This document shows positions 1-46,111 of a DNA stretch of 46,111 nucleotides, piece after piece; within the stretch, counting starts at the first letter, position 1, and each line of letters starts with the position of its first letter. Under the pieces are notes generated by a model. It saw only the letters and a list, made by a program, of their open reading frames with translations. It was not told the DNA's origin and made no database searches. Source of the stretch: Patescibacteria group bacterium (GTDB lineage: Bacteria > Patescibacteriota > Minisyncoccia > JACQLN01); NCBI GenBank assembly GCA_038065095.1, contig JBBTRR010000007.1:1-46111 (forward strand), given 5' to 3'. The translations under genes and the position numbers were made by a program.

Positions 1-49
1 GCCGCAAAGCGGCGAGGCAACTTCCCCCAAAAATCGCGAAAGTATTATC

Positions 50-124
50 TGGTGCCCCCATCAGGATTCGAACCTGAATCACGAGATCCGCAATCTCGCA
101 TTCTATCCATTGAACTATAGGGGC
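50..124 (-). tRNA. tRNA-Arg(GCG)
   Basis: Reverse complement folds as a cloverleaf; anticodon arm CGAGA-TT-GCG-GA-TCTCG, GGTTCGAATCC T-arm, encoded CCA. Confidence 0.93.
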
Positions 125-197
125 AAATTTTGACGGGATTGCGATTTGTCTTCAATCGCTACTCTCTTGAACAAATCGGGAACAATCTTGTGTCCTA

Positions 198-653
198 CTA
201 AAACTTTAAAACTCTGGCTAAAATATCCACCATAGATTCACTGTGTTCTTTTTCTGTTACAACTGGCAAAAGTAAATTTCTGATTGAATCTGGGCTTGTT
301 TCGGCCAGAGGAACTTCTAGGTGTGAATTAATAGTATTTTTACCTTCTAAGCTTAGAACATTACCATCCTCTCTTTCGAAAATCCAGAATGATTTAAAAT
401 CTTTTAAGTTATGATTTTTATCTCCAATTGTAAGAATTTCTGCATCTAAAGAAAATTCATATTCAGCAGGTTCTTTAACTGCATAAATATTTATTAAAGC
501 AGTTGAAATAAGTACAAAAACAGCCATAAGATAGCTTTTTAAAACTATAGCTACTACCACAAAAGCCAAAGCCAGAATCCACAAAGAAATAAACCAATTA
601 GGATGCCTTTCTGGTTGTTCAAATTCAAACGCCCGCCAAGTTAGTTTATCCAT
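198..653 (-). CDS. Conserved membrane hypothetical protein (two N-terminal TM segments; DUF5673-like)
   Basis: 151-aa ORF; W..FEF..PERHPNWF followed by a hydrophobic hairpin, family recalled from memory. Confidence 0.6.
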   Translation of the reverse strand: MDKLTWRAFEFEQPERHPNWFISLWILALAFVVVAIVLKSYLMAVFVLISTALINIYAVKEPAEYEFSLDAEILTIGDKNHNLKDFKSFWIFEREDGNVLSLEGKNTINSHLEVPLAETSPDSIRNLLLPVVTEKEHSESMVDILARVLKF

Positions 654-1663
654 TTTTATTTTTTGATCTCATTTTTTTTAGGGTATCTAAAATAAGCGCA
701 GTATTTTCTTTTTCTAATGTCATGTTGCCAAGGATTCTAAAACTTCCTTCGCCAAAAACTTGCTCTACTAACCTAGCGACAGGCAAGAGTCTGCCTGTTA
801 ATTGAGCCCCCAAAAAAACACTAAAAACAGCATCTTTGGTTTTATATTTTTCGGAAAGTTCTTGTTGTATTTCTTCGCATACGTAATTTAGTACTTGTCT
901 TTGTTCATAATAACCTAAACCAAGAGCCGACTCTTCTTCATTTAACCAATAGAACTCGTCTACTGGTATTTTTGATTTTTCCGAAATTCTTCTTATAGTT
1001 TCCATGGTTTTTTCTGATCGCATATGTTCTTTTTCTTTTTTTAAGATAGGCAATTCCATCATTCTTTTTAAAGATTTTCTTGTTTGTTCGGAAACTATTG
1101 CTTCGTGTAATCCGACAAAATGAGTATGAGGCGATCCTTCTCTTGTTGTTTTCTGTGATGTTCTTACAGAAACACCTTCTCTATAATTTGATGTTGTTGT
1201 TTCTTCTCCTTTTTTTTCAGCTTCCAAACTAAAATGGCTTTCTTTTAAGATGTAAGGTTTCGTGCATAGATATTTCCCCGAATTTTATAGGATTTTTTCT
1301 GGAGTAGCCCGCGTCAATTGCTATACCTTGTCTAAAAAAACTGGCCGCACCAGTACTATGCTGGTCTTCATTAAATTCTTTATGATATGTATCGTGAGGC
1401 AGTAGGTGGTAATTTTCTTCAGGAATAGCATATGGCTGTAAGCCATAGTATAGTAATAATCTGTTAGTTTCGGCGTTAGCAAAATTTATTAGTAATCTTT
1501 CCCCTCTAGTTTTTGGAACTTCGTGTTCTTTTAATATTTCTAGACTTGTTTCTGGTAAAGACTCAAGATGTTGAAAAAGATTTTTTTCAACTCTTTCTAT
1601 AGCTTTTTCTTTTTCTTCTTCTGGGGCATTGCCCACAACTCTAAATTCTGGTCCTCTTTCCAT
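646..1663 (-). pseudogene. Frameshifted zincin-like (HExxH) protein split into ORFs 1229..1663 and 646..1227
   Basis: HETLH at the end of the upstream ORF; removing one copy of a duplicated AAAG (CTTAAAAGAAAGCCATTTT) gives HETLHLKSHFSLEAEKK continuing in frame; downstream GLHEAI motif. Confidence 0.6.
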
Positions 1664-1679
1664 TGTTTTTTGAAAGAAA

Positions 1680-2021
1680 TTAGTTTTGATTAAAATACTT
1701 AAGATTAAATGCCTTTTTCATTAAGTCGAGGTTATACGAGATTTTGCTATCATCTATGCTTAGCTTATTTTCAAGTTGCTTCAAACTTTCTTTTAATTCA
1801 TTTTCCATCTTATAAATTTCTTTTTGAAATTCGCTTATATCATTGGGACGAGATGAATTAAATGCTTCACCCCGAACTAATCGGAAAAATTCATACATCA
1901 CAACAAGTTTAGGGTAAAGCTCTGGAAGGGTATCAGAGGAGATGGTATTTAGTTCCCCGATAATTAATTCGTGAAGGTCTTTTGTTAAATCGTACCATTC
2001 TTGAGGTTTATATGATTTCAT
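1680..2021 (-). CDS. Hypothetical protein
   Basis: 113-aa ATG ORF, helical composition, no recognised motif. Confidence 0.6.
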   Translation of the reverse strand: MKSYKPQEWYDLTKDLHELIIGELNTISSDTLPELYPKLVVMYEFFRLVRGEAFNSSRPNDISEFQKEIYKMENELKESLKQLENKLSIDDSKISYNLDLMKKAFNLKYFNQN

Positions 2022-2045
2022 ATGAAAATTATTTTATTTTCTAAC

Positions 2046-2135
2046 TGGCGGAGGCGGAAGGATTCGAACCTTCGGGGGGATTTCTCCCCCAACATCTTAG
2101 CAGGATGCTGCTTTAAACCACTCAGCCACGCCTCC
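2046..2135 (-). tRNA. tRNA-Ser(GCT)
   Basis: Cloverleaf with long variable arm; anticodon arm GCATC-CT-GCT-AA-GATGT; ends GCCA. Confidence 0.95.
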
Positions 2136-2143
2136 AAAAAAGC

Positions 2144-2788
2144 CTATAGCTTTAATACTAGTTTTTCATAAATACCCATAATATTCAACAGTAGCTTAAC
2201 ATCAAAGTATTTAACAGTGCATGTTCCCATATAATTCTTTCTTTTCATTTTTCTACCAGGTGATGTGATTGTAGGTTTATAAAACTGATTCTTATTTATT
2301 TTAAGTAAATTATGCCAAAAATTAGTAGCATCTTTTTTGTTGTGGGTATTATGTAGTTGTAGATGTACTCTTAACTTGTTTTCGTCTATATTGAAACCCT
2401 TTCTAAATAATTCCAAAAAAACTTTAACCAAAGTGGAATCACTATTAGAAAATGCAACAAAATTGCTTGCAGGATATTTGGAACCTTCGCACCAGTACAG
2501 CGTGGCAATCAAAATCTTGGCCATGTTATTGTTGATCTTGATTTTATTAACTAGAGAATGAAATTTTGTTTTTGCGTTTGACTCAAAGAGTCTGGCTGCC
2601 AGAAACGGTTTACTATCTGATTCTATATCTCTGACCCACCTTGATATACTGGATTCGGAAATTTTAAATTCTTTAGATAAATCAGTTATGGAAATGCCCT
2701 CTGATCTTCTATTTCTAACTCTAGAAAAAACTTTGTTATCGTGAAATTTCATATGCTTTATTATAACAAAATATCCAGCAGTTAACAA
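2144..2788 (-). CDS. HTH plus LAGLIDADG-like domain protein (likely start about 2752)
   Basis: N-terminal HTH (GISITDLSKEFKISESSISRWVR) and LYWCEGSK...FSNSD motif resembling a LAGLIDADG helix. Confidence 0.6.
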   Translation of the reverse strand: MLTAGYFVIIKHMKFHDNKVFSRVRNRRSEGISITDLSKEFKISESSISRWVRDIESDSKPFLAARLFESNAKTKFHSLVNKIKINNNMAKILIATLYWCEGSKYPASNFVAFSNSDSTLVKVFLELFRKGFNIDENKLRVHLQLHNTHNKKDATNFWHNLLKINKNQFYKPTITSPGRKMKRKNYMGTCTVKYFDVKLLLNIMGIYEKLVLKL

Positions 2789-2862
2789 ACCGCTTAGTGT
2801 TTATTGTAAGGGTCGCTGTTGTGATTGAAATTGAGTTATTTTTATAGTACCTTGTTTAAGAG

Positions 2863-2949
2863 GGCGGGGTGCTAGAGAGGTTTAATAGGCTGGTCTTGAA
2901 AACCAGAAGGGGTGCAAGCCCCTCGTGAGTTCGAATCTCACCCCCGCCG
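2863..2949 (+). tRNA. tRNA-Ser(TGA)
   Basis: Anticodon arm CTGGT-CT-TGA-AA-ACCAG, long variable arm, GAGTTCGAATCTC T-arm. Confidence 0.95.
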
Positions 2950-2973
2950 CTTTATAATTAAATATAAAAAACT

Positions 2974-3387
2974 ATGCCATCGGGACCAGAAATTATAAGA
3001 GGTTATGGGGATCAAAAAAAAGAAGATCACTCCGTGCTTTTTAGTGAAGACGAAAAGCCAAAAAATGGATCGCCAGAAACATTATCGGACGCAGATTTAG
3101 AAGGTATGTTAGAGAATTATGATTTGGTAGTGGAAGAAAAGTCTAAAGATATAAACGCTGAACAAGTGGCTAGGGTTTGGAATAGATTTTTTAGCGAGTT
3201 CGAGAAAAAACTTGTTTTTCAGAATGAAGCCGAATTTGAAAGATTATTAGAAAAATATAAAAAAAGTTTAGAAACGCACGAGAAAAACGAAAGCGAAATA
3301 GTAACAAAAATTGGAGTTATTAGATCATTACATAAACTGGTTAAAGAGAAAGATCCTAGAGCAGCTCTTATAGAAAACCCTCTTTAA
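2974..3387 (+). CDS. Hypothetical acidic/helical protein
   Basis: 137-aa ORF, stop overlaps the tgt start. Confidence 0.6.
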   Translation: MPSGPEIIRGYGDQKKEDHSVLFSEDEKPKNGSPETLSDADLEGMLENYDLVVEEKSKDINAEQVARVWNRFFSEFEKKLVFQNEAEFERLLEKYKKSLETHEKNESEIVTKIGVIRSLHKLVKEKDPRAALIENPL

Positions 3388-4616
3388 TGTTTAAAGTTTT
3401 AAAAAAAGATAGTTCGTCTAGGGCTAGGTTAGGTATTATAGAAACTCCTCATGGAATTGTAGAAACACCAAGTTTTGTGGTGGTGGGTACGCATGCCAAA
3501 GTTAGGGAGCTTTCCAGCCAAGATTTAGTTAGAGCAAAAACTCAACTTATTATTTCTAATACATATCATATGTGGCAGAAATTGGGTGATAAGGGTTTAA
3601 GAAAATATCCGGGCTTGCATGAATCTATGAATTGGCAGCGCCCTTTAATGACCGATTCAGGTGGATTCCAAGTTTTTAGTTTGGGTTTTGCGCGCGAACT
3701 TGGTGGTGGTAAGGTGGCAGGCAAGGGATTACTTCAACAAGAAAATACTCCGGAAGAAAATTTAGTTAGAATTACAGAGGATGGGGTTTATTTTAAAATA
3801 ATGAAACCCTCCTACTCCGAGGCTTCGGAGGGCGGACAATTTATAGAAGATTTTTTGAGTCCGAAAAAATCTGTTTGGATTCAAGAAAAATTAGGTGCCG
3901 ATATTATTTTGGCATTTGATGAACCAACTTCGCCTTTGCATGATTATAAATATAATAAGGAAGCCTTAGCGAGAACTCATAGATGGGAGAAGGAATCTTT
4001 AAAGGCAAAAACTACTAATCAAAAGATGTACGGAATTGTGCAGGGTGGATTATTTGAAGACTTGCGAAACGAAAGCGCCAAATTTATTGGCGGTTTAGAT
4101 TTTGATGGTTTTGCTTTAGGTGGTTCGTTTGGTTCTTCTTTTTCCGCCCCAGGCGGACCCGCCATGGGCGGGGGCGGTATAAATCCAAAACAATTCAAAG
4201 AGCTGGATTGGGTTATTCCATATTTACCAGAAGATAAACCTAGGCATTTATTGGGCATTGGCCTTGTCGCCGATTTATTTATTGGCGTATCTAAAGGCGT
4301 AGATACTTTTGATTGTGTTGTACCAACACGCGAAGGTAGGCACGGACATGTTTATATACCTAATGGCAGAATAGATTTAACAAAGGGGAAATACCACAGA
4401 GACGAAACTTTGCTTTGCCCCGAATGCGACTGTGCTGTGTGTACTGTAATTACAAAAGGTGAGCTTTACCAGTTATTTAAAGATAAAAATCCTCGTGCGG
4501 GTTATTTAGCTTCTTTCCATAATATTTATTTTTTTAATAATCTTATGGCTAAAATCCGCCAAGCTATTGCCGAAGATAAATTTGAAGAGTTGATGAAAAA
4601 GTATGTTTTGGTTTAA
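3387..4616 (+). CDS. tgt: Queuine tRNA-ribosyltransferase
   Basis: SNTYH, TDSGGFQVFSL, GIVQGG, KPRHLLGIG, DTFDCV, CxCxxC...H zinc site. Confidence 0.96.
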   Translation: MFKVLKKDSSSRARLGIIETPHGIVETPSFVVVGTHAKVRELSSQDLVRAKTQLIISNTYHMWQKLGDKGLRKYPGLHESMNWQRPLMTDSGGFQVFSLGFARELGGGKVAGKGLLQQENTPEENLVRITEDGVYFKIMKPSYSEASEGGQFIEDFLSPKKSVWIQEKLGADIILAFDEPTSPLHDYKYNKEALARTHRWEKESLKAKTTNQKMYGIVQGGLFEDLRNESAKFIGGLDFDGFALGGSFGSSFSAPGGPAMGGGGINPKQFKELDWVIPYLPEDKPRHLLGIGLVADLFIGVSKGVDTFDCVVPTREGRHGHVYIPNGRIDLTKGKYHRDETLLCPECDCAVCTVITKGELYQLFKDKNPRAGYLASFHNIYFFNNLMAKIRQAIAEDKFEELMKKYVLV

Positions 4617-4625
4617 AATGCACTT

Positions 4626-4832
4626 ATGGCATCTGTATTAACAAAAGATCAAAAGAATAGTGATTTTGTGCTTGTGCCCCGCAAGGAGTATAGGGAACTT
4701 TTAGATTTAAAAAAGATTTTAAAAAGTAAACTAGGCGAGATTAAAAATACCGATACCGCTATTAAGATTTATCTTAAAGAAAAAAAACAAAAAAAATTAA
4801 AAGTTCTAAGATCATTAGCTGACTTAAATTAA
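4626..4832 (+). CDS. Putative antitoxin
   Basis: Small ORF (FVLVPRKEY motif) directly upstream of a RelE-family toxin. Confidence 0.6.
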   Translation: MASVLTKDQKNSDFVLVPRKEYRELLDLKKILKSKLGEIKNTDTAIKIYLKEKKQKKLKVLRSLADLN

Positions 4833-4838
4833 GAGAGT

Positions 4839-5096
4839 ATGGTTATTAGAACCACCTCTAATTTTAGAAGATATTACAAAAGACTACCGAAATTTGTAAA
4901 AGAAAAAGCGTTAGAAAAAGAAAATATTTTTATAAAAAACCCTTTCGATTCCCGATTGGATACTCATAAACTTCACGGCAAGTATAAAAATTATTGGGCG
5001 TTTACCATTGTAGGACAGTACAGAATTATGTTTGCTTTTAGCAGTAAAAGCATTGTTGATTTTGTTAACATTGGTACACATGAAATATATAAATAA
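4839..5096 (+). CDS. RelE/YafQ-family type II toxin
   Basis: F.R.YK.L...NPFDSRLDTHKLHG..W.F...YRI.F...IGTHEIY. Confidence 0.85.
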   Translation: MVIRTTSNFRRYYKRLPKFVKEKALEKENIFIKNPFDSRLDTHKLHGKYKNYWAFTIVGQYRIMFAFSSKSIVDFVNIGTHEIYK

Positions 5097-5121
5097 CCTA
5101 TCGAAGTTCCACTTCGATAGG
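5097..5121. repeat. REP-like hairpin CCTATCGAAGT-N3-ACTTCGATAGG (second copy 39593-39613)
   Basis: Perfect 11-bp inverted repeat; same TATCGAAGT arm found 34 kb away. Confidence 0.7.
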
Positions 5122-5182
5122 GGGAACCCTAAATAACTAGGTAATTGTGAAAAGTCCTAATGTATATTAAACTATCATTATT

Positions 5183-5407
5183 ATGTCTACACAGGCACTA
5201 GCCCAAAAACTTAATAAGGAATTAGGGAAAATTAAAGAGGAAATGAATGGAATTAAAGAATATCTTTTTTCACCGCTCAAAGATTTAGAGGGAGAATACG
5301 TAAACTCTTTTGTAAAAAAAATATTGACTCGAGCCAGCCAGCGAGGTTCTTTCCGCCGTTTTAATAACAAAGAATCTTTTCTAAAACATGTCCGTTTTGG
5401 CAAATGA
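5183..5407 (+). CDS. Putative antitoxin
   Basis: 74-aa ORF (DLEGEY..SFVKK) overlapping a RelE-like toxin. Confidence 0.6.
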   Translation: MSTQALAQKLNKELGKIKEEMNGIKEYLFSPLKDLEGEYVNSFVKKILTRASQRGSFRRFNNKESFLKHVRFGK

Positions 5408-5681
5408 AATTATTTATGATAGAGATTTTATAAAAGATGTTCGCCGTTTGCCTGCCGAGTCGCAAGACAAACTAGCCGATCTCCTCTTAATTTTAAAAAA
5501 AAATCCATTTGATTCATTGCTTCATACTAAGCCCTTGAGCGCTCCGCTTCAGGGGTTGTTTTCTTTCCGTATAACCAGAGATTATAGAGTTGGATTTAAG
5601 TTCCAATCCACTCGCGTAATTCGGTTGTTGGTGGCCGAGAGGCGAGATAAAATATACAAACGTCTTAGTCGAAAAGTTTAA
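5388..5681 (+). CDS. RelE/ParE-family type II toxin
   Basis: F.KD.RRLP...NPFDSLLHTKPL...FSFRITRDYRV.F...RDKIY. Confidence 0.85.
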   Translation: MSVLANEIIYDRDFIKDVRRLPAESQDKLADLLLILKKNPFDSLLHTKPLSAPLQGLFSFRITRDYRVGFKFQSTRVIRLLVAERRDKIYKRLSRKV

Positions 5682-5686
5682 GCATA

Positions 5687-5715
5687 TTGACTTCTATTTG
5701 ACCGTATGCTACAAT
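5687..5715 (+). promoter_or_regulatory. Sigma70-type promoter of the DGR target gene
   Basis: TTGACT-17 bp-TACAAT with extended TG; strong AAGGAGG SD before ATG 5800. Confidence 0.6.
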
Positions 5716-5799
5716 TGTGGCGTACCTTAAAACTGGCTTATCTGGGGCTCTGGCGAATGCTGGAGTGAGGGATAGCCAAAACAAGGAAGGAGGCCTTAA

Positions 5800-6417
5800 A
5801 TGGCCCGCAAAGACGTAGCCGCAATCGTTAGTGGTGCTGGGTGGACCGCAGATTTCATGGGTCAGTTGATCAATGGTCTTTTGGCCAAAGGTCACGCGCC
5901 CGAGGAAATCCATTCACTGGTAACCGCGAAACAGCGGCCGGCGATGGATAAGATAGTAGAAGAAGTTTCCAGTTTCCTTCGGGAACTGGGCAACATCTTC
6001 TCTCTCACTCTCAACTACTATCTCCCCTTGGCCGAAGCCATCGCGATAGGGAAGTATGACGGAGTAAACAGCGACATCACCGAGGAACACTTCCCCAAAA
6101 CTCGCACCGGCACTACAGAGCTGGAGGAGGCTCAACTGGTTCATTTCAATCGTCCGATAGATTCGGACGATGCTTTGAAGGAACTGGACAAGATGGGTCT
6201 TCGTCCCGGCGAACTCCCCGAGCTTCTAGCTTTTGGGGCCAAATACCCCGAAAAGCAGAAAGAGTTTCCCATCATCGCGCTCGGGTCTGTCTGGCGCCGC
6301 CGCGGCCTTCGCGACGTGCCCGTTCTCTGGAGCGATTCCGGTGGGCGCAACCTGCTTCTCCTCTGGTACGACAGCTGGTGGTTCGATAGCTATCGGTTCC
6401 TTGCCTTTCGCAAATAG
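5800..6417 (+). CDS. DGR target (variable) protein, probable C-type-lectin-like fold
   Basis: 3' end is the VR matching the TR; C-terminal ...YRFLAFRK. Confidence 0.9.
   Translation: MARKDVAAIVSGAGWTADFMGQLINGLLAKGHAPEEIHSLVTAKQRPAMDKIVEEVSSFLRELGNIFSLTLNYYLPLAEAIAIGKYDGVNSDITEEHFPKTRTGTTELEEAQLVHFNRPIDSDDALKELDKMGLRPGELPELLAFGAKYPEKQKEFPIIALGSVWRRRGLRDVPVLWSDSGGRNLLLLWYDSWWFDSYRFLAFRK
6290..6413 (+). repeat. DGR variable repeat (VR)
   Basis: Aligns with 6747-6873; about 25 substitutions, all opposite TR adenines, plus one 3-nt gap. Confidence 0.95.
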
Positions 6418-6456
6418 TTTTAACCCTTGGAACCTTGGTTCCTTTGATCCTTAACC

Positions 6457-6492
6457 CCCGCAGAGCAACGTTCTGCGGGTTTTTCTTTTTTT
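6457..6492 (+). terminator. GC hairpin after VR (DGR homing cruciform and/or intrinsic terminator)
   Basis: CCCGCAGAGC-AAC-GTTCTGCGGG followed by a T tract, 40 nt after the target stop. Confidence 0.75.
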
Positions 6493-6746
6493 ATTACACA
6501 CTTTTTCTGTTAGAATATTTTTGGATACTAGGCTAATATGTTCACGGCTAAGGTTTTGAACGGCCGAATTCTGAAATTAACAAATGCAGAGTGGAAGCGG
6601 GTACGCCTTCTTTCAGCGTCGTTTGCTAGTTTCTTAAAAACAAAACTATTTGGTGCAAAATATTGGAGGGCTTTAATACCCCAAATTAGATTCAATCCCA
6701 AAAGTATTTGAGGGATGGTGGCACAGATGATATTTTGTACATTTTA

Positions 6747-6873
6747 TCTGGCAGAACCGCAACGGCAATCGCAACGTGCCCGAACTCTGGAGCAATTCCA
6801 GTAAGCGCAACCTGAATCTCAACTGGTACGACAACAGATGGAACGATAACTATCGGTTCCTTGCCTTTCACAA
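6747..6873 (+). repeat. DGR template repeat (TR)
   Basis: AAC/AAT-rich copy of the VR in intergenic DNA. Confidence 0.95.
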
Positions 6874-6893
6874 TTTGTTTTGTTCTCCCCGAT

Positions 6894-7220
6894 TTATTTG
6901 AGGGGAGTTTCTTTTTGTATTCCTTTTACCCAACCGCCAAGCATTTTCCCGATTTCTTCTAATTTACCCGATAGGGTGATATATTTTTTGTTGTCTAATA
7001 CTTTTAATTCCCACGAGATTTGCAGAAGAAACTTAAGCAGATCTAACTTTATTCCAGATTTTTTTAGGTACGGTATTTTTTGTTCTTTGCTTAAGTAACT
7101 GGCAACGAAAAGTAGTTCGATCGTATCTAAAAAATATTGATCAATTTTGCCACCAAGTGTATATTTGTGTTTTTTGGTAAAATGATTTTTGAATTCATCC
7201 CATAACCTATATATTTCCAC
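6894..7220 (-). CDS. avd: Avd-like accessory protein (four-helix bundle); true 5' end probably upstream
   Basis: F.KKHKYTLGGKI...IEL...LDLLKFLLQISWE..LDNKKY..LS..LEEIGKMLGGW; lies between TR and RT. Confidence 0.85.
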   Translation of the reverse strand: MEIYRLWDEFKNHFTKKHKYTLGGKIDQYFLDTIELLFVASYLSKEQKIPYLKKSGIKLDLLKFLLQISWELKVLDNKKYITLSGKLEEIGKMLGGWVKGIQKETPLK

Positions 7221-7246
7221 AAATTTTTGAATTATTGATGGGGTCT

Positions 7247-7266
7247 TGTGTGTGTGTGTGTGTGTG
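7247..7266. repeat. (TG)10/(CA)10 microsatellite between avd and RT
   Basis: 20-bp perfect dinucleotide run, the only one of its kind seen in the window. Confidence 0.95.
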
Positions 7267-7293
7267 AATAGGATTGCTTGTTGGCTTATTATT

Positions 7294-8286
7294 ATGAAAA
7301 CTCAATTGATCCATAGTTTTGAAGACATTATTAGCCCTGATAACTTGTTATTAGCTTGGCAGGAGTTTATCAAAGGCAAGAGAAAAAGAAAAGATGTACA
7401 AGAATTTCAGATGCAGTTAATGGATAACATATTTTCTTTGCATTCCGACTTAGTCAGTTTTACATACCGACACGGCAGTTACCAAGCTTTTAACATCTCC
7501 GATCCTAAACCAAGAAACATACATAAGGCCACAGTTCGGGATAGATTATTGCATCACGCTATATACCTAATTCTGTATCCTTTCTTTGATAAAACTTTTA
7601 TAGCCGATTCTTTTTCTTGCCGAAAAGAAAAAGGCACGCATAAAGCCTTAAAAAGGTTCAAATATTTTTCTTACAAAGTTAGTCAAAATAACACCAAAAC
7701 ATGCTGGGTGTTAAAGTGCGACATTAAAAAATTCTTTGCCAGTATTAACCACGAGGTTTTATTAAACATACTGGTTGAATACATACCAGACAAAAATATT
7801 ATCTGGATTTTAAAAGAGGTTGTATCAAGTTTTAAAATTGGTTTGCCACTGGGCAATTTAACCTCTCAACTCTTAGTGAATATCTATATGAACGAATTTG
7901 ATAGATTTGTTAAGCATAAATTAAAAATCAAGCATTATATTAGATACGCTGATGATTTTGTAGTTTTGTCCGAGAATAAAGAATGGTTAGAAAAACAGAT
8001 TATTTTTATTAAAGAGTTTTTAAATAAAGAATTAAAGCTATCTCTACATCCCGACAAAGTATTTATTAAAACTCTAGTTTCAGGTGTGGATTTTTTGGGC
8101 TGGGTGCATTTCCACGATCACAGAGTTTTAAGGACTACAACCAAAAGAAGAATGATTAAAAGAATATATGAGAATCCAAAACCAGAAACGATAAATTCTT
8201 ATTTGGGTTTGCTAGAGTGGGGGAATACTCAAAAAATAAGAAATAAAATAATCATAAATCTTACTAATCTTACTAATCTTACTTAA
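7294..8286 (+). CDS. DGR reverse transcriptase
   Basis: PKPRNI..ATVRDRLLH, KCDIKKFF, GLPLGNLTSQ, RYADD, GVDFLG; start taken at MKTQ. Confidence 0.95.
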   Translation: MKTQLIHSFEDIISPDNLLLAWQEFIKGKRKRKDVQEFQMQLMDNIFSLHSDLVSFTYRHGSYQAFNISDPKPRNIHKATVRDRLLHHAIYLILYPFFDKTFIADSFSCRKEKGTHKALKRFKYFSYKVSQNNTKTCWVLKCDIKKFFASINHEVLLNILVEYIPDKNIIWILKEVVSSFKIGLPLGNLTSQLLVNIYMNEFDRFVKHKLKIKHYIRYADDFVVLSENKEWLEKQIIFIKEFLNKELKLSLHPDKVFIKTLVSGVDFLGWVHFHDHRVLRTTTKRRMIKRIYENPKPETINSYLGLLEWGNTQKIRNKIIINLTNLTNLT

Positions 8287-8317
8287 CAAAACTCACGATC
8301 GTGAAAAGTGTTAAGTA
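8280..8317. repeat. 38-bp imperfect palindrome centred on CGATCG
   Basis: TACTTAACA-N7-CGATCG-N7-TGTTAAGTA. Confidence 0.7.
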
Positions 8318-8348
8318 TGAATTTATTTATAATACTATTGTTATTGCT

Positions 8349-8377
8349 TTGACATAGTTCAAGTATTTTTCTATCAT
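8349..8377 (+). promoter_or_regulatory. Sigma70-type promoter of the polyamine fusion gene
   Basis: TTGACA-17 bp-TATCAT. Confidence 0.55.
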
Positions 8378-8412
8378 TCCATCAAATAAATTTTTTCATT
8401 ACAGACAAAATT

Positions 8413-10599
8413 ATGGTCGCTTCAATTATAAATTGTGCCAATCCCGAAGAAGCTGATGTGGTTTTAATTGGCGTAAATTACGATGTTACGTCTTCTTTTA
8501 GCAAAGGCGCCGATAAAGGCCCGTGGGCTATAGTTGATTGTTTGCATACGCAAATAGAATTTTTTGAGAGGCACACCAAAACTTCTCCAGCCGAAAATTT
8601 AAAAATTGCTTACCACGATATTGGCGATACTAACAATTTATCGCCAGAAGAAATGGTGGAATATGTTCGTTCCATACACGAACATTATTTTTCTTTGGGA
8701 AAATTTGTAATTGTTTTAGGTGGAGAACATTCTGTTACAAATGGTCCGGTACAATCTTTGGCCCGGCAAGGGTTAGCCGAAAGCGTTACTGTGGTGCAAA
8801 TTGATGCGCATTTTGATTTACGCGATACCGATGCTGATTTTAACGATACGCCTTACGGCAAGTATTCCCATGCTTGTGTAATGCGCCGAACATTTGAAAA
8901 TGGTTTTGATACTGTTCATATAGGTATAAGAGTTTACTCTCAAGATGAATACGATTTTGCCCGTGAAAATAATTTAAAAGTTTTTGAATGGGGTAAAAAT
9001 CGACAGCCGTCGTTTCGCGAAATAATTAATTCTATAAAAACCGATAAAGTTTATTTAACACTAGATGTAGATGGAATTAATCCTGTTTATATGCCAGCCA
9101 CAGGCACGCCAGTACAGGGAGGGTTAGATTGGGAATATTTATATGGTTTACTGGAAGAACTTTTTAAAACAAAAGAAGTGGTGGGTGCTGATATTGTAGA
9201 AGTTGCCCCGCGCGTGGGTGACACTTTAACCGAATATGGCGCGGCGCAAATTTGTTATTCATTAATAGCTTATAAAACAAGAAAAAATATGAAACAAGAA
9301 GCCGTCATAGACGAGCCTCGCCCTGAAGGGCGGGAAAGCGAGGCAGAATTTGAACTTAGCGATTCAGATAATTTTTCCGAAGAATTAATGGCGGAAGAAA
9401 ATTTTTACGAAGAAATTAATCAAAATGAGTTACAGGGTAAACCGGTAATTGGCCACTCGGTAGATAAGTTAGATTCTCTTAGAGAGATTTTTGAAAATGC
9501 TTTGCCAGCTTTTGGCGGCGCTTATTTAAGAAGAGTTTATACAATTTTACGCGAAGCTGTTTTAAATAATGTGCCACTAGTGGTTACAGTGGCTGGGCCT
9601 ATAACAGTTTCCGATCAGCATCGCGCTTGGTTGATTCCGCTTTTAGAAACTGGCTGGGTAGCATACTTAACAGTTACCGATGCTATTTGTTACCACGATG
9701 GTCACGATGCTTTGTATAAAGCCGAAGCAGGAAACCGTTCTATAAAAGAAGTAGATATTTTTGGTGATGATGGGGCATATCGAGAAGCTGGAATAATTCG
9801 TGTGGCGGATACTGGTTTTAAAGAAAAAGTATTGTTTGATCAAGACCGAATGATAAGCGCTATTTTACAGCGGCCAGAATTTCAAAAACGCATGACTACC
9901 ACCGAACGAAATTATCTTTTGGGAAAATATTATGAAGCACAGGAAAAAGAAGTTGGTGTTCGCTCTGGATTACTTTCTACTTGTTCTAGACTGGGTATCC
10001 CTGTTTTTGTGGGAGCGCCGGCCGATGGTAGTGCTTTTTTAAATTCTGTTAAACTTTGGGCACTTAATCGTGTTTCGAACCGTCCTTATTGGTTTGATTA
10101 CGATTTACATGCTGATGTTTTCGAAAGTTGTGCCTACCATTATTGGGGTTTGTTTAATTCTGAATCAAAAGCGTTAGGTGTTTTAATTTTAGGTGGCGGT
10201 GTGCCCAAAAATTATAGTTTGCAACCCGAACCTACGCTTTCACAAATATTTTTATTAGACGGTATTCGTGGCTACGATTACGATGTTCAGATAGTTTCTT
10301 CGCCAGTAACCGATGGTAGTTTGTCTTCGTGTTTCCCTTCGGAGGCTGTTTCGTGGGGCAAAATAAACCCAGAAACTTACCGTCAACAAACCGAGAGTTT
10401 GCAAGCCGATTATTCTATGGTGATGCCATTTATAGTTAAAGCTCTGTTAGATGACCCAACTTTACCTAAAAGAAATCAGCTTGGTTTATATTATAAACGT
10501 ACTGAACTTACAGACAATCTTTTTGATGCTGTGGCTGAAAATCAGTCTACAATAGAAGAAACTCTTAGCTATCCTTTGAAAATTATCTCTAAGTCATAA
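8413..10599 (+). CDS. Agmatinase (ureohydrolase) fused to a deoxyhypusine-synthase-like domain
   Basis: N-half GGEHS, DAHFD, SHAC, DVDG, ATGTPVQGG, ADIVEV; C-half GIPVFVGAPADGS, ILGGGVPKN, DGSLSS..PSEAVSWGK. Confidence 0.9.
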   Translation: MVASIINCANPEEADVVLIGVNYDVTSSFSKGADKGPWAIVDCLHTQIEFFERHTKTSPAENLKIAYHDIGDTNNLSPEEMVEYVRSIHEHYFSLGKFVIVLGGEHSVTNGPVQSLARQGLAESVTVVQIDAHFDLRDTDADFNDTPYGKYSHACVMRRTFENGFDTVHIGIRVYSQDEYDFARENNLKVFEWGKNRQPSFREIINSIKTDKVYLTLDVDGINPVYMPATGTPVQGGLDWEYLYGLLEELFKTKEVVGADIVEVAPRVGDTLTEYGAAQICYSLIAYKTRKNMKQEAVIDEPRPEGRESEAEFELSDSDNFSEELMAEENFYEEINQNELQGKPVIGHSVDKLDSLREIFENALPAFGGAYLRRVYTILREAVLNNVPLVVTVAGPITVSDQHRAWLIPLLETGWVAYLTVTDAICYHDGHDALYKAEAGNRSIKEVDIFGDDGAYREAGIIRVADTGFKEKVLFDQDRMISAILQRPEFQKRMTTTERNYLLGKYYEAQEKEVGVRSGLLSTCSRLGIPVFVGAPADGSAFLNSVKLWALNRVSNRPYWFDYDLHADVFESCAYHYWGLFNSESKALGVLILGGGVPKNYSLQPEPTLSQIFLLDGIRGYDYDVQIVSSPVTDGSLSSCFPSEAVSWGKINPETYRQQTESLQADYSMVMPFIVKALLDDPTLPKRNQLGLYYKRTELTDNLFDAVAENQSTIEETLSYPLKIISKS

Positions 10600-10600
10600 A

Positions 10601-10638
10601 ACGTGTCCCGAGCTTACGATCGTAAGCTCGGGACACGT
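10601..10638. repeat. Perfect 38-bp palindrome centred on CGATCG
   Basis: ACGTGTCCCGAGCTTACGA|TCGTAAGCTCGGGACACGT. Confidence 0.9.
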
Positions 10639-10646
10639 GTGGATAT

Positions 10647-10674
10647 TTGACCTTGATAGTGGGGGGGGTATACT
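10647..10674 (+). promoter_or_regulatory. Sigma70-type promoter with a G8 tract in the spacer
   Basis: TTGACC-TTGATAGT-GGGGGGGG-TATACT (16-bp spacer). Confidence 0.55.
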
Positions 10675-10719
10675 TATAAGTATAAAAAGTTGAGTAATAA
10701 AATTAACTAATAAATTTAT

Positions 10720-11207
10720 ATGAATTTAGAGTCATCCTTTGAAAGGAGCGGAGAAATGAAAAAAGAAATGAGTAAAGAGGAAGAACTAGAGTTAAGGAAT
10801 CGTGTTATAGGCAAATTAGAAAAAAAGAGGAAGAACGTTTTGCCGAGCGAGAAAATAAAACCCTAGAAGAAAATAGGGGTCAGACTTTTGAACAAAGAGA
10901 CGAAGAGACTGCTAAAGCCGCCGCTCTTTGGAATCTCAGAGAGCAATTGGCTGGGAAGGAAGAATTTGTCTCGGCAGAATACGGTGGTTTTTTTGGAAAA
11001 CTGATTAAAGGTTCGGAGAAAACTAATATAATAGAGGGTAAACCAATTCCCCAGTTAATAGAAGAAATTGAGGCTTATATAGCTAGAGATCGTGAAGAAT
11101 TAAGACTTCTCCAAGAAGCTGGCGAGAAACCTTCTAGGATTTTGACGCGGGGACTAAGTATTCAAGAGAAAAAAAGAGAACTCATCAGAGAACTTACTGG
11201 TTTGTAA
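10720..11207 (+). pseudogene. Frameshifted or -1 recoded helical hypothetical protein (about 162 aa if joined)
   Basis: ATG 10720 frame stops at 10866; the -1 frame from the A7 run at 10820-10826 is open into ORF 10947..11207. Confidence 0.6.
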
Positions 11208-11242
11208 TAATATTTTTGTTAAGTTTACTATTCAACATATTT

Positions 11243-11274
11243 AAACCGCCCGCTTAATTGTGCGAGCGGTTTTT
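11243..11274 (+). terminator. Intrinsic terminator
   Basis: AAACCGCCCGC...GCGAGCGGTTTTT. Confidence 0.6.
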
Positions 11275-11327
11275 CATCTCAAATACTACGGTTTGATTAC
11301 ACACTAGTAGTGTGTATAATAAATATT

Positions 11328-11582
11328 ATGAATAAGACCTCAACACGTGAAAGAATTAATATAACTCTGCCTAGAGAAACGCTTGAACTTATTGATAAAC
11401 TTTCAGAGAAAAGAGGTAGAAGCGGTTTTCTTAATGATGCTGTTAATTTTTATGTTGAAAAAAAAGGACGAAAAAATATCAGGCGTTTTTTGAAGGAAGG
11501 TTGTATTAAAAATGCTCAAAGGGATCTAGATATTGCCAAGGAATGGTTTCTTTTAGAAGAGGAAGTATGGCCAAAGAAGTAA
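11328..11582 (+). CDS. CopG/RHH antitoxin
   Basis: RINITLPRETLELIDKL...RSGFLNDAV ribbon-helix-helix, overlaps the toxin. Confidence 0.8.
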   Translation: MNKTSTRERINITLPRETLELIDKLSEKRGRSGFLNDAVNFYVEKKGRKNIRRFLKEGCIKNAQRDLDIAKEWFLLEEEVWPKK

Positions 11583-11932
11583 AAATACCAGTTAGGGGCG
11601 AAATATATTTGGTTGGGTTTGATCCAGCTTTTGGTTCTGAAATCAATAAAACAAGGCCAGCTTTGATTGTGCAAAACAATATTAGCAACAAATATAGCCC
11701 AACAACCATTGTAGTCGCTATTACTTCTGTTACTAGCGGTAGAGACTATTCTACCAATGTTTTTCTTAAGAAATCAGAAAGTGGTTTAGAAAAAGATTCA
11801 GTGGTGTTATTAAACCAAATTAAGACTATTGATAAACAGCGGTTGATAAAAAAAGTAGGCATTATAGACAAGGTATTGATGGCGGATGTGGATCGGGCTT
11901 TGGAAATCAGCTTAGGTTTGGTGGATGTTTAA
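11567..11932 (+). CDS. PemK/MazF-family toxin
   Basis: RGEIYLVGFDPAFGSEINKTRPALIVQN, QIKTIDKQRL. Confidence 0.92.
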   Translation: MAKEVKIPVRGEIYLVGFDPAFGSEINKTRPALIVQNNISNKYSPTTIVVAITSVTSGRDYSTNVFLKKSESGLEKDSVVLLNQIKTIDKQRLIKKVGIIDKVLMADVDRALEISLGLVDV

Positions 11933-12090
11933 CTTAGCTTTTAGCTATTGACCCGAGTGGGGTTGATATATTACAATTGGCTTGCGAATATCAAGTTGGT
12001 TGAATAGAGCATCTTGGATAGGGTAGTTTTTACCTTGTCTTTTTATCTTCTTTTAATTAAAATTTTAAAAAATAATAATCATTAAAAATC

Positions 12091-13284
12091 ATGGCAGACA
12101 AATTTGAACGCACTAAGCCGCACGTTAACGTCGGCACAATCGGTCACGTTGACCACGGTAAAACCACATTAACAGCCGCTATTTTGCATGTCCAAAATAT
12201 GAGGGGACTTGTAAAGAAGATGGAAAAGGTGGATGACATTGATAATGCTCCAGAGGAAAAAGCTCGTGGTATTACTATCGCTTTGCACCATTCTGAATAC
12301 GAATCTGAAAAGCGTCACTATGCTCATATTGATGCTCCTGGTCACGCTGACTATATCAAAAATATGATTACCGGTGCCGCTCAGATGGACGGCGCGGTTT
12401 TGGTGGTTTCTGCGGCTGACGGCCCAATGCCTCAAACCAGAGAGCATATTCTTTTGGCTCGCCAAGTAGGTGTGCCTGCTATTATTGTTTTCTTAAACAA
12501 AGTAGACCAAGTTGATGACCCAGAATTGATAGATTTGGTAGAGGCCGAAATTAGAGAACTTTTAAACAAATATGAATATCCAGGCGATACCACACCTGTT
12601 ATAAGGGGTTCGGCTTTAAAGGCTTTAGAAGCTAAGTCGGCCGATGATGAAGGGGCTAAGCCAATTGTAGAATTGGTAAAAGCTATGGATGATTTTATTC
12701 CTGAACCAAAAAGAGAATCCGATAAACCATTTCTTATGCCCATCGAAGATATTTTTTCTATTGAAGGCCGAGGCACAGTGGTTACTGGTAGAATCGAACG
12801 CGGTAAAATTAAAATAAACGAAGAAATAGAAATTGTAGGTTTACGCGCAACTCAAAAGACAGTGGTTACTGGTATCGAAATGTTTAATCGATCGCTAGAC
12901 GAAGGACAAGCTGGAGACAACGCTGGTATTTTGCTTCGTGGTGTTAAAAAGGATGATCTTGAACGCGGTCAAGTTTTGGCCAAACCTGGTACTATTACTC
13001 CTCATACCGACTTTGAAGCCGAAATTTATGTATTAACAAAAGAAGAAGGTGGTCGTCATACTCCTTTCCTTAAAGGTTATAAACCTCAATTCTATATAAG
13101 AACCACAGATGTTACTGGTGAAGTTATTTTGCCAGAAGGTACTGAAATGGTTATGCCGGGAGACACAGTTAAACTTGAAGTAAGATTGATTGCTCCGGTA
13201 GCTATGGAAGAGAAGCAAAGGTTTGCTATAAGAGAAGGAGGTAAAACAGTAGGCGCGGGTGCTGTTACTAAAATCATAAAGTAA
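12091..13284 (+). CDS. tuf: Elongation factor Tu
   Basis: [28 protein letters not shown]. Confidence 0.99.
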
Positions 13285-13314
13285 TATCAAACCCGAAAGT
13301 TGCACTTTACTAAA

Positions 13315-13656
13315 ATGGCTACGACAACAAAGAAGACAATTGCCGAAGAAGTTAAACAAAGGTTACGCATAAAAATAAAAGCTTACGATAGTAAGATAAT
13401 AGACACATCTTGCCGTCAGATAGTTGATATTGCTTTGCGTAACGGTGCTGAAATTGTGGGTCCTGTGCCGTTGCCTACCGAAATTCACAAGTATACGGTA
13501 AATAGATCAACTTTTGTACACAAAGATTCTCGAGAACAGTTTGAAATGAGGTCTCACAAAAGATTGATTGATATTTTAAATCCAAGCCCAAAGATTATTG
13601 ATTCATTAATGAATTTAAACTTGCCGGCCGGGGTGGATATTGAGATTAAGATGTAA
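13315..13656 (+). CDS. rpsJ: 30S ribosomal protein S10
   Basis: [31 protein letters not shown]. Confidence 0.97.
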
Positions 13657-13746
13657 TCTTGGTAGAATCTTTTTTGAAAAGCAAGATATAATGTTAGGAT
13701 AATTGGTTTCCGGAAAAGCCGGGTTTACCCCGGCTTTTTCAATGCT

Positions 13747-14355
13747 ATGAAATACATAATAGGAGAAAAACTTGGTTCAACGCAAATACTAAATGATAAG
13801 GGAGAAATAACTCCCGTTACTTTGGTTAGCGCCGAAGATGCGGTTGTTTTGCAAATTAAAACACCCGAAAAAGATGGCTATACATCGGTGCAGGTTGGAT
13901 CAGGTTTTAAAAAGGAAAAGAATTTATCTAAAGCACTTAAGGGACATTTTAAAAAATTGGGTAGCTTTAGCATTGTTAAAGAATTTAGGGTGGCTGATAC
14001 TTCTGGTTATAATATTGGTGATAGGCTGGCTGTGGCTAATTTTATACCCGGAGATTTTGTTAGAGTAAGTGGTAAATCTGTTGGGCGGGGTTTTCAAGGT
14101 GGAGTTAAAAGGCACGGTTTTAAAGGTGGTCCAGCTTCGCATGGTCACCGCGATGTTTTACGTAAGCCAGGTTCTATTGGTGGGCGTTTTCCTCAAAGAG
14201 TATTAAAAGGAAAAAGAATGGCTGGCCGAATGGGTCAAGATAGAGTTACGGTTAAAAATATTGAAGTTATTAGAGTTGATGCAGAGAGAAAAATTATTGC
14301 TTTAAGAGGCCCTTTACCGGGTAAAAATGGAACAGTGGTGGAAATAAGAACATAA
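13747..14355 (+). CDS. rplC: 50S ribosomal protein L3
   Basis: GRGFQGGVKRHGF, RKPGSIG, KGKRMAGRMG. Confidence 0.97.
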   Translation: MKYIIGEKLGSTQILNDKGEITPVTLVSAEDAVVLQIKTPEKDGYTSVQVGSGFKKEKNLSKALKGHFKKLGSFSIVKEFRVADTSGYNIGDRLAVANFIPGDFVRVSGKSVGRGFQGGVKRHGFKGGPASHGHRDVLRKPGSIGGRFPQRVLKGKRMAGRMGQDRVTVKNIEVIRVDAERKIIALRGPLPGKNGTVVEIRT

Positions 14356-14363
14356 ATATTTTC

Positions 14364-14460
14364 GGAAACATTATCCCTCGCAGACGATATGGAGCCTCTC
14401 TATTTATATTTATATTATATAAAAAATATTCTCCATAATGCTGCTCGGGACGATGTTTCC
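14364..14460. repeat. Long intergenic stem-loop element (paralogue at 19374-19500)
   Basis: GGAAACATTATCCC-TCGCAGACGATATGGAG...CTCCATAATGCTGCTC-GGGACGATGTTTCC. Confidence 0.75.
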
Positions 14461-14482
14461 TTAGTCATAATTGATAAATAAA

Positions 14483-15100
14483 ATGCAAACCAAGCTATAC
14501 AACAAAGAAGGGATGGAGGCTGGCAATATGGAATTGTCGGAGCGTATTTTTGGTTTGCCACAAAATTTAGATTTAATTCACCAAGTTAGAGTAGGTATTT
14601 TAGCTAACCGAAGAAAACCAGTGGCTCACAGCAAAGACAGGTCTGAAGTTAGTGGAACCGGAAAAAAACCTTGGCGTCAAAAGGGAACTGGCCGTTCTAG
14701 ACATGGTTCTAAAAGATCGCCTATTTGGGTTGGTGGTGGAGTGTCCCATGGCCCAAGAAATGATAAAAATTATTCTAAGAAAATAAATTCACAGATGATG
14801 AAAAAGGCTTTAAATACAATTCTTAGTTCGAAATTTAAGAATGGTCAGGTAAAAATTATAGAAGATTTTTCTTTAAGTGATGCTAAAACAAAAACATTTA
14901 AAGAAATATCTAATAAATTTTCTGGTGGCGATACCAGAAAAGTTCTTTTGGTTTTACCATCAAGAAATGAGAATATTTTGAAAGCTAGTCGCAATTTAAA
15001 TGTTTTAGTAAATAGCGTTTTAGGACTAAGTTTTTTGGATGTGCTTAGGTCTAACGAGATTATTTTTACAAAATCAGCTGTTGAAGCTTTAAATAAATAA
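14483..15100 (+). CDS. rplD: 50S ribosomal protein L4
   Basis: KDRSEVSGTGKKPWRQKGTGRSRHGS. Confidence 0.97.
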   Translation: MQTKLYNKEGMEAGNMELSERIFGLPQNLDLIHQVRVGILANRRKPVAHSKDRSEVSGTGKKPWRQKGTGRSRHGSKRSPIWVGGGVSHGPRNDKNYSKKINSQMMKKALNTILSSKFKNGQVKIIEDFSLSDAKTKTFKEISNKFSGGDTRKVLLVLPSRNENILKASRNLNVLVNSVLGLSFLDVLRSNEIIFTKSAVEALNK

Positions 15101-15101
15101 C

Positions 15102-15485
15102 ATGGCATTATTTGGATCAAATAAAAAAGAAAAGAAAGCCGCCTCGCCAAAGGCGGGCGAGCCTCGCCCAAGAGGGCGGGAAGAAAAAAATGCTGTATCT
15201 TTGGGTGGTAATTTTAAAATTTTAAAAAGACCGATTATTTCGGAAAAGGCTTTAGGTTTGGAATCTCGCGGAGAATATGTTTTTATGGTTGAGCCTGATG
15301 CTAATAAACCAGAGGTAAAAAAAGAAATAGAAAGAAAGTATGGTGTAAAAGTTGAAAGAGTAAATATTATGATTTATAAATCGGAACGTGTTTTGTTTAA
15401 GGGTCGTGTGGGATCAAGAGGAGGGTTTAAGAAGGCTATGGTAAAATTGGCTCCCGGTTATAAAATAGAAATTTTGCCTAAATAA
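15102..15485 (+). CDS. rplW: 50S ribosomal protein L23 (N-terminally extended)
   Basis: PIISEKA, YVFMV..DANKPEVK, FKKAMVKL. Confidence 0.93.
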   Translation: MALFGSNKKEKKAASPKAGEPRPRGREEKNAVSLGGNFKILKRPIISEKALGLESRGEYVFMVEPDANKPEVKKEIERKYGVKVERVNIMIYKSERVLFKGRVGSRGGFKKAMVKLAPGYKIEILPK

Positions 15486-15486
15486 A

Positions 15487-16314
15487 ATGAGATTTTATCG
15501 TCCTACATCACCAGCAGTAAGACAGATGACCGGCATTGAATACCGTAAGTTTATTACGGAAAAAAAACCAGTAAAAGCTCTCACTATTAAATTAAAATCA
15601 AGGGGTGGTAGAAATAGCAAAGGCAGAATCACGGTTCGCCACCAAGGCGGTGGTGCCAAAAGAAGTTACCGTATGATTGATTTTAAACAATCTAGTTTTG
15701 GTGAACCGGCTAAGGTGGAAGCTATAGAGTATGATCCATACCGCACCGCTTTTATTGCTAGGGTTGTTTATATGAGTGGAGCCAGAAACTATGTTATTGC
15801 CCCACAGGGATTAAATGTTGGTGATACTATAACAGCTTCTAATACTGTAATTGATTTAAAAACAGGTAATCGTTTGCCGTTAAGAGATTTTCCTTTAGGC
15901 TCTTTTGTTTACAATGTAGAATTAAAACCTGGTCAAGGTGGAAAGTTGGCAAGATCTGCCGGAACTTCGATTAAGGTTATGGCTAAAGAAGGAAATTTTA
16001 TAAGCTTACAAATGCCTTCTGGTGAAGTAAGAAAAGTTTTGGATATGTGTTTAGCTTCTTTGGGTTCGGTTTCCAATCCAGAGAAAAAAATGGTGGTTAT
16101 TGGTAAGGCTGGTAGAGCACGCCATATGGGTACTAGGCCAACCGTCAGAGGTTCAGCTATGAATCCTGTGGATCACCCTTATGGTGGTGGTGAAGGTAGA
16201 CAAATGAGAGGATTAAAGAGGCCTAAAAATGCTTGGGGTAAGGGTACACGTGGAGTCAAAACTAGACGTAGAAAGGCTAGGTCAAATGTGTTTATAATCC
16301 AAAGAAGGAAGTAA
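15487..16314 (+). CDS. rplB: 50S ribosomal protein L2
   Basis: GRITVRHQGGG, IEYDPYR, RGSAMNPVDHPYGGGEG. Confidence 0.98.
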   Translation: MRFYRPTSPAVRQMTGIEYRKFITEKKPVKALTIKLKSRGGRNSKGRITVRHQGGGAKRSYRMIDFKQSSFGEPAKVEAIEYDPYRTAFIARVVYMSGARNYVIAPQGLNVGDTITASNTVIDLKTGNRLPLRDFPLGSFVYNVELKPGQGGKLARSAGTSIKVMAKEGNFISLQMPSGEVRKVLDMCLASLGSVSNPEKKMVVIGKAGRARHMGTRPTVRGSAMNPVDHPYGGGEGRQMRGLKRPKNAWGKGTRGVKTRRRKARSNVFIIQRRK

Positions 16315-16439
16315 ATTCAAAAATAAAAAATTAAAATGAAAAATTACAATTCAAAATTAAAAATTTATGATAAGTCTGCCAAAAGGCATAATAATTTTTA
16401 TTTTTGCATTTTAAATTTTAAATTTAAGCAAAAGCGATT

Positions 16440-16778
16440 ATGGCAAGAAGTTTAAAGAAGGGTCCATATGTGGACGAAAATTTAATGAGTAAATTAAAGA
16501 CCATAAAGCCTGGTGGCAAGGAGGTTGTTAAAACATGGGCTAGGGCTTCAACCATAACCCCAGAAATGGTTGGTTTTACCATTGGAGTACACAATGGTAA
16601 GATTCACGTTCCAGTTTCCATATCAGAAGAAATGGTTGGTCATAAGTTGGGAGAGTTTTCGTTAACAAGAAAATTCGTAAGGCATGGTGGTAAAATGCAA
16701 CGCGAGTTAGAAGCTACTCAAAAAGTGGCGGATACCGCTAAAGCTCAGGCTGAAAAATCTGAAACACCTAAAAAATAA
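16440..16778 (+). CDS. rpsS: 30S ribosomal protein S19
   Basis: [20 protein letters not shown]. Confidence 0.97.
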
Positions 16779-16935
16779 ATATGACCCCAGCACAAAAATC
16801 CATACAAGTTATTGCTATAAAGTTATATCACGGCGATACGCCTGCGGCTTTCTGTTTGAGTTTAAGAAAGTTTGTTGCTAGATTTTCTGCGGGGTCTATA
16901 TTTTTTAGTCGTTCGCTAATGCTCACGAAAAAAAT

Positions 16936-17451
16936 ATGAAAGTCATTGCTAAATTAAATTATTTACATATAAGCCCAAGAAAAGTTAGGGCGGTGGTTGG
17001 TGTTGTTAAGAAACTAAGTTTAGAAGATGCTCTGTCTCAACTTAAATTTATTCCAAACATAGCTTCTGGGGCTTTGATTAAACTTATAAAATCGGCTATA
17101 GCTAATGCTGAAAATAATTTTTCTTTAGATGTTTCGGGTCTTAAAATTTCTGAATTTAAAGTAGATGGCGGTCCAGTATTTAAAAGATTTAGACCAGCTT
17201 CAAAAGGTAGAGCTGCTCCACTAAGAAGAAGAACTTCACACGTAACCCTAGTATTAGAAGGACAACGTATTAAGGCTGATGATGGCAAGAAAGAATCGAA
17301 TACAGAAACAGATGGACATTCACATGCTTCCGAAAAAATATCGAACGTAAAACAGGAAATTAGTAAAAATAAGGGACAAGCCATGAGAAATAATTCTAAA
17401 AAGAAAGGTTCGGGTTTTGTTAAAAGAATGTTTCAGCGCAAAGCAATTTAA
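16936..17451 (+). CDS. rplV: 50S ribosomal protein L22 (C-terminally extended)
   Basis: ISPRKVR, SAIANAENN, KRFRPASKGRA..RRRTSHV. Confidence 0.95.
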   Translation: MKVIAKLNYLHISPRKVRAVVGVVKKLSLEDALSQLKFIPNIASGALIKLIKSAIANAENNFSLDVSGLKISEFKVDGGPVFKRFRPASKGRAAPLRRRTSHVTLVLEGQRIKADDGKKESNTETDGHSHASEKISNVKQEISKNKGQAMRNNSKKKGSGFVKRMFQRKAI

Positions 17452-17456
17452 ATATT

Positions 17457-18131
17457 ATGGGTCATAAAATTAATCCAGTTGCTTTTAGACTGGGCATACA
17501 AAAAGATTGGAGTTCGAGATGGTATAGCGAGAAAAATCGTATAGAGTTTTTGCGAGGAGATTTCGCTATAAGAGAATTATTAAAAAAGAAATTAGTTAAA
17601 GCTTCGGTTGATGGTGTGGATATTGTTAGATCGGGTAATTCTATTTCTATAAGCATAAGATCGGCTAGACCGGGCATGATAATTGGCCGAGGCGGAAAAG
17701 GTTTAGATGAATTACAGCAGGATATAAAGAAAGTTCTTGGAAAAATATCTGCTGAAAAAAAACAAAAATTAAATTCCACTATAAAGATAGAGATAGAAGA
17801 AATTAAAAAACCAGAATTATTTGCGCGTTTGATTGCAAAAAATATTTGCGAACAATTAGAGAAAAGAATTCCATTTAGACGTGCTATGAAAATGACGATA
17901 GAGAAAGTTATGTCTGAGCCCGTTATTAAAGGTATGAAAGTTTTAGCCAAGGGCAGGTTGGGTGGTGCCGAAATTGCTAGGAAGGAACAGTTGACAAGAG
18001 GTAAGATTCCGTTGCAAAATCTTAGGGCAGATATAGATTACGCCCACGAAGAGGCTCATACAACCTATGGTGCTATTGGGGTCAAGGTTTGGCTATATAA
18101 AGGTGATAAGTTTGAAGAAGATAATAAATAA
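17457..18131 (+). CDS. rpsC: 30S ribosomal protein S3
   Basis: [31 protein letters not shown]. Confidence 0.97.
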
Positions 18132-18133
18132 AC

Positions 18134-18538
18134 ATGCTTCTGCCCAAAAGAGTAAAACATAGGAAATGGCATCGTGGACGCAGTCGTGGTGTAGCTACAC
18201 GAGGAAACAAACTAGATTTTGGCAACTTTGGCTTGAAATCTTTAGAAACATGCTGGTTAACTTCTCGGCAGATAGAAGCAGCTAGGCGTGCCATGACACA
18301 CTTTATGCAAAGAGGTGGTAAGGTATGGATTCGAGTTTTTCCTTCTAAGCCTGTTACCAAAAAAGGGGCCGAGGTAGGTATGGGCGGAGGCAAAGGAGCA
18401 GTGGATCATTTTGTTTTTCCGTTAAAACCAGGTCACGTTATTTTTGAAATTGATGGTTTAGCTAAAGAAGCAGCCGAGGAAGCTTTAAGGTTAGCTGCCC
18501 ATAAGTTGCCAGTAATGACCAAAATAATTTCAAGATAA
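18134..18538 (+). CDS. rplP: 50S ribosomal protein L16
   Basis: [23 protein letters not shown]. Confidence 0.97.
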
Positions 18539-18542
18539 ATTT

Positions 18543-18734
18543 ATGTTTAAGGTTAAAGAATTAAGACAAAGAAATATTGAAGATTTAAAAAAAACCTTAC
18601 ACGAAGAAAAGGTTAAGTTGAGCGATCTTAATTTTAAACTTGTTGGTTCCCAAATTAAGAATGTTAGTGAGTTTGGTAAAATAAAAAGAAATATAGCAGT
18701 TTTGTTAACTATCATAAAAGAAAAAAATGTCTAA
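18543..18734 (+). CDS. rpmC: 50S ribosomal protein L29
   Basis: KVKELR, KRNIAVLLT; position in operon. Confidence 0.9.
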   Translation: MFKVKELRQRNIEDLKKTLHEEKVKLSDLNFKLVGSQIKNVSEFGKIKRNIAVLLTIIKEKNV

Positions 18735-18996
18735 AAGAATTTTAACCGGAAAAGTAGTAAGTAATAAGATGCAGAAAACCATAGTGGTGGCTGTTACTAC
18801 TCTTAAGGCGCACCCAAAATATAAAAAAAGGATTAAATCCACAAAAAAATATCAGGCTCATTACGAAGGCGTCGGTTTAAATATTGGAGATATTGTAGCC
18901 ATAGAAGAATCAAAGCCTATATCTAAAAATAAGAATTGGATTTTAAAGGACGTGGTGAGAAGTATTTCATCTGGTTTGGAAGAAAATATTAAATAA
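18727..18996 (+). CDS. rpsQ: 30S ribosomal protein S17
   Basis: [27 protein letters not shown]. Confidence 0.95.
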
Positions 18997-19000
18997 AAAT

Positions 19001-19366
19001 ATGATTCAGTTACGTACAATGTTAAATGTAGCCGATAACAGTGGAGCCAAATTGGTCCAGTGTATTAAGGTTTTGGGCGGATCCGGCCGAAAGATTGCAC
19101 AGGTTGGAGATATTATAGTTGTTTCAGTAAAAGAAGCTGAACCAAGAAAATCTGTTCATAAAAAAGATGTGTTAAGAGCGGTTATTGTTCGCCAAAGAAA
19201 AGAATTTAAACGAAAAGATGGAACGTATCTTAGGTTTGGTGATAATGCCGTTGTTTTGGTTGATAACAAAGAACCTAAAGGTGGAAGAATTTTTGGTCCA
19301 ATACCAAGAGAACTTAAGGAAAAAGGTTTTGATAGAATAATTTCTTTGGCAGAAGAGGTGGTATGA
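19001..19366 (+). CDS. rplN: 50S ribosomal protein L14
   Basis: [27 protein letters not shown]. Confidence 0.97.
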
Positions 19367-19373
19367 ACATTTT

Positions 19374-19500
19374 ATAAACATCACTCCTCGCGGACGACAT
19401 GGAGTATATGAAAAGGGTGTAAAGGGAGAAAGGGGAAAGAAAAGGGGTCATCTCCATGCCTGCCCGCCTCTGGCGGGATGCCTCTCGGAGTGATGTTTAT
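19374..19500. repeat. Long intergenic stem-loop element (paralogue of 14364-14460)
   Basis: ATAAACATCACTCC-TCGCGGACGACATGGAG...CTCCATG...CTC-GGAGTGATGTTTAT. Confidence 0.75.
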
Positions 19501-19516
19501 TCCATTTATTTAAACA

Positions 19517-19822
19517 ATGAAAATAAAAAAAGGCGATCAAGTTAAAATAGTATCTGGTAAAGATAAGGGTAAATCCGGAAAAGTTACCAGAGTTTTCCCA
19601 GAAGACAATAGTGTTTTGGTTGATGGTTTAAACTTGTTTAAAAAACACGTAAAGTCTCGTCAGCAAGACAAAAAAGGGGAAATTATTTTAATACCAAAAC
19701 CAGTTGTTATTTCTAAGATTATGATTGTTTGTTCTTCTTGTAATAAGACAACAAGGATTGGTTATTCTGGTACTGCTGAAAATAAGGCTAGGATTTGCAA
19801 AAAATGTAAGCAAACGTTATAA
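19517..19822 (+). CDS. rplX: 50S ribosomal protein L24
   Basis: KIKKGDQV..VSGKDKGKSGKV KOW motif. Confidence 0.96.
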   Translation: MKIKKGDQVKIVSGKDKGKSGKVTRVFPEDNSVLVDGLNLFKKHVKSRQQDKKGEIILIPKPVVISKIMIVCSSCNKTTRIGYSGTAENKARICKKCKQTL

Positions 19823-19832
19823 ATTACAAGCT

Positions 19833-20387
19833 ATGACTGGATTAAAGGACAAAATTCAAAAGGAAAACAAGGTTTTACAAGAGCGGCTTAAAGTGGCTAA
19901 TGTTTGGGCTTTGCCTAGAATTTCTAAGGTAGTGGTAAATGTTGGTTTAGGCAGAGTTGTGGTAGCTAGCGCTAAACCGGATGATATTATTAAAAAGGTT
20001 TCCGAAGAGCTTTCTCTTATAACTGGACAAAAACCGGTTGTAACAAAAGCTAAAAAAGCCATAGCTTCTTTTAAAACAAGAATTGATATGCCAATCGGTG
20101 TTAAGGTAACATTGCATGGTTCTAAGATGTATGACTTTTTGGAAAAGTTTGTTAGAACAGCTTTGCCCAGAACCAGAGATTTTAGAGGTATAAAAGAAAG
20201 TTGTGTGGATAGTAATGGAAATTTTAATGTTGGTATTAAAGATCATACTGTATTTGCCGAAGCCACGGCAGACGCTGCTCATTCATTTGGTTTTGAATTT
20301 ACAGCCACAATTTTAAATTCAAATAGGATGAACAGTTTAGAGTTTTTTAAGGCGTTAGGTTTTCCATTTGAAAAGAAAACGAAATAA
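19833..20387 (+). CDS. rplE: 50S ribosomal protein L5
   Basis: [28 protein letters not shown]. Confidence 0.96.
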
Positions 20388-20392
20388 AAATT

Positions 20393-20578
20393 ATGCCAAA
20401 ACAATCTGTTATTGCTAGAGCCAAAAAGAAACCCAAATTTTCAACCCGAAAAGTTAATAGGTGTTGGAAGTGTGGCCGTAAAAGAGCTTTTATGAGAGAT
20501 TTTGGTTTGTGCAGGATTTGTTTTAGGGAACTAGCCAATAAAGGCGAAATTCCCGGTCTTAAAAAATCAAGTTGGTAA
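20393..20578 (+). CDS. rpsN: 30S ribosomal protein S14 (zinc type)
   Basis: RCWKCGR...[12 protein letters not shown]. Confidence 0.96.
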
Positions 20579-20585
20579 TAAATTT

Positions 20586-20972
20586 ATGGATCCAATATCA
20601 GATATGTTAACAAGAATAAGGAATGCTTCAGCCGTTAATAAAGAAACGGTAGTTATGCCTTTTTCTAAAATGAAACAAGAGATAGCCAGTGTTTTAAAGA
20701 GGGCTAATTTGATTTTGGATTTTGAAAAAAAAGGTAGAAACATCGCTGGCAAGAAATTGGAATTAAAACTAAAATATACTGAATCTTTTCCTGCCATATC
20801 AAGCGCTAAGAGAATATCTAAACCGGGGCAGAGAGCCTATATTAAACATAGCGAAATTTTTTCAAAAAAAGGTGGATCTATAAGAATAATCTCTACATCT
20901 AAAGGTATTATGATAGATGCTGAAGCTAGAAGAAATAAATTAGGTGGAGAGATTGTTTGTGAAATTAATTAA
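20586..20972 (+). CDS. rpsH: 30S ribosomal protein S8
   Basis: DPISDMLTRIRNA, ISKPGQRAY, STSKGIM. Confidence 0.96.
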   Translation: MDPISDMLTRIRNASAVNKETVVMPFSKMKQEIASVLKRANLILDFEKKGRNIAGKKLELKLKYTESFPAISSAKRISKPGQRAYIKHSEIFSKKGGSIRIISTSKGIMIDAEARRNKLGGEIVCEIN

Positions 20973-20978
20973 AAAAAC

Positions 20979-21512
20979 ATGTCACGCATAGGCAGAAAAA
21001 TAATAATTTTACCCGAAAAAGTCTCTGTAGAAGAGAAGGATGGTTTTGTTTTAGTTAAAGGCCCAAAGGGAGATCTTTCTTTTAGATTGCCAAGGGGTAT
21101 CGCGATATCTTTAAAAGAAAAAGATTTAACAGTTAGCGCTAAGAATGAATCTGATCCTTCTTGGGGCACTGTGCGATCAATAATAGATGGAATGATAATA
21201 GGTGTTACTGCTGGTTATGAAAAAAAGCTTGATATAGAGGGAGTGGGTTTTAAAGCCCAACTTCAGGGCAGTAAGTTAATTTTAAATGTTGGCTTTTCTC
21301 ACCCTGTTGAATTTGATGCGCCTGAAGGTATAACCTTGAGAGTTGAAAAAAACAGTATTTTTATAAGCGGCAATGATAAATTTTTAGTAGGGCAATCAGC
21401 TGCTAAAATAAGGAATATTAAAAAACCAGAACCTTATAAAGGTAAGGGTATTCGTTATTCTGGTGAAATAATAAAACGTAAAGCTGGTAAAAAGGCGAGC
21501 GCTGGATCTTAA
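20979..21512 (+). CDS. rplF: 50S ribosomal protein L6
   Basis: MSRIGR, GFSHPV, PEPYKGKGIRY. Confidence 0.97.
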   Translation: MSRIGRKIIILPEKVSVEEKDGFVLVKGPKGDLSFRLPRGIAISLKEKDLTVSAKNESDPSWGTVRSIIDGMIIGVTAGYEKKLDIEGVGFKAQLQGSKLILNVGFSHPVEFDAPEGITLRVEKNSIFISGNDKFLVGQSAAKIRNIKKPEPYKGKGIRYSGEIIKRKAGKKASAGS

Positions 21513-21528
21513 AGATGCAAAAGAAAAA

Positions 21529-21891
21529 ATGAAAAATAGAATAAGATTAAACAGAATAAAGCGTCATGCTAGAGTAAGAGCCAAAGTAAAAGGGACTACA
21601 GAGTGCCCCAGGCTTTCTGTTTTTAGATCCATCAATCATATTTATGCTCAATTAATAGATGATGATAATTCAAAAACATTGGCTCAATTTAGTGATTTAG
21701 TTAAGAAAAGTTCTAAAGGTAAGGCTAAGTCCAGTGATGTAGTTAGTGCAAAGAAAGTTGGTAACACTCTAGGAGGTGATATTTTGAAAAAAGGGTTTAC
21801 TAAAATAGTTTTTGATAGAGCTGGTTATAAATATCATGGTCGTGTTAAGGCTTTGGCCGAAGGCTTAAGAGAATCTGGAGTTAAATTTTAA
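21529..21891 (+). CDS. rplR: 50S ribosomal protein L18
   Basis: [31 protein letters not shown]. Confidence 0.96.
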
Positions 21892-21893
21892 AT

Positions 21894-22454
21894 ATGGAAA
21901 CAAAACCAACAAATCCAAATAGTAATAACAATAATAGACCTCCTAGCGGAAGGTTTGGTGGTCGTGGTCGCGGTGGACATGGTGGCAGATCTCCTTTTAA
22001 GGAAAAGAGAGATAAGGAATTCGAAGAAAAGGTTATTGAAGTGGCTCGCGTAACCAGAGTTGTTAAGGGTGGAAAGCGTTTTAAATTTAGAGCGGCTGTT
22101 ATTATTGGCGACAAAAAAGGCAGAGTAGGTTTTGGTTTGGGTAAGGGATCAGACGTGGCTCAATCTGTAGCTAAAGCTGTTCATCAAGCCAAAAAACATT
22201 TAATGGTGGTACCAATTGTTAATGGCACTATACCGTTAGCTGTTAAAGCTAAATACAGTTCTGCGGTTGTTTATTTAAGACCTGCTCCAGCTGGACGAGG
22301 TATAAATGCTGGTGGGGCAGTTAGAGTTGTTTCGGAATTATCGGGCTTGAAAGATATTATTGGTAAGATTCTTTCTAGATCTGGCAATAAAATAAATAAT
22401 ACGAGAGCCACCCTAAAGGCTTTGGCAATGATTGCTGTTAAATCAAAGAAGTAA
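21894..22454 (+). CDS. rpsE: 30S ribosomal protein S5
   Basis: [28 protein letters not shown]. Confidence 0.97.
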
Positions 22455-22459
22455 AAAAT

Positions 22460-22903
22460 ATGGATTTACATAATTTAAGCCCAAGGACAAAGGGTAAAAA
22501 TGAAAAAAGAATTGGCCGAGGCGGTAAACGTGGTACTACTTCGGGGCGCGGTACTAAAGGCCAAAAATCACGTGCGGGCCACAGAATAAGACCGGCAATT
22601 CGTGATGTAATGAGAAGAATTCCAAAGTCTCGTGGCTACAGTTTTAAGAGTTTTCAGAAAACGTTTATTCCAGTTGAACTTTCTTTGTTAGATAAAAAAT
22701 TTGATAACGGAGAAAAAGTTACTCCAAAAACTTTGCAGAGTAAGGGAATTATAGTTGTGGGTAAAGGAGTTTTACCAAAAGTAAAAATTCTTGATGGCGG
22801 GCATATTACCAAAAAACTAATTTTGGAAAACATCGCTGTTTCCGAAAAAGCAGCTGCTAAAATATTAGCGGTTGGAGGCGAGATAAGAAAACCTGCCAGA
22901 TAA
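22460..22903 (+). CDS. rplO: 50S ribosomal protein L15
   Basis: RIGRGGKRGTTSGRGTKGQKSRAG. Confidence 0.95.
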   Translation: MDLHNLSPRTKGKNEKRIGRGGKRGTTSGRGTKGQKSRAGHRIRPAIRDVMRRIPKSRGYSFKSFQKTFIPVELSLLDKKFDNGEKVTPKTLQSKGIIVVGKGVLPKVKILDGGHITKKLILENIAVSEKAAAKILAVGGEIRKPAR

Positions 22904-22980
22904 GTCGGATTGGTCACCCCTCGACAAGCTCGGGGTGCTCAATTTTATAACTATTCGCTCCGCTCATAGATAAAATTAGC

Positions 22981-24249
22981 ATGAATAAATTTTTACAGAT
23001 TTTTAAAATTCCAGACCTAAGAAAAAAAATATTTTTTATTTTGGGCATGCTTGTTGTTTTTAGATTAGTTTCTGCCATTCCAATGCCTGGCATAGACAGG
23101 GTTAAGTTGGCCGAACTTTTTTCTTCCAATCAACTTTTAGGTTTAGTTAGCTTGTTTACTGGTGGAACTTTGGGAAATTTTTCCGTTATTCTTTTGGGGT
23201 TAGGGCCATATATTACTGCTTCCATCATAATGCAGTTGCTTACCATGATTTTTCCTAATTTAAGGGAAATGTATATGGAGTCTGGTTCGGAAGGCAGGGC
23301 AAAATTTAATCAATTTTCTAGATTGTTAACCATTCCTTTGGCAGCACTCCAATCGCTTGGCACGGTTTCCCTATTTAGAAGCCAAGGCATAATAACCGAT
23401 CTACCGTTTTTTAATTTATTAACTTTAATAATTACGGTAACGGCCGGCACAATGTTTTTGGTTTGGATAGGCGAACTTATTACAGAAAAAGGTATTGGCA
23501 ATGGAACATCACTATTAATATTTGCGGGTATCGTAGCTAGTTTACCTACTAGTGTTGGGCAGAGCTTGATTGCTTTTGAGCCTAGCCAGATTTTTACATA
23601 TTTAGTTTTTATAGCAGTGGCGGTAATTGTTATTGCTGGAGTTATTATTATTTCCGAAGGCCAGCGTAATATTCCAGTTTCTTTTGCAAAAAGAGTTCGT
23701 GGCAGAAGAGTATTTGGTGGTTTTTCTAGTCATATTCCTTTGCGTGTTAACCAAGCTGGAGTTATTCCAATAATTTTTGCTTTATCAATTTTACTTTTTC
23801 CTGGTTTAATAGCTCAGTTTTTATCTAATTCAAGTATTGCGTGGCTGGCCAATGTTTCTAGAAGCATAGCTTCATTTTTGCAACAGCCGGTAACTTACGG
23901 AATTTTATATTTCTTTTTGGTTACTGTATTTACCTATTTTTATACCGCAGTTACTTTTGATCCTAAAGCTATTTCTGAAAATGTTCAAAAACAAGGTGGA
24001 TTTATTCCTGGCATTAGGCCGGGTGAACCAACCGCAACTTTTATAGGCCATGTGGTTAATCGTATAACCTTGGTAGGCGCTTTGTTTTTGGGTTTGATAG
24101 CTGTTTTACCGCTGGTTGTTCAACGAGCCTTTGGCATTACCACCTTAACTTTGGGTGGCACAGCTTTGCTTATAGTTGTTTCGGTTGTTTTGGAAACAAT
24201 GCGCCAGATAAATGCACAGTTAACATTAAGGGAGTACGATAACTTCTAA
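22981..24249 (+). CDS. secY: Preprotein translocase SecY
   Basis: LGLGPYITASIIMQLL, GIGNGTSLLIFAGI, FIPGIRPG, GGTALLIVV. Confidence 0.98.
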   Translation: MNKFLQIFKIPDLRKKIFFILGMLVVFRLVSAIPMPGIDRVKLAELFSSNQLLGLVSLFTGGTLGNFSVILLGLGPYITASIIMQLLTMIFPNLREMYMESGSEGRAKFNQFSRLLTIPLAALQSLGTVSLFRSQGIITDLPFFNLLTLIITVTAGTMFLVWIGELITEKGIGNGTSLLIFAGIVASLPTSVGQSLIAFEPSQIFTYLVFIAVAVIVIAGVIIISEGQRNIPVSFAKRVRGRRVFGGFSSHIPLRVNQAGVIPIIFALSILLFPGLIAQFLSNSSIAWLANVSRSIASFLQQPVTYGILYFFLVTVFTYFYTAVTFDPKAISENVQKQGGFIPGIRPGEPTATFIGHVVNRITLVGALFLGLIAVLPLVVQRAFGITTLTLGGTALLIVVSVVLETMRQINAQLTLREYDNF

Positions 24250-24278
24250 ATAAATAAATTTGGCAGATCAAATTAAAT

Positions 24279-24318
24279 TAAATACCGTGAGATAGCGATC
24301 GCTATCTCACGGTATTTA
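24279..24318. repeat. Perfect 40-bp palindrome centred on GCGATCGC
   Basis: TAAATACCGTGAGATAGCGA|TCGCTATCTCACGGTATTTA. Confidence 0.9.
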
Positions 24319-24328
24319 TGTTCTTCAG

Positions 24329-24357
24329 TTGCAATATTTTTTGGCTTGTATTAGAAT
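24329..24357 (+). promoter_or_regulatory. Sigma70-type promoter of the candidate ncRNA
   Basis: TTGCAA-17 bp-TAGAAT. Confidence 0.6.
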
Positions 24358-24363
24358 GAATTC

Positions 24364-24635
24364 ATGTTTGCGGGGACGACCAAAAGAAAAAGGTTGTCTG
24401 CGCATTCTACGCTGAACCCATCACAGAGGGGAGTCTGTATGATGAGGTTTCTGCCATTAGAGATATGAGGGGTGCGTGCTTGAAGTTATAGGTACGCACC
24501 CGAGATCATAGTTACACAGTTCCTTCGTGAGCCTTAGGGCTCCAAAAAAGTCGCCTCGGGCGACGAAGTCTAGTCGAGCATAAACTAAGCTCGGCGATGC
24601 GGGTCATATGCTAAGCGCTGTGACCTGCTTTTTTT
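24364..24635 (+). ncRNA. Unassigned structured RNA (about 270 nt)
   Basis: Six or more consecutive GC-rich stems with G-U wobbles on the + strand; promoter upstream; hairpin plus T7 terminator at 24599-24635. Confidence 0.6.
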
Positions 24636-24759
24636 AATACAAAAATAAGGGAAGTATGGTATAAAAAACCATAGATAAAGCAATAATAGTTGCTCCTATT
24701 ATCCAAAATATTTTTATGAGTTTCTTAGATTTGTGCATATAAGATATCATTATAATATC

Positions 24760-25176
24760 ATGTCGCGCGAGGAATTTACTATATTACTAAAAAAGAAATG
24801 GCTGGTTTGGCTTGGGCTTGGTGTTTTGTTTTTATTTTCTTTATTTTTAGCTGGGCGAGAGTTTTGGCGTTGGTACGGTATAAATAACGAATACCAAGTA
24901 GTAAAAAATAAAACCGATTCATATGAAAAAGAATCCAAAAAACTTCAAAGTGAAATAGATGACCTTTCAAAACCTGAAGCTTTAGAAAAAGAAGCTCGGT
25001 TGCGTTTAAATTTAAAAAAAGAAGGTGAATCGGTTTTGGTGGTGGTGGGTGAAGATAATTTTCCGGAAGAAAACTTTTTAAAGGCGGAAGTTGGTAGCAA
25101 CTTAGACGATCCAAACAGTATTTGGTTTAATGTTAAGAATTGGTTAAAATATTTTCACCCCGTTACCTCCGAGTGA
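24760..25176 (+). CDS. Septum formation initiator (FtsB/DivIC family)
   Basis: TM segment, coiled coil, LEKEARLRLNLKKEGE. Confidence 0.8.
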   Translation: MSREEFTILLKKKWLVWLGLGVLFLFSLFLAGREFWRWYGINNEYQVVKNKTDSYEKESKKLQSEIDDLSKPEALEKEARLRLNLKKEGESVLVVVGEDNFPEENFLKAEVGSNLDDPNSIWFNVKNWLKYFHPVTSE

Positions 25177-25233
25177 TTATATGGTTTAGGCAACAAATAT
25201 ATTATTGGGAAGTAATGGGGTTAATATAAAAAA

Positions 25234-25797
25234 ATGAAAAGTCATCATATTGGAATTTTAGTTTTAACTTTAGTATTTTTAGTGGGTGGGCTTTTAAGCT
25301 ATACCTTTGTGCAGAATGGCTACTTTCCAGTGGTAGTGGTAAACGGAAGCTTTATAAGCCAGCGTACGGTAAAAGAAAATGCCGATGTTTCACGCCGGTT
25401 GTATAACCAAGGTTTGGCTGGTTCTGGTAAAGAAATGGACGATCTTTTTAAGAGAGGCTCCGAAAAAGAATTACTTAAAAATTCTTTGGAAGGGCTTATA
25501 ATTAACCAAATAATAAAATCTTCGGCTACGGACGATGAAATTAAAAAAGCCCAAAAAGAAGTTACTAATACTTTTGATTATAAAGCCGAGGCTAATCTTT
25601 CGGGGGTTTTAAAAAATGTTTACCAATGGGATGCCGATAAATTTAAAGAAAGAATTTTGGAACCACAGGCTTTATTGCAAGTTGTTTCACAAGAAAAAGG
25701 AAAGGATTTTGATAATTGGTTAAAATCATCTAAATTAAAAGCCAATGTTAAGGTTTGGTTTTCGCCGTATAAATGGGAGAATGGGGAACTTAAATAA
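25234..25797 (+). CDS. Membrane-anchored SurA N-terminal-like protein
   Basis: N-terminal TM, PVVVVNGSFIS, C-terminal FDNWL....KANVK. Confidence 0.55.
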   Translation: MKSHHIGILVLTLVFLVGGLLSYTFVQNGYFPVVVVNGSFISQRTVKENADVSRRLYNQGLAGSGKEMDDLFKRGSEKELLKNSLEGLIINQIIKSSATDDEIKKAQKEVTNTFDYKAEANLSGVLKNVYQWDADKFKERILEPQALLQVVSQEKGKDFDNWLKSSKLKANVKVWFSPYKWENGELK

Positions 25798-25812
25798 ATA
25801 ATTAGCTCGAAT

Positions 25813-25883
25813 GCGGGTATGGTTCAGTGGTAGAATGCGACCTTCCCAAGGTTGAGATACGGGTTCGATTCCCGTTACCCGCT
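25813..25883 (+). tRNA. tRNA-Gly(CCC)
   Basis: Anticodon arm CGACC-TT-CCC-AA-GGTTG; GCGGGTA/TACCCGC acceptor. Confidence 0.95.
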
Positions 25884-26020
25884 CATTTTGTGAGTTTAGG
25901 TTTTTGATCCATTTATACAATGGGTCTTTTTTGTTTGTATAGAGCATTGACTTTTATATAAGGGTGCAATATCCTTACAAGAGTTAGTGCTATTTATATA
26001 ATAGATTATATATATTTAAT

Positions 26021-26245
26021 ATGAATGAAAATCAAGAACAAAAAATAGAAAGATTCAAGCGTTTGGGGGTTCAGCGCACTAATACAGTTCTGCTAAGATT
26101 AAAAGTTCTTGGAAACTGTTCTAATCGAAGTGCATATGATTATACAGAAGAAGAAGTAAATAAAATTTTTTCTGAAATTGAGCGCCGTGTTCGTGAGACA
26201 AAAGCAAAGTTTAATTTTCCTAAAAATAAAGAGTTTAAACTTTAA
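26021..26245 (+). CDS. Small conserved hypothetical protein
   Basis: ERFKRLG..RTN..L..L..LGNCSNRS.Y.YTEEEV; co-oriented with the ATPase, 9-nt gap. Confidence 0.7.
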   Translation: MNENQEQKIERFKRLGVQRTNTVLLRLKVLGNCSNRSAYDYTEEEVNKIFSEIERRVRETKAKFNFPKNKEFKL

Positions 26246-26254
26246 TTTAAAATA

Positions 26255-27739
26255 ATGAAAAATAAAGAAATATTTTTAGAGGAAAAGTTTGATGGCGGAT
26301 TAAAACACGCTTTATTTTCAAACTTCAGTAATTACTCAGAAGCTATTTTGGAATTAATAGACAATTCTGTAAGTAATCGAATAGTTAGCAATGTACTAAC
26401 TATTAGTCTCTTAGTTACAAATAAAACCCTGACCATTATTGATAAAGGTGGTGAAGGTATGGATTTAAAAAAAATAGAAGAATTTTTAAAATGGGGGATA
26501 ATTAAATCAAGAAGTTATCAAGATATTGGAGCTTATTCACAAGGAGGTAAAGCTGCAATGGGGTATTTGGGAAGGAGTATGGTTCTAATAACTTCTCCAA
26601 ATGGGAAAAAAGAACAATATAAATTTGAAGATGATAATCTTCATGATTACAGTATAAAAAAATATAAGATAGTAAAAATACCAACACAGGTTGAAGAAGG
26701 TCAGACACAAATTGAAATAAAAGGACTAACTAGAAATATAAAAGAAGAGGTATTAAAACCAATTCTTTTAGATACGTACCGTCCTTTAATTGAAAATAAC
26801 GAAATTGTTATAAAATATAATGGGGAAGTTTTAAAATTAACCCAATTTCCTATTGACGAAACTTTCAGGAAACAATCATTTTCTTTTCTAGTATCAAGAG
26901 TTTTTAATGGTACGATTTCCGGATGGGTAGGAAGATTAAGTTCAAAACCTGGAATTAAGGGGGGTATGAGGTGTTATAAAAAAGGCAGGTTGATATGTGA
27001 TAAGGAATTTTTTAGTAAATATGATGCTCATTATAAAGGAACATTAAATTATCTCTTCGGTGAAGTTCATTTAGATCATGTTACCGCTAATACCAATAAA
27101 ACAAATTTTGATAGAGATTCTCTTGAGTGGATGGAGGTGGAAGAAAAAATGTTCGAAATTTTAAAACCACATATTGACGATTTATTGGGTAGAGAAATAA
27201 AAGAACCTACTGACGAAGAAAAAACTAGAGTAAAAGATGCAAAAGAATTGGTTGCAGAAATGATGAAAATGAGAAAAACTGATTTAAAAGAAAATTTTCT
27301 AGAAGGAGAATCGATGGGACAAAAAAAGCCAGAGAAAGATGAAAAGGAAACCGAGATACATAAATCTATTATTCAAAAAAAAGGATATTCACCCAAAACC
27401 CCTCCTCCAAAAGATGCTATTGGTAAAAGGAGGCGGTTAAGAGAATTTATGGATTGGGATGTTAATCCTATAGATGAATCGGTGAGAAGTATAATTAAAG
27501 AAGATGGTAATTCTAAATTATTAGTGATAAATAATCTGTTTTCCGGATTTAAAAAAGCTAGTGGTAATAATCTTTATTTAATAGAAACAGCTGCGATTCA
27601 ACTTTCTCTTCCAGAAAAAGATGAAAAAATGACTCCTGAGGAGTACATAAAATCTTTTGATGAATTGTACAGTTACTTTTGTGATAACTTGGAATTAGCC
27701 AAGGAAAATATTAAAAAAAGAAAAAGGGAAACGAATTAA
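26255..27739 (+). CDS. MORC-like GHKL ATPase
   Basis: AILELIDNS, DKGGEGM, YSQGGKAAM Bergerat motifs; S5-like GEVHLD...NKTNF. Confidence 0.8.
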   Translation: MKNKEIFLEEKFDGGLKHALFSNFSNYSEAILELIDNSVSNRIVSNVLTISLLVTNKTLTIIDKGGEGMDLKKIEEFLKWGIIKSRSYQDIGAYSQGGKAAMGYLGRSMVLITSPNGKKEQYKFEDDNLHDYSIKKYKIVKIPTQVEEGQTQIEIKGLTRNIKEEVLKPILLDTYRPLIENNEIVIKYNGEVLKLTQFPIDETFRKQSFSFLVSRVFNGTISGWVGRLSSKPGIKGGMRCYKKGRLICDKEFFSKYDAHYKGTLNYLFGEVHLDHVTANTNKTNFDRDSLEWMEVEEKMFEILKPHIDDLLGREIKEPTDEEKTRVKDAKELVAEMMKMRKTDLKENFLEGESMGQKKPEKDEKETEIHKSIIQKKGYSPKTPPPKDAIGKRRRLREFMDWDVNPIDESVRSIIKEDGNSKLLVINNLFSGFKKASGNNLYLIETAAIQLSLPEKDEKMTPEEYIKSFDELYSYFCDNLELAKENIKKRKRETN

Positions 27740-27935
27740 TTCAGAACAGTATTTTGGTAGTGTTCCAGAAGTTGCGTGGAATTTTTATATAGGAGGTTAC
27801 CAGCCTGCTCAAAAATGGCTCAAAGATCGCAAGGGTAGAACTTTAACCAATGCCGATATCGAACATTATCAAAAAATTATTGTTGCATTAGTAGAGACGG
27901 ATAGAATTATGAAGGAGATTAACGCAGTATTATGA
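27735..27935 (+). pseudogene. Headless C-terminal remnant of a Type ISP restriction-modification enzyme
   Basis: Translates INSEQYFGSVPEVAWNFYIGGYQPAQKWLKDRKGRTL...HYQKIIVALVETDRIM; no start codon. Confidence 0.8.
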
Positions 27936-28537
27936 AAGAACAATTAGACTATTTTCGAGATAACATTTTTGAGGCAAAATCGGTATACAATGGATGGAAG
28001 ATGATTGTTTATTCTAAGTGGGTTGCTTATGTTGGGCAAGATTTGGCTGAAAAGTATGTAAAAATCCAAAGTTATCATAAAGATTTTTTCTATTTAGCCG
28101 AGAGATCTTTCTTATTCCATTGGGTTTTATTAGTTCTTCATTGTTTTGATCCACGTAAAGACTCTTTTTCATTACGAAAAATTGCACGGCAAGAAACTGA
28201 GTTGTTTTTGAAGGAATCACAGAATAAAAAAATATTTAGTAATTTAAAAATAGTTCGTGACACCCTTTTGGCACATAGGAGTAAGGCTATTAAAAAAAGA
28301 GATATTGGTAGTATGGAGGAACTTGATTTATTTTTCAAAAATATAGAAGATTTTTATAATAAGATTCTAGATAATCTTGGTAAGTCTAAGGTGATGTTCC
28401 AAAGAACCGATGACATAAAATATGATATTGAGGATTTGTTTATGAATATTGAAGGAGGAGAGTTAGCAAGAAAAAACAAATTAGATGGTGATTGGTCGTT
28501 GAAGGGAAACCTTAATAGAATTTCAAATATTCTTTAG
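27932..28537 (+). CDS. HEPN (AbiU2-like) domain protein
   Basis: All-helical; FD..KDSFSL and RDTLLAH (Rx5H) motif. Confidence 0.6.
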   Translation: MKEQLDYFRDNIFEAKSVYNGWKMIVYSKWVAYVGQDLAEKYVKIQSYHKDFFYLAERSFLFHWVLLVLHCFDPRKDSFSLRKIARQETELFLKESQNKKIFSNLKIVRDTLLAHRSKAIKKRDIGSMEELDLFFKNIEDFYNKILDNLGKSKVMFQRTDDIKYDIEDLFMNIEGGELARKNKLDGDWSLKGNLNRISNIL

Positions 28538-28593
28538 GTGTTGTGGTTTATGTGGAAGTTGTGGAAGTGTGTTTGATTTGGTATATTTGAAGT

Positions 28594-28818
28594 ATGAAAA
28601 GGCTATATATCTTTAACAGACTTTTTGCAGAGCCTTCATTTATTGAGGGTATGTCTCGCGTACTTGATTTGGGTGGGACATTGCAGGAATATAATGATTC
28701 TAATACAGAACAAAAAGCCGATACTGAAGCGCTTAAGAATGATTGGCGCGCCGTGGGGGATGATTTGAGGTTTTCTATTTCAAATTATAAAAACGATCTT
28801 GCTGATTCCTCAAAATAA
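28594..28818 (+). CDS. Small hypothetical protein paired with DUF2335
   Basis: PSFIEGMSRVLDLGG...DTEALKNDWRAVGDDL. Confidence 0.65.
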   Translation: MKRLYIFNRLFAEPSFIEGMSRVLDLGGTLQEYNDSNTEQKADTEALKNDWRAVGDDLRFSISNYKNDLADSSK

Positions 28819-29221
28819 TCAAAGTTCTTCTAAGGAGAACAAAGTAATTCTTACAGAGATTTCTCAATCTTTTTCTGGTCCGCTTCCTCCTCCAGATATT
28901 TTGCGTCAGTTTGATGAAGTAGTTCCTGGAGCTGCCGAACGAATTATTAAAATGGCGGAAGATCAATCTACTCACAGAAGAGAGTTAGAGAAAAAAGTTA
29001 TTGATTCGGATATCACCCGTTCAAAATGGGGACAGATTCTTGGTTTTATCATTGCTATTTCTGGTCTTGTTGTATCTGCCATAGTTGCTGTTTATGGTAG
29101 CGCTCTTGCTGGCGGAATTATTGGTGTTGGCACTCTTGCTTCTCTTGTCGGTGTTTTTATGTATGGTTCTAGGACTAGAAGCAGGGAAAGAGGGGAAAAA
29201 GATAGTTTAAAAACAAACTAA
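28799..29221 (+). CDS. DUF2335 membrane protein
   Basis: FSGPLPPP..L..FD..VPGAAERIIKMAE.Q..HR plus two TM segments. Confidence 0.85.
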   Translation: MLIPQNNQSSSKENKVILTEISQSFSGPLPPPDILRQFDEVVPGAAERIIKMAEDQSTHRRELEKKVIDSDITRSKWGQILGFIIAISGLVVSAIVAVYGSALAGGIIGVGTLASLVGVFMYGSRTRSRERGEKDSLKTN

Positions 29222-29336
29222 ATAATCTTTAAACCATCAGAGATCATTTTTTGGTAAACCTAGATTTTATAAACCCTACAATTTTCTGGCGGTGGGTTTT
29301 GCAATATTTAAATCGGTTTGGTATGATCAGCAAATA

Positions 29337-29558
29337 ATGAAAAGTAAGCTCACTAGAAAAATTTATCAATATACAGCTGTGTTTGAGCCAGACAAGAATT
29401 CTGGGGGTTTTACAGTTACTATTCCGACCTTGCCAGGGTGTGTTTCCGAAGGAGACACTTTTGAGGAAGCTCTAAAAAATATTAAGGAGGCGGCTGTTTT
29501 ATATATTGAGGTTATGCGTGACAGAAGTTTTAACGTTCCGTCATTGTATCCATTCTAA
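29337..29558 (+). CDS. HicB-family antitoxin (short, orphan)
   Basis: GGFTVTIPTLPGCVSEGDTFEEALKNIKEA. Confidence 0.8.
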   Translation: MKSKLTRKIYQYTAVFEPDKNSGGFTVTIPTLPGCVSEGDTFEEALKNIKEAAVLYIEVMRDRSFNVPSLYPF

Positions 29559-29612
29559 TTTTGTTGATGAGGGTAAATTAGATAGATTGTAACGGCACAT
29601 TACCCGTGGATA

Positions 29613-29722
29613 TTGACTTAAAATACTTGCCTGCTATACTAAGTATACAAATGCCTTCGGGCCGGCCCCCGCAAGGGGGAGAACAAAGAAAAACCGCTAA
29701 AACAAGTCTTTGCGGTTTTTTT
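29613..29722 (+). ncRNA. Candidate small RNA or leader of about 75 nt, with promoter and terminator
   Basis: TTGACT-16-TATACT; GCC-TTCG-GGC and CCCCC-GCAA-GGGGG hairpins; AAAAACCGC/GCGGTTTTTTT terminator. Confidence 0.45.
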
Positions 29723-29801
29723 GATGTATTATTAAGGTTAAGACTTGGTAAATGTGGGTGTTGTCGTTTATACTCGTTTTTTGTTATAGTGTATATATAA
29801 T

Positions 29802-30293
29802 ATGTCTCTCCAGAAGAATAAATATCAGCAAATAATTCTCTATTTATGCCAGAAATTAGGCGGAGAAGTAAGAGGAAAAAAGAAGTTGGCCAAGCTTCTG
29901 TATTTTGTTGATTTTGATTTTTATGAAAAATATCAAAAATCAATAACAGGCGATACTTATAAAGCTTTGCCTATGGGTCCTGTTCCTGTTTCTCTCGAGA
30001 ATATGACTGCAGAAATGGTTAAAAAGAAAATGCTCAATGTTGAAACCTTAGAAGAGCGAGAGGGATACATACCAACTGAAGTTTATCGTTCCAAAGATGA
30101 AGTTGATCTGTCTGTTTTTAGTCTGGAAGAAAAAAAAATGTTAGATCGTGTGTTAGTTAAATACGGTCATCTTAATGGTAAACAGTTAGAGGAATTGTCT
30201 CATGCTGAGGCTCCTTATATTGGCACTGAACTCAAAAAAGAAATTCCGTACGAATTGTCATTTTATAGAGGTACAGATTTTAGTGATTTATGA
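29802..30293 (+). CDS. Panacea (DUF4065/SocA-like) antitoxin
   Basis: KKLAKLLYFVDF, SITGDTY.ALPMGPVP, LEELSH.EAPY. Confidence 0.85.
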   Translation: MSLQKNKYQQIILYLCQKLGGEVRGKKKLAKLLYFVDFDFYEKYQKSITGDTYKALPMGPVPVSLENMTAEMVKKKMLNVETLEEREGYIPTEVYRSKDEVDLSVFSLEEKKMLDRVLVKYGHLNGKQLEELSHAEAPYIGTELKKEIPYELSFYRGTDFSDL

Positions 30294-30658
30294 TCGAGTT
30301 TCTATATCACGATGGTATTAGGAAAGAAATCGCCATATTAGAAAGGCGATTTCATGGTATTCAGGATGGCCTAAAATCTTTTGAGCGTTTATGTGAGGTG
30401 CAGTTTAATCCCACTAGACCTAGTCAGGTTATAGCTCCAGCAAAATTACACCGTATTTCTCAAAATAACATTTGGACGTTATGGAAAGTTGAGTTTGTTA
30501 TACCTAACTCAAATCTTCGGCCAAATCAGTATCCTAGGATGTGGTTCGCAGTTAAGGGCGATATAGTTGCATTTCTTTGTATATCAACTCATGTTGATAA
30601 CTATAACAATAAAGAAATGGATATTATTGCCAAAGCAAGAGTATCTGATATTTTTTAA
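30290..30658 (+). CDS. Putative toxin (RelE-like fold) partnered with Panacea
   Basis: ATGA overlap with the antitoxin; LWKVE...PRMWFAV...FLCISTH. Confidence 0.55.
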   Translation: MIEFLYHDGIRKEIAILERRFHGIQDGLKSFERLCEVQFNPTRPSQVIAPAKLHRISQNNIWTLWKVEFVIPNSNLRPNQYPRMWFAVKGDIVAFLCISTHVDNYNNKEMDIIAKARVSDIF

Positions 30659-30662
30659 AACA

Positions 30663-31301
30663 CTATTTAACAAATTTAGACTTTATAAACCTAGCAATCT
30701 TTTCTCGGTCGGATTTGTTTTTTAGAATATGTATTGCAGAAGGTAATATAGATAGGAAGATAATCAAGCCTATTATGGGTAATAAATATTTATCTATATT
30801 TGGAATAACATTGCCTAAAAAATAACCCATGCTGGTTAAACCTACTGCCCATAAAAAACCACCAATTACGTTATAAAAAAGAAAGGTAGAATATTTCATT
30901 TTGCCCACGCCAGCGAGTATTGGCGCGAATGTGCGTACTATGGGCATAAATCGCGCAAGTATTATAGCTTTACCACCATTTTTTTCGTAAAATTTTTGGG
31001 CACGTTCCAAGTGATCGCGGTGAAACAAAAAAGAATTCTTTTTGTTAAATAGTTTGTAGCCAATCTTATTACCAAAGGCATAGCCAAAACTATCGCCCAA
31101 AATTGCGGCAAAAAATGTTAAAGGAATTAAAATTTTTATATCCAAAAAATTTTGTGAAGCTAAAAAACCTGCCGTAAAAAGCAAGCTGTCGCCAGGCAAA
31201 AAGAATCCAATAAAAAGTCCAGATTCGGCAAAAACTATGCCAAACAAGCCTAGGTATCCAGCTGTTTTTATCAGAGATATAAGGTCAAACATAGCCTTCA
31301 C
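30663..31301 (-). CDS. DedA/VTT family membrane protein
   Basis: FAESGLFIGFFLPGDSLLF, ARFMPIVRTFAP. Confidence 0.93.
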   Translation of the reverse strand: MKAMFDLISLIKTAGYLGLFGIVFAESGLFIGFFLPGDSLLFTAGFLASQNFLDIKILIPLTFFAAILGDSFGYAFGNKIGYKLFNKKNSFLFHRDHLERAQKFYEKNGGKAIILARFMPIVRTFAPILAGVGKMKYSTFLFYNVIGGFLWAVGLTSMGYFLGNVIPNIDKYLLPIIGLIIFLSILPSAIHILKNKSDREKIARFIKSKFVK

Positions 31302-31342
31302 ATTCTAGCAGTAAAATGTTACTTTATGAAAGCTATTAAGTC

Positions 31343-31415
31343 GCCGATGTAGCTCAGACGGTAGAGCAGCACTTTCGTAAAGTGAAGGTCGTCGGTTCGA
31401 TTCCGACCATCGGCT
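31343..31415 (+). tRNA. tRNA-Thr(CGT)
   Basis: Anticodon arm CACT-TT-CGT-AA-AGTG; GCCGATG/CATCGGC acceptor. Confidence 0.93.
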
Positions 31416-31422
31416 CATATCT

Positions 31423-32199
31423 ATGAAATTATTGATATCCAGCTATACTTTTGAACCATTTCCTCTGGAAGAGGTGTTTTTGTTTGCACACAATGTTAAG
31501 GCTGATGGTATAGAATTGGTGTTAACTCCACAGGTGTATAAACTAGGTTTTGAAGCTGTTAAAAATCTTTCTAGCAAATATCAAGTGCCAGTTGTTAATA
31601 TTCACCAGCCACCTTGGTATGTTCTTTTTACTGGTAAAAAACAGATGAATAAAATGATAGCCATCGCTAAAGATTTTGGTGCAGAAAATTTAGTTGTTCA
31701 CTTGGCCACAGTAAGGCAGGGTTTTAATAGTAAATTTTTTGATTGGATTCGAGAAAGGGAAATGGAAAGTAAAATTAATATAGCTTTCGAAAATGCAGCT
31801 CCGCGTGGTTTAGAAAGTTGGCCGGATTATTGTGGTCATCCAGATAAGTTGGAGACTTTTGTAAAATCAAAGCATGTTAATCTTACACTGGATGTAGCTA
31901 AAGCAGTTTTAAAAGGTTTTGATCCATATCAGTTTTTTCAAAGAAATAATAGTAACGTTAAAGTAATTCATATGCATGGTTTTTCTAAGGATGGACATTT
32001 CCATAAAAGTTTTTTAGAAGATACATTTGATTGGCCTGGTTTTTTTTCTTTTGTAAGAAAATTTAATTATACTGGCGCCATAACTATGGAAATTTTTCCT
32101 TTGGGTCGTATATTTTACTTTAAACTGCCATCCAATGATAGTTTAGATCGAGCCAAAGAAGTAATAGAAGAGAGTTTTAGGATGTTGAAGAGGGTATAA
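31423..32199 (+). CDS. Sugar-phosphate isomerase/epimerase (AP-endonuclease-2 TIM barrel)
   Basis: DGIEL, VVH, IAFEN, LTLDVA, IHMHG, ITMEI. Confidence 0.75.
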   Translation: MKLLISSYTFEPFPLEEVFLFAHNVKADGIELVLTPQVYKLGFEAVKNLSSKYQVPVVNIHQPPWYVLFTGKKQMNKMIAIAKDFGAENLVVHLATVRQGFNSKFFDWIREREMESKINIAFENAAPRGLESWPDYCGHPDKLETFVKSKHVNLTLDVAKAVLKGFDPYQFFQRNNSNVKVIHMHGFSKDGHFHKSFLEDTFDWPGFFSFVRKFNYTGAITMEIFPLGRIFYFKLPSNDSLDRAKEVIEESFRMLKRV

Positions 32200-32217
32200 T
32201 TTGTTATAATTGTTTTA

Positions 32218-33316
32218 ATGATTCTTGGTTTTAAAAATCGTTTGAATGAACTAAAAAATAAATTACGTCTTTTGACGGACTGTCTTTGACCTTGTTCATA
32301 AAAAATCTAGAGCTAAAGAATTAGAAAAAGAAATTTTGGTTGAAAATTTTTGGCAGGAAAGAGAAAGAGCTAAAAGAATAAGCCAGGAACTAGCCGATAT
32401 TAAAGATGTTATAGAAAAGTGGCATAATTACGAAAGTGATTTTAAGCACCTAAACGAGATTGTGGATTTGTTAGAAAGTGTAGGCGAGGGCGATTCTTTG
32501 CACAAAGAATTTGAAAGATCTTTGCAAAAGCTAGAAGAAAAAATAGAGAAAGAAAAATTTTTAATTTACCTTTCTGGCAGATACGATAAAAATAATGCCA
32601 TATTAAGCATATATTCGGGTGCAGGTGGAACCGATGCTCAGGAATGGGTAGAAATGCTTTTAAGAATGTATTTAAAGTATTGCGAAAAAACTGGTTTTAA
32701 AGCTCAAGTAGTGGCCGTAACTTCTGGCCAAGAAGCTGGTTTAAAAAATGCTATAATAGAAATACGTGGCAAATATGCTTACGGTTATTTAAGGCGTGAG
32801 AATGGCGTGCATAGGTTAGTAAGAATTTCTCCGTTTTCATCGCAGGGTTTAAGGCATACTTCGTTTGCTTTGGTGGAGGTAATGCCAGAAATAGAAGAAA
32901 TAGGCAATATAGAAATTAAACCGCAAGATGTTAGAGTAGATACTTATAAAGCGGGTGGGCCGGGCGGGCAATATGTTAACAAAACAGAATCAGCCATAAG
33001 AATAACGCATATTCCTACAGGGCTAGTTTCTACTTCGCAAGCAGAACGTTCGCAGGGTACCAATAAGGACAAAGCCATGAAACTGCTTTATGCTAAAATT
33101 CAGCAAAAGTTAGACGAAGAGCATAAAAAAACTGTAGACGAACTAAAGGGTGGAGCCGTGCCGATAGAGTGGGGTCACCAGATACGTTCGTATGTTTTAA
33201 ATCCTTATAAAATGGTTAAAGATCATCGTACTGGGTTTGAAACAACTCAAGCTGAAAAAGTTTTAGATGGAGAGTTAGAAGATTTTATAGAAGCAGAACT
33301 CAAACATAAAGAATAA
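32218..33316 (+). CDS. prfB: Peptide chain release factor 2, programmed +1 frameshift at CTT-TGA-C (32284-32290)
   Basis: SPF and GGQ motifs; 23-codon upstream ORF from ATG 32218 ends CTT TGA and the +1 frame joins 32336..33316. Confidence 0.95.
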
Positions 33317-33996
33317 TGATTCATTTTAAAAATGTTTCCAAAATTTATTTGCCGCATATGGTGGCTTTGGAAAATGTAAATTTAATAATTAAATCAAAAG
33401 AATTTGTTTCTTTGGTGGGTTCGTCGGGCGCAGGTAAATCTACTCTTTTAAGAATGTTGATAGGTGAAGAAGCTCCAAGTATGGGTGAAATAATTGTAGG
33501 GGATGTTTCTATAAATTCCTTAAGTAATAAGGAAATGCCTTATATGAGAAGAAAAATAGGCACGGTGTTTCAGGATTATAAACTTTTACCCACTAAAACT
33601 GCTTACGAAAATATTGCTTTTGCTATGGAGGTTGCCGGTAAAGATGATATGGAAATTAAAGAAGACGTGCCACAGGTTTTGAGCTTGGTTGGTTTGGAAG
33701 ATAAAGCAAAACAATTTCCTTATCAACTTTCTGGCGGTGAAAGGCAACGCGTGGCTATTGGCAGGGCTTTGGTGCATAGGCCCGATATTTTAGTGGCGGA
33801 CGAACCTACTGGCAATTTGGACCCTGTTAATACTTGGGAAGTTGTTAATCTTTTACTTAAGTTGAACGAACTTGGTGCTACAGTTATTTTAGCTACACAC
33901 GATAATAGTATTGTTAACAATTTAGAACGCAGAGTGGTGTTAATGGAAAAAGGCAGAGTAGTTAAAGATGATCTTAAGGGGAAATACCTTATTTAA
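33316..33996 (+). CDS. ftsE: Cell division ABC ATPase FtsE
   Basis: GSSGAGKST, VFQDYKLL, LSGGERQRV, ADEPTGNLDP. Confidence 0.93.
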   Translation: MIHFKNVSKIYLPHMVALENVNLIIKSKEFVSLVGSSGAGKSTLLRMLIGEEAPSMGEIIVGDVSINSLSNKEMPYMRRKIGTVFQDYKLLPTKTAYENIAFAMEVAGKDDMEIKEDVPQVLSLVGLEDKAKQFPYQLSGGERQRVAIGRALVHRPDILVADEPTGNLDPVNTWEVVNLLLKLNELGATVILATHDNSIVNNLERRVVLMEKGRVVKDDLKGKYLI

Positions 33997-34032
33997 AATT
34001 TTCAATTATCAATTTACAATTTTCAAACAATA

Positions 34033-34953
34033 ATGAAAGAAAAAATATTAAGAACTTTAAATAGGGTAACGAAATCGGGTATAAATTCTTTTTGGCGCAA
34101 TAAATGGGTTTCTACCGCTACCGTTAGTGTTATGGTTATAACGCTAAGTTTAATAACTAGTTTGTTTTTGCTTTCTGTTGTAGCAGGCAGTATTCTTACC
34201 GATTTAGAACAAAAAGTAGATATTTCTGTTTATTTTAAATTAAATACTACGGAAAGCGAGGTTTTAAAAGTTAAATCGGAATTAGAAAAAATTTCCGATG
34301 TAAAAAGCGTGGAATATGTTTCGCGGGCGGAGGCTTTAGCTAAATTTGAAACAGAGCACGAAAACAATCCTTTAATTATTAAATCCCTAGAAGAATTGGG
34401 CGATAATCCATTAGAAGCCTCGCTAAATATTAAAGCTAAGTTAATAGATAACTACGAATCCATCGCCTCGTTTTTAGAAAGCACAAGATTTTCGGCTATG
34501 GTAGATACGGTCAATTATAGGCAAAATCAAAAAGTTATAGAAAAACTTTCTAGTATTTTAAGTACTGTAAGAAATTCTGGTTTTATAGCTATTTTGGTTC
34601 TTGGTTTTATTGCGGTACTTGTTACTTTTAATACTATTCGTTTAAAGATTTATTCTATGCGAGAAGAAATTGGGGTGATGCGTTTGGTGGGCGCATCTAA
34701 TTGGTATATTCGCGGGCCGTTTATTATTGAGGGTATATTACATGGCATGGTTTCTTCTTTGGTTACAACAATTATTTTCTACCCCATACTTGTTTTTGTT
34801 TCGCCAAAAATTTCGGCTTTTCTTTCGGGTATAGATATTGCAGCCTATTTTAGAAACAATTTTTTTCAGATATTTTTACTTCAAACTTTAGTAGGGGTAT
34901 TTCTAGGTGTTATCTCTAGCTTAATCGCTATGAGGCGATACCTAAAAATATAA
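34033..34953 (+). CDS. ftsX: Cell division permease FtsX
   Basis: EIGVMRLVGASNWYIRGPFIIEG; adjacent to ftsE. Confidence 0.92.
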   Translation: MKEKILRTLNRVTKSGINSFWRNKWVSTATVSVMVITLSLITSLFLLSVVAGSILTDLEQKVDISVYFKLNTTESEVLKVKSELEKISDVKSVEYVSRAEALAKFETEHENNPLIIKSLEELGDNPLEASLNIKAKLIDNYESIASFLESTRFSAMVDTVNYRQNQKVIEKLSSILSTVRNSGFIAILVLGFIAVLVTFNTIRLKIYSMREEIGVMRLVGASNWYIRGPFIIEGILHGMVSSLVTTIIFYPILVFVSPKISAFLSGIDIAAYFRNNFFQIFLLQTLVGVFLGVISSLIAMRRYLKI

Positions 34954-34989
34954 CTACTGTTCTTTAACTATTTGGCAGGGGAGGCCAAT

Positions 34990-35490
34990 ATGAACACTGC
35001 TGGGTCTGTACGATCTAGGGAGTGGGCAAGTTTATTAAGAGATGTAGGATTAGCTTTTTCAAAGTTAGCTTTAATTATTGTGTTGGTTTTTTTGTTGTCA
35101 GGTTTTATTTTTCATCTGTATTTTACCCCCAGTAAAATAGAGGCTAAACCTAGGGCCGAAGTCTTGGCTTCGGCTAAAAAATACTCCGAACTTCTTACCA
35201 TGACCGAGAATCTTTACGGTTTAAAGGAAAGTATAAAAACTTATAAAAACAGATTAACCGCTATTGCAGTTGCTAATAGAAATAGACCAGAATTTTTATG
35301 GTCAAAGAAAGAAATTTCTGGACGCGATAAGTTTAAAGAAAGATACGAAACACTTATGGCGGACTATGGCACGATGGTGTTCGAGTATAATTCACGGCAC
35401 GAAGCTATAAATTATTGCTTTATATATCCTAGTAAATTGCCAAGTGGAGTAGTAAAAACCCTGCCCAAATATTATGTTTCTTTAGAGTAG
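34990..35490 (+). CDS. Hypothetical single-TM protein
   Basis: GGAGG SD before ATG 34990; TM then helical domain. Confidence 0.55.
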   Translation: MNTAGSVRSREWASLLRDVGLAFSKLALIIVLVFLLSGFIFHLYFTPSKIEAKPRAEVLASAKKYSELLTMTENLYGLKESIKTYKNRLTAIAVANRNRPEFLWSKKEISGRDKFKERYETLMADYGTMVFEYNSRHEAINYCFIYPSKLPSGVVKTLPKYYVSLE

Positions 35491-35493
35491 CAA

Positions 35494-35524
35494 AAAACCC
35501 GCGAAACACAACTTCGCGGGTTTT
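35494..35524. terminator. Bidirectional intrinsic terminator
   Basis: AAAACCCGCGAA-ACACAAC-TTCGCGGGTTTT between convergent genes. Confidence 0.75.
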
Positions 35525-35532
35525 AAATTTAG

Positions 35533-35620
35533 ATGTTAACGATTCAAACGATCGTTCAGGTTGTTAACATGGTGATCTTTATCTAAACATTATTTTACGA
35601 TCGTTGGTTTTTGTTAAGAT
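35533..35620. repeat. Two tandem imperfect palindromes (38 and 40 bp) centred on ACGATCGT
   Basis: ATGTTAACG..CGATCG..TGTTAACAT and ATCTAAACA..CGATCG..TGTTAAGAT. Confidence 0.7.
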
Positions 35621-35654
35621 AAAAATTATAAGGGTCAACTTTTAAAAGCTGGTT

Positions 35655-36350
35655 CTAGTATCCTGCGAATTCTTCAAACTTTATATTATCTTCTTTAACG
35701 CCAATCTCTATTAACAGTTGAGTTGTGCCTGCCACCATGCCTGGTGGGCCGGCGACATAATAAAACGGTGCGGCTAAGTTTTTTATATGTTGCTTTAAAA
35801 ATTTTTCGTCTATGTGGCCGTCTTCCTTGGTCCAGCGGGTTACAAAGTTAAAATTATTGTTATAGGCTTGCCATTCTTCTAAGTCGCCTACAAAAGCGGC
35901 GTCCTCGGGTGCGCGGTTAGAATATATTAAAATAATTTTTTGTTCGGAATTATTTTCAGTTTCGTTTTTTATAATGCTTCTAAAAGGCGTAATGCCAATA
36001 CCGCCGGTTATTATAACCACTGGTACTTTTTTATCGCTATGAAGCTTGAACGAACCTAACGGGCCATCTACGTGAACCAAACTGCCAATTTCTAACTCGG
36101 CCAAACTCTTTTTCATAGCGCTATCGGTTAAACGGCTCGCTATCATCAAGTAGTTATCTAACGGGGAAGAGGCAATAGAAAATGCCCTAACATTGCCTTT
36201 GTCATCTTTGTATTTTGGATCTTCTATGGAAATATCTATAAACTGTCCAGGTTTAAAATTAAATTCTTTGTCGCCAAACTCAAAAACAAAAGACATGGTT
36301 TCTTTGGCAATGACCTTTTTTTCTTTTAGAGTAAATGCGTAGTGGGGCAT
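35655..36350 (-). CDS. FAD/NAD(P)-binding ferredoxin-reductase-type oxidoreductase
   Basis: FKPGQF, RAFSIASSP, GPLGSF, GGIGITPF, YVAGPPGMV, EEFAGY. Confidence 0.9.
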   Translation of the reverse strand: MPHYAFTLKEKKVIAKETMSFVFEFGDKEFNFKPGQFIDISIEDPKYKDDKGNVRAFSIASSPLDNYLMIASRLTDSAMKKSLAELEIGSLVHVDGPLGSFKLHSDKKVPVVIITGGIGITPFRSIIKNETENNSEQKIILIYSNRAPEDAAFVGDLEEWQAYNNNFNFVTRWTKEDGHIDEKFLKQHIKNLAAPFYYVAGPPGMVAGTTQLLIEIGVKEDNIKFEEFAGY

Positions 36351-36473
36351 AATTTAATTATAACCTTTTAGGAGTTTATTTTGCTAGTATTTTACAAAAG
36401 AGTTGTTTTCTGCTTTTATGGATATGTTCTTTTAAATGATTAAAAACTAGACCTTAAATGGAGGTGTTTTTGT

Positions 36474-37382
36474 ATGAGAGAAGTCGTATCAATAATGAGG
36501 CAAGATGTGCCTTGTTGGTATGAGCTTTCGTGGCAAAGTGAACCCCCAGCCATTATCCTAAAAATCCGAAAGGATTTTGTAGATCACATCAAAAGTACCT
36601 TCCCTGATTTCGGCGAAAATTCTGGCATAGTACAGAGCACAAAAGAAGCTTTAAATTTAGGCGTGTTTAATCCGGATTTTAGTTCATTTTTTGGTTTTGA
36701 AAATGCCCTCGGTGTTGCTAAGGATGATGGTGATTTTTTTTCCTTTGCTATTAACCTTCCCTGTGTAAGAGTTTCTACGAGTATGGTGTGTCTTCATTGC
36801 AAAATGATGGGTGAAATAGACAAAGACTGCTTGCTTTGCGATGGGACTGGCAAAGAAATGGCTTTTGACCAAAGGCCATTGTGGGCGATTACAGCTTCTT
36901 TAAGGGTTGTTTGTGCAGTTGGATATGTGGATTATCCATTTTTGGAATTTTTTACAAAGTCAGACAGATCGCAGCTTTTTATTTTTAGCCTAGCTACCGA
37001 AAGAGATATGAACGGTTCTCATGTTACGGGCGAGTACGGTAAAAATCTTGTACAGTGGCTTTTAGAACTTTCTCAAAATGAAGAAAATATGGAAGCTATC
37101 CTAGGAAGAATCACTAAAGCAATTTGTGAAATTCATAAACAAATGCATGGTAGGCTTAGTAATTTCGAGGAGATGGATATTCGAGCTTATGTGCACAACG
37201 GAGGCTTTCATATAAGCGTTCCAGGAAATGCTTGCGGTATAGATCCTAGTCACCATCTAACAGACAGAGATGAAGGGGGTTATGAGTTTTGTGGGCATAA
37301 CATTGATTCTCCATTGCAACAGCTTTCTATAATTGCAGGTTTAGCGGCTTTACACGACGAAGCCAGAAAGGCTGGTTATTAG
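36474..37382 (+). CDS. Hypothetical protein with CxxC...CxxCxGxG zinc finger
   Basis: GGAGG SD; CLHC...CLLCDGTG; C-terminal PGNACGIDP, HNIDS. Confidence 0.6.
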   Translation: MREVVSIMRQDVPCWYELSWQSEPPAIILKIRKDFVDHIKSTFPDFGENSGIVQSTKEALNLGVFNPDFSSFFGFENALGVAKDDGDFFSFAINLPCVRVSTSMVCLHCKMMGEIDKDCLLCDGTGKEMAFDQRPLWAITASLRVVCAVGYVDYPFLEFFTKSDRSQLFIFSLATERDMNGSHVTGEYGKNLVQWLLELSQNEENMEAILGRITKAICEIHKQMHGRLSNFEEMDIRAYVHNGGFHISVPGNACGIDPSHHLTDRDEGGYEFCGHNIDSPLQQLSIIAGLAALHDEARKAGY

Positions 37383-37385
37383 TTT

Positions 37386-38918
37386 CTAGCGAGGCGGGAT
37401 TTTAAAAACCGCCTCTTTTTTATTTTCAAAAACCAAAGGGAAAGTATTATCTTTTACCCAATAAAAATATGTTTTAGGATTGCGCGATTTTTTAAGCACA
37501 ATATATGAAGCTTTAAAATCGTTTATTAAAACCGACGGTGTTGTTTCTATTTCTTCTTGTTTACAACGAATTAAACCGCAGGTATTGGTATAACCTACGT
37601 CGGCTAGCAAAAAATGATTTTTCCAATATAACGCTGGGCTAAAAGCATATTCAAAAATGGGGTCCATGCCGTTTATATAATAATTTTGATTATTCCAATA
37701 CATTAAACTGCCAAATTGATCCCAGCTGGTGTTAAAAACAATTTCGCCAGCTTTAGCATTTTCTTTTAGCCACAGCGAAGATTCTTTCATATCGTCTGGC
37801 GCCCAAGCGTCGGCGTTATATGCTTTAAATAGCGGCACAGAGTTTAAACTTAAAAACCCAGCAACTATTATTAAACCAGAAACAACAAAGTTTTTATACT
37901 TTATATTTGTTAACTTATTTAAATAAATAGATAAGGCAGACGAAGCAGTTATTAAAGTGAACCCAGTAAAAATATCGTAACTTCTACGAGCCACAAATAA
38001 AGTTATTAATAAGAAGAAAACAGAAACAGTTAAGGAAGATAAAAATATATTTTTAGAATTATTGATTTCGTTAGAGCGATATTTTTTAATTACGATTTTA
38101 TATAAAATAATGCCAATAATCCCAATTAGGAAAATAGGCAATATATTTCTTAAAACAGAATCTAAATTTGGAGTTTTAAGTTCTCGGCCAAATGTTAAAG
38201 GAATGTTTTGCCATTTAACAATGATAATTTGTACTACTTGAATATACGCCAGTTTTAAACCACCTAAAGGATTTGGTCGAGCTAATAAACCAGTAATAAC
38301 ACCTAACGCAAGATAAATAATATGTTTAAACTTGGCGGGTTCGCGGCGAAGCTTTAAAACCAAGCTAGTTAAAATAACAACGGCTAAAGGTAGCCAACTT
38401 AAAGCGGAATGTAAGAATGCAGCAATAAAACCTAAAATAAACAGAGGCCATCGCTTGCTCGAACTCAAAAACAACGCAAATATAATTACTGTTAAAGCAA
38501 ACGATAAATTATGTGGCCGAGTCATTGTTAGGCGGTACATAACATCGGGTGTTGCCAACACAAAAACCAGTGTCCATAAAATTGGCCACTTAATTTTTAA
38601 TTTGTTTAGTGCAAAATAAAAACCACCAAGTGTTAAAAATGTAATAAATGCACCAGCTAGTTTTATTCCTAAAACTCCGTTTTTAAAATAAGTAAACGGA
38701 ATTAAAAATAAATGAAAGCCGTACCAAATATCGGATTTAAGTTCTTTAATTATAGAAAACTGCGCCCAAGGAAATTCGCTATAAAATATTCCACGCTCGG
38801 CATAAACCTTAGCATGCGCCATATGATAAAACGCATCAGGATCAGCGATGTTTGGGGTAGAGAATTGTAATGCCAAGGCTATTCCCGCGAGCAATAATAT
38901 TACACCTAGGGTTTTCAT
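37386..38918 (-). CDS. Polytopic membrane protein, probable GT-C glycosyltransferase
   Basis: DPDAFYH after TM1, about 12 TM segments, RPH, WLKEN...WDQFG periplasmic tail. Confidence 0.65.
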   Translation of the reverse strand: MKTLGVILLLAGIALALQFSTPNIADPDAFYHMAHAKVYAERGIFYSEFPWAQFSIIKELKSDIWYGFHLFLIPFTYFKNGVLGIKLAGAFITFLTLGGFYFALNKLKIKWPILWTLVFVLATPDVMYRLTMTRPHNLSFALTVIIFALFLSSSKRWPLFILGFIAAFLHSALSWLPLAVVILTSLVLKLRREPAKFKHIIYLALGVITGLLARPNPLGGLKLAYIQVVQIIIVKWQNIPLTFGRELKTPNLDSVLRNILPIFLIGIIGIILYKIVIKKYRSNEINNSKNIFLSSLTVSVFFLLITLFVARRSYDIFTGFTLITASSALSIYLNKLTNIKYKNFVVSGLIIVAGFLSLNSVPLFKAYNADAWAPDDMKESSLWLKENAKAGEIVFNTSWDQFGSLMYWNNQNYYINGMDPIFEYAFSPALYWKNHFLLADVGYTNTCGLIRCKQEEIETTPSVLINDFKASYIVLKKSRNPKTYFYWVKDNTFPLVFENKKEAVFKIPPR

Positions 38919-38922
38919 TTCT

Positions 38923-39561
38923 TTATAATAAGTGGGGTTTTAAAAATTCTTTTATTTTTCCTATATTGTTCAATATATCACTAAAAAAAACATCTGGGGT
39001 TTCTGAGTTTCCTTTGTCATAGATTAAATCCTCAATTGATTCGATATCATTTTTATGATTATTGTTTAAAAAACTTTGTAATGCCCAGTACAATTTTTTT
39101 GTCGAATCAATTAATGGTGTAGAAACTTTTACGGCTTCTATTCCCCACGATACTTCGACTTCAAGTAGCTCTGCTTCCAAGTTTGTCCAAGCTTTTCTAA
39201 CGCTTTTCCATCGTCTGGAATATACAGCTACGTTGGTTTTCATATTATCTTTATAAGTTTCACTTTCAAAGCCAGATTCTTTTAAAGCTGTTTCCATTTC
39301 ACTAAATGTAATTAGTGGATTTCTAACATATTTTATTTCATCTCTTAACTTAAGGATTGCTTTTAAATATCGACGAGCTATTTCATAATTAGTTTTACCT
39401 TTTGTTTGCAATTGCCACTCTTTTACACCCTTGATAGCTAGAAAAGTTATTATGATTGCCGATGTTGCTGTTATCGCATCAGAGTTTTTATTGAGAAATT
39501 CTATTATTTCTTTGGTTAATTCAATTGTTGGATATACGGATATAAAATTAATAATTTTCAT
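38923..39561 (-). CDS. Hypothetical membrane-anchored protein
   Basis: 212-aa ORF, TM then helical domain. Confidence 0.6.
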   Translation of the reverse strand: MKIINFISVYPTIELTKEIIEFLNKNSDAITATSAIIITFLAIKGVKEWQLQTKGKTNYEIARRYLKAILKLRDEIKYVRNPLITFSEMETALKESGFESETYKDNMKTNVAVYSRRWKSVRKAWTNLEAELLEVEVSWGIEAVKVSTPLIDSTKKLYWALQSFLNNNHKNDIESIEDLIYDKGNSETPDVFFSDILNNIGKIKEFLKPHLL

Positions 39562-39635
39562 TTATATTTTTAACATGGCGAGTTCTAAAATCTATCGAAG
39601 TCTCACTTCGATAAAGACTAAGCACTTTTTGGATT

Positions 39636-40664
39636 TTACCAAAATTTTAATTTTGAGAAAAAACCTTTAACCTTGCTCAAAACTTTCACTTTTGTAGAAC
39701 CCTCCTTTTGTTTAATTTCTTCGGCTTTAATACTGGAAGTGGCTAGGATTTCTGCCTTAGTTGTGGTTGTTATTATAGAAGTTTTTTCGGTAGAAACTGA
39801 AGAAGGTTTAATTTTTGGCTGCGATGGCTGACTTTGTATAATGGGATTAGTAGATTTTGGTTGGATTACTTGTTGTGGCGGTGTTTGTGTTATAGATGAT
39901 TGAATAGATTGTGTTTCAATTTTGTTGCAAGTGGTTTGAGTTGAGTTCCAAACATAACCTGTATCACAGGCACAACGATAAACACCGTCAACTATTCTTG
40001 CAATAGAATTGACTCCAAGTGTCAGCTTGCAATAGTCATCTGCAGTAGTACATTGATTTTTGTAGTTAGCGTACCCGTAGTTACAGGAACACTGATTATT
40101 TGCATTCAAAGTTGAGTTTGCTGGACAAGAGTAAGTTGGAACACTTTGTGGCTGTGAATATGATTGTTGAAGCGATTTTAAGAATTCAGCCTGCTGTTCG
40201 TAATAATGTTTTTCCCCTAGAGCATAGCATTCTTTATAATATTTTGTTTCAGCAACATCATAATCTAACACGGCATTTTTGCACTCCGCAGCAAGATATA
40301 AAGCGTCTATGGCTTTCTGGCGTAGCTCTGAGGAAGATAGGTTATTCAAAGAATAATCGCTAACACTTACCTTACAAGTGTTTTTGACTGTATTACTCAA
40401 CTCATCCAATAAATATTTACTGTTTAACTGTTGAGCAACTTCAGTCGAACAATGGTGGAGATTTTCTGTACACATTTTTTGGGAATAATATCGTTCCGAA
40501 CTATCTAACCAGCCATCGTAGCAAATTGCACTTCCATCCCAATCAGGTCCGGCTTTACAATTAATCCCACTATGCCAAGAGCAAGTTCCTTCAATTGCAA
40601 GAGCATTGCTTGTTTGGTTAAAAACAAAAAAAATGGATGTCAAAATTATTAAAATATATTTCAT
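39636..40664 (-). CDS. Secreted Cys-rich protein with Q/S/T-rich tail
   Basis: Signal peptide, GTCSWHSGINC...ICYDG, EGF-like CSCNYGY and CACDTGY modules. Confidence 0.7.
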   Translation of the reverse strand: MKYILIILTSIFFVFNQTSNALAIEGTCSWHSGINCKAGPDWDGSAICYDGWLDSSERYYSQKMCTENLHHCSTEVAQQLNSKYLLDELSNTVKNTCKVSVSDYSLNNLSSSELRQKAIDALYLAAECKNAVLDYDVAETKYYKECYALGEKHYYEQQAEFLKSLQQSYSQPQSVPTYSCPANSTLNANNQCSCNYGYANYKNQCTTADDYCKLTLGVNSIARIVDGVYRCACDTGYVWNSTQTTCNKIETQSIQSSITQTPPQQVIQPKSTNPIIQSQPSQPKIKPSSVSTEKTSIITTTTKAEILATSSIKAEEIKQKEGSTKVKVLSKVKGFFSKLKFW

Positions 40665-40666
40665 TA

Positions 40667-40843
40667 TTATCTAGTTGAGAATTTTTCTCGGTTTTTAACT
40701 TTTAAAAATAGCCAGTCTTCTAAAACTTCTCGAAGTTCTTTTTTACAATCTTTCAAATTCTTAGCATTTGCCCATACTCCCTTTACATTAGAAATTTCCC
40801 CAAAGTATGTGCCGTCTTTGATTTTCTTATATTTTGCCTCCAT
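40667..40843 (-). CDS. HicB-family antitoxin-like ORF (58 aa, below ORF-track cutoff)
   Basis: MEAKYKKIKDGTYFGEISNVKGVWANAKNLKDCKKELREVLEDWL. Confidence 0.6.
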   Translation of the reverse strand: MEAKYKKIKDGTYFGEISNVKGVWANAKNLKDCKKELREVLEDWLFLKVKNREKFSTR

Positions 40844-40921
40844 ATATGCTTAATAGGATAGCAAAACATTCAAATTAAAGCACTTTTAATAAGTTGGGTT
40901 TTATGGTATTTTCTAAACTAT

Positions 40922-40992
40922 TGCGGGATCGTCTAATGGTAGGACACATCCCTCTGGAGGATGGTATCTTGGTTCGAATCCAGGTCCCGCAG
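40922..40992 (+). tRNA. tRNA-Gln(CTG)
   Basis: Anticodon arm CATCC-CT-CTG-GA-GGATG. Confidence 0.94.
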
Positions 40993-41089
40993 CACTTCGT
41001 CGCACTTTGTGCTCCTCAGTGCCTTCGGCACCATATAGATAAATAAGACGAAGTCCCCGAGAAGTCTTCGACGAGGGGCCGAGATTTAA

Positions 41090-41335
41090 ATGTCATATTA
41101 TTTCGTTTACATTCTTGAATGTTCGGATAAATCTTTGTATGTGGGTTGTACTAATAATCTTGAAAGAAGATTAAAGCAACATAACGATTCAAAATGGGGC
41201 GCTCATTATACAAAAATTCGTAGGCCAGTGACTTTAAAATATTCTGAAACATTCCAAACGTTAATTATGGCACGTCGACGTGAGCGTGAAGTCAAAGGTT
41301 GGAAGAGGGATAAGAAATGGAATCTTATAATTTGA
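41090..41335 (+). CDS. Small GIY-YIG nuclease (YhbQ/UPF0213-like)
   Basis: YFVYILECSDKSLYVGCTNNLERRLKQHN...GAHYT..RRPV..ARRRE. Confidence 0.9.
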   Translation: MSYYFVYILECSDKSLYVGCTNNLERRLKQHNDSKWGAHYTKIRRPVTLKYSETFQTLIMARRREREVKGWKRDKKWNLII

Positions 41336-41681
41336 GATTTATTTTAAAGATCTATTTTTAGCATATGCGTATATAGGGTCCATCGCATTTTTTGTGGGGG
41401 TCTATCAAGTTTTCAAAGCGTTAGGATACGTAAGGCAAAATAAAACATTCTCGCCAGAAACTTTAAAAGCTTTGCGAACTATAAAACGCTGTGCAATAAC
41501 CATTATTTGTTTTATTGTGCCCGCGGTAGCTTATTTGTTTATAGTTCGACCCGAAGATGATATTGCAGGTGGTGTAGCAATGGGTGTTTTTATTACTTTT
41601 TTCTCTGTTGTAATTGCGGCCACAGCGGCTAAGTTTGAACGCATTTTGCAAAATAGGTTTAGCAAAGATAGTCATTGTTAA
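41331..41681 (+). pseudogene. 5'-truncated DUF2975-like membrane protein
   Basis: Open frame begins FEIYFKDLFLAYAYIGSIAFFVGVYQ right after an in-frame TAA, overlapping the GIY-YIG stop. Confidence 0.55.
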
Positions 41682-41687
41682 TACATT

Positions 41688-42341
41688 ATGTATTTGGAAG
41701 TTAAAAATTTTATAAAAAAATTTATAGCTATTTTGACGGGAATAGTTCTTTTAATGACTTTTATTGATTTCCTTCTTAAATGGAAAATATATCCTTATCT
41801 GTTTAATTCTATCTCTGTGTTTGTCAGGATGCTTTATAAATTTGCATTTGAATCATTTGTTTTAATTTCCTTGGGTTTTATGGCCTTATGTCTTTGGAAG
41901 TTGCATAAAAAATTTATAAGTTCTAAACCTAATGCTCTTGAAAAAGAACTTGGGGATACAAAAAATATTATCGAAACTCAAATAAAAAAAGTTTCAGATT
42001 TTAATACTACTCAAATTAAAAATATGGAGGCTAGATTAGATGATCGATTATTTAAAGTCGAGAGGACAATAGTAGATTTTCAAATCGAGAGTTATAGAAA
42101 TAAAGGCCAAGTTGGAGAAATAGCCGCCATGATAGAAGGTTTAAAAATGGATATAAAGAGGGGGTGGGGTGCTGAAGATACTCTTTTAGAAATAAAGGAG
42201 TGTATTAACAAGAATGGGATGCCAAATTATTTTTTTAATGATCTTCACTTGGCACTCAAAGGGGTACCAGAAGGTTTTAAAATATTAGGAGATGAAATTC
42301 TTAAATTAGCTCAAGAAAAACTTTTTAATCCCAATAAATAA
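41688..42341 (+). CDS. Hypothetical membrane protein
   Basis: Two TM segments then coiled coil. Confidence 0.6.
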   Translation: MYLEVKNFIKKFIAILTGIVLLMTFIDFLLKWKIYPYLFNSISVFVRMLYKFAFESFVLISLGFMALCLWKLHKKFISSKPNALEKELGDTKNIIETQIKKVSDFNTTQIKNMEARLDDRLFKVERTIVDFQIESYRNKGQVGEIAAMIEGLKMDIKRGWGAEDTLLEIKECINKNGMPNYFFNDLHLALKGVPEGFKILGDEILKLAQEKLFNPNK

Positions 42342-42393
42342 TTAATTTATAAATCTAGCAAGTATAGTCCTTGTTGTTGGTGCTAATAAATAA

Positions 42394-42966
42394 ATGCCTC
42401 AAATTAAAAACAAAACCCGATGCCCGTGGGTTAGGGAAAATCCTTTATATATTAAATACCATGACCAAGAATGGGGTGTGCCGGTTTATAAAGACGATAA
42501 GATTTTTGAGTTTTTAGTTTTAGAAAGTGCGCAGGCGGGTTTAAGTTGGTTAACAATTTTAAAAAAGAGGCAGAATTACAAAAAAGCTTTTGCTGGCTTT
42601 GACCCAGTAAAAGTTGCTAAGTTTAATGCTAAAGATTTTAAGCGTTTAATGGCGGATGCCGGAATCGTTAGAAACAAATTAAAAATTTTAGCGGCTATAA
42701 ACAATGCTCAAAGGTTTTTAGAGGTTAAAAAAGAATTTGGCACGTTTAGCAAATATATGTGGGGCTTTGTCAGCGGTAAACCGATAAAGCATAAAATTAA
42801 AACCTTAAAAGATTATCCTGTTAAAATTAAAGAAGCTGAAGATTGGGCGAAAGATTTAAAACGTAGAGGTTTTAGATTCTTGGGTGCTACAATTTGTTAT
42901 GCGCATATGCAAGCGGTTGGTATGGTTAACGATCACTCGGTAGATTGTTTTAAAAGTAGAAAATAG
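42394..42966 (+). CDS. tag: DNA-3-methyladenine glycosylase I
   Basis: RCPW, YHDQEWG, LESAQAGLSW, MQAVGMVNDH...C. Confidence 0.95.
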   Translation: MPQIKNKTRCPWVRENPLYIKYHDQEWGVPVYKDDKIFEFLVLESAQAGLSWLTILKKRQNYKKAFAGFDPVKVAKFNAKDFKRLMADAGIVRNKLKILAAINNAQRFLEVKKEFGTFSKYMWGFVSGKPIKHKIKTLKDYPVKIKEAEDWAKDLKRRGFRFLGATICYAHMQAVGMVNDHSVDCFKSRK

Positions 42967-43008
42967 AACGTAGAAGGTAGAAATATAGATCAGAAAATAA
43001 AAACAGAA

Positions 43009-44553
43009 ATGAAGATTCCAAAACACATAGAAAACATATTAAGCGAACTTGAAAAATCTGGATACCAAGCGTATTTAGTAGGTGGTTGCGTGCGTGATCT
43101 TGTCCTGAGCGAAGTTGAAGGATTACCTTTTAAAGCGAAGGATTGGGATATAACCACCAACGCCAAGCCCGAAGAAATTCAAAAAATATTTACAGATAGC
43201 GTTTACGAAAACGATTTTGGCACCGTGGGCGTTAAAGTTAGACATTCAGAATCAGATACAGAAGTTGTAGAAGTTACACCATTTAGAAAAGAAGAATCTT
43301 ATAGCGATAAACGTCATCCAGATAAAGTAATCTTCACTCAAAAAGTGGAAGATGATTTAGCTCGCCGAGATTTTACCGTAAATGCGATGGCGTTAAAAAT
43401 TACAAATTACAATTCACAAATTACAAACAATTCACAAATTCAAAATTCTAATTTACAGATTATTGATCCGTTTGGAGGCGAGAAAGATATTGAAGCTAAA
43501 TTGATTCGAGCTGTTGGTAAACCAGAAGATAGGTTTAACGAAGACGCTTTACGTTTGATGCGGGCGGTTCGTTTCGCTGCCCAGCTCGGCTTTTCCGCCC
43601 AAGGCGGACCAGTCTCGGGCTGGGATATTGAGTTGGCAACTAAGTCAGCCATCAAGTCTTTGGCCAATAATTTAAAAGCGATTTCTCACGAAAGAATTCG
43701 CGATGAGTTGACAAAGCTTATAGCTTCTAGCGATCCAGAAAAAGGAATTATTTTAATGCAGGAATTGGGCTTGTTAAAAATTGTTTTACCAGAGGTTGAG
43801 GAAGGTGTGGGGGTCGCCCAAAATAAACACCATATTTATAACGTGTTTGAACACTTGGTAAAATCTTTAGGTTTTGCGGCAAAATATAATTATAATATTT
43901 ATGTTCGCTTTGCTAGTTTATTGCATGATGTTGGTAAACCCAGAACCAAAGAAGGTGTTGGCGAAGATGCCAGTTTCCACGGCCACGAATTTGTGGGCGC
44001 TAAAATGGCGGTTAAAGCTTTAGAGCGTTTAAAGTTTTCTAAAGATTTTATAGAAAAAGTTTATACTCTGGTTCGTTATCATATGTTTTATTACAACGTG
44101 GGCGAGGTTACCGAAAAATCGGTTAGAAGGTTAGTGCGGAAAGTTGGGCCAGAAAATATGCAAGAACTTTTAGAGCTTAGGCAATCGGAGCGCAAAGGTT
44201 CTGGTGTGCCAAAAGCCGAGCCATATAGGCTTCGCCATTTAAAGTATATGATAGACAAGGTTTCGCGTGATCCTTTAACCGTGGGTATGTTAAAGGTTAA
44301 TGGTAACGACGTTATGACTGTGCTGGGCATTGAACCAGGGCCGAAAATAGGGCATATTCTTAGTGCTTTGCTGGAAGAAGTTATAGACGATCCCGCCCGA
44401 AACGAAAAAGAATATTTAACTGGCCGTATGAAAGAATTAAATAATTTATCTAGCGAAGAATTAATCAAACTAGCCCAAGCAGGGAAAGATAAACTAGAAG
44501 AAGAAAAAGAAAAAGAGGACGAGAGTATTAAAGAAAGATATTTTGTAAAATAA
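43009..44553 (+). CDS. cca: CCA tRNA nucleotidyltransferase with HD domain
   Basis: YLVGGCVRD, DWDITT, RRDFTVNAMA, EDALRLMRAVRF, LLHDVGK. Confidence 0.9.
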   Translation: MKIPKHIENILSELEKSGYQAYLVGGCVRDLVLSEVEGLPFKAKDWDITTNAKPEEIQKIFTDSVYENDFGTVGVKVRHSESDTEVVEVTPFRKEESYSDKRHPDKVIFTQKVEDDLARRDFTVNAMALKITNYNSQITNNSQIQNSNLQIIDPFGGEKDIEAKLIRAVGKPEDRFNEDALRLMRAVRFAAQLGFSAQGGPVSGWDIELATKSAIKSLANNLKAISHERIRDELTKLIASSDPEKGIILMQELGLLKIVLPEVEEGVGVAQNKHHIYNVFEHLVKSLGFAAKYNYNIYVRFASLLHDVGKPRTKEGVGEDASFHGHEFVGAKMAVKALERLKFSKDFIEKVYTLVRYHMFYYNVGEVTEKSVRRLVRKVGPENMQELLELRQSERKGSGVPKAEPYRLRHLKYMIDKVSRDPLTVGMLKVNGNDVMTVLGIEPGPKIGHILSALLEEVIDDPARNEKEYLTGRMKELNNLSSEELIKLAQAGKDKLEEEKEKEDESIKERYFVK

Positions 44554-44560
44554 TCTTTCT

Positions 44561-44631
44561 CGGGCTGGCGTATGCCGGTAGTACGCACGATTCGGGTTCG
44601 TGTAGACTGGGTTCGATTCCCAGCAGCCCGA
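44561..44631 (+). tRNA. tRNA-Pro(CGG)
   Basis: Anticodon arm CACGA-TT-CGG-GT-TCGTG; CGGGCTG/CAGCCCG acceptor. Confidence 0.88.
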
Positions 44632-44632
44632 C

Positions 44633-44706
44633 GGGCCCATAGTTAAGTGGTATAACGGCACATTCGCATTGTGCAGGCGTGAGTTCGATTCTCACTGGGT
44701 CCACCA
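44633..44706 (+). tRNA. tRNA-Ala(CGC)
   Basis: Anticodon arm GCACA-TT-CGC-AT-TGTGC; G3-U70 pair; encoded CCA. Confidence 0.93.
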
Positions 44707-44754
44707 AGCTGAGCTTGGTCCACCGAGTTATTTTTACGGTATAATAATTAGGTA

Positions 44755-45519
44755 ATGTTGAAAAATAAAAAGATATTTTTAGCGTTGCTAATCGTTTTAA
44801 TAACAACGGTTATTTTTTATTTTACCAGCGCTAGAAAAGTTATTGGCAGTTATATAAACAATTGGTCGCTTAAATTAGCTAGGGTTGAAAAACAGGTAAT
44901 GTATTCGGCTCAAGCACTGTCTCCTTCAAACAGATCTTTTAATGTTGTTTTAAAAGTGCCGTTCCATAAACAAGAACATGCTCTTTCGTGCGAAGTGGCG
45001 GCGCTTAAAATGGCTCTAGGTTTTTATAATGTTGCTGTAACCGAAACTGAACTTATAAATGATTTAAAATTTGATACTATGGATTCCAGAAACGAATTTA
45101 ATATTTGGGGGGACCCAGATAAAGGTTTTGTGGGTAATATAGATGGAAAAATTCCTAACGAAGGCTATGGGGTTTACGAACAACTCATATTAGATTTGGC
45201 TTTACAGTATCGCGATGCTAAAAAAATGGAAAATCCGCAACTGGTTGATGTTTTAAAAGAAGTTGAAAGTGGCCATCCTGTAATTGTTTGGGGTTCTCTT
45301 TCAACAGGTAAAGATATTTCTTGGTTTACCGTAGAAGGGAAATATATAAAAGCAGTTCACGGCGAACATACTCGGGTTGTTATTGGTTTTAGTGGTACAC
45401 CTGAAAAAACAAAATATATTTTGTTAATGGATCCGGTTTACGGCAAGGTGATAATGTCTAAAAATAGATTTTTAAAGGATTGGGCGTTGTTAGATAACAA
45501 AGCGGTGGTAGTTTATTAA
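44755..45519 (+). CDS. Peptidase C39-like protein
   Basis: VPFHKQEHALSCE, GHPVIVW, EHTRVVIG, LMDP. Confidence 0.8.
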   Translation: MLKNKKIFLALLIVLITTVIFYFTSARKVIGSYINNWSLKLARVEKQVMYSAQALSPSNRSFNVVLKVPFHKQEHALSCEVAALKMALGFYNVAVTETELINDLKFDTMDSRNEFNIWGDPDKGFVGNIDGKIPNEGYGVYEQLILDLALQYRDAKKMENPQLVDVLKEVESGHPVIVWGSLSTGKDISWFTVEGKYIKAVHGEHTRVVIGFSGTPEKTKYILLMDPVYGKVIMSKNRFLKDWALLDNKAVVVY

Positions 45520-45520
45520 T

Positions 45521-46066
45521 ATGGAATTTTTAAAACGGCCTCTGGCCATAACCGATGTAGAAACCACTGGTTTTGATGCCGATATTCACGAAATTATTGA
45601 AATCGGTTTGGTTTTGGTAGATCAACAAACTTTAAAAATAAAAGATGAATGGCATATAAAAGTTAAGCCACGGCATTTAAGAACTGCGGCCGAGAAAGCT
45701 TTAAAAGTAGCCGGTTATAACAAATTAGATTGGTTACACGCCGTAACACTAAAAGAGGCGATAGAAATTTATTCTAAAAAAACAAAAAACGCTATTTTTG
45801 TAGCACAGAATTCTTTTTTTGATTGGTCATTTCTTTCGCAGGCATTTAAAGAAACCGGAGTAGAGGATCATTTGGATTATCACCGTGTAGACTTATTTAC
45901 ATTAGGGTGGGCAAAGGCATACGAATTAAAAGGCCTTAAAAAATTTACTTTAAAGGAAATGTGCGAATATTTTGAAATTGAGCCCGAACCCATGCCACAC
46001 CGCGCCCCCAACGGCGCCAAAAAAGTTTACGAGGTTTTAAAAAAGCTACAGAATTTATTGTTTTAG
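45521..46066 (+). CDS. DEDDh 3'-5' exonuclease
   Basis: DVETTG, EIIEIG, AQNSFFD, HRA. Confidence 0.85.
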   Translation: MEFLKRPLAITDVETTGFDADIHEIIEIGLVLVDQQTLKIKDEWHIKVKPRHLRTAAEKALKVAGYNKLDWLHAVTLKEAIEIYSKKTKNAIFVAQNSFFDWSFLSQAFKETGVEDHLDYHRVDLFTLGWAKAYELKGLKKFTLKEMCEYFEIEPEPMPHRAPNGAKKVYEVLKKLQNLLF

Positions 46067-46111
46067 GCACACACATTTGGCGGTTTAATTAATTGATAAT
46101 CTTTTAAGAAT

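Follow-up and report, generated by a model that had tools for sequence, protein, structure and literature searches.

A (CA)10 tract separates avd from its probable start codon in a Patescibacteria DGR, a candidate phase-variable gate on hypermutation

Contingency loci with simple repeats in the 5' coding region are known from several bacteria, including the poly-G/C tracts of Campylobacter jejuni, Neisseria, and Helicobacter and the tetranucleotide repeats of Haemophilus influenzae, and mismatch repair genes are not known from either Campylobacter or Helicobacter. Phase variation can also act through a promoter spacer, as with the poly-C tract of fim in Bordetella pertussis and the TA repeats between the divergent hifA and hifB genes of Haemophilus. 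Slippery runs of another kind are found at programmed frameshift or slippage sites, for instance, those of prfB, dnaX, and IS element transposases, where one offset is kept. Among DGRs, the element of Bordetella phage BPP-1 (mtd-avd-TR-brt) carries avd in the same orientation as brt and with an ordinary start, and its Avd is needed together with the reverse transcriptase (RT) for mutagenic cDNA synthesis. To our knowledge, the regulation of DGRs is largely unknown. The available text of Wu et al. 2018 (PMC5758913) and that of Roux 2021 (PMC8144416) make no mention of a repeat tract, a frame break, or on/off control of avd, and no link of DGRs or Patescibacteria to repeat-tract switching was found in the full-text literature searched, which comprised main texts other than that of Paul et al. 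2017 (Nat Microbiol 2:17045).

The DNA analyzed here (the window, a stretch of 46,111 nucleotides) comes from an ultra-small groundwater bacterium of the Patescibacteria, whose genome comprises 794,273 bases in 14 contigs with a G+C content of 36%. The locus is a Patescibacteria DGR with the layout target-TR-(avd)-RT. On the plus strand, the target gene (positions 5800 to 6417) is an open reading frame (ORF) of 205 amino acids to which the Pfam search assigned no family, and its 3' end is formed by the variable repeat (VR; 6297 to 6421), a 125-nt direct repeat with the template repeat (TR; 6757 to 6881, plus strand). The two repeats differ by 24 mismatches, of which 22 fall on the 35 adenines of the TR and the remaining two on TR thymines 6874 and 6876; the VR copies in contigs of two public sequencing runs (X1 and X2) showed differences at TR adenines only. 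The RT gene (7294 to 8286, plus strand; 330 amino acids; Pfam RVT_1, E = 4e-25) adjoins this repeat pair with its adenine-centered differences, and an avd homologue lies in reverse orientation between the TR (ending at 6881) and the RT (starting at 7294). The avd body (6894 to 7246, minus strand) encodes a four-helix Avd domain (Pfam bAvd, PF22296, E = 4e-15); comparison of the window Avd with PDB sequences gave nothing significant (best E = 0.11), and the Pfam match stands. The TR-(avd)-RT layout was seen in 95 of the 102 loci of our first set, with five of the other seven cut by a contig end, and corresponds to architecture B3 of Wu et al. 2018 (PMC5758913), the available text of which reports it for 90% of its CPR set. 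Searches of the genome for MutS (PF00488) and MutL (PF01119) returned no match at a marker completeness given as 100%, and EF-P is present.

The RT and avd ORFs are arranged head to head and share 21 nt (7294 to 7314). Close to this overlap, Tandem Repeats Finder identified a perfect 10-unit dinucleotide repeat at 7247 to 7266 (TG on the plus strand and CA on the minus strand, where it is read as His-Thr repeats). The frame is broken at this repeat, which separates the start of avd from its body. Whole-genome scanning revealed five dinucleotide runs of at least 5 units, and the other four have exactly 5 units, so that this slippage-prone perfect repeat has 10 units versus a genome maximum of 5 elsewhere. 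The annotated avd ORF starts at GTG 7220-7218, inside the avd body, and runs for 108 amino acids to its end at 6894 (stop codon at 6894 to 6896), whereas the first codons of the body after the tract read K-T-P-S-I-I-Q-K-F. Upstream of the GTG, the avd frame reads VFIIISQQAILFTHTHTHKTPSIIQKF (the same extension is also written ...THTHTHKTPSIIQKF) and meets an in-frame TGA (7302 to 7304, minus strand), the upstream limit of the body frame, before any ATG, GTG, or TTG. Another frame is opened by a minus-strand ATG at 7314-7312, which together with the following 15 codons (MDQLSFHNNKPTSNPI) makes up the avd 5' segment (7267 to 7314, minus strand), continues as HTHTHT across the tract and then as QDPINNSKICGNI, and is closed by a TAG (7207 to 7209, minus strand) as an off-state peptide of 35 amino acids. 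As (7314 - 7220) mod 3 equals 1, there is one surplus nucleotide between the two frames; 8, 11, or 14 CA units join ATG 7314 to avd, and 10 or 12 units do not. These results bear out what the sequence-only reading had stated, namely, that the avd frame upstream of GTG 7220 holds no ATG, GTG, or TTG, that ATG 7314 reads without a stop into (CA)10 and then falls out of frame, and that (CA)11 or (CA)8 would restore the junction, to which 14 units can be added. An ATG at 7328 would come within reach of the avd frame if TGA were read as sense, but this possibility was rejected: open frames of at least 150 codons under translation table 11 cover 82% of the genome, and 107 of these 637 frames end in TGA, which is a stop codon here.

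Comparison with relatives shows that ATG 7314, which lies within the oppositely oriented RT gene, is the true avd start; that this start exists and is split off by the tract had been suggested from the window, and five independent lines of evidence now support it. To begin with, the intact homologue P0002 (132 amino acids, N-terminus MSQLSFHKDSSNNPIHTHTHTTPSIIQKFV...) aligned with the window in two frames: residues 1 to 25 matched 7314 to 7237 in one frame (E = 2e-8) and residues 16 to 132 matched 7262 to 6912 in another (84% identity, E = 1e-76), with the two matches overlapping within the His-Thr repeat. The homologues P0042 and P0056 aligned in two frames in the same way, and the avd 5' segment is homologous to residues 1 to 15 of all three proteins. 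Moreover, the nine alignment columns following the tract (144 loci) have the consensus L-P-x-I/L-L-Q-K-L-K, with a second-position entropy of 0.12 to 1.42 bits (five columns below 0.9) and a third-position entropy of 1.6 to 2.0 bits, which is near the maximum and similar to that of the downstream gene. This is a protein-coding signature between the tract and the GTG, and in the window these nine codons sit upstream of GTG 7220.

The overlapping RT codons bear a corresponding mark. Read on the minus strand, RT codons 7 to 1 are, codon for codon, the first seven codons of the avd 5' segment, ATG 7314 being the exact antisense of RT codon His7 (CAT, 7312 to 7314). Among the 68 loci with a histidine at this position, the codon was CAT in 66 and CAC in 2, versus 555 CAT and 428 CAC (56% CAT) at 12 other conserved histidines of the same RTs, and the metagenome set gave 53 CAT and 1 CAC at His7. 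In addition, TTA or CTA was used for RT Leu5 in 0 of 34 cases versus 543 of 1,826 at other conserved leucine positions, and codons that create an antisense stop occurred once within RT codons 1 to 6 (68 loci) versus 4.9% of codons elsewhere in the RT. Thus, the RT codons in the overlap are under constraint to retain the antisense ATG as well as the open frame behind it. The RT start itself, MKTQL, is common to the window, L003 to L006, and L008.

Relatives that lack a tract provide a further line of evidence, since their ATG was in frame with avd in 9 of 13 cases as scored by script, and inspection by eye added L010, L011, and L017 (12 of 13, the exception being L176); in L047, CCC CCG CCG CCG stands in place of the run, four consecutive prolines are retained, and the gene is in frame. 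The proportion in frame was 9 of 13 for tract-less loci versus 35 of 136 for tract-bearing loci (Fisher P = 0.002, a rough value as the loci are related). Structure prediction was in line with these results. In a model of P0002 that AlphaFold2 built from a 40-sequence alignment (mean pLDDT of 84.9), residues 1 to 19 scored below a pLDDT of 50, and four helices spanned residues 24 to 40, 45 to 71, 74 to 100, and 106 to 131. Helix 1 begins at the residue matching the S of TPSIIQKF, in agreement with the earlier suggestion that the upstream avd-frame codons resemble Avd helix 1, and the equivalent of the annotated GTG is V30, so that a start there shortens helix 1, which has 17 residues, by 6. 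The tract is predicted by the model to encode a disordered His-Thr linker. The repeat thus lies inside the ORF and downstream of its true start, and its length sets the frame.

The N-termini of other Avd proteins were classified as well. Among 122 stored homologues, 118 had the Y..W anchor, and of these, 64 had long N-termini and 54 started at or after the helix. Pro runs were present in 31 of the long N-termini and His-Thr repeats in 15, whereas one had Ser-Leu or Arg-Glu repeats and 17 had no repeat. Some relatives (L003, L008, and L009) have a start codon (ATG, GTG, or TTG) just after the tract, from which a shorter, tract-independent Avd could be made.

The distribution of slippery tracts was described by collecting DGR loci from the genomes of relatives, with another 80 from genome contigs and 80 from metagenome contigs. 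A duplicate of the window (L021), four loci that were 100% identical to others (L103, L126, L138, and L160), and an RT fragment (L018) were left out, and 160 loci with an adjacent divergent avd were kept, counting in the window and the second DGR of its genome. A tract was defined as a G/C run of at least 7 bases or a non-AT dinucleotide run of at least 5 units at the junction. The sequence-only reading had proposed such an alignment of N-termini and tract lengths, and it showed that the junction tract is kept in 147 of the 160 related Patescibacteria loci, with both length and type varying. Poly-C (in the avd sense) accounted for 138 of the 147 tracts, followed by CA (4; the window, L002, L118, and L131), CT (3), and GA (2). 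The poly-C tracts spanned 7 to 17 bases with a mode of 10, and there were 3, 21, 34, 48, and 23 loci with 7, 8, 9, 10, and 11 bases, respectively, and 4, 1, 3, and 1 with 12, 13, 14, and 17 bases. Tract density was 6.7 per kb at the junction versus 6 tracts in 509 kb of flanking DNA (0.012 per kb), i.e., ∼570 times the background. Near-identical pairs of loci (at least 93%) numbered only four, and each was 100% identical including the tract, probably representing the same data.

In the RT phylogeny (a single FastTree tree), CA, CT, GA, and tract-less loci were scattered among poly-C loci, with CA in three places, CT in two, and GA in two. Considering this scatter and the His-Thr long forms in 15 of the 118 homologues, the CA version appears to be a recurrent variant of which natural on alleles exist. 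The genome itself contains a second DGR (C1:92483-93764), the junction of which holds a G9 run, the longest G/C run of the genome. This run lies inside both head-to-head ORFs, whose ATGs are each one nucleotide out of frame, and a single run length of 8 would put both back in frame. Of the two DGR junctions in this genome, one therefore carries its sole long dinucleotide run and the other its longest G/C run. In some loci, the repeat belongs both to the avd start and, on the opposite strand, to that of the RT.

Frame states were then assigned for 136 of the 147 tract loci, in each of which a single upstream frame led from an ATG into the tract without a stop (nine others had two such frames and two had none). 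Results revealed 35 loci in frame, 66 with one surplus nucleotide, like the window, and 35 with two. This skew was significant (chi-square P = 0.0009; binomial P = 0.003 for 66 versus 35), with both values being rough as the loci are related, and unequal off states run against the expectation of a simple two-way switch. The poly-C length distribution shifted with frame class, with its mode at the on length plus one (3 × 4 table, P = 0.0004, again a rough value), suggesting that the frame matters to the tract, unlike in a noncoding spacer. The distance to the first off-frame stop was also tried as a cause of the one-surplus excess and showed no pattern.

With respect to tract length in this organism, contigs from four public runs of four studies (X1, X2, X7, and X10; Logan) spanned the tract with four more letters each and 0 other differences from the window, although two of these runs may be the source sample of the window itself. 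The X10 contig confines the extra letters to 7152 to 7326, and the dropped gap rows lie in the masked repeat (7238 to 7276), so that the four letters were placed by coordinates and mask rather than letter by letter. These contigs most likely represent (CA)12, with two surplus nucleotides and hence also off, and the on length of 11 falls between the 10 units of the window and the presumed 12 units of the public-run contigs. The difference between 10 and 12 reflects heterogeneity or an assembly discrepancy and could be an artifact of the window. All three members of the window's 90% protein cluster, on 10 contigs in all, have the 108-amino-acid GTG form, with no on allele of this species among them, and an exact-flank pattern designed for other alleles gave 0 matches in metagenome contigs, in which near-self records may be absent.

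We propose that slipped-strand phase variation of avd gates the production of Avd and hence mutagenic retrohoming, a reading to which we assign a probability of roughly 65%. The same idea of a phase-variable switch on hypermutation, assembled here in the OFF state, had been put forward from the window alone; comparison of relatives supports it as the best reading, and the OFF state holds at 10 units as well as at the presumed 12. The frame architecture is a matter of observation, and instability of the tract at the DNA level is supported. By comparison with relatives, the avd ORF consists of ATG 7314, 15 codons, a (CA)n tract that encodes a disordered linker, and the four-helix Avd body. As a simple repeat, the tract would be hypermutable, and neither MutS nor MutL was detected in the genome. 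Slipped-strand mispairing during replication would add or remove CA units, and full-length Avd would be made only with 8, 11, or 14 of them; at 10 units, translation from the ATG would stop after 35 residues, and at 12, after 28. By analogy with the Bordetella phage DGR, cells lacking full-length Avd would have mutagenic cDNA synthesis switched off and the variable repeat frozen, while a slip of one unit to 11 would bring a subpopulation into the on state. The tract would thereby gate targeted hypermutation at random, with states that are heritable and reversible, the window element being one dinucleotide version of a device that is mostly built with poly-C in relatives.

Other explanations have to be weighed against this gate, and the excess of one-surplus alleles suggests recoding, in which transcript slippage or a +1 or -2 slip of the ribosome restores the frame, so that Avd would be produced to some extent even from out-of-frame alleles and the tract length would tune its amount. 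Loci with one surplus nucleotide outnumber each of the other states (66 of 136, versus 35 and 35), the poly-C mode lies at the on length plus one, and the dinucleotide loci lean alike (5 of 9 with one surplus nucleotide, 3 of 9 in frame, and 1 of 9 with two). Furthermore, all 10 contigs of the species are out of frame, yet the 22 adenine-specific changes of the VR attest to past DGR action, and it is an established principle that tRNAs which slip on a homopolymer or dinucleotide repeat can pair again without mismatch. Nevertheless, recoding seems unlikely to us. Programmed frameshift and transcript slippage sites combine one conserved offset with a conserved slippery motif, whereas the offset here varies over all three states and four repeat types were found; lengths from 7 to 17 and changing repeat types are typical of DNA-level instability. 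Most tract-less relatives are in frame, and the non-slippery CCC CCG CCG CCG of L047 is among them, suggesting that no slip is needed for function, and the off-frame distance to the first stop shows no design.

That avd is not switched at all, with Avd made from GTG 7220 (or a near-cognate ATA/ATT) or with avd decaying and the tract being neutral or distorted by assembly, would fit the 108-amino-acid GTG form given by gene callers in every assembly of the species, the short N-termini called in 54 of 118 homologues, the ATG of L003 and the GTG of L008 one codon upstream of the GTG-equivalent position, and the disagreement of the window with four other assemblies on tract length. A neutral repeat, however, is expected neither to stay at the same place in so many diverged loci (147 of 160; ∼570 times the background density) nor to be swapped for other repeat types. 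In addition, RT codons are constrained to preserve the ATG and the open frame, a GTG start drops part of helix 1 whose codons are under amino acid constraint, and the avd body is intact (84% identical to P0002), all of which makes this explanation improbable. We consider it slightly less probable still that the tract controls transcription or the leader, as a length-sensitive spacer or structure between divergent avd and RT or in the RT leader, with the frame being incidental. The tract does separate two divergent genes, with 27 nt on the plus strand between it and the RT ATG at 7294. In 61 of 87 loci from the first set, the RT has an ATG beyond the tract, which in those loci lies in the RT leader. 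On the other hand, the coding signature, the antisense ATG, the open frame, and the in-frame tract-less loci put the tract inside the avd ORF, and the dependence of tract length on frame class is unexpected for a pure spacer. A consensus scan, which covers sigma-70-like promoters alone, found no such site in 7221 to 7293 on either strand and gave no sign that the repeat spaces the hexamers of such a promoter or separates it from an activator site. An additional effect of the tract on RT expression, for which the scan leaves room, may exist.

Returning to the phase-variable gate on Avd, we give somewhat better than even odds to a broader, clade-wide version, in which the repeat at the avd start forms a second tier of evolvability by gating hypermutation, slipperiness is selected, and the one-surplus state leaks Avd. 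Selection on slipperiness itself is suggested because poly-C appears to have been replaced several times by CA, CT, or GA, and the tract would occasionally be "locked on" by a synonymous interruption. The one-surplus resting state may not be fully off, as a +1 or -2 slip may leak some Avd and thus create three levels of expression.

Uncontrolled adenine mutagenesis of the target gene should be costly to a cell with a 0.8-Mb genome. If the gate on the Avd cofactor is real, it would keep the variable protein of most cells fixed while a few diversify, which amounts to bet-hedging on mutability itself. Moreover, gene callers start such avd genes at an internal GTG or TTG (hence the 54 short forms among 118), and thus surveys in which annotation decides whether a DGR counts as complete or active may misjudge most Patescibacteria elements. 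Groundwater time-series metagenomes are suited to a direct test, in which the tract length of each read is compared with VR diversity.

Among known systems, the contingency loci are similar in having a perfect, slippage-prone repeat a few codons past the ATG, in a tolerant, disordered stretch where its length sets the frame, as well as in repeat lengths that vary between relatives and in most assembled alleles being out of frame. Like Campylobacter and Helicobacter, the genome of the window yielded no mismatch repair genes. The host differs in being a Patescibacteria bacterium of 0.8 Mb, and the switch proposed here is predicted from sequence, whereas switching has been seen in those loci. The repeat unit is CA, instead of the poly-C of most relatives, and unlike in the contingency loci, the start codon lies within the partner gene on the other strand. 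With the hifA/hifB repeat, it shares a position between divergent genes from which length could act on both, but unlike in fim and hifA/hifB, the tract lies within an ORF, the frame matters, and promoter-like hexamers do not flank it. As at the prfB, dnaX, and IS element sites, the two frames of a single protein meet at a slippery run, and the one-surplus state is overrepresented; unlike at those sites, neither the offset nor the run length nor the repeat unit is constant, and relatives that lack the tract are in frame. The DGR of Bordetella phage BPP-1 is similar in its target with a 3' VR, adenine-specific TR, four-helix Avd, and RT, and differs from the window, where avd is reverse oriented to the RT and its start is split off by the tract. 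In contrast to the surface or restriction-modification genes of contingency loci, the gene that would be gated here is a core component of a targeted hypermutation machine, so that one mutable device would control another.

Among the 136 tract-bearing loci in which exactly one upstream frame has an ATG open into the tract, the slippery repeat at the avd/RT junction that is mostly poly-C in the avd sense, alleles with one surplus nucleotide relative to the avd frame were about twice as frequent as either in-frame or two-surplus alleles. Moreover, the modal poly-C length in these loci matched the length one nucleotide above the in-frame length for two frame classes out of three. At the junction of one related Patescibacteria DGR locus (L047), CCC CCG CCG CCG stands where the poly-C run would be, such that the Pro-Pro-Pro-Pro coding is kept while the homopolymer is lost and the ATG is in frame; judged from its sequence, this is a naturally occurring "locked on" allele.

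In 17 of the 87 tract-bearing loci of the first set, the RT frame was open across the tract and had no ATG, GTG, or TTG past it, and the RT ORF in these loci seems to contain the tract as well, translated as Gly codons. In the second DGR of the window's own genome (L022; contig C1, positions 92483 to 93764), both head-to-head ORFs contain a G9 run (92816 to 92824), the longest G/C run in that genome. Here, the avd ATG (92846) and an RT-side ATG (92789) both miss their frame by 1 nt, and a G run of length 8 would restore the two together; with the present G9, a TTG at 92814 shares the RT frame.

In the window itself, the extreme 3' end of the RT ORF carries a perfect tandem repeat of three 9-nt units (AATCTTACT; 8257 to 8283), giving the RT a C-terminal tail of NLTNLTNLT followed by the stop. 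Directly upstream of the DGR target gene, two pairs of adjacent or overlapping small ORFs (4626 to 5096 and 5183 to 5681) look like putative toxin-antitoxin modules. On the other flank, a GC-rich hairpin of 10 bp with a T run behind it (6457 to 6479) lies 36 nt past the VR and could be either the terminator of the target gene or the counterpart of the GC-rich inverted repeat that comes after the VR in other DGRs.

Follow-up and report, generated by a model that had tools for sequence, protein, structure and literature searches.

Small RNAs of Gram-positive bacteria that act independently of Hfq (e.g. S. aureus RNAIII, RsaE/RoxS and B. subtilis SR1) are encoded by stand-alone genes of 100–500 nt that carry a sigma-70-type promoter and end in an intrinsic terminator, and consist of a string of hairpins exposing short, conserved purine-rich or pyrimidine-rich unpaired motifs. 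A genus-level distribution and fast turnover are typical of bacterial regulatory RNAs, and most genus-specific stand-alone RNAs of bacteria are trans-acting regulators. Other bacterial ncRNAs are orphans found by comparative genomics, including the raiA motif RNA (∼200 nt), OLE, ROOL and GOLLD, which are GC-rich and structured RNAs of AT-rich genomes with covariation-supported, probably defined folds, and which are phylum-wide or phage-borne. Type I antitoxins and related 3′-overlapping antisense RNAs (e.g. B. subtilis SR4/bsrG and RatA/txpA) are ∼200 nt in length and convergent with a small hydrophobic ORF, with which they share a terminator region. Among RNAs with well-defined models, bacterial SRP RNA (RF00169, RF01854; 256 model positions in the large form) carries the domain IV motif, while 6S RNA (RF00013) forms a rod with a central bubble and paired ends. 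For Saccharibacteria, a 2022 preprint on TM7x states that no small RNAs had been validated (10.1101/2022.03.25.485537).

Here we describe a locus 3′ of secY in a groundwater member of the Saccharibacteria, contained in a window of 46,111 nt (the whole stretch of DNA that was analysed). The locus encodes a new family of structured small RNA, accessory and restricted to one genus, with no Rfam match, and this assignment is well supported. Judged from sequence signals, fold, covariation and selection together, it is very probably a real, functional structured RNA gene. The fuller statement, that it is an independently transcribed ncRNA of ∼272 nt belonging to a new family and acting as a regulator in trans, would at present carry a probability of about 0.4.

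In comparison with the Hfq-independent RNAs of Gram-positive bacteria, the RNA is likewise a hairpin string of similar length with its own predicted promoter and intrinsic terminator, a genus-level range, short conserved purine- and pyrimidine-rich unpaired motifs, and no Hfq in the genome. It differs from RNAIII-type RNAs in having no sequence or model similarity to them, in core helices that are more conserved than the loops, and in a possible long-range helix. With raiA, OLE, ROOL and GOLLD it shares a GC-rich, structured sequence in an AT-rich genome, support from covariation and probably a defined fold; however, those Rfam families have no match here, OLE, ROOL and GOLLD are larger, and this RNA occurs in one genus only. 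The features of the locus are as follows.

24279–24318, no strand assigned: terminator of the rplO-secY operon, a perfect 40-nt palindrome with an 18-bp stem, separating secY from the RNA gene.
24329–24357, + strand: predicted promoter, TTGCAA-17-TAGAAT, at the same position in 7/7 homologues.
24364–24635, + strand: structured ncRNA gene of ∼272 nt, assigned from its fold and covariation, with no Rfam match and no conserved ORF.
24370–24403, + strand: H1, the 5′ hairpin, containing GGACGACC/GGTTGTCT; sequence free, pairing kept.
24411–24414, + strand: 5′ strand of a tentative long-range, 4-bp helix closing the core, with its partner at 24571–24574.
24415–24449, + strand: H2 hairpin, with the apical loop GGGGAG (GGGGA in 7/7 sequences).
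24450–24461, + strand: H2b, a short hairpin (UCUG/UAGA in this genome).
24470–24501, + strand: H3, a 13-bp hairpin with an almost invariant basal GGGUG/CACCC.
24523–24568, + strand: 3′ sub-domain, comprising a pyrimidine tract, a closing helix, H4 and H5.
24523–24526 with 24565–24568, + strand: closing helix of the sub-domain, CUUC with GAAG; weak (75% on the unfitted alignment described below).
24527–24543, + strand: H4; 4/7 pairs changed on both sides (model-fitted alignment).
24550–24564, + strand: H5; 100% paired, with one covarying Y-R pair.
24571–24574, + strand: 3′ strand of the tentative long-range helix, sharing the first two bases of H6.
24573–24595, + strand: H6 hairpin; 100% of cells paired and one pair changed on both sides (unfitted alignment).
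24599–24635, + strand: intrinsic terminator, a hairpin (24599–24628) followed by U7 (24629–24635), from the minimum free energy (MFE) fold and covariation.
24637–24741, − strand: gene for a conserved 34-aa membrane protein, convergent with the RNA gene; its stop codon lies 1 nt past the T-run.

The rplO-secY operon ends at 24249 (Pfam), upstream of the palindromic terminator. The palindrome is also one of at least seven copies, in this genome, of a hairpin repeat family centred on CGATCG. Transcription of the RNA would begin at ∼24364. Promoter-like sites are no more frequent than expected in the surrounding 1.5 kb (three, compared with 4.1 ± 2.1 in shuffles), so that the match alone is no better than chance, and the promoter derives its weight from positional conservation in the homologues rather than from the match itself. 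The −10 element TAGAAT is invariant in 7/7 homologues, while the −35 element is TTGCAA in four, TTGCAT in one and TTGTGG in two. A T-run follows the terminator hairpin in 7/7 sequences, and putative promoter and terminator signals of the RNA's own are thus kept in position in all seven. The next gene is convergent, and therefore the RNA unit is not a leader. The G+C content of the RNA is 49.5%, compared with 36.0% for the genome. The promoter, the terminator with T7 and the GC-rich composition reported in the initial annotation are all borne out, with correct coordinates for every element described; its statement that no ORF of 60 aa or more is present holds even at 40 aa, no such ORF overlapping 24250–24732.

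It is very improbable that the locus is instead a missed small-protein mRNA, a remnant of a mobile element or a structured 3′ UTR of either neighbour. Such readings could draw on a 34-codon frame (24365–24469) in this genome's copy, on the lack of a terminator between secY and the RNA in two relatives (G001 and G005), and on the variability of the locus within the genus. Against them, the frames of the homologues differ in start, stop and sequence, with indels that are not multiples of three, whereas the helices covary, conservation of the sequence is far above that of neutral sites, and the promoter is kept in 7/7 homologues. Searches at the RNA reveal no repeats and no transposase, phage or viral similarity, and the genome contains no detectable paralogue or rRNA look-alike. 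A candidate structured RNA upstream of groES in the same genome shares no word of 10 nt or more with it.

On the plus strand, the RNA has an MFE of −112.1 kcal/mol (z −6.27), and 0/200 dinucleotide shuffles are equally stable; the minus strand has an MFE of −85.4 kcal/mol (z −3.69). The plus-strand folds of the homologues are similarly stable in all six lineages (z −6.4 to −8.9). The consensus helices of this genome's copy contain eight G-U pairs. The proposal that stem mismatches are mostly G-U on the plus strand is thus upheld for this genome, where the −112 and −85 kcal/mol of the two strands also differ, but the strand contrast is missing in G007 and G005. In these two relatives the strands are about equal in fold stability, and the assignment of the strand therefore rests mainly on the promoter and terminator.

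All of the helices described previously are present in the MFE fold, together with one overlooked hairpin, H2b. The RNA thus comprises the 5′ hairpin H1, which has 11 pairs, seven of them changed on both sides (85.7% of cells paired in the unfitted alignment), followed by a core of five hairpins (H2, H2b, H3, H4 and H5) that is probably closed by the short long-range helix, and then H6 and the terminator hairpin, where 6/10 pairs are changed on both sides and 95.7% of cells pair (unfitted alignment). The apical 5 bp of H2 are invariant in six sequences and lost in G001, where GGGGA nevertheless remains. H2b reads UCCRUU/ARUGGA in most relatives (G003 being off at one position), with 100% of cells paired and one pair changed on both sides, while 6/13 pairs of H3 are changed on both sides, with 97.7% paired on the fitted alignment and 93.4% on the unfitted one. 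What had been drawn as a junction closed by CTTCG/CGAAG holds for H4 and H5; the closing helix is the weakest part (75% of cells paired), and its last pair is specific to this genome. Support for the long-range helix depends on the alignment, at 88.9% of cells paired when fitted and 60% when unfitted; on the fitted alignment, two of its four pairs occur in three pair types each. The invariant unpaired motifs are the GGGGA of the H2 loop (7/7) and the pyrimidine tract C(U/C)UUCG before H4; CUCC 3′ of H3 occurs in five of the seven sequences. H5 is almost invariant in the sequence of its stem and loop as well as in pairing. A UGGAG/CUCCA pairing around H3 is possible in 5/7 sequences, though not in this genome or in G004, and competes with H2b; it is omitted from the structure.

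Covariation was assessed on two alignments of the seven sequences, which represent only six lineages. One is an alignment of the core fitted to a covariance model, which leans towards that model, and the other a plain full-length MAFFT alignment, with the structure derived from one of its own rows (that of this genome). In the fitted alignment, 94.7% of 302 cells pair (29–44% in slid controls) and 16/45 pairs are changed on both sides. In the unfitted alignment, 88.2% of 493 cells pair (slid controls 34–41%), 25/75 pairs are changed on both sides, and the covariation score is reached by 0/500 shuffles. The copies G003 and G004 are mosaic-like, with 3′ parts (125 columns) that are 97% identical and 5′ halves that are 53% identical. 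This near-identity, together with that of the metagenome copy L055 and the G005 copy, means that the covariation counts overstate the number of independent events.

Four-fold degenerate sites of secY are 29–54% identical between species and thus near saturation, while the RNA core is 62–76% identical. Since the core lies above these saturated sites, its primary sequence is also constrained. The selection on RNA structure that had been proposed from this copy is thus seen in the homologues, as compensatory variation combined with purifying selection. With its transcription signals, compensated fold and selection well above neutral, the locus is a clean small-RNA candidate for the Saccharibacteria, of a value limited by its narrow range and the few sequences.

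The RNA has a restricted distribution. BLAST against 61 related genomes yields three with partial matches, all of them congeners. A first covariance model, of the 170-nt core, finds the RNA in six of the eight species of the genus, including this one, and in 0/3 genomes of other genera of the family. In all five relatives it lies directly 3′ of secY and is followed, as here, by the convergent small ORF and divIC. The remaining two congeners (G002 and G006) have no copy anywhere in the genome and other sequence 3′ of secY, and in two genomes of other genera (G008 and G009) the sequence 3′ of secY is unrelated. A second model, rebuilt from all seven sequences and likewise limited to the core, finds nothing in 150 other genomes of the phylum, and nothing in 150 other genomes of the class, with a single outside match of E 0.03 (a match at this E value, in G127, is at chance level for 151 genomes). 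Two other candidates are rejected, both away from secY and both lost with the second model: a match in G148 (E 6.9e-4) that starts where an ORF ends and continues into a spacer, and one in G123 (E 3.6e-3) inside a 324-aa ORF.

A pattern search of metagenomes returns 98 stretches, of which 80 were examined; the covariance model identifies one of these (L055) as a homologue, almost identical to the G005 copy. The remaining 79 stretches are GC-rich DNA that matches by chance, the search pattern having been too GC-rich. The pattern search of genome contigs returns only two relatives, both already found, and the DNA contigs of four sequencing runs contain identical strains only, along with fragments of a relative in X14. 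Copies are thus found in five further species and one metagenome contig. The idea of a new CPR ncRNA class is retained as regards an unassigned structured RNA, but its range is one genus and not CPR-wide.

The region 3′ of secY is itself variable. The 900 nt 3′ of secY were compared in 40 further genomes of the class, 39 of them usable; in 32, a long same-strand frame opens within 170 nt, and the five longest post-secY gaps among these 39 contain unrelated hairpins or repeats. The proximity of the RNA to secY is a matter of position only, and what follows secY varies across the family. Absence from 2/8 congeners, with no copy seen outside the genus, indicates a young accessory RNA and not a housekeeping one. 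The RNA gene, inserted or evolved at a variable spot, belongs to the accessory gene set of a single groundwater Saccharibacteria genus. This pattern of presence and absence within one genus could be used in seeking the function of the RNA.

Comparison with Rfam yields no family for the RNA or its homologues. At the gathering score, only eight tRNAs are found in the window. At E up to 10, the interval 24200–24760 has 19 weak matches, none of them SRP, RNase P or tmRNA; the best is to a microRNA model and lies on the 24279–24318 palindrome. For five homologue loci searched at E up to 1, the output is a nearby tRNA gene (4/5) and a single other match, weak and unrelated. Elsewhere, the genome encodes both RNase P RNA (C9:15121-15609, 105 bits) and tmRNA (C1:50848-51209, 103.8 bits), and neither model matches the locus, so that both identities are rejected and the earlier remark that the sequence lacks hallmarks of RNase P, tmRNA and SRP RNA is sustained. 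A CsrB/RsmZ-type sponge is also rejected, with GGA confined to the H2 loop and to the GGAG that follows H2b, and CsrA (PF02599) not found. The same is true of a Y RNA, with no match to a Y RNA model and no Ro60 TROVE domain (PF05731) found in the genome. No description of such an RNA was found in a literature search that included two 2026 preprints.

The position beside secY had suggested a diverged SRP RNA or a replacement for it, which is almost certainly wrong. The RNA does adjoin the gene of the translocon and is close in size to the large form of SRP RNA, and no SRP RNA is detected in this genome, nor, at E up to 1, in any of 11 family genomes. However, no SRP model matches the RNA, the domain IV motif is absent, and the RNA is dispensable within the genus, with two congeners lacking it. 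Moreover, the M domain (PF02978) and the SRP GTPase domain (PF00448) are not found in the genome, leaving neither Ffh nor FtsY, while the controls are matched in 14/14 genomes. A survey of 61 class genomes yields nothing beyond short P-loop-like matches, a single one of which reaches the cut-off, over just 40 positions. Without an Ffh, the identity of SRP RNA makes no sense. For the related Parcubacteria, loss of the SRP has been reported (PMC4508563). The Saccharibacteria studied here appear to be without any SRP system, which removes the tempting misreading of the secY-adjacent RNA as a hidden SRP RNA.

The companion idea, a diverged 6S-type RNA that binds the RNA polymerase holoenzyme, is extremely improbable. 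No 6S RNA is found elsewhere in the genome, and the RNA is stable, apparently separately transcribed and of broadly similar size. Nevertheless, neither RF00013 nor any 6S-like model has a match inside the RNA at E up to 10; the sole 6S-like weak match (Bacteroidales-1, E 6.3, 24243–24342) lies outside the RNA body. Because the 5′ end and the 3′ end are each placed in a hairpin of their own, the RNA forms no closing stem, rod or central bubble; its hairpins instead follow one another around a core of several helices, leaving the ends unpaired. Its absence in 2/8 congeners and from all genomes searched outside the genus also departs from a 6S-type RNA.

For the function of the RNA, we favor regulation in trans. 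In this reading, the exposed, invariant GGGGA of the H2 loop, the C(U/C)UUCG tract and the CUCC found in 5/7 sequences would base-pair with other RNAs, in a mode like that of the Hfq-independent, multi-hairpin regulatory RNAs of Gram-positive bacteria. The RNA's own predicted promoter and terminator beside a convergent next gene, its genus-level range and fast turnover, the invariant unpaired purine-rich and pyrimidine-rich motifs, and the lack of an encoded Hfq, CsrA or Ro partner (profile search of this genome) are consistent with such a role. The conserved paired core and possible closing helix, on the other hand, suit a protein-binding or tertiary RNA at least equally well. Elsewhere in the genome, complementarity extends over 15 nt at most, at a look-alike palindromic hairpin, and the search gives no convincing target; among the sites complementary to the four conserved unpaired motifs, none of those for the H2 loop is at a translation start.

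A protein-binding or scaffold RNA, the RNA component of a small RNP, is a somewhat unlikely alternative that nevertheless ranks close behind a trans regulator and has several observations in its favor. It would have H2, H3, H5 and the junction strands form a three-dimensional core bound by a protein, while the variable H1, H4, H6 and terminator need only to pair. Accordant with this, paired columns of the core are more conserved (0.65–0.81) than unpaired ones (0.50–0.73), the base of H3 and H5 are almost invariant in sequence, a long-range helix may enclose the five hairpins, and the peripheral helices vary freely but are always compensated. A partner is harder to name: the neighbors are secY, the 34-aa membrane protein and DivIC, none of which is specific to RNA-bearing genomes, and CsrA, Hfq and Ro are not encoded. 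The long-range helix is also weak on the unfitted alignment (60%), and conservation at the level of a genus may reflect limited divergence.

A broader proposal, which we consider unlikely, is that the RNA belongs to a wider repertoire of fast-evolving, lineage-specific, GC-rich structured RNAs in the ultra-small Saccharibacteria, with a core that is an RNP, ligand-binding or catalytic module for episymbiosis instead of a base-pairing regulator. If so, the module might, for instance, serve in the interaction with the host or replace lost protein regulators.

The convergent gene downstream raises the prospect that the RNA is not a trans regulator but a cis-antisense one, in which a duplex between the RNA and the mRNA of the 34-aa gene would control the latter, as in type I toxin-antitoxin systems or 3′-overlapping pairs; this we regard as quite improbable. 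The resemblance to type I antitoxins lies in the layout, with a small hydrophobic ORF ending 1 nt from the U-tract of the RNA, a shared terminator region and a length near 200 nt, and every homologue locus retains the convergent arrangement. Read on the minus strand, the shared hairpin is not followed by a U-tract, and the next terminator-like site on that strand is the reversed H5 (24564–24550, then TTTTTT), which would give an overlap of ∼90 nt. This minus-strand T-run past H5 is, however, specific to this genome (relatives have CCAACCAAG), and no overlap would reach H2 to H3, where the RNA is most conserved. Unlike the ORFs paired with type I antitoxins, the small ORF is conserved independently of the RNA. 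All eight genomes of the genus have it, the two RNA-negative ones among them, and it is matched in two of three further genera of the family as well as, with weaker matches, in 26/61 genomes of the class. The 34-aa gene is thus a conserved core gene and not an RNA-dependent toxin, and it is treated here as a neighbor of the RNA gene.

The interval between secY and the convergent small ORF, which holds the RNA gene in the genome carrying the window, is variable within the family. On its far side, the small ORF is kept in all eight genomes of the genus and in two of the three other genera of the family, with weaker matches in 26 of 61 Saccharimonadia genomes; no Pfam family matched its product. 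The features that flank the RNA gene in the window, and the contents of the spot in relatives where no copy was found, are as follows.

Window 24279-24318: secY terminator, a perfect palindrome of 40 nt.
Window 24637-24741, - strand: small ORF for a 34-aa membrane protein (MHKSKKLIKIFW...), convergent with the RNA gene and divergent from divIC.
Window 26255-28537, + strand, some 1.6 kb beyond the RNA gene: two genes, the first for a 494-aa protein that carries a HATPase_c_3 domain, the second for a 201-aa protein.
L025 2770-3260 (G002, same genus), in the interval: an ORF whose product is probably secreted or a membrane protein.
L026 2770-2990 (G006, same genus), in the interval: unrelated sequence rich in hairpins, about 200 nt long.
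L027 and L028 (G008 and G009, other genera of the family), after secY: other genes.

Elsewhere in the class, a long frame lies directly 3' of secY in 32 of 39 other genomes. In G091, a genome from another family, secY is followed by a GC-rich, strongly paired and unrelated stretch of about 170 nt (L134 60-230), which may represent another RNA specific to its lineage, in a similar kind of position.

The RNA gene itself also varies among its carriers. The copy in G003 (L021 1445-1762) is a mosaic when compared with that of its congener G004 (L003 1436-1710): the two share 97% identity over the 3' 125 alignment columns but just 53% over the 5' 220 columns. The 5' region of the G003 gene is longer and different, and an additional hairpin is inserted 3' of hairpin H3. 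Another variant is present in the groundwater sequencing run X14, solely as loose contig ends at window positions 24543 and 24600, in which both hairpin H4 (GUGGGCC..GGCUCAC) and the terminator hairpin differ.

The secY terminator hairpin belongs to a dispersed hairpin family of the genome carrying the window, built on GAGATAGCGATCGCTATCTC, with further copies of this type at the following contig positions.

C1: 99753, 200959, 217814, 218484 and 227219.
C3: 43822.
C14: 30846.

In DNA contigs from other samples, different flanks are joined to the secY terminator hairpin, and the read depth rises there.

The SRP pathway seems to be absent from the genome carrying the window (100% complete), in which neither SRP RNA, nor the SRP54 M domain, nor an SRP54-type GTPase (Ffh or FtsY) was found. 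SRP RNA was found in none of the 11 genomes of the family, and the SRP54 protein search across 61 Saccharimonadia genomes returned short P-loop-like matches and nothing else. Loss of SRP is described for Parcubacteria in a published study (PMC4508563); no statement on its loss in Saccharibacteria was found in the literature searched.

A second orphan, hairpin-dense block running from promoter to terminator lies on contig C6 of the genome carrying the window (about 63,700-64,200, - strand), upstream of groES (63176-63451). It holds CAGAGGGAAGUCU, which is the tip of hairpin H2 of the RNA with one base different, a likeness no greater than expected by chance. As for the two genes downstream of the RNA gene, the 201-aa protein gave weak matches to HEPN_AbiU2 and DpnI_C, both below cut-off, and together with the 494-aa protein it may form a defence-type pair.
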